Shown here: positions 1 to 43,526 of the stretch, one piece after another
Layout of the letters: each line of letters opens with the position of its first letter
Position numbering within the stretch: position 1 is the first letter of the stretch
DNA from: Bacteroidota bacterium
GTDB taxonomy: Bacteria > Bacteroidota > Bacteroidia > Bacteroidales > CG2-30-32-10
Assembly: GCA_043801235.1 (NCBI GenBank)
Contig: JAZDMF010000312.1
Location: forward strand, 1-43,526
DNA length: 43,526 nucleotides
Direction of reading: 5' to 3'
Notes under the pieces: model-generated
What the model was told of the DNA's origin: nothing
Seen by the model: only the letters and a program-made list of their open reading frames with translations
Databases searched by the model: none
Translations under genes and position numbers: made by a program

Positions 1-71
1 TCATGTTTTTATGTTTTAGCATCCAATCATCATAATTTATTTATCTTTACGCTTCAATTAATACAGGCTCT

Positions 72-1304
72 ATGGATATTCTGGCCATCAAACAGCGTTT
101 CGGAATTATTGGCAGTTCATCATTGCTCGACCGTGCTATTGATATAGCCAAACAGGTAGCGCCTACAGAACTCACGGTTCTGATTTACGGTGAAAGTGGA
201 ACAGGGAAGGAAGTATTTCCAAAAATAATACATCATTTAAGTTCACGTAAGCATGGACCTTATATAGCAGTAAACTGTGGCGCAATTCCGGAGGGAACTA
301 TTGATTCCGAATTATTCGGGCATGAGAAAGGTTCATTTACAGGAGCCCATGAAGCCCGCAAAGGTTATTTTGAAGAAGTAAACAAAGGAACGATTTTTCT
401 TGATGAAGTCGCCGAATTGCCTTTATCCACGCAGGTAAGACTTTTGAGAGTGCTTGAATCCGGTGAATTTATGAAAGTAGGCTCATCAAAAGTGATAAAG
501 ACCGATGTGCGTGTGGTGGCAGCAACCAATGTAAGCATTCCTGATGCAATCAGCCGCGGAAAGTTCAGGGAAGACCTTTATTACAGGCTGAATACCGTTC
601 CAATTCATATTCCATCATTAAGGGAAAGGAAAGAAGATACTGTTTTATTGTTCCGGAAATTTGCTTCTGATTTTGCCCAGGCATACAGGATGCCTTCACT
701 GCAGCTCGACAGCGAAGCACAGCAGATTCTCGAAAACTACCGCTGGCCGGGAAATGTACGGCAACTGAAAAATGTTACCGAGCAGATTTCAATCATTGAA
801 AGCAACCACAATATTAATGCTCACACCCTTGTAAAATACCTGCCGCAACAGCATTCAACCGACCTTCCTGTTCTTTTCCGCCCTGAAGGAATTTCACCCG
901 ACATGTCGGAAAGAGACATACTCTATAAAATCCTTTTCGACATGAAAAAGGATATAAACGAACTGAAAAAGGTAGTTTATAATGTTATTGAAAATCCCGC
1001 AGAAGTCATGAACACGAGGGGAAATGATTCGCAGGCGGTGAAAAAAACATATGATGATTTCAAACCCCTGATGGATCAGGATTCGGGTATTACCATTCAT
1101 GCCAAGTCAAGCGGAAATAATAACGAACCCATTGAAGATTCGGAGGTTATTGAAGAATCATTTTCTTTGCAGAAAAAAGAAGAAGACATGATTCGCCGCG
1201 CACTTGAAAAGCACCGCGGGCGGAGAAAGAATGCAGCGCATGACCTTGGAATTTCTGAGCGTACGCTTTACAGGAAAATAAAAGAATACGGAATTGAATT
1301 ATGA
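72..1304 (+). CDS. sigma-54-dependent transcriptional activator (bacterial enhancer-binding protein): AAA+ core plus C-terminal Fis-type HTH, no N-terminal sensor/receiver domain
   Basis: Walker A GESGTGKE, Walker B FLDEVAEL, GAFTGA loop present as GSFTGA, C-terminal HTH AAHDLGISERTLYRKIKEYGI. The AAA+ core begins about 15 aa after the ATG. Confidence 0.9.
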   Translation: MDILAIKQRFGIIGSSSLLDRAIDIAKQVAPTELTVLIYGESGTGKEVFPKIIHHLSSRKHGPYIAVNCGAIPEGTIDSELFGHEKGSFTGAHEARKGYFEEVNKGTIFLDEVAELPLSTQVRLLRVLESGEFMKVGSSKVIKTDVRVVAATNVSIPDAISRGKFREDLYYRLNTVPIHIPSLRERKEDTVLLFRKFASDFAQAYRMPSLQLDSEAQQILENYRWPGNVRQLKNVTEQISIIESNHNINAHTLVKYLPQQHSTDLPVLFRPEGISPDMSERDILYKILFDMKKDINELKKVVYNVIENPAEVMNTRGNDSQAVKKTYDDFKPLMDQDSGITIHAKSSGNNNEPIEDSEVIEESFSLQKKEEDMIRRALEKHRGRRKNAAHDLGISERTLYRKIKEYGIEL

Positions 1305-1810
1305 GGCTTTCAAAAATAATTATAAGCATTTCTCTATTTGCGCTTATTTGCGGCTGCCGCTTTGTAAATTATTCATTTGTCGGCGGTAATCTTGACCCCG
1401 CAATCAAATCAATTTCCATACAGTATTTTCCTAACAATGCGTCCATTGTTCAGCCTTCCCTGAGCCAGACGTTCACAGAAGCTCTGCGTGATAAGTTTTC
1501 ATCGCAAACAAAACTTACTTCAGTGAGCCGTGGCGGCGATCTGAATATTGAGGGATACATAACAGGGTATTCAACTGCACCTATAGCAATTCAGGGAGAC
1601 GAAACAGCCGCAATGAACAGGCTCACCATTATTGTGAGTGTGAAATTCACAAACAAGCTTGACGAAAAGCAAAACTTCGAACAAGACTTTTTGCGCTATG
1701 CCGATTATCTGAGTACGCTGAACCTTTCATCGGTTGAGGAAACTCTGATAAAGCAGATAAATGATCAGTTGGTGGAAGATATTTTTAATAAAGCTGTCGT
1801 TAACTGGTAA
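1301..1810 (+). CDS. lptE: LptE-family LPS-assembly lipoprotein (Bacteroidota type)
   Basis: ATGA start/stop overlap with the upstream gene. Signal peptide ends in a lipobox-like LICGC. The pattern YSFxGG ... ITGY..AP.A ... NRLTI.VSVKF.N ... VEDIFNKAVVNW matches my recollection of Bacteroidota LptE-family proteins. Confidence 0.7.
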   Translation: MRLSKIIISISLFALICGCRFVNYSFVGGNLDPAIKSISIQYFPNNASIVQPSLSQTFTEALRDKFSSQTKLTSVSRGGDLNIEGYITGYSTAPIAIQGDETAAMNRLTIIVSVKFTNKLDEKQNFEQDFLRYADYLSTLNLSSVEETLIKQINDQLVEDIFNKAVVNW

Positions 1811-1812
1811 TC

Positions 1813-2379
1813 ATGAATGCTGCCGAGTTTGCAAAATATTTAGATTCAGATAAAAAACCCGATGTAAATGCAATTCCCGTAATTGAAGAACTTCTGAAAA
1901 AATATCCCTTTTCTTCATGCCTGCATATGCTTTATACAAAGATGCTCAAGGTTTCAGAAAGTACGGAAACAGAAAAATATATTGAAAAAGCAGCAGTATA
2001 TATTAATGACCGGAAATTTTTTTTCCGTTACATGAATGACATGCCGGAAGAGTCAATTATTATACAGCAAGCTGTTTCGGTATATAATCTCGAACTTAAA
2101 GAAAGCGAAATAACGGAAGATGGCGGTCAGCAAAACGATCTGATAAGCAAATTTCTTAATGAAAAGCCGGTTTTTGTTTTAAAAAATGAAGCCTGTAACG
2201 AACCTGATGAATCTGTCTGCGATCCGGAAATAATATCAGAAACCCTTGCCGAAATTTATCTTAAACAGGGCAAAACAGATATGGCATTAAATACTTATAA
2301 AAAATTATGTTTGAAATTTCCGGAAAAAAGCAGTTACTTTGCAGCCCGAATTGAAAAAATTACAAAAGGGAATATATAA
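1813..2379 (+). CDS. conserved hypothetical protein with a TPR-like C-terminal segment
   Basis: Clean 188-aa ORF packed 2 nt after lptE and 12 nt before secG. C-terminus LAEIYLKQGKTDMALNTYKKLCLKFPEKSSYF looks like a single TPR. No function is recognisable. Confidence 0.6.
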   Translation: MNAAEFAKYLDSDKKPDVNAIPVIEELLKKYPFSSCLHMLYTKMLKVSESTETEKYIEKAAVYINDRKFFFRYMNDMPEESIIIQQAVSVYNLELKESEITEDGGQQNDLISKFLNEKPVFVLKNEACNEPDESVCDPEIISETLAEIYLKQGKTDMALNTYKKLCLKFPEKSSYFAARIEKITKGNI

Positions 2380-2391
2380 AAAATTAATAAT

Positions 2392-2718
2392 ATGGGAGCA
2401 TTTATTTTTATTTCTGTTCTGATACTTATTGTTTGTATTTTGCTGATCCTGGTAGTATTGGTTCAGAATTCCAAAGGTGGCGGACTGGCTTCGAACTTCA
2501 GTTCTTCAAACCAGATTATGGGTGTCCGGAAAACTGCCGATTTCCTTGAAAAAGCCACATGGACGCTGGCAGTAGCTCTTCTTGTACTTAGTCTTGTTAC
2601 AATTTTTGTTATACCACGCAGTACCGGAACTGCCCAGGGGGGCACATTGCAGGAAAGTATTGAAAACACTACACCGGCGGCAGATGACTACCAGGCGCCT
2701 CCTGAAAAAACAGAATAA
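2392..2718 (+). CDS. secG: preprotein translocase subunit SecG
   Basis: Two TM segments with the characteristic LVVLVQNSKGGGL motif after TM1, and typical size. Confidence 0.85.
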   Translation: MGAFIFISVLILIVCILLILVVLVQNSKGGGLASNFSSSNQIMGVRKTADFLEKATWTLAVALLVLSLVTIFVIPRSTGTAQGGTLQESIENTTPAADDYQAPPEKTE

Positions 2719-2744
2719 TATATTTAATGAAACAAAATATGTAA

Positions 2745-2778
2745 TGTCAGAATGTCATTAGATTCTGACATTTTTTTT
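2745..2778 (+). terminator. Rho-independent terminator after secG
   Basis: Perfect 9-bp stem TGTCAGAAT (2745-2753) / ATTCTGACA (2762-2770), 8-nt loop, then T8 (2771-2778). Confidence 0.8.
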
Positions 2779-2910
2779 ATACAAAATCGGAAACGCTGAA
2801 AAATTGTCCTTTAAAAAACCAGAAATTGATTTGGCATAGAAAATGACAAGGACGTATCCTATATTTTCTACTTAAAAAATTATTGTTAAACTTATAAAAA
2901 TTTAAAAATT

Positions 2911-3189
2911 ATGGCAAAATTAAACATTAAACCTTTAGCTGACAGAGTATTGGTTGAGCCGGCAGCTGCTGAAGAAAAAACCGCTGGCGGAATTATCATT
3001 CCTGACACAGCAAAAGAAAAACCACAGAAAGGCACTATAGTAGCTGTGGGACCGGGGAAAAAAGATGAACCAACTACTGTTAAAGTTGGCGACAGCGTAC
3101 TTTACGGAAAATATGCCGGTACCGAAATCAGCGTTGATGGTAAGGAATATCTTATCATGAAAGAATCGGACATATATGCAATAGTGTAA
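2911..3189 (+). CDS. groES: co-chaperonin GroES
   Basis: 92 aa. [10 protein letters not shown]..., mobile loop [20 protein letters not shown], sits immediately upstream of groEL. Confidence 0.97.
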
Positions 3190-3221
3190 TTAATTATTCA
3201 TGAACTTATAAAAAACCATAA

Positions 3222-4856
<1,635 letters not shown>

Positions 4857-4864
4857 AAAATAAT

Positions 4865-4906
4865 ATGTAAGATGTATGATGTCAAATGGAAAATGTCAAA
4901 TGTGTT
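4865..4906. repeat. six in-phase heptanucleotide units (ATGNNNN)
   Basis: ATGTAAG ATGTATG ATGTCAA ATGGAAA ATGTCAA ATGTGTT read consecutively from 4865. Confidence 0.8.
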
Positions 4907-4970
4907 GCATGATACTGAAATTTGATATACGTCACTTGGCATTCAGATAAAAATATTAAAATGCAGTGAA

Positions 4971-4999
4971 AGCCGTTTCAGCAATGAAGCGGCTTTTTT
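4971..4999. terminator. hairpin terminator between convergent groEL (+) and the PmbA-like gene (-)
   Basis: 10-bp stem AGCCGTTTCA / TGAAGCGGCT with one G-U pair, GCAA tetraloop, then T6 (4994-4999). A short A-run lies on the 5' side. Confidence 0.75.
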
Positions 5000-5034
5000 G
5001 AATTATCCGATATTAGACTGAGTGATTTATAATT

Positions 5035-6861
5035 TCATTTTATTTTACTGAGCGGATTGCTGACAACCGGGATATTCTTAACAACACCTTGCTTTTCTTT
5101 CACAATATCCAATTCCTGAAATAAAAGGCCTTGGGGCAAAATAAAGCTTGCAGGTATGCCGGATAATTTATACTCCCAATTGTAAAGATCACTATTAACA
5201 GGCATTACCATTGTATTATAAACCTGCATTTCAGATGAGGTCGCTAATAATCTTTTAAATGATTTTGTGCTGAGTCCCTGGACTTCCGCAAAACTAACCA
5301 GTTCTTCACTCCCGTCTGATACTTTCACCCGGTAAACCTGTATTGTCTTTGAGAGATCTGTTTTAGGTTTTGCTGCGCCAAAGTAGCTAATGCTGTTTTC
5401 GTTTTCAATGCCTGCTGCATCAGAAACAACTTTTCTGACAATATATGCGTATTCCAGATCCTCTTCTTTAGCAGCAGCTATAAGCATTTCTTTTATTTTT
5501 TTCATGTCAACAGATGTTACAGGGTTGTTATTGGTCATTTTTATTACACCGGGTCCGGTAACTGTTTTTATCCCTCCGTTGCTTAATGCGGCACGGGCAT
5601 GACCATTGCTTTGCTTCATTTTTAATGTAGGAGTTCTGCTGCTAAGCAAATTTTTAAGTACTCCGTTTTCGACCAGCATTAAAGTATCCGGCGCTTTAAC
5701 TCCTTCTGCATCTATAATAAAACTACCGACCAAAGACGTGTTTTGAAAAGTAGTAAGTGCAGGAAGCGCTTCAATAGTGATGTCTCTTGAAATTATTTTT
5801 TTATTCATCATTGCTTCAAGAGTGTTTTCTTTAACCTTATCTGGATACCAACTTATAATTTGTTCACTTCCTACAACGGGTTTTCTTATGGAAACCAACC
5901 CGTCAACATTAGCAAAAAACTTTTGCACAAAAACTTCTGCAGCAGCCTGCCCTTCGAATAAAATTGGTCCGCAATAGGGTTCGCTGATTGCATTTTTTTC
6001 AGTTAATTCCGATAAATTCTCTGCCATCTTTTCAACTTCGGCAAGCATTGTTTTTTCATCGGGCAATTGCGACGTGTTTTTACAAAACCACAAAACATGA
6101 TCGTTTAAAACCTCTCCGCTGGGAGCTTGCGTTGTGGCAACTACTTTAACGGATACAACCTGCAAAGGATATTGCACCGATGTTTCTTCGCTATTTGCAA
6201 AATATACCTGCCCATCGTAAGCAAAAACATTCACATCAGATTGCTGGATTTTAGTGTATTTTTTTAAAACAGAAGAAAGATTTTTGGCAAGGCTTTCCAT
6301 TTTGGTTTTATTGATCTGAAAACTTTGATAGGATATAACCGTATCTGATTTTGTTGCCGGGCAAAAATCAAGTAACAGCTTTTCTTCTTCGGTAAGACTT
6401 TGCTGGCTCAATGCAGAGATTTTAGCTTCATAATTTGTGATAGCATCTTTGTAATTATTATCTGTGAATAGCCAGAATGCCCTGCGGATACCATTTTTAT
6501 TAAATGAGAAAGGAACTTCGTTGCTATACTCACTCCATGACCACATGTTATTTTCATCGAGATAATTTTCGTTGGTTTTTCCGTTTTCGCCAACGAGTAC
6601 GCGATTTTCGAACAATCTGAAAGGACGCTCTTCTGATATAACAATAGCTCCCAGAATTGCCTTTATCTGTAATGCTTTTGCATCGGATATGCTGTAACTA
6701 ATAAATGATGGCGAAAGCATTTTTTCAATTTTAAGGCTATCCATTCCTCTTTGTATTTCTTGTTTCATGGCATTAACAAATACACTGTCCTGGGCCATGT
6801 TAAATTTTGCTGTAAATATTATAATTACAACTATTATTAAATATGTTTTTATCTTGTTCAT
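5035..6861 (-). CDS. exported TldE/PmbA-like protein (TldD/PmbA superfamily, no HExxxH motif)
   Basis: N-terminal signal peptide MNKIKTYLIIVVIIIFTAKFNMAQ. C-terminal region (NGHARAA..., GP...) parallels the neighbouring TldD-like protein. It reads FEGQAAAEVFVQKFF where the partner has FFHEIFGH. Confidence 0.7.
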   Translation of the reverse strand: MNKIKTYLIIVVIIIFTAKFNMAQDSVFVNAMKQEIQRGMDSLKIEKMLSPSFISYSISDAKALQIKAILGAIVISEERPFRLFENRVLVGENGKTNENYLDENNMWSWSEYSNEVPFSFNKNGIRRAFWLFTDNNYKDAITNYEAKISALSQQSLTEEEKLLLDFCPATKSDTVISYQSFQINKTKMESLAKNLSSVLKKYTKIQQSDVNVFAYDGQVYFANSEETSVQYPLQVVSVKVVATTQAPSGEVLNDHVLWFCKNTSQLPDEKTMLAEVEKMAENLSELTEKNAISEPYCGPILFEGQAAAEVFVQKFFANVDGLVSIRKPVVGSEQIISWYPDKVKENTLEAMMNKKIISRDITIEALPALTTFQNTSLVGSFIIDAEGVKAPDTLMLVENGVLKNLLSSRTPTLKMKQSNGHARAALSNGGIKTVTGPGVIKMTNNNPVTSVDMKKIKEMLIAAAKEEDLEYAYIVRKVVSDAAGIENENSISYFGAAKPKTDLSKTIQVYRVKVSDGSEELVSFAEVQGLSTKSFKRLLATSSEMQVYNTMVMPVNSDLYNWEYKLSGIPASFILPQGLLFQELDIVKEKQGVVKNIPVVSNPLSKIK

Positions 6862-6886
6862 ATATTTTCTTTTTTTGCGGTTATTA

Positions 6887-8557
6887 TTACGGTCTTGTTA
6901 AGATTGGTAATTTGGTTTGATTTTTTGCTTTGCGTTGGGTTTCTATTTGTTTTACAAACAATGTCGGGCAAACGGTCGATACAGGAACTGAACCTGATTC
7001 TGCTCCGCAAAACCCTGTGAACAGGTCATAATCATCGCCAGCTGCTTCAATATTTGAGAAAATAGATAAAGGTGTTCCGACTAAATCAACTCCACGGACC
7101 AATTCATCCGGCCTGCCATCGACATAAATTCTATATACTTCGGTAGGAGTAACGTTAAATGCATTTGGTATATATCTGCCTGTCATTGTAAAGCCACCTA
7201 CAGTACTAACAAACCAATATCCATATTCTTTCCCTTGCTTTTTTGCTTCATCAATTAAAGCTTGTCTCAATTGTTCTGTCGTTAATGGTTTCTTAGATTC
7301 AACAAACATATTCGATTGACGACTCACGGCTTGCATTCCAGCCTGCGCTCTTCCGTGACCATTCGAATTGTTAAATCCTTCTATCGGAGTTCTCGACATT
7401 AAAAAGTTCTTCAATATTCCATTCTCTATAATTACTATCTTTTTTCCTGGTTGTCCCTGATCATCGTACTTATATGCTCCATTTAAAAATAATTTTTTAA
7501 ATTTAGAAATTGTGGGATCAAAAATTATAGACAGATCTTCGTTTAACACTTTTTCGCCTACTTTTTTCTTAAAAGTTTGAGCATCACTCTCGTCTTTCAA
7601 ACGCTGCCCTTCTATCCTGTGCCCGAAAATCTCATGAAAAAAAACTCCTGCTGATGCAGCAGATAATAAAGCCGGTCCTGTATATGAATCAACAACCGGA
7701 GCTGATCTTAATTTAGTCAGCGTTTCACTTAATTTTTTAGTTCCACTTATAATAATTTCATCCGATGGCAAATCGCTATGATAAAATCCGAAGTAACTGT
7801 TATATAACGGCAGATCCATTCCGTCGTCAGCCTGAGTTTTGCCATATACCATTACTCTGCAGGTAACTCTGTTTTCGGTAATATTGCTGCCATCGTTTGA
7901 TACAAAATATTTTCTTTCAATAATATAAGTGAAATTAGCCGTACCTTCAATTACATCTTTATTTTGAAGAAATATTGCTGAATAGCTTTTAAGTTTTGCT
8001 TCCCATGAAATGCTATCAAAAGCAATATCTGTTTCATTTAGCGGGGCTTCGTTATATACTACTGGCTTTTCTTTACTGAAATCATTCGATTTGTCTTCGT
8101 CTTCCACCTTCACAGCAATATTGGCTAATACCTTTGCATATAAATCGGCCGATTTGCGATATTGTTTATCAGTTTCTTTCCATAAAACCTGTTTGATTCC
8201 GGCCGGTACATTTTCAATGGGAAGATCAATTCCGCTGTCCCAGTCAAACCAACCGTAATCTTCTCCTTTTATCGGATGGTTATTGTCAATGGTATCATTA
8301 CCTACCCTGACTTGCACACACAACTTGCGTTTATGCGACCAGCCTGATTTAATAATTTGTCCAAATGATGTTTCAATGGAATAGGTTTTAACATCATTCA
8401 CACGATACGAAAGATAATATGGCGCTGTCTTTTCTTTAATTAAGGTATCCATATTTCTGCTGAGCTCTTCTTTCAGTATATTTGGTAATGAATCTTGCGA
8501 AATTGCCGTAACCGAAAGTAAGAATCCAAGAAGGAATAAATAAATTATTTTTTTCAT
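6887..8557 (-). CDS. exported TldD-like zinc metallopeptidase
   Basis: Signal peptide MKKIIYLFLLGFLLSVTAISQ. HExxxH-type motif FFHEIFGHRIEG, SNGHGRA and GFCG...G motifs typical of the TldD family. 25-nt gap to the downstream partner gene. Confidence 0.75.
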   Translation of the reverse strand: MKKIIYLFLLGFLLSVTAISQDSLPNILKEELSRNMDTLIKEKTAPYYLSYRVNDVKTYSIETSFGQIIKSGWSHKRKLCVQVRVGNDTIDNNHPIKGEDYGWFDWDSGIDLPIENVPAGIKQVLWKETDKQYRKSADLYAKVLANIAVKVEDEDKSNDFSKEKPVVYNEAPLNETDIAFDSISWEAKLKSYSAIFLQNKDVIEGTANFTYIIERKYFVSNDGSNITENRVTCRVMVYGKTQADDGMDLPLYNSYFGFYHSDLPSDEIIISGTKKLSETLTKLRSAPVVDSYTGPALLSAASAGVFFHEIFGHRIEGQRLKDESDAQTFKKKVGEKVLNEDLSIIFDPTISKFKKLFLNGAYKYDDQGQPGKKIVIIENGILKNFLMSRTPIEGFNNSNGHGRAQAGMQAVSRQSNMFVESKKPLTTEQLRQALIDEAKKQGKEYGYWFVSTVGGFTMTGRYIPNAFNVTPTEVYRIYVDGRPDELVRGVDLVGTPLSIFSNIEAAGDDYDLFTGFCGAESGSVPVSTVCPTLFVKQIETQRKAKNQTKLPILTRP

Positions 8558-8757
8558 GTGTGTTATGTTTGTAAATAATTTCCTGATAAATTAGTTGCTT
8601 ATAAAAAGAGTTTCCTCTGATTCACTGTTTGTAAAAATAACAAATTAATTTAAGATGATTATTATTCCTTTTCTGTTTTATCAATGAACCCTGACTTATT
8701 TCCCGCTTCACATCATATTGAATTTATTTATACGGTTATATTATACCATGTGTGGTC

Positions 8758-8862
8758 ATAATTTGAGTTTTACATTATATTCCCTCTTTGCTCGTTTACC
8801 TGCCGATTGGGTATGGCAGAGAGGGATTCAGGGGGAGAAAAAAAAATACAAAACTCAAATTA
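8758..8862. other. 105-nt nested-hairpin element (candidate small RNA or MITE-like element)
   Basis: Perfect 14-bp inverted repeat ATAATTTGAGTTTT (8758-8771) / AAAACTCAAATTAT (8849-8862). It encloses inner pairings TCCCTCT (8781-8787)/AGAGGGA (8820-8826) and CTGCC (8800-8804)/GGCAG (8815-8819). Confidence 0.5.
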
Positions 8863-8945
8863 TAACGGGCTCTCGTATATCATTAGAGTATTCCAAAGAT
8901 AAAAAAATATATCCTCGTAAATGCAATATCAGAATTCAGAGATAT

Positions 8946-8976
8946 TAAACATTTAACATTTGCCATTTGACATCAT
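8946..8976. repeat. heptad tract TAAACAT TTAACAT TTGCCAT TTGACAT, an inverted copy of the 4876-4906 tract
   Basis: The reverse complement ATGATGTCAAATGGCAAATGTTAAATGTTTA matches 4876-4906 at 27 of 31 positions by hand alignment. Confidence 0.7.
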
Positions 8977-9020
8977 AATATGTTAATCCTTTTTATCTTT
9001 GAAATAATAATTTAGAATTC

Positions 9021-9055
9021 TGCAACCCTTTATTTTTTTTTCTGTCTTTTAATTC
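9021..9055 (+). promoter_or_regulatory. ECF-type promoter upstream of the ECF sigma gene (probable autoregulation)
   Basis: TGCAACCCTTT, an 11-nt spacer, then TGTCTTTTAATTC. AAC (9024-9026) and GTC (9044-9046) are 17 nt apart. The same two blocks recur with identical spacing at 11642-11676. Confidence 0.65.
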
Positions 9056-9066
9056 ACGAAAGGTAA

Positions 9067-9642
9067 ATGCATTTGGCCGAAAGTGTGGTTGATATCAATA
9101 AGGCTATAGTGGAGCAATGCCTGCAGGGCGATCGTCATGCACAGCATAAGCTGTACAAGCTGTATGCAAAAGGCATGTTCAACATTTGCCTGCGTATGCT
9201 GGTTACGCGCGAAGAAGCCGAAGACATGCTGCAGGAATGTTTTGCCGAAGCCTTTCAACGACTTAAAACATTTCGTTTTGAATCGACCTTTGGAGCCTGG
9301 CTGAAACAAATTGTAGTAAACCGATGCATTAATGAAATGAAAAGGAAAAAAGCAGATTTAGAATATTATGATGACATTGAATCGTGTGACATTCCAATGG
9401 AGGCTGATGACCACCCTTCAGAATACGAATTGGCGCTTAGCGTGGAAAACGTAAAAAAAGCCATGCATGAATTGCCTGACGGAAGCAGAACTATTTTTTC
9501 GTTATATCTGCTGGAAGGTTATGATCATGTGGAAATAGCGCAGATAATGAATATCACAGAATCAACATCAAAATCACAATACATGCGGGCGAGGCAAAGA
9601 GTGAAAGAAATTTTAATACAAATGAATCATGAAAGAAGATAA
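9067..9642 (+). CDS. RNA polymerase ECF-type sigma-70 family factor
   Basis: 191 aa. Region 2 (YKLYAKGMFNICLRML...AEDMLQECF) and region 4 HTH (GYDHVEIAQIMNITESTSKSQYMRARQRV). Confidence 0.9.
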   Translation: MHLAESVVDINKAIVEQCLQGDRHAQHKLYKLYAKGMFNICLRMLVTREEAEDMLQECFAEAFQRLKTFRFESTFGAWLKQIVVNRCINEMKRKKADLEYYDDIESCDIPMEADDHPSEYELALSVENVKKAMHELPDGSRTIFSLYLLEGYDHVEIAQIMNITESTSKSQYMRARQRVKEILIQMNHERR

Positions 9643-10297
9643 GCTGGAAAAATACATCCATAGCAATCGTTCTAAGTTCGACGATGCTGATCCATCTGAT
9701 GAGGTATGGAATAAAATTTCGGACAATCTTGAAATAAAATCCCGAAATAAAATTCACTGGCTGAGCATTGCATGGCAGGCCGCCGCTGCAATACTAATTT
9801 TCTTTACCGCATGGTATATGAAAGATATAATGAACAGCAGCCATACATCCCTTGCAACAGCAGTTAGAAAGAACATTCAACTGCATCCGCTTGTAAAAAT
9901 TATTAAACAAAACATTGAACCTGAACAAAAGCAAATCACAAATTATGCTTATGCCATAACGAACAATACAACCTCTGTGAAAGCGCAGAATAATGACACC
10001 CTCCCTTCAGAACTGATTGAAGCCACCCGGTATTATGCAGAGCAGATAAGCCAAACCCGGATCCTTATCATGAACTGTGCAAGTTATAATACCGAGATTG
10101 GCCAGCAGGTAAATGTTGAATTTGCACAGCTTGATACGGTATATAAGTCGCTTAGCAACGACCTAAAGGATAATATCAACAACAGCGAGGTACTGGAAGC
10201 TATGATACTGAATTACCGCATACGCCTTGAGATACTTGAAAGCATCATGCAGCAGCTCGAAACGACTGCCGACTGCTATGAGAAAAATAAGAATTAA
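9629..10297 (+). CDS. putative membrane-anchored anti-sigma factor
   Basis: Overlaps the sigma gene by 14 nt. Short cytoplasmic N-terminus, a single TM (WLSIAWQAAAAILIFFTAWYM) and a helical periplasmic part. The call rests on position and topology. Confidence 0.6.
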   Translation: MKEDKLEKYIHSNRSKFDDADPSDEVWNKISDNLEIKSRNKIHWLSIAWQAAAAILIFFTAWYMKDIMNSSHTSLATAVRKNIQLHPLVKIIKQNIEPEQKQITNYAYAITNNTTSVKAQNNDTLPSELIEATRYYAEQISQTRILIMNCASYNTEIGQQVNVEFAQLDTVYKSLSNDLKDNINNSEVLEAMILNYRIRLEILESIMQQLETTADCYEKNKN

Positions 10298-10349
10298 GAA
10301 ATATGATGCGATAATATTTTAAAAGTGAAATAATTAAAAAATTCGTATA

Positions 10350-11435
10350 ATGAAAATACTAGCCCTGTTTACAGCACTCTTTTTTTATACAACATTATTC
10401 GCCCAACCTTATGAGCGTACAAAATCCCTGATGAAATCATTTGTCGTTACCAAAGATTGCTCAGTTCAGATTTCCAATAAATACGGCGACGTGCAGATTG
10501 TGCCGTGGGACAAGGATTCTGTAAAATTTGAAATTAATGTGAAGGTAGTGAACAAAAAGGAAGACGATGCCATAAAGAAAATTAACAACATTGATTTCAG
10601 TTTTACATCCACTCCTTATTATGTAATTGCAAAAACAGTTTTTCTGGATAGCAAGACCGGTATACTGAACGACATTGGGGATATGGCTGGTTCTATCATA
10701 AGTTCAGGAAACTATGTGAATATTACTTATGTTGTTTCTATTCCTTCAGTAAATGCTTTAACAATAGACAACAAGTACGGAAATGTTTACACCACCGATC
10801 ACAGCAACTCATTTCAACTTACCCTTTCAAATGGTGATTTCAAAGCCAACAATCTGACAGGCAGTAGTAAAATAAATATTTCATTTGGCAATGCATCAGT
10901 TAATGAAATTGTGAAAGGCAGCATAGAGGCATCTTATGTTGAATTTGAAATTAAAAAAGCGGAAAAACTAAGCATCATTGGCCGTTCATCAAAGTTTAAC
11001 ATAGTTAACGCAGAGAGTCTGGAACTCGATTCGAAACGCGATAAATTTTATGTTGATACACTTTCGTATCTGAGCGGAAAAACTGATTTTACATATATTA
11101 ATGCTGGAATATTAAAATCGCAGATCAATTTAAATATATCTTTTGGCGACCTTCTTGTTCAGGAGCTTTCAAGCGATTTTAAAAGCATGAACCTTGTTTC
11201 GAGTTATACTGATATCACGCTGTCCATTCCTTCAGGATTTTCATCAACGGCTGATATTACCTATAAAAAAATGGAAATGACCTATCCGCCAAGCATGACA
11301 GGACTTCAGAAAGAAATTGTAAACGAAAGCTCCGATACTTTTAAATTAAAAGGCACAATAGGCAGTGATACCACAAGTACAAATAGCATCCTTGTAAATG
11401 CCAACAGCGGAAGTCTTACGATCATTTCGAAATAG
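10350..11435 (+). CDS. secreted beta-strand-repeat protein, DUF4097-like (putative adhesin fold)
   Basis: Signal peptide. Repeated N(K)YG(D/N)V..., GN(A/G)S(V/L) strand units. Common third gene of ECF/anti-sigma operons. Confidence 0.6.
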   Translation: MKILALFTALFFYTTLFAQPYERTKSLMKSFVVTKDCSVQISNKYGDVQIVPWDKDSVKFEINVKVVNKKEDDAIKKINNIDFSFTSTPYYVIAKTVFLDSKTGILNDIGDMAGSIISSGNYVNITYVVSIPSVNALTIDNKYGNVYTTDHSNSFQLTLSNGDFKANNLTGSSKINISFGNASVNEIVKGSIEASYVEFEIKKAEKLSIIGRSSKFNIVNAESLELDSKRDKFYVDTLSYLSGKTDFTYINAGILKSQINLNISFGDLLVQELSSDFKSMNLVSSYTDITLSIPSGFSSTADITYKKMEMTYPPSMTGLQKEIVNESSDTFKLKGTIGSDTTSTNSILVNANSGSLTIISK

Positions 11436-11567
11436 TCAAAAATAATTTTCTCGCTGATTAACCCAGAAAAATTCGCAGACAGCGCAGATAAAAATAATTT
11501 TCACACAAAGCCGCAAAGGGTTTTTTGCATCCTCGCTGTTTCTCCCATTCCCCGTTTCATTTTTTTA

Positions 11568-11611
11568 TTGCCTATGGTGCCAACTGCCAATTGTCTACCG
11601 AGAACTGAAAT
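11568..11611. repeat. degenerate YTGCCNA heptad array after a T-run
   Basis: TTGCCTA, a 2-nt phase slip, then CTGCCAA TTGTCTA CCGAGAA CTGAAAT, preceded by TTTTTTTAT. Confidence 0.65.
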
Positions 11612-11641
11612 TATTTTATAATAAAAAATGTACCCCAAAAT

Positions 11642-11676
11642 TGCAACCCTTTGAAATTTTATTTGTCTTTTATTTC
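11642..11676 (+). promoter_or_regulatory. second ECF-type promoter, upstream of the GIN-domain gene
   Basis: TGCAACCCTTT, an 11-nt spacer, then TGTCTTTTATTTC. The -35 block is identical 11/11 and the -10 block 12/13 to the 9021-9055 promoter, with the same spacing. Confidence 0.65.
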
Positions 11677-11726
11677 AGAGACGTTAAAATCTTAAATCTG
11701 AAATAAATAAATCTAAAATGTATTTT

Positions 11727-12449
11727 ATGAAAACCACAGCTATACTTTTATTCTCATCAGCGCTGGTAAGCTTTGTATACCTTACATCATGCACCAATTT
11801 TCATGCGATAGAGGGAAACCATAATGTGGTGACTGAGACACGCAACATTTCTTCATTTACGGAATTACGTTCGGAAGGCTCATATGATGTTTATTTAATT
11901 CACGATAGTGTTTTTTATGCGCAGGTAGAAGCGGAAGAAAATCTTCTGCCTTATATTATTACTGAAATTTCAGGGGGAGAACTTGTAATTAAAACGCATG
12001 AACACAAAAATTTAAAAAATCATACTACGATAAAAATCTTTGTGCATGCTCCTTCGGCAAATTCATTAACGCTGGAAGGAAGCGGGAAAATAGATTGTGA
12101 TAGTATCTCGGAAGATAATCTGAAAATTTTTCTCGACGGTTCAGGAAATATTTTTCTTGGTAAAGCGGAATGTGATAAAATCAAAACAAAAATTTCCGGT
12201 TCAGGTGAAGTTGATTTATCGGGTACTGCCAATGAAACAGATTTTAATATCAGTGGTTCTGGAGATATTAATTCTTACAACTTAGTTCAGGATACTTGTT
12301 ACGCTGATATTTCCGGTTCAGGCGACATGTATATTAATGTAAATAAATTTCTTGATGTTCACATTACAGGCAGCGGTACGGTTCATTACTATGGCACTCC
12401 AGTTGTGAATAGTGATATTACAGGTTCGGGTATGGTGATTCATGAATAA
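11727..12449 (+). CDS. head GIN-domain (DUF2807-like) putative adhesin-fold lipoprotein
   Basis: Signal/lipobox LTSC. Seven GSG-containing strand repeats (GSGKIDC, GSGNIFL, GSGEVDL, GSGDINS, GSGDMYI, GSGTVHY, GSGMVIH). An ATG 9 nt upstream (11718) is an alternative start. Confidence 0.75.
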   Translation: MKTTAILLFSSALVSFVYLTSCTNFHAIEGNHNVVTETRNISSFTELRSEGSYDVYLIHDSVFYAQVEAEENLLPYIITEISGGELVIKTHEHKNLKNHTTIKIFVHAPSANSLTLEGSGKIDCDSISEDNLKIFLDGSGNIFLGKAECDKIKTKISGSGEVDLSGTANETDFNISGSGDINSYNLVQDTCYADISGSGDMYINVNKFLDVHITGSGTVHYYGTPVVNSDITGSGMVIHE

Positions 12450-12517
12450 TTTATAAATGCAGAGTTCGGAATTATGAATGCAGAATTAAAAGAATTTCCT
12501 GGAAGTTGCACAGCAAC

Positions 12518-12549
12518 TGATGACTTAATGACCATTGACCAATGACTAA
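12518..12549. repeat. period-7/8 tract with a recurring TGAC core
   Basis: TGAC at 12521, 12529, 12536 and 12543. The tract overlaps the first ATG (12542) of the ORF-track model. Confidence 0.5.
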
Positions 12550-12559
12550 TTTATATTTT

Positions 12560-13054
12560 ATGAAAAAACTTTTAATCTTTCTTCTGTTTCCTCTTATTGC
12601 AAATGCTCAGGATTATCGCGGAGCCATAGGCATAAGGGGAGGTGAGAGCGCTGGCATTTCGGTGCAATTGTTCAATGACGAAAATATTGCAGTGCAGGGC
12701 CTGTTGAGTTTTCGCAGATCGGGGATGCAATTCACGGTGTTAACGGAAAAATATATGCCGGTGCTTTTGAAATATTCTGATCATATTTTTCTTTATCAGG
12801 GATATGGCGGGCATATTGGTTTCGAGCGCTGGTACAAATGGAAAGACGGCGACTGGCCCGATTACAACCATCGTATGCGCACCTCGCCGCTTATCGGAAT
12901 TGATGGTGTTGTTGGTTTGGAATACCGTTTATTCAAATTTCCGATGAAGTTCGGGGTGGAATACAAACCCTTTGCCGAGTTAAGCCTGCACAATGTATTC
13001 AGACTTAATTTGTGGGATTTCGGAGTAACAGTTCATTATACGTTTAACAAATAA
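12560..13054 (+). CDS. small outer-membrane beta-barrel-like protein
   Basis: Signal peptide MKKLLIFLLFPLIANAQ, alternating hydrophobic strands, Gly/aromatic rich. Start moved from 12542, which lies in the repeat tract, to the MKK start. Confidence 0.55.
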   Translation: MKKLLIFLLFPLIANAQDYRGAIGIRGGESAGISVQLFNDENIAVQGLLSFRRSGMQFTVLTEKYMPVLLKYSDHIFLYQGYGGHIGFERWYKWKDGDWPDYNHRMRTSPLIGIDGVVGLEYRLFKFPMKFGVEYKPFAELSLHNVFRLNLWDFGVTVHYTFNK

Positions 13055-13065
13055 AAAATATATCT

Positions 13066-13680
13066 ATGAAAAAAATTGTCTTTTTAACCATTATGCTGTT
13101 CGCCACAACCATAGTGTTGGCGCAGGACAAAAACGATTCACTCAAAAAGAAAAATGAAATAAAAACCGTTTTCGGAAATAAAAAAGTTCCGCAGGGTGTT
13201 TATTTCGGTTTTTCGGTAGGTTATAGTATTATTAAAGATAAAGATGCTTTCACATCTGGTGCCAGGCTGATGTGGGTCATTGGACATAGCTTTGCATGGG
13301 GTTTGGCTGGAAGCGGATTTGCCAATAATTTTCATAGTGATGCAGGTTCCAGCCTCCAAGGCGGATATGGCGGACTGATGTTCGAGCCCATACTTCTTCC
13401 TAAATATCCGGTGCATCTTTCGTTTCCTGTGATGCTTGCAGCAGGTGGAGTTGCAAAAGTAAATGCAGATATGTGGGAATCCGACTATATGGCTGATGAT
13501 GACGATGCTTTCTTTATTGCCGAACCTGGTGTCGAACTCGAAATGAACCTGTTGAAATTTGTTCGCCTGAGTGTGGGTGTCACATACCGCTTCACTACTG
13601 ATATCTATCTCGCCAATGAAAGCCATGATGTTCTCAATGGCCTGAATACCATGGTAAGCCTGAAGTTTGGCAAATTCTGA
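13066..13680 (+). CDS. secreted hypothetical protein, outer-membrane-like (C-terminal Phe)
   Basis: Signal peptide MKKIVFLTIMLFATTIVLAQ, Gly-rich amphipathic segments, C-terminus SLKFGKF. Preferred over the antisense ORF 13138-13722. Confidence 0.55.
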   Translation: MKKIVFLTIMLFATTIVLAQDKNDSLKKKNEIKTVFGNKKVPQGVYFGFSVGYSIIKDKDAFTSGARLMWVIGHSFAWGLAGSGFANNFHSDAGSSLQGGYGGLMFEPILLPKYPVHLSFPVMLAAGGVAKVNADMWESDYMADDDDAFFIAEPGVELEMNLLKFVRLSVGVTYRFTTDIYLANESHDVLNGLNTMVSLKFGKF

Positions 13681-13693
13681 ACTTCGGAGCAAT

Positions 13694-13737
13694 AAAAAAG
13701 AATAATCCAGCGAGCAGTTCACTGGATTATTTTTTTA
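13694..13737. terminator. bidirectional hairpin terminator between convergent genes
   Basis: AAAAAAG then a 10-bp perfect stem AATAATCCAG (13701-13710) / CTGGATTATT (13722-13731), an 11-nt loop and a T-run. A-run on one side and T-run on the other. Confidence 0.8.
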
Positions 13738-14097
13738 CATACCGCCTTTTTTGCAGCAGGCCGGAAGTTTTTCATATGCTTTCGGATCTGCAAGAACAGA
13801 GTCAGCATCGTAACCGATCTTCGATATTGCCTGTCTCAACTTGTCAGGATCAGTCTTATCGGTTTTGTAAACGATCGTGCAAATCCTGGAGTCAACATCC
13901 AGCACCACTTCTACTACGCCTTTTTCATAGGCCATGTTCGATTCAATTCTTGTCTTGCACATTCCGCATACGGCCGATGTCAGTATCTTCACAGTATCAG
14001 TTTTTGCTGATGTCTGTGCATTTGAATATCCGTTCAACAGAAATATTGCAATGACAAATAGCATTACACTTTTCATTTTTCCTTTTAGAGTTTTCAT
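13735..14097 (-). CDS. exported heavy-metal-associated (HMA) domain protein with a C-terminal CC motif
   Basis: Signal peptide, HMA metal site AVCGMCKTRIE, C-terminal PACCKKGGM. Start set at MKTLKG because its context AATATGAAAAC matches the start of the neighbouring HMA gene. The ORF extends to the ATG at 14127. Confidence 0.75.
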   Translation of the reverse strand: MKTLKGKMKSVMLFVIAIFLLNGYSNAQTSAKTDTVKILTSAVCGMCKTRIESNMAYEKGVVEVVLDVDSRICTIVYKTDKTDPDKLRQAISKIGYDADSVLADPKAYEKLPACCKKGGM

Positions 14098-14193
14098 ATT
14101 ATTTGTTTTTTGAAATAAAAATTTCATTTGTTATTAGTTACATGTTGCTGGTTTCTGGTTTGTCTTCGCCCTTTTGCTGTTTAACTTTTTTTA

Positions 14194-14228
14194 TTGCCAA
14201 CTGCCAATTGCCTACTGCGGACTGATTA
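14194..14228. repeat. YTGCCNA heptad array, 5 units
   Basis: TTGCCAA CTGCCAA TTGCCTA CTGCGGA CTGATTA, preceded by TTTTTTTAT. Confidence 0.8.
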
Positions 14229-14251
14229 CCCTTCACCGATTATTTTTTGTT

Positions 14252-14461
14252 TTACTTATCTTCAGGAAACCCCCATTCCTCAAGCACTCCGCGAAATATT
14301 TTTGGCATGATGTCATCTCCATCGAACTTTATGGTAACTGATTTTGTTGCCAGGTCTGCTACAACTGAGCTCACACCATCTATCTCTGAAATAGCATTTT
14401 CAACATTTCTTTTGCAGCCGCCGCAGTCCATGTTCTTTACTTTTATGATTTCTGTTTTCAT
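14252..14461 (-). CDS. small cytoplasmic HMA-domain metallochaperone-like protein
   Basis: 69 aa. MDCGGCKRNVENA metal-binding motif at the canonical position of a ferredoxin-like HMA fold. Confidence 0.85.
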   Translation of the reverse strand: MKTEIIKVKNMDCGGCKRNVENAISEIDGVSSVVADLATKSVTIKFDGDDIMPKIFRGVLEEWGFPEDK

Positions 14462-14664
14462 ATTAAGTTAGTTTTATAATTTTGATACTGGTTGCTGATT
14501 TCTGGCTCCTTGTTACTGTTAACCGATCACTTGTCTGCGTTCACCCATTATCAGCTTCTAATGATTTTACTATTCTTTACAACAAAGACACTTAGAACAC
14601 TGAAGTTCACTGAGTTTTTTTTTATAATTCAATTTATTTTTCGGTTTTACTAAAAAAAAAATTT

Positions 14665-14692
14665 ATGCCTACTGCCGACTGAAGACTGCCAA
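14665..14692. repeat. YTGCCNA heptad array, 4 units
   Basis: ATGCCTA CTGCCGA CTGAAGA CTGCCAA. Confidence 0.75.
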
Positions 14693-14774
14693 CTTTTTCT
14701 TTTTCTCTTTTTCGCATCATCGCATTTTAACTATATCGCCCATTTGCCCTTTCTCTGTTTCAATTGTTTTTTTA

Positions 14775-14802
14775 TTGCCTACTGAGGACTGCCTACTATT
14801 AA
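14775..14802. repeat. YTGCCNA heptad array, 4 units
   Basis: TTGCCTA CTGAGGA CTGCCTA CTATTAA, preceded by TTTTTTTAT. Confidence 0.75.
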
Positions 14803-14878
14803 TTTCTCGCGACTTCGCTATTTTGCTCTGTCGCCATTTCGTCCATTCTTTCATTCTCCGATTCTTTTAAATATAATT

Positions 14879-17101
14879 TCAATCACTTTTCAGAGTCAGC
14901 CTGATTCCTGCATAGAACATTCTGCCGGCAATTGGACCCCAAACAATCGATGTGTCAAAATGACTGCCGAATGGATCTTCTGCAGCAATTATGGGGTCTC
15001 TTTGTGTGAAGTCGGTCAGGTTTTCTCCACCAATATAAAAATCCCAACGTTTATATCTTTTGGTAACCTGTGCATACAGCAGGGTATATGCCGGGCTTTC
15101 GGATGGCCGCTGGTACTGCTCAGGATTGTTACCGGTATAGGGCAACCTGCTGCTTCCGTTAAAATGCGCCGTGAAATCAAACTGCCATTTTTTTAAATTT
15201 GTTGCATATGATAAAGACAAAAGTGCTTTGTAACGACTGGTAAACGGCTTTTCCTGGAATTGATCATTGATAGTTGTTTTCACATCATTGTAACGGAAAG
15301 CTGTTGTTATATCAAAACGTTTCATGGGCTGAAAGGTGAATTCGGTCTGTAAACTGTTCGAATAGGATTTGCCCTGAAGGTTGTAAAAATAAATAGTTGA
15401 GGAATTTTTATCCATATCAACGATAACCTGATTTATGAAATCGGTGCGGAAGAAATCTAACGTAAATGTTGCATCGCGTTTTGAGATTTTCATACTTCTC
15501 ATATAGCTGATGCCGTAATTCCATGCCTGCTCCGGTTTCAGATCTTCTTCAAAAACAAGTTTACGCGAACTGGCTAAAACAGCAGAATTTTCAGGCAGGA
15601 CGTTTGCAATGCGATAGCCCTTTCCCACGGAACCCCGAAGTGTGTTGAATTCATTCAGGTTATACCTGAAATGCATGCGGGGAGTTATGAACAGGCCATA
15701 TTTGCTGTTATGGTCGGCACGGATTCCTGCAATACCGGTGAATATCTCCATGTATGAGTATGTATATTGTGTGAAAACACCAGGAACAGATTCGCTTTTC
15801 TTAAATGATGAATCGTTAAGGGTCTCAGAAATATTATCCAGAATATAGCTGAATCCGCTGGTTATTTTATGATTGGGATTTCCAAAATGATCGGCATAAA
15901 GGAGATTGATGTAAAGATTCTTTTCTGTACCATCGTATTTATTTAACCCGTAAAAAGAATTCTGCCGGTGATAGGATCCGCTAAGCATGGTTCCTATACT
16001 TCTTCCTTCTTTTGCAAACAGGATTCCATTTTTGGTATAGAACTGGTAACGGCGGGTGCGCACATTAATCCCGTAATTCAATGTGTCACCAAAATCCATT
16101 GGCCATGATGATTTGATCTGGCCGCTGACCCTGTTCTCGTCAAGAATCAATAGTGAAGTTCTGCTTTCTAGTTTTCCGGGGATGCGATAATTCCAGCGGT
16201 TCATTAAATTCAACTGGCGGATATGAGGCACATCAAGGAAACCATCTTCATTCATGTCGACAGGTTTCTCGTGATTCTCACCGTGAACAAAAAACATGGT
16301 ACTGAGATTCTCTTTGATTTTGGCCTTCGTATTCATATTCAGTTCCATGCGTCCTTCGCTGTTTCCGAAAATATTAAGGAAAAACTTTTCTTTGTTTTCT
16401 TCAGGATTCTTGTAGTCAATATTTATCTGGCCGGTAATTGATTCATATCCGTTGATTACCGATGATGTACCCTTTGATACCTGTATGGCATCCATCCATG
16501 GTCCGGGAACATAGCCCAGTCCGTAGGTGGTGGCCAGCCCGCGTATGGCAGGAAGGTTTTCAATCAGGATCTGACTGTATATTCCTGCAAGCCCGAGCAT
16601 CTGAATTTGCTTTGCCCCGGAAACAGCATCGGAATAATTGATGTCAACCGTGGCGCTGTTCTGAAAACTTTCGGAGAGGTTGCAGCATGCAGCTTTCTGA
16701 AGGCCTGCACCTGTTATTACTGTAGTGTTCAGCGGTTTGATTTTCGAAAAATAAGAACCTGCCAGATCTCCTGTTATTACTAATTCCTTGAGCTCAGAGT
16801 TTGTGGTAAGAAAAATTTTTATTTCAATCTGATCAGCAGAAATACTGATTGTGTCTGTCATGTAACCGATATAACTTACAATAATTTTATTGTCAGTTGT
16901 ACTGATTTTTTTCAGAGTGAATTCGCCCTTGTTATCTGTAATTGTTCCGTAAGTCGTACCAATCCAGCGGATACTGGCACCCGGAAGAGGAACAAGGTTT
17001 TTATCATTGTCAAATTCTTTTATAGAGCCCAGCAGCGTTTGCGCCTGCAAAACAGGATATATAATAAATAAAAAAAATAAAATATTGATAATTCTTTTCA
17101 T
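14879..17101 (-). CDS. TonB-dependent receptor with an N-terminal carboxypeptidase-regulatory-like domain
   Basis: 740 aa. Signal peptide, CarbopepD_reg-like start (PLPGASIRWIGTTYGTITDNKGEFTLKK), plug region (SKGTSSVINGYESITGQINI), long beta-barrel. Confidence 0.85.
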   Translation of the reverse strand: MKRIINILFFLFIIYPVLQAQTLLGSIKEFDNDKNLVPLPGASIRWIGTTYGTITDNKGEFTLKKISTTDNKIIVSYIGYMTDTISISADQIEIKIFLTTNSELKELVITGDLAGSYFSKIKPLNTTVITGAGLQKAACCNLSESFQNSATVDINYSDAVSGAKQIQMLGLAGIYSQILIENLPAIRGLATTYGLGYVPGPWMDAIQVSKGTSSVINGYESITGQINIDYKNPEENKEKFFLNIFGNSEGRMELNMNTKAKIKENLSTMFFVHGENHEKPVDMNEDGFLDVPHIRQLNLMNRWNYRIPGKLESRTSLLILDENRVSGQIKSSWPMDFGDTLNYGINVRTRRYQFYTKNGILFAKEGRSIGTMLSGSYHRQNSFYGLNKYDGTEKNLYINLLYADHFGNPNHKITSGFSYILDNISETLNDSSFKKSESVPGVFTQYTYSYMEIFTGIAGIRADHNSKYGLFITPRMHFRYNLNEFNTLRGSVGKGYRIANVLPENSAVLASSRKLVFEEDLKPEQAWNYGISYMRSMKISKRDATFTLDFFRTDFINQVIVDMDKNSSTIYFYNLQGKSYSNSLQTEFTFQPMKRFDITTAFRYNDVKTTINDQFQEKPFTSRYKALLSLSYATNLKKWQFDFTAHFNGSSRLPYTGNNPEQYQRPSESPAYTLLYAQVTKRYKRWDFYIGGENLTDFTQRDPIIAAEDPFGSHFDTSIVWGPIAGRMFYAGIRLTLKSD

Positions 17102-17155
17102 AAAACCCCCATAATTTAAAAAAATAATTCGGATAAAAGACGGAAAGAAGTTGTA

Positions 17156-17599
17156 TCAGAGCAGAAAAGAAGAATGTAATATATAAATTGATGTGACCGC
17201 TTTTCCAGGCGGCCTGGAGCTTTCATATGAATTACAAAGGGCAGATATTTCTGGTTTTAAAAGTTGGTGAGATACGAATACAGTATCCAAAACTGATATT
17301 TGAAATTTTATTTTCTCAAGAAAAGAATAGAAAACGGGCGATTTGAAAAACCTGACTACATGCCTGCATCCTGTATTTTCAGGATGATGAGTGTTGCCGG
17401 AGCTGCAACATGATTTTTCAACGGAGCAACAACTGCAATCACCGTATTTTTCTGTTTGACCCGATAAATTCAGACATGAAATTTCTGCAGGCATCTCTGT
17501 TTCGCTCGAACACAGGCATTGATACAGCACCACTCCATTACCTGAAACAAGAATTATGCAAAGCAGAATATATAAAATTGTATTTTTAATAAAACTCAT
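17156..17599 (-). CDS. Cys-rich single-pass membrane protein (resembles what I recall as the HYC_CC_PP family)
   Basis: N-terminal TM, then LYQCLC, a CSCCSVEKSCCSS cluster, HHPENTGCRH and a later RPPGK motif. Sits directly upstream of the TonB-dependent receptor. Confidence 0.55.
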   Translation of the reverse strand: MSFIKNTILYILLCIILVSGNGVVLYQCLCSSETEMPAEISCLNLSGQTEKYGDCSCCSVEKSCCSSGNTHHPENTGCRHVVRFFKSPVFYSFLEKIKFQISVLDTVFVSHQLLKPEISALCNSYESSRPPGKAVTSIYILHSSFLL

Positions 17600-17619
17600 T
17601 ATCGCCGGTATTCTGATTG

Positions 17620-17627
17620 CAAAGATA
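17620..17627 (-). promoter_or_regulatory. candidate Bacteroidota -7 box (TATCTTTG)
   Basis: Matches TAnnTTTG on the minus strand, 20 nt upstream of the ATG at 17599. No convincing -33 TTTG. Confidence 0.3.
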
Positions 17628-17685
17628 CGTCATCCGCGTCATGAAATATTTTTTTTAACAATGGTTTAACAAAAAAGAAGGGATG

Positions 17686-18258
17686 TCAGTATTTCTTTAC
17701 AAACTCAACCAATTCAGGAAAAAAAATTTCAAAATCATATTGGTATTGCGTATAGTTTTTTTTGAGTTCATCCACCGCTGCTGTCAGATTTGTTGAATTC
17801 TTTGCCCTGCCCGACATGCGTTCCAATGCAAACTGTACTCCTTTGAATGAAGCATAGGAAACTAGCAAATTCCGGAAACGCATATATATCAAAGCCACCT
17901 GGAATCCTGATGGAAAAAGTTTCCGGTACTTTTTTAATGCGTTATAACTTTTCATGGCGAATTTGCAAAGGGGCATTTCAGAATATTTTTCCCAGTTTGC
18001 TGCAAGAAAATGATCGTAAAAAACATCAATGATTACCGGTGCATAATGCCCGAATTCCTGCCGCAGCCTTTGTTTTGAAGCTTCAACAACAGGATGGTTG
18101 TCGGTAAAATGATCAATGGCATGATGCAATAGAATGCCTTTCTGAATTCCTTCGCTGAAATCATTTAACTTTTTTCCCCTGATCCTGTCGGCCAGAACAT
18201 TTCCCACCATAATTTCTTCATCGTTGCCGGAAAGATAAAGATGTGCAAGAAAATTCAT
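17686..18258 (-). CDS. acpH: acyl carrier protein phosphodiesterase
   Basis: Begins MNFLAHLYLSG... then LADRIRG and HHAIDHFTDNHP, the canonical AcpH N-terminus. The 17-aa upstream extension to the ATG at 18309 looks non-native. Confidence 0.8.
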   Translation of the reverse strand: MNFLAHLYLSGNDEEIMVGNVLADRIRGKKLNDFSEGIQKGILLHHAIDHFTDNHPVVEASKQRLRQEFGHYAPVIIDVFYDHFLAANWEKYSEMPLCKFAMKSYNALKKYRKLFPSGFQVALIYMRFRNLLVSYASFKGVQFALERMSGRAKNSTNLTAAVDELKKNYTQYQYDFEIFFPELVEFVKKY

Positions 18259-18349
18259 TTTTTTTCGTTTAATGTAATAGAAATGAATGAACAAGGTTGT
18301 TATTAACATGATGCGGTGAAAATCTTTGAAAAACCAGCACCATGAAAGG

Positions 18350-18357
18350 CAAATTTA
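18350..18357 (-). promoter_or_regulatory. candidate -7 box (TAAATTTG) upstream of acpH
   Basis: TAnnTTTG match on the minus strand in the acpH/phoH2 divergent gap. Confidence 0.25.
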
Positions 18358-18409
18358 TAAATTAATTTTACCATGGCGTATGCTGCCCATTTATAACTAA
18401 AAAGGTTTT

Positions 18410-19765
18410 ATGCTTAAGACGATTGCAAAAGCCTCTAAAACAAAGAAGATTTTTGTTCTAGACACCTCCGTGATTCTTTACAATCACAACTCTATTAACA
18501 GTTTTGAAGATAACGATGTAGCCATCCCCATCACTGTGCTTGAAGAGCTCGACAATTTCAAGAAAGGGAATGATACCATCAATTTTGAAGCAAGGGAATT
18601 CATAAGGATTATTGATAAGCTTTCACTGAACAATACCCTGCAAAACTGGGTGCCACTTGATTTTCCTGAAGCAGGGAGATTCCGTGTTATCATGAACGAA
18701 AACGGCAGAAACGGGAAAATGGATGCAATAAAAATATTCGGAGAAAACAAACCCGATCACAGGATACTGAATGCAGCCCTTACTCTGTCAGAAGAAAATC
18801 CTGAATGTAAAGTGATCATGGTCAGCAAGGATGTAAACCTCCGCCTGAAAGCAAAATCTCTTAATATTACAGCCGAAGATTTTTCGACAGGAAAAATTAA
18901 AGACCTTGAACGACTATATACTGGTAAAACAGTCATTAATAATATTCCTCCGGAAACTGTCGATAAAATATATCAGGAAGGATCGTGCGGCCCCGATGAG
19001 ATAGGCGTTACGGAACTTTATCCGAATCATTATTTCATCCTGAAAAACGAAAAGACTTCCATTCTTACTTTTTATAATCCGGTTTCGCAGCAGATAGAGC
19101 GGATTGAAAAGCGTTCAGCTTTCCGCATCACTCCTCGCAATGCCGAACAGGTGTTTGCGCTGCATGCAATATTAAATCCCAATGTAAAGCTTGTTACCAT
19201 GCAGGGAGTGGCAGGTACGGGCAAAACTTTGCTTGCATTGGCCGGTTCGCTTGAGATGAAAAGGAATTTCAAGCAGATTTATCTCGCCAGGCCGATTGTT
19301 CCGTTAAGTAACAAAGATATTGGTTACCTCCCTGGCGATATCAAATCAAAACTGAATCCTTACATGGAGCCTTTATGGGATAACCTGAAGATGATACAGA
19401 ACCAGTTCAGCGAAAAAGACAAAGAATATAAAAATATTGCAGAGTTTGTTGAAAATGAAAAGCTCGTAATCACGCCCCTTGCATACATACGCGGACGCAG
19501 CCTTTCAAACATCTGCTTCATTGTTGACGAAGCACAGAACTTAACTCCTCACGAAATAAAAACCATCATCACAAGGGCAGGCGAGAACACCAAAATCATT
19601 TTCACCGGAGATATTTATCAGATCGACACGCCTTATCTTGACAGCCACAGCAATGGCTTGTCCACTTTGATTGACAGGATAAAGCATCATCCTATTTATG
19701 CCCACATACGATTAGAAAAAGGGGAAAGAAGCGAACTGGCCAATCTGGCGAATACCTTGTTGTAA
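18410..19765 (+). CDS. PhoH2-type protein (N-terminal PIN domain fused to a PhoH-like ATPase)
   Basis: PIN start KIFVLDTSVILYN. Walker A GVAGTGKT, Walker B FIVDEAQN, PhoH signature FTGDIYQID. Confidence 0.9.
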   Translation: MLKTIAKASKTKKIFVLDTSVILYNHNSINSFEDNDVAIPITVLEELDNFKKGNDTINFEAREFIRIIDKLSLNNTLQNWVPLDFPEAGRFRVIMNENGRNGKMDAIKIFGENKPDHRILNAALTLSEENPECKVIMVSKDVNLRLKAKSLNITAEDFSTGKIKDLERLYTGKTVINNIPPETVDKIYQEGSCGPDEIGVTELYPNHYFILKNEKTSILTFYNPVSQQIERIEKRSAFRITPRNAEQVFALHAILNPNVKLVTMQGVAGTGKTLLALAGSLEMKRNFKQIYLARPIVPLSNKDIGYLPGDIKSKLNPYMEPLWDNLKMIQNQFSEKDKEYKNIAEFVENEKLVITPLAYIRGRSLSNICFIVDEAQNLTPHEIKTIITRAGENTKIIFTGDIYQIDTPYLDSHSNGLSTLIDRIKHHPIYAHIRLEKGERSELANLANTLL

Positions 19766-19795
19766 TTGTGGCGAAAGATTTTAAATGGGCTTTGT

Positions 19796-19830
19796 ATTTC
19801 AAGAATCAAATTCCAAAATCGTAAATCAAA
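19796..19830. repeat. heptad tract, 5 units
   Basis: ATTTCAA GAATCAA ATTCCAA AATCGTA AATCAAA, between convergent phoH2 and the M28 gene. Confidence 0.7.
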
Positions 19831-20836
19831 GGGCTTCTTCTTCAAAAATTACGGTCAGCACTGTTTGACCAACCGCTTTGAGTGTATTTTTATTTATGCA
19901 GTCAATATTGTCCTTGGTGGTATGCCAGTATTTAAAAAAACCTGTTTTGGTTTCGCTGTCGCGATGTACAATGTCAACAGTTGGTATTTTGGCAATCATA
20001 TTTATATACAGGTGGTCATCAGTGATGGCGCTTGTTTCCGTCAAAATGAAGTAATCAGAATATCCTGATCTTATACCTGCATCTAATACTTTTTTTGTAA
20101 TGTCAGGGGCATACTGTAATGATGTTCCTTCCTTGGTGAAAGTGGCGTTTTCGGCGCCCACCATATCGAGTAGTATGCCGAATTTTGCATAGTAATCTTT
20201 TACGTGTGGTGTTTTCGACCAATACTGCGAACCCAGGCACCATGAATCTTCCTGCTTTGCAAAATCGCTTTTCTCGGGTTGCCCATAATCTTCAGCATCA
20301 AATAAAATAAAATCAACACCAATAGGAGGAGGATTGCTGTGAAGCAAACGTGCCAGTTCAATGATTACTCCCACGCCGCTGGCACCATCATTGGCACCAT
20401 CAATAGGTGTGTTGAAGTTTTTTTCATCAGGGTCGTAATCAGCAAATGGACGTGAATCCCAGTGTGAAGAAATGAATATCCGGTTATTGATTCCTGGTTT
20501 TATGGAACCGATAATATTTTTAAAATTAAGCAGGGTGCCGTCGAATGCTTTGGCTTTCGATTCCTGAACATATACTGTGTCACAAAATACTTTAAGCATT
20601 GAGATCAGATATTCAGCGCATTTCTTATGTGCATCAGTATTCGTAACTCTTGGTCCGAACGAGACCTGCTTTGCTGTGTATGTGTAAGCGCTGTCAGCAT
20701 TGAAATCAGGAACGTTGATGTTCTTTGTGGTCTTGGTAGTATCGTTGTCGTTATTGTTTTTGCTGCCGTTTCCGCAGGATGAAATCATCAGCAGGCTAAT
20801 GAAAACTGACAATATCAGTGAAAAGTTTTTTAACAT
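19826..20836 (-). CDS. M28-family lipoprotein, glutaminyl-peptide cyclotransferase-like
   Basis: Lipobox LMISSCG. Metal-ligand motifs SSHWDSRPFAD, GANDGASGVGVIIELAR, ILFDAEDYG. The track start at 20851 is a TTG, so I use the ATG at 20836. Confidence 0.75.
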   Translation of the reverse strand: MLKNFSLILSVFISLLMISSCGNGSKNNNDNDTTKTTKNINVPDFNADSAYTYTAKQVSFGPRVTNTDAHKKCAEYLISMLKVFCDTVYVQESKAKAFDGTLLNFKNIIGSIKPGINNRIFISSHWDSRPFADYDPDEKNFNTPIDGANDGASGVGVIIELARLLHSNPPPIGVDFILFDAEDYGQPEKSDFAKQEDSWCLGSQYWSKTPHVKDYYAKFGILLDMVGAENATFTKEGTSLQYAPDITKKVLDAGIRSGYSDYFILTETSAITDDHLYINMIAKIPTVDIVHRDSETKTGFFKYWHTTKDNIDCINKNTLKAVGQTVLTVIFEEEAL

Positions 20837-20847
20837 AAAAGGGTTAT

Positions 20848-22752
20848 TCAAATTATTTCTTTAACTGTTTTAATGATTCCATTCACATGGAAACCGCATT
20901 CGTTATACAATTCTTTCTGTGAACCGTGTTCAACAAAACGGTCGGGAATGCCGAGGCGCTTTATATGAATATTGTAATTATTATCCGATGCAAATTCAAT
21001 GATGCCGCTGCCCATACCGCCCGTAATTGTTCCATCTTCAACGGTAACGATGTTTTTGAACTTTTTAAATACTTCGTGAAGTAATTCTTCATCCAGCGGT
21101 TTAACAAATCTCAAATCATAATGCGCTGCACTGATGCCTTCTTTTTCAAGCATAAGAACAGCTTCAGAAGCAAAGTTCCCGACATGGCCAATAGTCAGAA
21201 TAGCAATATCTTTTCCATCTTTAAGTTTGCGTCCTTTGCCAATTTCTATTTCCGAAAACTCTTTTCTCCAGTCAGTAATAACTCCATTGCCTTTCGGATA
21301 ACGTATTGCAAAAGGGCCGGTATTCCTGAGTTGTGCGGTGTACATCAGGTTTCGCAGTTCCACTTCATTCATGGGGGCGGCAACTATCATGTCAGGAATA
21401 CAGCGCAGGTAGGCCAGATCATAGGCTCCGTGATGTGTGGCTCCGTCTTCGCCAACTAATCCGCCGCGGTCAAGGCAGAAAATAACATGGAGCTTTTGCA
21501 ATGCTACGTCATGTATTATTTGGTCATAGGCGCGTTGCAGGAACGATGAATAAATATTACAGAAGGGTATGTAGCCCTGCACGGCCATGCCTGCTGAAAA
21601 TGTAACAGCATGTTGTTCAGCTATACCCACATCAAATGCTCGTTCCGGCATTTTCTCCATCATCATGTTCAGCGAACAGCCGGTAGCCATTGCAGGTGTG
21701 ATTCCGACAATTTTAGGATTTTTTTCTGCCAGTTCAATAATGGTTTCACCAAATACATTCTGATATTTCGGCGGTTTATTATTGTCTTCAGGTTTATCCA
21801 TAATTACACCGGTCTTGCTGTCAAACAATCCGGGTGCGTGAAATTTTGTCTGTTCTTTTTCTGCCTGTTCAAATCCTTTACCCTTAACAGTAATGCAGTG
21901 AAGAATTTTAGGTCCGGGGATTCGTTTTAAATCTTTAAGAATTTTTTTCAGCCTGAAAATATCATTACCGTCAACAGGTCCGAAATAACGGAAATTCAGC
22001 GATTCAAAAATATTGCTTTGCCTGAAAATAGTAATTTTTATTGCATTTTCAATCTTCTGAACGAACGATCTTGTTTTTGTTCCGTAACGGCCGCGCTTCC
22101 CAAGCAGGTTCCAGATCTTATCCTTAATGCGGTTGTATGTTTGCGATGTTGTGATGTCGGTAAGATATTCTTTAAGGGCACCTACATTCTGGTCGATGGC
22201 AATTCCGTTATCATTAAGAATGATAAGAATGTTCGCTTTCGAAACGCCTGCATGATTAAGCGCTTCAAAAGCCATGCCTCCGGTCATGGAACCATCACCG
22301 ATTACGGCAATATGATTCCGGTCTTTTTCATTATTAAGTTTCGCAGCAATGGCCATTCCAAGCGTGGCCGAAATGGATGTGGAGGAATGCCCCACGCCGA
22401 ATGCATCATACTCGCTTTCGTTCATTTTCGGAAAGCCGCTGAGGCCTTTGTATTTCCGGTTTGTATGGAAAGTGTCTCTTCTTCCTGTGATAATCTTGTG
22501 TGCATAAGCCTGGTGTCCTACATCCCAGATAAGTTTATCGTAGGGTGTATTGAAAACATAATGAATGGCAACTGCGAGTTCTACAGCGCCAAGGCTTGCA
22601 CCGAGATGCCCGGGATGATGCGAAATCACATCAATAATGTATTGCCTTATTTCACTGCAAAGCTGAAGAAGATCGTCATCCTTCAGTTTCCGCAGATCAT
22701 CAGGCGAATTGATGGCAGCTAATAATTTCCCCGGTTCAATGGAAGAGTACAA
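20848..22752 (-). CDS. dxs: 1-deoxy-D-xylulose-5-phosphate synthase
   Basis: GHQAYAHKIITGR, ThDP motif GDGSMTGGMAFEALN, transketolase-like C-terminal domains. There is no in-frame ATG near the N-terminus. TTG at 22752 gives a typical length and N-terminus (YSSIEPGKLLAAINSPDDLRKL). The track model starts at another TTG, 22836. Confidence 0.9.
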   Translation of the reverse strand: MYSSIEPGKLLAAINSPDDLRKLKDDDLLQLCSEIRQYIIDVISHHPGHLGASLGAVELAVAIHYVFNTPYDKLIWDVGHQAYAHKIITGRRDTFHTNRKYKGLSGFPKMNESEYDAFGVGHSSTSISATLGMAIAAKLNNEKDRNHIAVIGDGSMTGGMAFEALNHAGVSKANILIILNDNGIAIDQNVGALKEYLTDITTSQTYNRIKDKIWNLLGKRGRYGTKTRSFVQKIENAIKITIFRQSNIFESLNFRYFGPVDGNDIFRLKKILKDLKRIPGPKILHCITVKGKGFEQAEKEQTKFHAPGLFDSKTGVIMDKPEDNNKPPKYQNVFGETIIELAEKNPKIVGITPAMATGCSLNMMMEKMPERAFDVGIAEQHAVTFSAGMAVQGYIPFCNIYSSFLQRAYDQIIHDVALQKLHVIFCLDRGGLVGEDGATHHGAYDLAYLRCIPDMIVAAPMNEVELRNLMYTAQLRNTGPFAIRYPKGNGVITDWRKEFSEIEIGKGRKLKDGKDIAILTIGHVGNFASEAVLMLEKEGISAAHYDLRFVKPLDEELLHEVFKKFKNIVTVEDGTITGGMGSGIIEFASDNNYNIHIKRLGIPDRFVEHGSQKELYNECGFHVNGIIKTVKEII

Positions 22753-22867
22753 TTTATTCCAGATGTTGAATATGACATGCAAAATTACGAAAAAAGGAAT
22801 ATGATTTTTTAGAAAAACAAAAACAACTGCATTCAAAAAACACAGTGGCTATAATAGATCAACTATC

Positions 22868-25800
22868 TTATACCATTGATTCTACATTAATATCATTGTC
22901 AGTTGTGATTGCATTTTTAGAATACGGCAAGCCCTTTTTGAAAAGTCTTTTCGATTTATTTCGTTTTACGCGAATTTTTGCAGAATACGCGATGTAATAC
23001 ATGGCAGGAACAAGTATCAGTGTGAGGAATGTGGCAAAGCTCAATCCGAAAATAATGGTCCATGCAAGCTTGCCAAAGAACTGAACATTTTCGCCTCCGA
23101 AATGTATCTGAGGATTCAGGTCAGTAAACATAGTTGCAAAGTTAATATTGAATCCTATGGCTAATGGTAAAAGACCTATAATGGTAGCCGAAGCAGTCAG
23201 AATCACAGGAGTGATACGGGTTTTTCCTGCCTGCACAATTGCATTCCTGGTTTTTAATCCTCGTGCTTTCAGCACATCGGTAAATTCAACTAAAAGAATT
23301 CCGTTTCGCACAACAATCCCTGCAAGGGCAACAATCCCTATTCCGGTCATAACAATAGAAATGCTCATGCCAAAAATAATATAGCCAAGCAAAACACCAA
23401 TTACGCTGAAAAGAACTTCCGCCATGATTATTACCGGCTTGCTCGTCGAGTTGAACTGTGTGATCAGGATAAATAAAATCAGGCATAATGCAAGGATCAT
23501 TGCGGTAGATAAAAAGTTCATCGATTCTTTCTGGTCTTCCTGCTCCCCGGTAATTTTCATATCCACACCTTCCGGAACAACATAATTTTTAATTGCTTTA
23601 TTAATGTTGTCCACAACTTCATTCGCGGTATATCCCGAAAGCACATTGGATGTGAGATTGATGATTCTTTTAAGATTTTTCCGATGTATGCCGCCATAGC
23701 TGTTCACATAACTTAGTTTGGCTACCGATGATAAAGGTATCTGGCGCAGTAATCCGGAATTCATATCCCTGTATGTAATTTTCAGATTGAGAAGCGCATC
23801 AATATTCTTGCGCTGTGATTCTTCGTATCGCAGCTGAATCGGATACTGATCTTCATCTTCCCTGTATTTTGAAATTTCTTTACCCTGAATGGCAGTGTGA
23901 AGTTCTGCTCCAATAGTGGCCGTGGAAATTCCTTCCCTGTTTGCTCGTTCACGGTTAACGTCAATTAAAATTTCAGGTTTGCCTTCTTCAAAATCTGATT
24001 TCAGATCTTCAATCCCTTTGACACCAAGAGAATCAAGATAGTTGGAAAATTTATGTGAAGTGACAAGGATGGAATCAATATTCTCGCCGGTAATTTCAAT
24101 ATTAACAGGCTTGCCGGTAGCAGGGCCGCTGCGGTTTCCTTCCACTGTGATCTCAGCAGCAGGAATTCCCTGTAAAACATTACGGATAGAATCGAGATAA
24201 ATGTTTGTGTTGAACCTGTGACGTTTTGCAAACTCTACAAAAGTTATAGTAATTTTAGCTTTATTTGATGCTACTGAATTATCCATCAGGAAAGGATCAG
24301 AAGCACTGGCAGCAACATTTGTAATTACTGATTCAACAATAGGGTTGTCTTCTCCGATAACACCATAAACCCTGTCCTCAACAATCTTTGTAATAGAATC
24401 AGTGGTCAGCAGGCTTGTACCTATAGGTAATTTCATGTAAACATTAATGGTATTGGGTTCATTTGAAGGGAAAAATTCCACTTTCAATTTTGCCAGCGAT
24501 GTAAGAAAAAATGCAATGAATAGCGCAGCAATTGTTCCCCAAAGAATGTAATACGGTCTTTTCCCTTTCAGGCTTTTTCTCAAAAGTTTTTCATAACCGC
24601 GCATAAATTTAGGTAGAGCCTTGTGCTGAAACCAATAGATCATCCTAACGCCATAAATATTATGGAATAAGTAAAGGATCATCAAAAGAACCATGAAATT
24701 AGCGATGCCAGTCCATTGCGCTACATAAAAAAGCAATGCCAGTCCTGCCATTACTCCGCTTACTTTTAAAAGTTTTCGTTTGTCGGTTTTTTTAAATTTA
24801 TCATGTTCTTCATGTTCCATGAAGTCTACGGCAAATACAGGATTGATAATGTATGCCACGAACAATGACGCAAACAATGTGATTATTAAAGTAATGGGAA
24901 TGAAGTACATGAATTTTCCGACAACTCCCGGCCAGAAAGCCAGAGGAAAGAAAGGCGCAAGCGTAGTAAGCGTTCCCGACAAAATAGGAACAAACACTTC
25001 TCCCGCGGCGAGCTTCGCCGCTTTCACAATGCTCAGCTTTCCCATTCCCTGCCGGAAAATCCGGTGCGTATTTTCAATGACAACGATGGCATCATCCACC
25101 ACAATGCCAAGGGCAAATATGAAAGCAAACATTACAAGCATGTTCATGGTGAAGCCTATGCTCGGTAAAACAATATACGATATGCACATGGAAAGAGGAA
25201 CGGATAATCCGACAAAGAATGCGGTTTTAAATCCCATGAAAAACATAAGGATTATTGTAACCAGGATAAATCCAATGATAATAGTATTGTTCAGTTCATT
25301 CAAAGTGCGCTTTGTAAATTTTGCCTGCTCCCCTGTAATGTCAATTTTTAGCTTTGAAGGCAGCTTGGTTTCCTGTAGCTCAGTAAGAAGTTCCATGATC
25401 TGATCGGAAGCATCCAGCAGATTTTCCCCGCTTTTTTTGATGACATTGAGTGCAAGCACATTTTTGTTATTCAGGCGCGCAAAACTTTCCCTTTCCTTGA
25501 AATTATCCTTCACTTCTGCAATATCCTTCAGGTATGTAATTGCGCCACTTGAGGATTTGACGATCAGGTTTTTTACTGTTTCAACATCCTTGAATTCCCC
25601 AACAACCCGGATGGACCTCTTCATCCCAACCATGTCAATAGATCCGCTCGAAATAGTCATGTTTTCATAGGCTACTGCATTTTCAATATCCCGCAATGTG
25701 ACATCGGCCACCTGCATTTTATACATGTCGACATTAATTTGTATTTCCCTGTCCAGAGCACCAATGATATCAACCCGTGTTATTTCTTTAAGAGATTCAA

Positions 25801-26314
25801 TGCGGTCTTTAATAATATCGGCATAGTCTTTCAGTTTTGCTAATTCAAAATCTCCGGAAATATTGATGTTCATTATCGGCATTTGCGACAAGTCAATGTC
25901 AATAATATCAGGGCCGATCAGGCTGGTCTTCGGCGGCAGGTCGTTCGCTGCCTTGTCTGCCGCATCTTTTACTTTTTGCTTTGCATCGGAAATATCAATT
26001 CCCGTATTGAATTCAACAACAATAATTGAATAGTCCTGCACGCTTGTGCTTGTAATTTTTTTAACGCCATTGATGGATTTCATGTTTTTTTCCAATGGTC
26101 GCGTCACCAGGTTTTCAATATCGGTTGGTGATGTTCCTGCATAAATTGTTGTTACAATTATTTTGGGAATGACTATTTCAGGAAACTGTTCTTTCGGAAT
26201 GTTGTTGTAGCTGATTATGCCGAAAATAGCAATGATCAATACCAAAACATAAATACTTGTTTTGTTGTCTATGCTCCAGCTTGTAGGCCTGAATTCTTTT
26301 ATTTTGCCTTTCAT
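22868..26314 (-). CDS. RND-family efflux transporter permease (AcrB/HAE-like)
   Basis: About 1148 aa, with large periplasmic loops and two 6-TM bundles. Starts MKGKIKEFRPTSWSIDNKTSIY. The track start at 26344 is a TTG. Confidence 0.9.
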   Translation of the reverse strand: MKGKIKEFRPTSWSIDNKTSIYVLVLIIAIFGIISYNNIPKEQFPEIVIPKIIVTTIYAGTSPTDIENLVTRPLEKNMKSINGVKKITSTSVQDYSIIVVEFNTGIDISDAKQKVKDAADKAANDLPPKTSLIGPDIIDIDLSQMPIMNINISGDFELAKLKDYADIIKDRIESLKEITRVDIIGALDREIQINVDMYKMQVADVTLRDIENAVAYENMTISSGSIDMVGMKRSIRVVGEFKDVETVKNLIVKSSSGAITYLKDIAEVKDNFKERESFARLNNKNVLALNVIKKSGENLLDASDQIMELLTELQETKLPSKLKIDITGEQAKFTKRTLNELNNTIIIGFILVTIILMFFMGFKTAFFVGLSVPLSMCISYIVLPSIGFTMNMLVMFAFIFALGIVVDDAIVVIENTHRIFRQGMGKLSIVKAAKLAAGEVFVPILSGTLTTLAPFFPLAFWPGVVGKFMYFIPITLIITLFASLFVAYIINPVFAVDFMEHEEHDKFKKTDKRKLLKVSGVMAGLALLFYVAQWTGIANFMVLLMILYLFHNIYGVRMIYWFQHKALPKFMRGYEKLLRKSLKGKRPYYILWGTIAALFIAFFLTSLAKLKVEFFPSNEPNTINVYMKLPIGTSLLTTDSITKIVEDRVYGVIGEDNPIVESVITNVAASASDPFLMDNSVASNKAKITITFVEFAKRHRFNTNIYLDSIRNVLQGIPAAEITVEGNRSGPATGKPVNIEITGENIDSILVTSHKFSNYLDSLGVKGIEDLKSDFEEGKPEILIDVNRERANREGISTATIGAELHTAIQGKEISKYREDEDQYPIQLRYEESQRKNIDALLNLKITYRDMNSGLLRQIPLSSVAKLSYVNSYGGIHRKNLKRIINLTSNVLSGYTANEVVDNINKAIKNYVVPEGVDMKITGEQEDQKESMNFLSTAMILALCLILFILITQFNSTSKPVIIMAEVLFSVIGVLLGYIIFGMSISIVMTGIGIVALAGIVVRNGILLVEFTDVLKARGLKTRNAIVQAGKTRITPVILTASATIIGLLPLAIGFNINFATMFTDLNPQIHFGGENVQFFGKLAWTIIFGLSFATFLTLILVPAMYYIAYSAKIRVKRNKSKRLFKKGLPYSKNAITTDNDINVESMV

Positions 26315-26359
26315 GATAATTCGCTTAGGTTGTCTCTTTACCAAAAAGAATTTATTGTG

Positions 26360-27469
26360 CTAAAAATTTAAAGTTTGTCCGTCCTCAATATTCTGATAGC
26401 CGAATGTTACAAGCTTGTCGCCTTCTTTCAGCCCTTTCAGGATTTCAGTATAGCCATTGTAGGTTTGGCCGGGCTCCACTTTCACTTTTTTTGCCACGAA
26501 TTTGCCGCTGTCCTGTACAGCAATGTACACATAGCTTTCTTCGTCCATTATCTGAATTACATTTACCGGAACCGAAATAGCGGTATCAGCACTGTAATCC
26601 TTTATTTTCAATACAGCTATCATATTTGCCCTGTATGATTCATCTGTTTCTTTAAGCTCTACCTCACAAGTAAATGTTCTGTTGATTGCATTGATAAATT
26701 TGCTCGCAAAAGAAATTTTTGAATTGATTTCTTTGTCAAGATCAGGAAATGTTACAATAACTTCATTTCCTGTTTTAAGTTTAGCTGAATATGCTTCAGC
26801 AATCTCGGCCACTACCTTAACTTTAGTCAGGTTCACTACACGAAAAGCAGTAGTTACTCCGGGTGTAACTGTTTGTCCTACCTTAATGGGTATCTCTTCT
26901 ATTGTACCGTTTATCGGTGATACGATTGAAGCAAGCTTTATTTGTTCTTGTGTGCTTTTAATAAGGTTTTCATAGTATTCCTTATTATTCTTTGCCGTCA
27001 GATACTGAACCTCCGAGCCAATTTTCTGATCCCATAAATTCTTTTGTTTGTTATAAAGATTGGTAGCAAAAACCAGCGATGAGTCAAGTGTTACAAGCGT
27101 TTGTTTTAAAACGGCATAATCAAGCTGCGCCAGCGCCTGACCTTTGGTTACAGACTGCCCTTCTTTCACATTTATTGCAGTGACCACACCCATCATTTTC
27201 GGACTGACTGTAACGTTTTCCTCCCCGTCAATCTTACCCTGTACTTCAAGATAATGGTTGAACTCTCCTGTTTTAAGTTCAGTAACCAATACTTCGGCAA
27301 TTTTATCAATTCCGGCGTCTTCTTCTAGCGCTATTTCCTTTTCAAGGGATTTTATCTGTTCAGCAATATCATCATGTTTCGCTTTCAGTTTTTCAAGTTT
27401 CGTTTTTTTGTCTGAACTGCATGAGGTGACCAGCAAGCCGGCAATTGCAATCAAAAATATTTTTTTCAT
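26360..27469 (-). CDS. RND efflux periplasmic adaptor (membrane fusion protein), lipoprotein
   Basis: Lipobox LVTSCSS, coiled-coil hairpin, lipoyl/beta-barrel segments (GQALAQLD, VSPINGTI). Confidence 0.88.
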   Translation of the reverse strand: MKKIFLIAIAGLLVTSCSSDKKTKLEKLKAKHDDIAEQIKSLEKEIALEEDAGIDKIAEVLVTELKTGEFNHYLEVQGKIDGEENVTVSPKMMGVVTAINVKEGQSVTKGQALAQLDYAVLKQTLVTLDSSLVFATNLYNKQKNLWDQKIGSEVQYLTAKNNKEYYENLIKSTQEQIKLASIVSPINGTIEEIPIKVGQTVTPGVTTAFRVVNLTKVKVVAEIAEAYSAKLKTGNEVIVTFPDLDKEINSKISFASKFINAINRTFTCEVELKETDESYRANMIAVLKIKDYSADTAISVPVNVIQIMDEESYVYIAVQDSGKFVAKKVKVEPGQTYNGYTEILKGLKEGDKLVTFGYQNIEDGQTLNF

Positions 27470-27482
27470 AACCGTATTTATT

Positions 27483-28832
27483 TTATTTCAATAATTTTTC
27501 AAGTTTTGATTTTGCCTCCGTTAGACTAATGATAGAGGTATATAAGTCAGTCTGTGCCTGAAGATATTGGTTTTGTGCAAGAGTTAATTCCAGGCTTCCA
27601 ATAATTCCCTCTTTGTATTTAATAATATTTTTATTATAAATTTTTTGAGCAAGAATTACATTCTCCTTTTTTGTAAGATAATTATTCATATAAGTAATAA
27701 AATTTGATTGTGCATTGCTGAACGTAGTCTGAAGTCCAAGTGAGACCTGCTCTTTGGAATTCCCTGCTTTTTCCAGTGCAATTTTAGCTTGTCTGATCTT
27801 AGCTTTTTTCATACCGCTACTGAAAATGGGAATGTTCATGCTGACACCAATTAAATTGGGAGGAGTAAACGAAAATGAGCTTTCATTAAAATTTTCCTGA
27901 TGTGTATAAAAAGCTGCTATATCAGGCAGCAATGATGATTTTTGAAGTTTCAAATTTAATTTAGATAATTGTTCCTGTGTTTCCATCAATTTATAATCAA
28001 TATTATTTTCGACTTTAAAATCTTTAATAGCTAGTCCTGCCAAATCGGTTGAAGTTAATAAGATATTCAGGTCATCTGTAAGAATAACAATATTCGAAAG
28101 TTCAATTCCCATCTGGAATTTCAAAAGATTTTTCGCAACCTCAAGTTGCCGGGTAATCATATCCAGTACATTTTTAAGGGTACTCACTGTTAACTGCATC
28201 TGGTCAACATCGGTTTCTTCAACAAATCCCTGTGTATATGTGCTTTTGATATAATTAAGGATTTTCGCTGTATTTGAATAGGTGGTATCTAAAATGTTTT
28301 TATTTTCCTGTGCGATTAAAACAAGGTAGTAAGCATTGGATACCTGTTCCTCAACATCATTTTGGGATTTTACAACACCGACTTCTGAAAGTTGTTTATA
28401 AACTTTTGCCGTTTGCAATCCCACCAAATATGAACCGCTGAACAAAAGTTGTGTGGCTGTAATATCATAAGTGAGTCCCCAGCGCATATCTTTTATTAGA
28501 CTATCCATTAGGGTTGTTTGAACTGAAGGCGGAAATGAAGAAAAACCAGGAATCATTGATCCAACAAATTCTTCAATTGTGGAAGAAATTGTAAGTTGAT
28601 AGGAATAATTTAATGTTGAGCTAATTTGAGGAAGTCCGATAGCAGTAGTTTCCCATATTTTCTTTTTAGCACTCTCAATATCGAGATAGGCATTTTTTAC
28701 AAGCGGACTATTTCCAAAGGCATAATCCTGTGCCTGCTTTAGAGTAAAGTATAATGTAGTATCCTTTTTGTTTTGTGCAAACGAACCATAAACAAATAGG
28801 CACGATAGAATAAAAATACTGATTCTTTTCAT
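27483..28832 (-). CDS. TolC-family outer-membrane efflux protein
   Basis: Signal peptide, two tandem OEP repeats, typical start (LTLKQAQDYAFGNSPLVKNA). Confidence 0.88.
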   Translation of the reverse strand: MKRISIFILSCLFVYGSFAQNKKDTTLYFTLKQAQDYAFGNSPLVKNAYLDIESAKKKIWETTAIGLPQISSTLNYSYQLTISSTIEEFVGSMIPGFSSFPPSVQTTLMDSLIKDMRWGLTYDITATQLLFSGSYLVGLQTAKVYKQLSEVGVVKSQNDVEEQVSNAYYLVLIAQENKNILDTTYSNTAKILNYIKSTYTQGFVEETDVDQMQLTVSTLKNVLDMITRQLEVAKNLLKFQMGIELSNIVILTDDLNILLTSTDLAGLAIKDFKVENNIDYKLMETQEQLSKLNLKLQKSSLLPDIAAFYTHQENFNESSFSFTPPNLIGVSMNIPIFSSGMKKAKIRQAKIALEKAGNSKEQVSLGLQTTFSNAQSNFITYMNNYLTKKENVILAQKIYNKNIIKYKEGIIGSLELTLAQNQYLQAQTDLYTSIISLTEAKSKLEKLLK

Positions 28833-28840
28833 ATAGGTAA

Positions 28841-29446
28841 TTATTGTAATTTATCAATATTGAGTTTCTTTTCCAGATATTCAATGCCTTTTTTATTGGC
28901 AATACCCCTGATATGATAAATAAATATTTCTTTGAAAATACTTTCAAACGAAAACTTCTTTTCTTCCATCATTTCGAACAACTGCGACATTTCAACACGG
29001 AAAAGATAAAGGTGTGCAATGATATCAACATCCAGGCCGGTTCTGTACAATCCTTCCTTGATGCCCTGTATCATGTTTCCCTTGATCTGTTCAAAAATAT
29101 GATCTCTCCGGCTCATGACTATTTTTGTCCAGATGTCCGGATAATACTTCTGAAGGTCATAAGTGACAGAAGGGTTTGCCTGTTTCAGCATTTGTGTCAG
29201 AACCCGGCTCATGTGAAGCAGGTTCTCAATGGCATTGCTTGAATCATTCTGCGATTTGTCAATAGCCTTATGCAGCATGTTCAAGTTGTTCTCAATTACT
29301 TTTTGCACCAGTTCATCTTTGTCCCTGAAATGCAGATACAATGTTTTTTTTGAAATTCCGAGTTCCCTGGCTACATCATCCATTGTAACACTTCGGATTC
29401 CGTATTTCATGTATAACTGGGTTACTTTTAAAATAATATCTTCCAT
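28841..29446 (-). CDS. TetR/AcrR-family transcriptional repressor
   Basis: N-terminal HTH GIRSVTMDDVARELGISKKTLYLHFRDKDELV. 8 nt upstream of tolC. The track start at 29497 is a TTG, so I use the ATG at 29446. Confidence 0.88.
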   Translation of the reverse strand: MEDIILKVTQLYMKYGIRSVTMDDVARELGISKKTLYLHFRDKDELVQKVIENNLNMLHKAIDKSQNDSSNAIENLLHMSRVLTQMLKQANPSVTYDLQKYYPDIWTKIVMSRRDHIFEQIKGNMIQGIKEGLYRTGLDVDIIAHLYLFRVEMSQLFEMMEEKKFSFESIFKEIFIYHIRGIANKKGIEYLEKKLNIDKLQ

Positions 29447-29647
29447 AATAATATGATTTTCGCCTGCAAAAATAAAAAGTAAAAACTCAGGAAACAAAAA
29501 AAATATTAAAAGTTTTCGAAGTTTATTTTCTTTATTTTACTGGATGGAATCAATGATTTATCGGTATTTTCTTTATGTAAGTGAAAATATTAATATTTTT
29601 TGGATTCATAAATATGTTCATTTTATTAAATATTTCGGTTTCATTTC

Positions 29648-29803
29648 ATGGCAAGGAACTGCGACATCAAGCAAAGAACCATTAAAGCAGCAAAAGACCT
29701 TTTTTTTCAGCAGGGTTATTCGAAAGTTTCAGTTGAAGACATTATAAAAAAGGCCGGAATCAGCAAGAAAACATTGTACAGATATTTTATCAGCAAATTA
29801 TGA
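29648..29803 (+). pseudogene. TetR-family N-terminal HTH fragment (51 codons), truncated remnant
   Basis: Not in the ORF track because it is under 60 aa. Translation MARNCDIKQRTIKAAKDLFFQQGYSKVSVEDIIKKAGISKKTLYRYFISKL-stop is a canonical TetR HTH with no ligand-binding domain downstream. Confidence 0.7.
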
Positions 29804-30064
29804 AGGAATTTTGACTGAAGAAGCAAAGAAAAGCTACCTTTCGAATCAACAATAAAATTTATTTCTTCCTGTGGTATTACATTTCCTTTTTTCCCTTACT
29901 AAAAGATTTATAAAATTTTATCTGTACTTAAACCGATAAATGTCTATAATATTTTATTGTTAGTACATCTAAGGTTGTCGTAGGTGTAATATTCCTTGCT
30001 TTTCATAGAGATTAGTTGACTTTAAGGATAAAATTTTGTACATTGTGAACAGAAAGCCGGAGCT

Positions 30065-31960
30065 ATGAGATCATACTTTTACTCTATATCATTCAAAACA
30101 GGAATATCCATAATCACACTTTTGCTGGTTATGAATTTTTCTGTTCTGGCTGAGGGAACAAAAGAATTCCGCCCCGATTCTGCTTATTACGGAAACATGC
30201 AAATTAATGACTTAGGCCGCCCTTTTGCATTAGAATCCAATACAGATTCTTTATACCGCTTGTATTTTCATATTAAGGATCACACAAAAGAGTATGTTTA
30301 TGTAGGGTTTAAACATATTAATGTGTCTGGAGAAACAGCAACATGGAGAATAAAGGACCCTAATGGAAATGTTGTCAGAAACCGTGCAAGTATTCCGGTA
30401 TCCGGAAGCGGATACATTAAATATTACTCACAAGCTGTTGTTGGTCCCAGGATTTCCCTTCTACCTGCAAATGGATATCAACCCTTAGTATTTGATCCTG
30501 TCATGAACGGTGACTTTTATATTGAGTTTACCACAACATTGCAAGGAACATCAACCGCATATCATTTCGATTTATTCGACCTCACTGTAGCGACTACAAC
30601 TACAAACAGAATCAAGGGTCGTCTATGGTCATACTGCTGGGATTTAAATACCCGGAGTTATACCAACAGGTGCTGGAGCAAATTCTATAGTTATTCAACT
30701 GATGGATTTGTGACCCAGTTTGACATGAATGGAATTCAGCCATACGGATTCACTGTTGCATGTAATAATTCAGGGCCAACTCCTACAGAAAGAAAATCGG
30801 TTAATGGCAATTCAACAAGGCCACAATATAAAGTATTTTTAAATGATCCTGATCCAATAGTTTACCCGTCAGGAGAAATTCCAATTATTTTACAGAATTT
30901 AGTACTTGTTGACACACCTTTTGTGGGGCAACCAGCCAAATTTGCTCTTAAAATGAGCCAATCCGGAACGGTTGAAATGGTCATAGAATTAAATGGTACT
31001 CCTGGTTATCAACCGAACACGGAAGATATTATTATTATTAAAGATGTTGTGGCTAACCAATCAGATACAATTGTATGGGATGGGATTGATGGTCTTGGCC
31101 ATCAGGTTGATGCTGATGGAATTGTAGTTTCGTCAGCTGATTTTTATTCCGGTATTACCCATTTTCCATTGTATGACCCTGAAACAAACGACCAGGGTTA
31201 TATTGTTAACAGAATACGACCTGTTGCCGGCCCATGTAAAATATATTGGGATGATTCAGATTTTTCTGGCGGAACCACTAATGTTGAAGGGCAGTACGGC
31301 CCCGCACATACCTGGCCTTATTTCTTTGGCGATGTAAGAACCATGAATACATGGTGGGATGGATACAGAATTGATACCATGGCACGATTTACCTGGAATT
31401 TTAAAGACGATCCTATGCCCATTGAATTGCTTTCATTCAATGCCAAAGAAAAAGATGATAATGTAATATTAAACTGGTCAACAGCATCAGAAGTTAATAA
31501 TGACTTTTTTACAATTGAAAATTCAGAAAATGGAATTGATTTTAATACCATCGGTTATATTGAAGGCTCAGGAAATTCAAACAGCGTTCTCGATTATAAT
31601 TTCGTTGATGAAAATCCTTATAAAATATCTTTCTACAGACTGAAGCAGACCGATTATGACGGCGGGTATACTTATTCGCAAATAATTAAAGTATCGCTGA
31701 ATGAAACATCAAATGGTGAAATAATTATTATTGCCGCTAATGGTGAAATTAAAGTTATGACCAGCGATACAGAAAACGGACAGTTGCAGGTAAATGTTTA
31801 TACATTGAGCGGCACCTTATTATTTATTAATTCCATCAATGTAGAAGATGGCAGCAACACCATCAAAATAAAACCTGATATTGAAGGAAATTCAATTTAT
31901 TTGGTAAGTGTAAGCCTGAACGGCCAGCAACCTGTGAATACGAAGGTTTACATGAACTGA
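30065..31960 (+). CDS. secreted protein of unknown function with a T9SS C-terminal sorting domain
   Basis: Signal peptide. About 450-aa N-terminal region with no motif I recognise. Conserved beta-sandwich module PIELLSFNA...LNWSTASEVNNDFFTIE.S.NG.DF..IG...G.GNS...Y.F.DENP....FYRLKQTDYDG. Terminal ~90 aa (LQVNVYTLSG...YLVSVSLNG...TKVYMN) look like a type-A T9SS CTD. Confidence 0.8.
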   Translation: MRSYFYSISFKTGISIITLLLVMNFSVLAEGTKEFRPDSAYYGNMQINDLGRPFALESNTDSLYRLYFHIKDHTKEYVYVGFKHINVSGETATWRIKDPNGNVVRNRASIPVSGSGYIKYYSQAVVGPRISLLPANGYQPLVFDPVMNGDFYIEFTTTLQGTSTAYHFDLFDLTVATTTTNRIKGRLWSYCWDLNTRSYTNRCWSKFYSYSTDGFVTQFDMNGIQPYGFTVACNNSGPTPTERKSVNGNSTRPQYKVFLNDPDPIVYPSGEIPIILQNLVLVDTPFVGQPAKFALKMSQSGTVEMVIELNGTPGYQPNTEDIIIIKDVVANQSDTIVWDGIDGLGHQVDADGIVVSSADFYSGITHFPLYDPETNDQGYIVNRIRPVAGPCKIYWDDSDFSGGTTNVEGQYGPAHTWPYFFGDVRTMNTWWDGYRIDTMARFTWNFKDDPMPIELLSFNAKEKDDNVILNWSTASEVNNDFFTIENSENGIDFNTIGYIEGSGNSNSVLDYNFVDENPYKISFYRLKQTDYDGGYTYSQIIKVSLNETSNGEIIIIAANGEIKVMTSDTENGQLQVNVYTLSGTLLFINSINVEDGSNTIKIKPDIEGNSIYLVSVSLNGQQPVNTKVYMN

Positions 31961-31985
31961 TTAATTAAGGGGTAAGCAAGAAAAA

Positions 31986-32016
31986 CGCTCCGGAGGTCCG
32001 GGGCGTTTTTCTTTTT
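31986..32016 (+). terminator. Rho-independent terminator after the T9SS cargo gene
   Basis: 8-bp GC-rich stem CGCTCCGG / CCGGGGCG with one G-U pair, AGGT loop, then TTTTTCTTTTT. Confidence 0.8.
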
Positions 32017-32058
32017 GTCATAAGAACAAAATATTGTTCTTTTGCAAAAAAATGAGAC

Positions 32059-33465
32059 ATGGATCATTTCAGAAGAAACAAAATCAGTGAGCTGTTAAAG
32101 TTTCCCGAAAAATCAGGTATAGGGAGTGCCGTTACTGTAAAAGGCTGGGTCCGTACAAAAAGAGGGAATAAAAATGTAATATTTATTGCTTTGAATGATG
32201 GTTCCATAATTCATAATATCCAGGTTGTAGTTGATCCGGCTGGTTTTGATGATTCCTTGCTGAAAACTATAAATACTGGAGCATGTATTGGCGTTACAGG
32301 AAAACTTGTTGAATCGCAGGGCTCGGGTCAGAAAGTTGAAATTCATGCAGCATCCATTGAATTGTACGGAGCTGCCGATCAGGAAACATTTCCTTTGCAA
32401 AAGAAAGGGCATACTCTTGAATTTCTGAGGGAGATTGCTCATCTGCGTCCACGGACAAATACTTTCGGGGCAGTGCTGAGGATAAGACATGCTATGGCTT
32501 ATGCTATTCACAAATATTATAATGATAATGGTTTTTATTACCTGCATACGCCTATTGTTACAGGTTCCGACTGTGAGGGTGCAGGAGCAATGTTTCATGT
32601 TACAACCTTCGATCTGAATAATATTCCCAGAACACCTGATGGATTTATAGATTATTCAAAGGATTTTTTTGGTAAAGAAACCAGTCTTACTGTTTCCGGG
32701 CAGCTTGAAGGCGAACTCGGTGCTATGGCCCTGTCGCTTATTTATACCTTCGGGCCAACGTTCAGGGCAGAAAATTCAAATACGCCACGGCATCTTGCTG
32801 AATTCTGGATGATAGAACCCGAAATGGCTTTCTATGATATTCATGACAATATGGATCTGGCTGAAGATTTTGTGAAATACCTTATTAATTATGCCCTTGA
32901 AAACTGCATCGATGATCTGGAATTTCTAAATAATATGTACGACAAGGAGCTGATAGATCGCCTGAAATCAATTGTAGGTAATACTTTTGAAAGAATTACT
33001 TATACTGCTGCTGTCGACATACTTGGAAAATCAGGGCAGAAATTTGAATTTCCAACTTACTGGGGAAGCGATCTTCAGGCTGAGCATGAACGCTACCTTG
33101 TTGAAAAACATTTTAAGAAGCCTGTAATCATTACTGACTATCCAAGAGATATCAAAGCATTTTACATGAAGCAGAATGACGACGAAAAGACTGTGAGAGG
33201 CATGGATGTGTTATTTCCAAGGATAGGAGAGATTATTGGCGGATCACAAAGGGAGGAAAATTATGAGAAGTTACTTAAACGTATTCAGGAAATGAAATTA
33301 CCAGAAAAGGATATGTGGTGGTATCTGGAAACACGAAAATTCGGTACTGCCCCGCATAGCGGATTCGGCCTGGGTTTTGAACGTCTTATACTTTTTGTAA
33401 CGGGAATGGCGAACATCAGAGATGTTATACCATTTCCCCGTACACCCCAGAACGCAGAATTTTAG
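32059..33465 (+). CDS. asnS: asparagine--tRNA ligase
   Basis: Class IIb motifs [21 protein letters not shown] and [10 protein letters not shown]-terminal OB fold, 468 aa. Confidence 0.95.
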
Positions 33466-33552
33466 TGAGAAAAATTTAATAAATATTTCTTGCATTCATG
33501 ATCAAAATGAAGTAAATTGCAGGGAATTCAGGAAAATGATTTTTTATTCTTT

Positions 33553-35034
33553 ATGCTAAATCAGAAATTACAACAAAAACTTCTTCAGAAGTTATCGCCG
33601 CAGCAAATACAGCTTATGAAACTGCTGCAGGTGCCTACGATTGCTCTGGAGCAACGAATTAAACAGGAAATTGAAGAAAACCCTGCGCTGGAAGAAGGCG
33701 CTGACGATGACGAAAATGAAAACGAAAATCCCGAGGATGAAATAAGAAACGAATATGACAACGATGATGAAGGGCAGGATTCCGAAAAAAATGAAGATGA
33801 TGAATTCGTATTATCCGATTATATTGATGATGATGAAACCCCTGCATATAAGCTTGTAGCGAACAATACCAGCCTTGATGACGAAAGGAAGGACATTCCT
33901 TATGCTTCCGGTATCACATTTCATGAGCAGCTGATTACCCAATTAGGGCTTCGTGTTCTGGAAAACAAGGAATACCAGATAGCGTTGCATATTATCGGCA
34001 ATCTTGACGATTCAGGTTATTTGCAGCGGGATATTAACGCAATGGTTGATGACCTTGCGTTTGCACAGAACATTTCAACCACTCCGGCTGAGATTAAACA
34101 TTTACTTGAGGAAATACAGCAATTCGATCCGCCCGGCGTGGGTGCACGAAATTTGCAGGAATGCTTGCTTTTGCAGCTGAAAAGGATATCGCCCCTAACG
34201 GAAATTATTTTAATGGCCATCGAAATCATTGATAAGTATTTTGATGATTTTACAAAAAAGCATTACGATAAAATCGAGAAAAAAGCAGGCATCACAGAAG
34301 ATAAAATGAGAAATGCCGTTGGTGAAATTTTAAAACTTAACCCTAAACCCGGCAATACTTACATTGAGCATTCCCGTGTACAGCAATATATTGTTCCCGA
34401 CTTTATCGTTTCAAATAATAACGGGCAACTCGAACTGTTTTTGAATTCGCGCAATGCTCCCGAATTAAAAGTGAGCAGAACCTATCAGGAAATGCTCGAA
34501 ACCTATGCAAAATCGAAAGAAAAAAGCAGTACGCAGAAAGAAGCCCTTGTTTTTGTTAAACAGAAAATCGACTCGGCAAAATGGTTCATCGATGCAATAC
34601 GGCAACGCCAGGATACGCTGTATCAAACCATGAATACGATTCTTGAATATCAGAAAGAATATTTTCTGGAAGGAGATGAAACATTGATAAAGCCAATGAT
34701 TCTGAAAGATATTGCCGAAAAGGTTAACCTGGATATCAGCACCATTTCAAGGGTGGCAAACAGCAAATATGTCCAAACTGTTTTCGGCACTTTTCCGCTG
34801 AAAAGCTTTTTTTCCGAATCCATGTCAACGGATTCAGGTGAAGAGGTATCAACACGTGAAGTTAAAAAAATCCTGCAGGATTGCATCGGTTCTGAAAGCA
34901 AGAAAAAACCGCTTACCGATGATGAACTGGCAAAAATTCTGAACGACAAGGGATACAATATTGCCCGTCGCACTATTGCCAAATACCGTGAGCAGCTTAA
35001 TATTTCAGTGGCCCGGCTGCGTAAAGAAATCTGA
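33553..35034 (+). CDS. rpoN: RNA polymerase sigma-54 factor
   Basis: N-terminal Gln/Leu-rich region I (LQQKLLQKLSPQQIQLMKLLQ), acidic region II, RpoN box ARRTIAKYRE. The track start at 33517 is a TTG, so I use the ATG at 33553. Confidence 0.93.
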   Translation: MLNQKLQQKLLQKLSPQQIQLMKLLQVPTIALEQRIKQEIEENPALEEGADDDENENENPEDEIRNEYDNDDEGQDSEKNEDDEFVLSDYIDDDETPAYKLVANNTSLDDERKDIPYASGITFHEQLITQLGLRVLENKEYQIALHIIGNLDDSGYLQRDINAMVDDLAFAQNISTTPAEIKHLLEEIQQFDPPGVGARNLQECLLLQLKRISPLTEIILMAIEIIDKYFDDFTKKHYDKIEKKAGITEDKMRNAVGEILKLNPKPGNTYIEHSRVQQYIVPDFIVSNNNGQLELFLNSRNAPELKVSRTYQEMLETYAKSKEKSSTQKEALVFVKQKIDSAKWFIDAIRQRQDTLYQTMNTILEYQKEYFLEGDETLIKPMILKDIAEKVNLDISTISRVANSKYVQTVFGTFPLKSFFSESMSTDSGEEVSTREVKKILQDCIGSESKKKPLTDDELAKILNDKGYNIARRTIAKYREQLNISVARLRKEI

Positions 35035-35040
35035 TAAGGA

Positions 35041-35652
35041 ATGGAAACCCGCCTGACAAAAATTATATCTTTTCTTTTTCATCCTGTATTTGTACCTGTT
35101 TACGGACTCCTGCTGCTTTTTAACATGAAGTCGCATTTTTCTTTCGGGCTTATTCTGAAAGCACGGCTTCTTATACTTTCTTTTGTTTTCGTAACCACGG
35201 TTTTATTTCCTTTACTGATAGCGGCATTAATGAAACGCCAAGGTTTTATTGAAAGCTATCAGATGAAAAGCCGCGAAGAACGAAGGTTTCCCTATCTTAT
35301 AACAGCGGTTTTTTATTTTGTAACCTACCAGATGCTCCGCCAGATGCAGCTTCCCGAAATATATTCTTTTTATTTTATGGGAGCCACATTACTGCTGGCT
35401 ATGGTCGTGATCATTAATATCTGGTGGAAAATAAGCATTCATATGGTGGGACTGGGTGGTATTTCCGGAATGCTTTGCGGACTGGCATTGGCTCTTTCCT
35501 GCGATATGACTTTTTTGATTTCTTCGGTTTTTCTTATCAGCGGGATCGTGGGATATGCCCGCCTGAAATCAGAAACCCACAAGCCGTCCGAAGTGTATTG
35601 CGGATTCCTCGCGGGTTTTGTCATTATGATTGGCTTGTATCTGTTAGTTTAG
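35041..35652 (+). CDS. polytopic membrane protein, possibly a PAP2-superfamily relative
   Basis: About 6 TM segments. SIHMVG and ARLKSETHKPSE weakly resemble the PAP2 PSGH and SRx5Hx3D motifs. 6 nt downstream of rpoN. Confidence 0.5.
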   Translation: METRLTKIISFLFHPVFVPVYGLLLLFNMKSHFSFGLILKARLLILSFVFVTTVLFPLLIAALMKRQGFIESYQMKSREERRFPYLITAVFYFVTYQMLRQMQLPEIYSFYFMGATLLLAMVVIINIWWKISIHMVGLGGISGMLCGLALALSCDMTFLISSVFLISGIVGYARLKSETHKPSEVYCGFLAGFVIMIGLYLLV

Positions 35653-36416
35653 AGCAGCGCTAATGCTATGCCAACAGAAATCGGGTACATTTCCACTCCC
35701 TTGCCGGCCTTGAAAATTTTTGAAAGTGAATAATAACCGAATACTCCATACATGCCGTAGTTGAACCGGACAGTAGCTCCGTATCTTAAAGTTTCAATAT
35801 TAAATATTTTGTATACTTTAATCTTAATATCAGCTTCTCCCAAATCAGGGTCATTAATAATATTGCTTTCATACTTAGTTCCTCTATATTTTGTGTGCCC
35901 GTTGATTAAGTAACCTGCCTTAAAACCCAAAGCAAATTTTATGGCTTTTCCTTTTTTGTTTTCAGAACTGTACTTGAATTCTACAGGAACATCGAAATAA
36001 GTAAGGCTTAATTTATTTACATCATACTCAATTTTTTTATTAAACGCATTTCCTGGAATTCGTTCGAAAATAGTATTTCCTGTATACACATCTGTGGCCG
36101 ATGCAGAATCAAACTTTATTTCTTTAATAGGATAGGCATCACTATGAAGGTTATGAGAGCCAATACCGAACCCGATTTTAAAGCTGAATTTACTTTTGCC
36201 CAATGGAATATTATACATGAAATAAGCAGCAAAACCCGGATTGAAGGAGTTCACAGTAAGACTTGAATCGGCGCCCTGCCACATATCGGAATACAGGTTC
36301 AGGATTATTTTTTCTCCCTTGCCCATGGATAATCCTTTTGGAGAATCCTGTGCAATAATAGAACCGAATGTAAAAAATGATAGTACTAAAAGGATGAATG
36401 TTTTTTTCATATGCAT
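35649..36416 (-). CDS. outer-membrane beta-barrel protein (porin-family-like)
   Basis: Signal peptide MKKTFILLVLSFFTFGSIIAQ and alternating beta-strand pattern throughout. A second ATG lies at 36410. Confidence 0.6.
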   Translation of the reverse strand: MHMKKTFILLVLSFFTFGSIIAQDSPKGLSMGKGEKIILNLYSDMWQGADSSLTVNSFNPGFAAYFMYNIPLGKSKFSFKIGFGIGSHNLHSDAYPIKEIKFDSASATDVYTGNTIFERIPGNAFNKKIEYDVNKLSLTYFDVPVEFKYSSENKKGKAIKFALGFKAGYLINGHTKYRGTKYESNIINDPDLGEADIKIKVYKIFNIETLRYGATVRFNYGMYGVFGYYSLSKIFKAGKGVEMYPISVGIALALL

Positions 36417-36434
36417 TATTTTTATTTTTTTTTA

Positions 36435-36442
36435 CAAATATA
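36435..36442 (-). promoter_or_regulatory. candidate -7 box (TATATTTG) upstream of the beta-barrel gene
   Basis: TAnnTTTG match on the minus strand, 18 nt upstream of the ATG at 36416. Confidence 0.3.
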
Positions 36443-36470
36443 ATATTTTTTCTGCGGATACTCCACCCAT

Positions 36471-37652
36471 TCATTTTTCGATAAAATGATGTTTTTTATA
36501 ATAAGGCAAGGTGAAAAGAAAAAAATATGCAAGGCCCATAGTATTGATAATCGAACCAAGTATGAATGAGTTGGCAAGTCCTATGGTGTCGGAAATATAA
36601 CCTATAACGAACATTCCCGTTCCAATGCCCAGGTCATAAGCAGTAAATAATGTGGAATTTGCAACACCGCGTCTTTCTTTCTCAACCAGATTATTAGTAA
36701 TTGCCTGCGAAGTCGGGAAAATAATTCCCACTCCCATGCCCAGTATGAATGCCGACAGAAAATATCCAATAAGGGTTTTTACCAGCGCCAGAACAGGAAA
36801 TCCGGCAATAAGCAATATTATCCCAAGCGGAACAATAAGGGATGGGCCGTATTTGTCAAAAATTTTTCCGGAAGTCATACGCGATATTAATACACCAGCG
36901 GCAAATGAAATAAAAAAGTTGCCCGGATAATCAACACCTATTTCTTTCCCGTACAAAGTGATGAATGAAATCAATCCGCCGTAAGAAATCATCAGAATAA
37001 ATATATTCAGCGAAAGCACGAAGGATCTTTTCTCAAAAAGCGATGCTATTGAAAACGACGGAGTTGCTTTATTTGCATGCGTTCCAGGATATGTGACGAA
37101 CATAGCCAGAATAACACCGGCCATCCCCAGCAACATGCTTGAAATGAACAGGGCATCATAATTCATTGATTTTCCTACAATGATGACAGCAAGAAAAGGC
37201 CCCAGCGCCATGGAAATGGTCATGGCAAGACCATAGTAACCCAGTCCTTCCCCCCTTCGCTGATACGGAACAATATCAACTATAATGGTTGAACTTGTTG
37301 TTGTGGTTATTCCCCACATCAGCCCGTGGGCAAAACGTAGCAAAAGAAAAAACACAAATGTGCCTGCTATGGCGTAACCTCCGAACATAAGTGAAAATAT
37401 GAAAAATGAAATAAGGTAAATCATTTTTCTTCCGTATCGGTCAATGGCATAGCCTGTAACCGGACGAATCAATAATGCAGAAACAGTATAAATTGAAAGA
37501 ATAATTCCGATATCGGTATTATCGGCTTTTAGTAAACAGGCAAGGTAACCGGGCAGTGTAGGTATAAGAAAATAAAATGCAACCGAAAGGAAAAGTGCAA
37601 CAATGCACATCAGGATAAAATCTTTAGTCCAAATTTTCTGGCTGTTTTCCAT
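36471..37652 (-). CDS. MFS transporter
   Basis: 12 predicted TM segments and MFS motif A GYAIDRYGRKMI between TM2 and TM3. The track start at 37664 is a TTG, so I use the ATG at 37652. Confidence 0.85.
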   Translation of the reverse strand: MENSQKIWTKDFILMCIVALFLSVAFYFLIPTLPGYLACLLKADNTDIGIILSIYTVSALLIRPVTGYAIDRYGRKMIYLISFFIFSLMFGGYAIAGTFVFFLLLRFAHGLMWGITTTTSSTIIVDIVPYQRRGEGLGYYGLAMTISMALGPFLAVIIVGKSMNYDALFISSMLLGMAGVILAMFVTYPGTHANKATPSFSIASLFEKRSFVLSLNIFILMISYGGLISFITLYGKEIGVDYPGNFFISFAAGVLISRMTSGKIFDKYGPSLIVPLGIILLIAGFPVLALVKTLIGYFLSAFILGMGVGIIFPTSQAITNNLVEKERRGVANSTLFTAYDLGIGTGMFVIGYISDTIGLANSFILGSIINTMGLAYFFLFTLPYYKKHHFIEK

Positions 37653-37951
37653 GTGTTTTACCAACTCTTTTCAGGCTGCGAAAATAAAAAAATAAAACGG
37701 AAGGAATTTGTTTGGTAATCATAATTCCGGCAGGCAATTGTCAGTTGCGTTTTTTGTGTAAGCTTTTTATTGCTTGCCTGAGTATAAATTGGGGGGAGGA
37801 TTAACGTTTTGGCGGTTGCTGTTCGGTGGCGATATTGACCCACTACACTTTTCACGAAGCACTGACGTTTAAAATTATTACTTCCCTGTCCTACCTGCCT
37901 CTTTGGCAAGGCGGGTGAGCTACCGCCCCGCCACTGAAAGCAAACGGCCTG

Positions 37952-38122
37952 TTATATGCTGGGCAAAATCCGTTCTTCTGTCCGAAGCTTGCGAAAATAT
38001 TCAAGTATCTGCTCTGATGTCATGTTTGCAAGCTCCTTGCTAAGTTTATCGCGAACCTCACGCATAAAGCCTACTGCATCAAAATTCTTTATCTTTTTAT
38101 TTTTTGTATCTTTAGTCTTCAT
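37952..38122 (-). CDS. 56-aa hypothetical protein overlapping the 3' end of the PIN gene (candidate partner)
   Basis: Not in the ORF track because it is under 60 aa. ATG inside ...TATGAAGACTAA overlaps the PIN stop by 11 nt. Translation: MKTKDTKNKKIKNFDAVGFMREVRDKLSKELANMTSEQILEYFRKLRTEERILPSI. Confidence 0.5.
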   Translation of the reverse strand: MKTKDTKNKKIKNFDAVGFMREVRDKLSKELANMTSEQILEYFRKLRTEERILPSI

Positions 38123-38576
38123 ATTCTACTATTTCTTTTGGTGAGCGTATATCTATAATCGGATAGCCAAGTTTTATATTTACTGAGTTGTAGCCTCGTA
38201 TCCGTGTTACATTTACAATATGCTTAAAATTCCAACTCGCCAATATGTCGGCACGCTGTATCGTCGCTATTGCCATATGTAAACAGTCTGCCAGGCTCGT
38301 CTTACCCACAACCTGTTCTGATATATAACTCAAGGCCAATTCTGTTGCCTCGTCTGTGATTGATATATATTCAAAATTGTCACGCGGAAGCGATTTCATC
38401 AAGTCTTTGATATGCTGCGGCGCCTGTCGCAACTCCTGCTCTGTCACCTCGGAATATATCGCTTTGATTCTTCCTTGTTGTATCTGGTCTATCAACCAAT
38501 TTGATTCTACTGCAAACGCTTCATCAAAGCAGCCGCCGATAACAGAAGTGTCTATGTAAATACGTTGTGGTCTCAT
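38112..38576 (-). CDS. PIN-domain protein (VapC-like nuclease fold)
   Basis: IYIDTSVIGG (first acidic residue), E..E in the middle, LADCLHMAIA and SWNFKH near the C-terminus. The track start at 38582 is a TTG, so I use the ATG at 38576. Confidence 0.75.
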   Translation of the reverse strand: MRPQRIYIDTSVIGGCFDEAFAVESNWLIDQIQQGRIKAIYSEVTEQELRQAPQHIKDLMKSLPRDNFEYISITDEATELALSYISEQVVGKTSLADCLHMAIATIQRADILASWNFKHIVNVTRIRGYNSVNIKLGYPIIDIRSPKEIVEYED

Positions 38577-38688
38577 CGTCAAGTATTGACTACAAATTTA
38601 CGGATATTTTTTTAAAACTTGGCTATTGTCTTCCGTTTTGGGTAAATAATATTTTGATGCGCTAAGCATAATAATTTAGCTATACATG

Positions 38689-38784
38689 AAACGGGATTAA
38701 TTATAACATTTTATGAGATTCCTCACTTCGTTCGGAATCTTTTCATAATTTAAACTTTATAAAATGTATGGTTTTATCCCGTTT
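38689..38784. repeat. 96-nt imperfect inverted repeat in the divergent intergenic region
   Basis: AAACGGGAT (38689-38697) / ATCCCGTTT (38776-38784). Inner pairings are ACATTTTATA/TATAAAATGT and GATTCC/GGAATC around the loop TCACTTCGTTC. Confidence 0.55.
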
Positions 38785-38867
38785 ATTGTATAATCTAAAA
38801 AAAAAGTTCAGTTTCAGTATTCGAAAAAATGTATTTTTGAAATAAATAATAAAAATCAGAATACAGT

Positions 38868-39524
38868 ATGAAAGGCGATATATTGATAATTGATGAAAAT
38901 CACAGAAAAGCTGCGAAACAAATCATTGACATTATTTTTAATAAAATCTCTGAAAACAAAAATAAGTATGTAATTTCAGTAGCCGGTGAATCGGGTGCGG
39001 GAAAATCTGAAATTGCAGTTTCTGTTAAAGAACTACTTGAGAAGAAAAATATCAAATCTTACATTTTCGGACAGGATGATTATTTTGTTTATCCTCCAAA
39101 AACGAATGCCCGGCAAAGGGAAGAAGATGTAAGCAGGGTGGGAATGCAGGAAGTACAGCTTGATTTGCTTGACAGGAATTTAAAAGATGCTCAGGAAGGT
39201 GGTTTCATAATTAAAAAACCGCTTGTGGATTTTAATGCCGACACTATCGGGGAAGAACTTGCTGACCTGACTGAATATAAAGTTCTTATAGTCGAAGGTA
39301 CGTACACTTTAACATTAAAAAATGTTGATTGCAAAGTATTCATCAACAGGATTATATATGATACTATTGAATCAAGGAAGAAAAGAGCAAGGGAAAAACA
39401 AGATGATTTTTTAGATAAAATATTAATCATCGAACATGAAATAATTTCAAAACACAAAGCATTCGCCAATATCATTATTACAAAATCATTCGATGCTGAA
39501 ATAAATAGCTCAATAAAATTCTGA
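38868..39524 (+). CDS. P-loop kinase of the uridine kinase/phosphoribulokinase-like family
   Basis: Walker A VAGESGAGKSE about 40 aa from the N-terminus, then FGQDDYF and LIVEGTY, as in Udk/PRK-type kinases. Substrate unknown. Confidence 0.6.
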   Translation: MKGDILIIDENHRKAAKQIIDIIFNKISENKNKYVISVAGESGAGKSEIAVSVKELLEKKNIKSYIFGQDDYFVYPPKTNARQREEDVSRVGMQEVQLDLLDRNLKDAQEGGFIIKKPLVDFNADTIGEELADLTEYKVLIVEGTYTLTLKNVDCKVFINRIIYDTIESRKKRAREKQDDFLDKILIIEHEIISKHKAFANIIITKSFDAEINSSIKF

Positions 39525-39528
39525 AAAT

Positions 39529-40788
39529 ATGAGTAAATACCCTTTTAAAAATATCGCCATGATAAGTACGCATGGCTACTTTGATCCGGTTCCGAAATTA
39601 GGCAGGACAGATACAGGCGGGCAGGTTGTTTATGTTCTTGAACTAGCAAAGGCCATAGCCCGTCAAGGTATAAGGGTGGATATATTTACCCGTTGGTTTG
39701 ATAAAGCCCAGCAACAGCTCGATCCGGTTCCCGGCAACCCGGGAGTAAGTGTGATAAGGATACATTCGGGTGAATGGGAATTTATTCCGAAAGAATTAAT
39801 TTATGATTCCCTTCCTGAATTATCAGCAAATATGCTGAAGTTTATAAAAGAAAATAATATTGATTATGATTTATTTCACGGTCATTATGTTGATGCAGGA
39901 ATAGTAACTCTCGATGTTTCAGAAGAATTAAAAAAATCTGCATTCTTTACGGCGCATTCGCTGGGTGCATGGAAAAGGGACCAGATGGGTGGAGATACTG
40001 CTGAAATGGAAAAGAAATTCAATTTCAAACACAGGATAGCTGAGGAAATGCGGATATTCAAATCGGTATGCGGACAGACACTTACTTCTGAGGTACAAAA
40101 AGAAAAACTGAACAGCCTGTATAATTATGATGCTGAAAATATCAGGATTATTCCTCCCGGTGTCGACATTCACCGTTTTAAAATGCCTGCGGAAGATGAT
40201 AAAAAAATTAAAACAAATCTTCCTGAAAAATATATATTCTGTCTGAGCCGGATTGATACTAATAAAGGACATGACCTGCTTTTAAAAGCATTTGCACTGG
40301 TAAAGGAACAATGCAATGATGTGCATCTGGTGATTGGAGGCGGGTCACTAAATCCCATACCACGCGAACAGGAAGTCTTCGAAAATATGCGGAGAATCTG
40401 CAAAGAAGAAAACCTTGATGACAGGGTTCATTTTATCGGATACGTTGCAGATGAGATAATGGTTCCTTATTATCAGCAGGCTCTGCTTTTTGTTCTGCCG
40501 TCGCTGTTCGAACCTTTCGGTATGACAACACAGGAGGCCATGGCCTGCGGCATGCCGGTCATTGCTTCTAAATACGGCGGCATTCAAAATGTGATTACTC
40601 ATGGAAAGGATGGAATGCTGGTTGATTCAGAAAATCAGGAAGAATTTGCTGATATTATTATTGAACTCCTGAATGATGAAAAACTAAGAAAGAGCATGGG
40701 ACAGGCGGCCGGAAACCTGATTCGCCGGCAATACAGCTGGGAAGCTATTGCAGATAGGTTCCTGGATTTTTATTGTGAATATATTTGA
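39529..40788 (+). CDS. GT4-family glycosyltransferase, sucrose-phosphate-synthase-like
   Basis: N-terminus ISTHGYFDPVPKLGRTDTGGQVVYVLELAKA is the SPS/sucrose-synthase signature. C-terminal EPFGMTTQEAMACGMPV is the GT4 E-x7-E region. There is no fused phosphatase domain. Confidence 0.75.
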   Translation: MSKYPFKNIAMISTHGYFDPVPKLGRTDTGGQVVYVLELAKAIARQGIRVDIFTRWFDKAQQQLDPVPGNPGVSVIRIHSGEWEFIPKELIYDSLPELSANMLKFIKENNIDYDLFHGHYVDAGIVTLDVSEELKKSAFFTAHSLGAWKRDQMGGDTAEMEKKFNFKHRIAEEMRIFKSVCGQTLTSEVQKEKLNSLYNYDAENIRIIPPGVDIHRFKMPAEDDKKIKTNLPEKYIFCLSRIDTNKGHDLLLKAFALVKEQCNDVHLVIGGGSLNPIPREQEVFENMRRICKEENLDDRVHFIGYVADEIMVPYYQQALLFVLPSLFEPFGMTTQEAMACGMPVIASKYGGIQNVITHGKDGMLVDSENQEEFADIIIELLNDEKLRKSMGQAAGNLIRRQYSWEAIADRFLDFYCEYI

Positions 40789-40939
40789 TCTTTTGCAAAT
40801 GAACCAGCAGTTCTCACTTACCATTTGCACATTCCTGTTGAAGAATTTGCCCGGCTAACAGAACGACTCTTCCATGTTCTTCGGATGATGAAAGGTCGTG
40901 CTGCTTTTTTTGTTCGAAGCAAATGAATACTTTTGCCGT

Positions 40940-41983
40940 ATGTACAGGAAAACTTCATCCGAACGAACCGAACTTTCTGAACTGGGTGAGTTTGGGCTTA
41001 TCAAGCGAATCTCTGGGTTCGTTGAACTCAAAAATCACTCCACGCTGAAAGGCATTGGCGATGATGCTGCTGTTATCAGCGCTGAAGGCGGAGAGATACT
41101 TGTTTCGACCGATCTGCTTGCAGAGGGCATACATTTCGATTTGTCATACATACCGCTGAAACACCTGGGATATAAAGCGGCAACCGTTAATTTCAGCGAT
41201 ATTGCTGCTATGAACGGTACTCCCGAGCAAATTACAGTCGGCATTGCATTATCCAGCCGCATTTCTCTTGAAGCTGTTGATGAACTTTATGAAGGCATAC
41301 GTCTGGCATGTAAAAATTATAACGTCGACCTGGTTGGTGGCGATACTTCAGCAAGCGCATCAGGTTTGTTTATTTCGGTTACAGTGATAGGCCGTGCAGG
41401 GAAAGATGAAATTGTTTACAGAAACGGAGCGCAGCTTAACGATATCATTTTTGTATCGGGAGATCTTGGCGGAGCTTATATGGGGCTATTGCTGCTAAAG
41501 CGTGAAAAACGGGTATTTGAAGCCAATCCCGAAATGCAGCCTGAACTTTCGGGTTACGATTATATTTTGCAACGGCAGCTGAAACCTGAACCAAGAACCG
41601 ATATCATAAAACGACTTAAAGAAGCAAAAGTGAAACCTACATCGATGATTGACATATCGGACGGGCTTGCTTCAGAAATACTTCATATCTGCGAGGAATC
41701 AGGAAAGGGCGCTGCTGTATATGAAGAGAAAATCCCTATCGACCCGGTTACAGTAAGTATGGCAGAAGAACTGAAAATCGATCAGACAATAGCAGCATTG
41801 AACGGCGGTGAAGATTATGAACTGCTCTTTACCATTTCCCAAAATGATTTTGAAAAGGTGAAAAACATCCCGGGTATTACTCCGGTGGGACATATTACTG
41901 AAGGAGGAGCAAACCTTGTGAGCCGCAGTGGCAGCCTGGTTCCGTTAACAGCACAGGGATGGGATGCGTTTATGAATAAATGA
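40940..41983 (+). CDS. thiL: thiamine-monophosphate kinase
   Basis: ELGEFGLIKRI, GIGDDAAV, VGGDTS, DISDGL: the AIR-synthase-related fold with the ThiL pattern. The track start at 40898 is a GTG, so I use the ATG at 40940. Confidence 0.88.
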   Translation: MYRKTSSERTELSELGEFGLIKRISGFVELKNHSTLKGIGDDAAVISAEGGEILVSTDLLAEGIHFDLSYIPLKHLGYKAATVNFSDIAAMNGTPEQITVGIALSSRISLEAVDELYEGIRLACKNYNVDLVGGDTSASASGLFISVTVIGRAGKDEIVYRNGAQLNDIIFVSGDLGGAYMGLLLLKREKRVFEANPEMQPELSGYDYILQRQLKPEPRTDIIKRLKEAKVKPTSMIDISDGLASEILHICEESGKGAAVYEEKIPIDPVTVSMAEELKIDQTIAALNGGEDYELLFTISQNDFEKVKNIPGITPVGHITEGGANLVSRSGSLVPLTAQGWDAFMNK

Positions 41984-42030
41984 TTTACGTTTTACAGATG
42001 ACGATTTACGAATTTGTTATTTGTAAATCA
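41982..42030. repeat. heptad tract, 7 units
   Basis: GATTTAC GTTTTAC AGATGAC GATTTAC GAATTTG TTATTTG TAAATCA, beginning at the thiL stop codon. Confidence 0.7.
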
Positions 42031-42088
42031 TTGCTTTTTGCAGATGGGCTAAAATAAATTTTGATAATTTTGATCTTTACTGACCGGC

Positions 42089-43420
42089 ATGGCAACGGAA
42101 TTACATATTATTTTATCTTTATTCAAACCATTCACATTAGGCATTGCGGTTGAAATAATGGCAATGATTGTTCTTTTGTTTTGTTCTGCTTTATTTTCGG
42201 GGGCTGAGATTGCTTTCTTTTCGCTCAAGCCCATGCATCTCAGCGAACTTAAAAGGAAAAAATCACGTTCCGGAAAAAAAATCATTAAGTTGCTTGAAAA
42301 TCCCAAACGTCTTCTTGCCACATTGCTTATTGCCAATAATTTTGTGAACCTGGGCATCGTAATTCTTTCCACCTATATTACCATCGGGCTTTTTGAATTT
42401 GGCGATAATATGGCCTTTGCTTTTATTATTCAGGTGGTGCTGGTGACATTTCTGATTTTGCTTTTTGGAGAAATAACCCCCAAAATTTATGCAACACAAT
42501 ATGCTATTACCTTTGCATCTTTTGTGGCACGACCCATTGCGTTCTGCATTCAATTATTTTATCCGTTGAGTTCTTTGCTTATCAGTTCCACATCGCTTAT
42601 TGATAAACGCATAACACGCAAACATAATATTTCTATAACCGATCTTTCTGCAGCGCTTGATATTACTACAGGTAAAGATACCCCGGAAGAAGAAAAAAAG
42701 ATACTGAGAGGTATTGTGAAATTCGGTAACATTGATGTAAAGGAAGTGATGCGCTCGAGGATTGATGTCACAGCTGTTGATATAAAAACCGATTTCCGCC
42801 AGCTGATGAACATTATTCTCGATTCGGGCTATTCGCGTATTCCGGTTTATAAGGAAAACTTCGACAGTATTGCAGGAATTTTGCATATCAAAGATCTTCT
42901 TCCTCATCTCGGTAAAGAAGCTGATTTCAACTGGCAGTCGTTAATAAGACCGGCCTTTTTTGTTCCTGAAAGTAAAAAAATTAATGACCTCCTGCAGGAA
43001 TTCCGTGAGAAAAAAAATCATATGGCAATAGTCGTTGATGAGTACGGTGGCACCTCAGGCGTTCTGACAATGGAGGATATTATTGAGGAAATTGTCGGAG
43101 AGATAAATGACGAGTTTGATACTGACGAGGTTATTTTTTCAAAGCTTGATGAAAAGAATTTTGTTTTTGAAGGGAAAACACTGCTGAACGATTTCTGCAA
43201 AATAATAAAAATCAATCCCGGTACGTTCGATGAAAAGAAAGGTGATTCGGATACCATAGCAGGGCTTATACTTGAGATAGAAGGAAAAATTCCCGAAAAG
43301 AACGATAAAATATATTATAAAAATTTTATCTTTACCATTGAAGCAGCCGATAAGCGTAGCATAAAAAGAGTTAAAATCACCCTTGATGAAAAAAAAAATA
43401 AATCTGCGGAAAATGATTAA
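42089..43420 (+). CDS. gldE: gliding-motility-associated GldE (CNNM/DUF21 TM domain, CBS pair, CorC_HlyC domain)
   Basis: Four N-terminal TM segments, a CBS pair (VMRSRIDV..., ILHIKDLL), C-terminal transporter-associated domain. Overlaps a gldD-like start. Confidence 0.8.
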   Translation: MATELHIILSLFKPFTLGIAVEIMAMIVLLFCSALFSGAEIAFFSLKPMHLSELKRKKSRSGKKIIKLLENPKRLLATLLIANNFVNLGIVILSTYITIGLFEFGDNMAFAFIIQVVLVTFLILLFGEITPKIYATQYAITFASFVARPIAFCIQLFYPLSSLLISSTSLIDKRITRKHNISITDLSAALDITTGKDTPEEEKKILRGIVKFGNIDVKEVMRSRIDVTAVDIKTDFRQLMNIILDSGYSRIPVYKENFDSIAGILHIKDLLPHLGKEADFNWQSLIRPAFFVPESKKINDLLQEFREKKNHMAIVVDEYGGTSGVLTMEDIIEEIVGEINDEFDTDEVIFSKLDEKNFVFEGKTLLNDFCKIIKINPGTFDEKKGDSDTIAGLILEIEGKIPEKNDKIYYKNFIFTIEAADKRSIKRVKITLDEKKNKSAEND

Positions 43421-43526
43421 ACTGTTTATTACACTGAAGTTGATATTCCTGATTTTTCTTTTATCTTCGTGTGGCAGCGATTATGTTCCTAAGCCCAGGG
43501 GGTATTTCAGGATTGACCTGCCTGAA
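43413..43526 (+). CDS. gldD: gliding motility lipoprotein GldD, 5' fragment cut by the window end
   Basis: ATG overlaps the gldE stop by 8 nt. MIKLFITLKLIFLIFLLSSCGSDYVPKPRGYFRIDLPE has a lipobox SSC and the KP.GYFRI..P start I recall for GldD. Synteny with gldE supports the call. Confidence 0.6.
   Translation, partial: MIKLFITLKLIFLIFLLSSCGSDYVPKPRGYFRIDLPE

Follow-up and report, generated by a model that had tools for sequence, protein, structure and literature searches.

Short, degenerate heptanucleotide tracts in the intergenic DNA of a Bacteroidota contig, their patchy occurrence among lineages and their probable origin by slippage

Gene content and repeat tracts of the window

The DNA analysed here, hereafter the window, is a contig of 43,526 nt, the single contig of its source genome covered, and is AT-rich (G+C 38%). 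Genes were modelled from an open reading frame list and Pfam hits, and the remainder (4.0-4.2 kb) was counted as intergenic. The window carries secG, groES-groEL, a TldD/PmbA pair, an ECF sigma/anti-sigma cluster, a DUF2807 (GIN) gene, a TonB-dependent receptor (TBDR) gene with two HMA genes, phoH2, dxs, an RND efflux operon, an asnS-like gene and rpoN, among others. The probable true starts of the DUF2807/GIN gene (11727) and of a 164-aa gene (12560) were set from relatives and from NCBI protein length. An Rfam scan of the whole window at gathering score returned 0 matches, and a sigma-70 promoter scan of the window was uninformative (61 sites vs 64 expected). Positions 14128-14878 had previously been taken for one gap of 751 nt, a reading that fails on account of a small gene lying inside it:

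14252..14461, minus strand: 69-aa HMA gene (CopZ-like, MDCGGC); Pfam PF00403, E = 7e-17; orthologues in the related loci L087, L165 and L166

After exclusion of this gene, the remaining gap of 417 nt consists for the most part of period-7 and period-8 tracts arranged as a mosaic. These and the other tandem tracts of the window, none of which is assigned a strand, are as follows:

4861..4906: heptamer tract TAATATG TAAGATG TATGATG TCAAATG GAAAATG TCAAATG; groEL 3' UTR, beginning 5 nt past the stop and upstream of the terminator; score 13.5
8944..8973: heptamer tract ATTAAAC ATTTAAC ATTTGCC ATTTGAC; score 13.0; 94 nt upstream of the ECF sigma gene
11685..11719: heptamer tract TAAAATC TTAAATC TGAAATA AATAAATC TAAAAT; 5' leader of the DUF2807/GIN gene
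12521..12550: heptamer tract TGACTTA ATGACCA TTGACCA ATGACTA; ends 10 nt before the probable start (12560) of the 164-aa gene
14126..14164: heptamer tract ATTTGTT ATTAGTT ACATGTT GCTGGTT TCTGGTT (units ending in GTT); 5' leader of the 130-aa HMA gene (minus strand)
14694..14725: period-8 tract TTTTTCTT TTTCTCTT TTTCGCAT CATCGCAT; found by TRF
14807..14865: period-8 tract TCGCGACT TCGCTATT TTGCTCTG TCGCCATT TCGTCCAT TCTTTCAT TCTCCGAT
19796..19830: weak heptamer tract in the gap between convergent phoH2 and M28 peptidase genes; alone no better than chance
41982..42023: weak heptamer tract GATTTAC GTTTTAC AGATGAC GATTTAC; overlaps the stop of a gene that is AIR-synthase-like (thiL-like) by Pfam; TRF score 30, 68% matches, 16% indels

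All tracts are short and degenerate, with 3-6 units and 68-86% match. Their units differ from tract to tract, and neither their orientation nor their G/C bias relative to transcription is consistent; ATGTCAA/TTGACAT was found twice in the window. Three tracts abut starts (11685-11719, 12521-12550 and 14126-14164), four or five in all lie mid-gap or upstream of genes (8944-8973, 14193-14229, 14664-14694 and 14774-14802), and three only lie near stop codons, beginning within 31 nt of the stop. The tract at 8944-8973 is about 48 nt upstream of the ECF-type promoter of the ECF sigma gene, while that at 14126-14164 has a paralogous leader at 14481-14505 (family D4). According to fold z-scores, no significant structure is predicted for the tracts. 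In the register used by the sequence-only reading, which preceded this analysis, 4861-4906 reads as six units of ATGTNNN.

The tracts with YTGCCNA units proved to be the cores of one repeat of 65-75 nt, with the form ..CTGTTTMA..T7-ATTGCC-(heptamers), present in the following copies:

11540..11617, plus strand: copy A (..CTGTTTCA..TTTTTTTATTGCC..AACTGCCAATTGTCTACCGAGAACTGA..) with heptamer core; nhmmer E = 6e-15; absent from the list of the sequence-only reading
14163..14235, plus strand: copy B, holding TTGCCAA CTGCCAA TTGCCTA CTGCGGA CTGATTA (14193-14229); nhmmer E = 1e-15
14741..14804, plus strand: copy C, holding TTGCCTA CTGAGGA CTGCCTA (14774-14802); nhmmer E = 6e-13
14665..14695, plus strand: partial copy TGCCTAC TGCCGAC TGAAGAC TGCCAAC; nhmmer E = 0.057

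All copies lie on the plus strand within 3.3 kb, which fits local duplication. The tracts had been held not to form one dispersed repeat family; this stands for most of them and falls for the YTGCCNA tracts. Searched with a profile built from the three full copies, 166 other loci, syntenic relatives included, gave no match, and neither terminal inverted repeats nor a stable hairpin were seen in the repeat (fold z -1.1 to +1.2, both strands).

Excess of period 7 in intergenic DNA

The sequence-only reading had described most of the longer gaps as built of degenerate, non-coding period-7 tandem tracts, and all nine stretches that it cited read exactly as it wrote them. In the intergenic DNA of the window, identity at lag 7 was 0.337, against 0.293 +/- 0.007 in dinucleotide-preserving shuffles (z = 6.1), and z rose to 6.7 once the missed small gene was excluded. 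Among the other intergenic lags, 14 reached z = 2.4-2.9 and 8 reached z = 2.6-3.1, while lags 4-6 and 9-11 were flat (z -0.2 to 1.3). Coding DNA showed no lag-7 signal, only period 3. The proposed excess over both coding DNA and shuffles is thus borne out (z = 6.1-6.7, with lag 6 flat and the above values at lag 8), as is the non-coding nature of the tracts.

Two further procedures gave the same picture. With TRF (score at least 30), 22 arrays were obtained in the window, 9 of them of period 7 with 2.6-4.9 copies, compared with a mean of 1.49 period-7 arrays in segment-wise shuffles (maximum 5 in 200). A separate tract scorer returned 6 intergenic lag-7 tracts with scores of at least 8.5, where 0.32 were expected and 0 of 1000 shuffles reached 6; the top-scoring tract of the window was 4861-4903 (score 13.5), and a maximum of at least 13 occurred in 0.7% of shuffles. 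Period-8 tracts showed a smaller excess (6 vs 1.4 expected), and in coding DNA 9 tracts were counted against 5.5 expected, several of which straddle gene ends. When ten tracts were masked (340 nt, 8.5% of the intergenic DNA), the lag-7 z dropped from 6.7 to 2.9, indicating that about ten short tracts carry most of the signal and that a faint residue accompanies them.

It could be argued that the periodicity is due to chance or is a by-product of AT-rich composition, as the tracts had been chosen by eye and the weak ones (19796, 41982 and 14775) score within the range of the shuffles. Indeed, 19796-19830 and 41982-42023 fell under the tract-score cut-off and each is possibly a chance occurrence; 14775-14802 is also weak as a lag-7 tract, but gains support from being one of the dispersed repeat's copies. 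Against this, the observed counts were never reached by shuffles that preserve dinucleotides (0/1000 and 0/200), and lags 6 and 9, on either side, are flat, so that chance or composition is scarcely credible as an explanation. As a whole, the set of tracts exceeds chance, and the lag-7 excess on this contig is genuine.

Occurrence in other Bacteroidota and in syntenic relatives

The survey covered 134 Bacteroidota loci, namely groEL, TldD and TBDR neighbourhoods, with intergenic DNA defined crudely from open reading frames. The median lag-7 z was 0.1. The window (6.5) ranked third of the 134 loci, after L018 (a Chitinophagaceae MAG; 13.2) and L111 (10.4) and before L117 (5.7), and values of 3.3-3.7 were obtained for L007, L023 (Mucilaginibacter lappiensis), L079 (Tannerella forsythia) and L135. 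The heptamer habit is therefore patchy by lineage, and the suggestion that it goes beyond a single locus is upheld, in that it is a property of the lineage. At the strong loci, arrays attain at most 19 units, more than one kind of unit lies within an array, side by side with others, and the same composites are found again at several loci and in either orientation; in L111, composite arrays flank genes in opposite orientations, and in the long arrays of L111 and L117 variation is limited to a few re-amplified variant units. Inverted arrays comparable to STRR pairs were seen in L018, L023 and L079. In the pooled Bacteroidota loci (2.35 Mb), comparison with shuffles gave 133 vs 60 for period 7, 57 vs 15 for period 14 and 24 vs 4 for period 21, and no excess for periods 8, 10 and 11. 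Among the units of many loci TGAC/GTCA is enriched (10 vs 2.4 expected; p = 1.3e-4, uncorrected for 104 tests, the arrays of one genome being non-independent), which could point to sequence-specific selection or to a sequence-specific mechanism.

The nearest relatives of the window in the collections searched are 78-89% identical in protein. Locus L166 (GIN protein 79% identical) is syntenic over the stretch that matches 9.0-22.9 kb of the window, and partial synteny was found for L165 (78%), L087 (TBDR 83%) and the P0122 contig (82%), the last being the closest syntenic relative, compared by gene calls only. The TldD relatives (85-89% identity) are non-syntenic beyond the TldD/PmbA pair, and the groEL relatives, whose best identity was 80% among the matches listed, served for the lineage survey and not for gap alignment. 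The orthologous gaps compare as follows:

TBDR to small HMA gene: window 417 nt; L166 13 nt; P0122 contig 52 nt; L087 57 nt; L165, TBDR not called
Small HMA gene to 130-aa HMA gene: window 124 nt; L166 49 nt; P0122 contig 175 nt; L165 92 nt; L087 48 nt
GIN gene to 164-aa gene: window 92-110 nt; L166 23 nt; P0122 contig 74 nt; L165 151 nt; L087 not covered

Tracts thus turn over between relatives, and gaps of the window are inflated relative to their orthologues. No tracts occur in the orthologous gaps of L166, which are compact, and L087 carries other 7-8-nt units (ACTTATA, ACTTGTNN) at the corresponding sites. The gaps of the relatives are devoid of the 65-75-nt repeat and too diverged to set the boundaries of the element. 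The L165 locus, with a lag-7 z of about 3.4 (derived from the gap table), holds 266 nt of heptamer arrays between its sigma and anti-sigma genes, which overlap in both the window and L166. The stretch at 8944-8973 does not exceed its L165 counterpart in length, and hence not all tracts are expansions.

Only one tract could be aligned. The window tract 12521-12550 is orthologous to L165 5712-5743, with a mean column identity of 84% over 79 nt, the adjoining protein being 78% identical; in the aligned part the unit number is equal to that of L165, which has further arrays upstream. Judged from this alignment, the conservation of the tract hints at constraint. The two HMA genes, for their part, have leaders that are alike within each genome and unlike between genomes.

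Known repeat classes and the origin of the tracts

The earlier statement that no described class of elements fits the tracts cannot be kept, as heptanucleotide SSRs, cyanobacterial STRRs and Bacteroidetes heptamer assemblages have already been described (PMC4679880, PMC4692102, PMC2670836). Among the long SSRs of many prokaryotes, heptanucleotides are the most frequent, slippage being the hypothesised source (Mrazek, Guo and Shah 2007, as related in passages of PMC4679880 and PMC4692102), and a published hypothesis ties the preference for 7 nt to the contact length of the polymerase on DNA. The window has head-to-tail 7-nt copies, at a frequency beyond that given by composition and confined to non-coding DNA, and it shares with the long heptanucleotide SSRs of Mrazek et al. 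the mostly intergenic position, the abundance in scattered lineages and the proposal of slippage. Its arrays are, however, far shorter and more degenerate; few or none would individually pass a strict length for a long SSR, and the excess is a statistical one across the set. The cyanobacterial STRRs are described, in passages of PMC2670836, as having units of usually 7 bp, with inverted pairs of arrays that sometimes occur and can form hairpins, and with function unknown. Like them, the tracts of the window consist of 7-bp units in tandem and occupy intergenic and intra-operon gaps, but the relatives of the window all belong to the Bacteroidota. STRRs consist of a few fixed units that occur at very many loci in long arrays, whereas in the window the runs are short and their units of many kinds, and on the one contig covered only the TGCCNAC family recurs (4 sites). 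The unit TGACCAA of the window is the reverse complement of what we take to be an STRR unit; this was not used as evidence.

A further description is that of MacGregor (2015, PMC4679880), passages of which report intergenic TAACTGA repeats and larger heptamer assemblages in Beggiatoaceae, Cyanobacteria and five Bacteroidetes, and note that the repeat-bearing gaps of Bacteroidetes are shorter and repeat-free in close relatives. The tracts of the window are likewise intergenic direct repeats in Bacteroidetes, often beside starts, and the shorter, repeat-free gaps of relatives have their parallel in L166 as compared with the window. A search for the TAACTGA family itself gave 9 matches in the window (up to 3 mismatches) vs 5.2 expected, and no clean repeat. 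The heptanucleotide repeats upstream of hmw1A of Haemophilus influenzae are reportedly a phase-variable contingency SSR whose unit number is set by slippage, and resemble the tracts in having a 7-nt unit in the promoter or leader region. Contingency SSRs differ in being long, perfect arrays that switch at high frequency, whereas the tracts of the window are too short and imperfect for hypermutability now and are untied to surface-antigen genes; no long perfect, slippage-prone array occurs in the window, the longest perfect heptamer run being 2.0 units. Finally, Elhai et al. are said to have described, in 2008, cyanobacterial SDR/MITEs as very short dispersed intergenic repeats tied to heptamer tandem tracts. 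The 65-75-nt repeat is also short, dispersed, intergenic and heptamer-bearing, and shares with MITE, REP and SDR families the presence of multiple dispersed copies (three full and one partial); it differs in having neither hairpin nor terminal inverted repeat and in being limited to 3-4 copies, local and on one strand.

On balance, the tracts are probably heptanucleotide microsatellites of the STRR kind, made by slippage and now decaying, mostly neutral, which inflate gaps that tolerate changes in length and of which one segment was copied locally. Of the three options raised by the sequence-only reading (slippage-generated spacer DNA, factor-binding arrays and non-canonical 3'-end signals), the first is the best fit. 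Slippage or local unequal exchange would duplicate units of 7 nt, less often of 8 nt, wherever a change in length is tolerated, that is in leaders, 3' UTRs and intra-operon gaps. Loops of about 7 nt would reportedly evade mismatch repair; passages of Huang and Mrazek (2014) describe methyl-directed mismatch repair as working efficiently on 1-3 bp loops and far less so on longer ones. Because a step of 7 nt disrupts the reading frame, arrays would survive only outside genes. There they would expand, with variant units re-amplified so as to leave a 14-nt echo, until point mutation wore them down to the present two or fewer perfect units per tract. One tract-bearing segment of 65-75 nt would have been copied to three or four sites of the contig, the outcome being variable, enlarged spacer DNA without a required function. 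Slippage as the generator, the neutrality of the tracts and the cause of the 7-nt preference are inferred. Variation confined to a few re-amplified units, as in L111 and L117, is typical of slippage or unequal exchange. The recurrence of units at several loci per genome (L111, L018 and the repeat of the window) is, on the other hand, not explained by simple local slippage. A test of neutral decay from the invariant columns of the tracts was set aside as unsafe owing to ascertainment bias and the re-amplification of variant units.

The sequence-only reading had also placed most tracts immediately 3' of genes without a hairpin terminator and offered them as non-canonical transcription 3'-end signals for such genes. 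This placement is not supported, given the mixed positions of the tracts and the case of groEL, which has a canonical intrinsic terminator:

4973..5000, plus strand: CCGTTTCAGCAATGAAGCGG then CTTTTTTG; hairpin dG -9.8 kcal/mol plus T-run

This terminator lies about 115 nt from the stop, with the tract in between. In nearly all of 47 other Bacteroidota groEL loci inspected by eye, a comparable G+C-rich hairpin with T-run is found, mostly about 25-90 nt past the stop; hence the groEL tract of the window has the appearance of an insertion. For the GIN, phoH2, thiL-like and TBDR genes no downstream hairpin with T-run was found, which would favour a role as 3'-end signals, as would the three tracts that start at most 31 nt from a stop codon. 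Yet the terminator-less gaps are mostly intra-operon or between convergent genes, tracts just upstream of starts are at least as many, no motif or orientation is shared, and the orthologues in L166 manage without tracts. The terminators in the 3' regions examined (4973-5000, 13728-13704 and 2743-2772) are all separate from the tracts, which are direct repeats without significant folding and not the G+C-rich hairpin plus U-run of an intrinsic terminator. Since groEL owns a terminator and the positions are mixed, we reject the terminator reading, which we consider very improbable. As for structured RNA, the best fold z was -1.8 (groEL 3' UTR), and 12 of 200 shuffles folded equally well or better, so that this reading too is rejected.

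Two other readings have more in their favour, and both are unlikely. The tracts might be functional arrays on RNA or ssDNA for a protein that engages about 7 nt per domain (e.g. of the cold-shock-domain, S1-like or RRM type) and tunes translation, stability or operon coupling. Three tracts end at start codons or within about 10 nt of them, 12521-12550 is kept in L165, the two HMA leaders are similar within a genome and different between genomes, many tracts combine an invariant core of 3-4 nt with variable spacer positions, TGAC/GTCA is enriched across loci, and the tracts are predicted to be unstructured; the literature, in the passages concerned, has CspB binding with one protein per heptamer and proposes roles of STRRs in stability or coupling. 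Nevertheless, units differ widely between tracts and are mixed in orientation relative to transcription, the syntenic L166 does without any tracts and has compact gaps, an invariant core is what ascertainment and re-amplification of variant units would be expected to produce, and no candidate binding protein was identified. Slightly less likely still is that the tracts are mainly cores or remnants of tiny mobile or dispersed elements, MITE- or SDR-like, instead of products of slippage in place. This would accommodate the heptamer-core repeat with its three full and one partial copies here and none in the 166 other loci, the composite arrays of L111 and L018 that recur at several loci in both orientations, and the gaps of the window that exceed their orthologues by hundreds of nt. 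It is at odds with the confinement of the copies to one strand and 3.3 kb, with the lack of visible terminal inverted repeats or hairpin, and with most tracts (4861, 8944, 11685, 12521 and 14126), which have unrelated units and no common flanks.

A bolder idea, to which we give only a small chance, is that the heptamer arrays of these Bacteroidota are made or acted on by a dedicated system specific to the lineage, either a tiny self-spreading array element or an RNA/ssDNA-binding protein working in a 7-nt register that couples or insulates the genes of operons. The hints come from the recurrence of composite arrays (L111), the contig-specific 65-75-nt repeat, the one tract conserved across about 20% protein divergence and the TGAC/GTCA enrichment.

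Why bacteria with longer-unit repeats prefer units of 7 nt is an old and little-studied question. The contribution of the window is one more Bacteroidota lineage, with a weak process and mostly decayed tracts; the survey adds lineages where the process is vigorous (L018, L111, L117 and L165), even syntenic relatives differing sharply. For annotation, such tracts may be handled as repeats that inflate gaps and not as RNAs or terminators. The array-rich relatives are better material than the window for asking why 7 nt is favoured, and the habit is present in cultured strains, namely Mucilaginibacter lappiensis ATCC BAA-1855 and Tannerella forsythia ATCC 43037.

Inverted heptamer arrays and the groEL surroundings

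Among the Bacteroidota loci compared with the window, L111 and L079 carry 7-nt tandem repeats (heptamer arrays), often in inverted arrangement, at the following positions:

L111, 1482-1781, heptamer array
L111, 3999-4032, heptamer array
L111, 5471-5514, heptamer array
L111, 9198-9303, heptamer array
L111, 12175-12251, heptamer array
L079 (Tannerella forsythia ATCC 43037), 7241-7334 and 7553-7632, inverted heptamer arrays

In L111, where arrays reach up to 19 copies, the same few units (TATTGTC, AACTCCA, TCACCAA) are reused across several consecutive intergenic gaps, and arrays flanking a gene, for example the TonB-dependent receptor gene, are often mutual reverse complements, so that they could pair within one transcript. 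The L079 arrays, consisting of four AATGGTT units followed by four TAACAAT units, could likewise be folded into a long hairpin, and a second copy of the entire inverted composite lies 312 nt away. Because T. forsythia ATCC 43037 is in culture, this strain is suitable for RNA-end mapping.

A further inverted arrangement was found between the groEL stop codon and its terminator:

L023 (Mucilaginibacter lappiensis), 11634-11717, heptamer-based arrays

Here, TAAGCCC/TAAGTCT-type arrays are followed by their inverted counterpart (GACTTAG/AACTTAA-type), the periods being scored by TRF as 14 nt. These arrays and the window tract 4861-4906 occupy the same site, the groEL 3' UTR before the terminator, with unrelated units. 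On the other side of the gene, in the 70 nt preceding groEL, the leaders of six loci labelled Chitinophagaceae, Mucilaginibacter or Ilyomonas (L007, L018, L020, L023, L042 and L047) have in common TCAAAT(C/T)T-like motifs that recur every 7-8 nt; in L018 and L023, ATCTCAA arrays stop some 10 nt short of the start codon. This pattern, absent from the groEL leader of the window, may represent a conserved leader element or convergence.

Unit composition across loci

When 73 period-7 arrays from 39 loci were pooled, the most enriched cyclic 4-mer in the heptamer units was TGAC/GTCA (10 observed versus 2.4 expected; P = 1.3e-4, uncorrected for the 104 tests made), followed by CAAT/ATTG (17 observed versus 6.9 expected), the significance of these enrichments being uncertain because arrays from the same genome are not independent. 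The ATGTCAA heptamer of window tract 4879-4903 also lies inside a longer unit, in the 1.1 kb separating a pair of histidine-kinase genes:

L081, 15869-16058, tandem array of nine 21-nt copies, unit AATAAATGTCAACTCGTGTTC

Within the window, neither a lag-7 signal (0.296) nor an Rfam match was seen in the 567-nt gap at 29498-30064, upstream of a gene whose 631-aa product matches no Pfam family.

The small HMA gene and the ECF sigma factor

The sequence-only reading had taken 14128-14878 as a single gap, which was not borne out, as a gene lies inside it:

14252-14461, minus strand, 69-aa HMA/CopZ-like gene with an MDCGGC motif (Pfam PF00403, E = 7e-17)

This gene is placed between the TonB-dependent receptor gene and a 130-aa HMA gene. 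The small and larger HMA pair is common to L087, L165, L166 and the P0122 contig, and is adjoined by the receptor gene in all of these except L165.

An ECF-type promoter-like motif, TGCAACCCTT-N12-13-(C/T)TGTCTTTT, was found at two window sites:

9021-9055, upstream of the ECF sigma gene
11642-11676, upstream of the DUF2807/GIN gene

Its retention upstream of both genes in the window, L165 and L166 suggests that the sigma gene is autoregulated and that the GIN gene is a member of its regulon. In both the window and L166, the ECF sigma and anti-sigma genes share a 14-nt overlap; in L165, they are held apart by a 266-nt block (748-1013) in which four or five distinct heptamer arrays follow one another.
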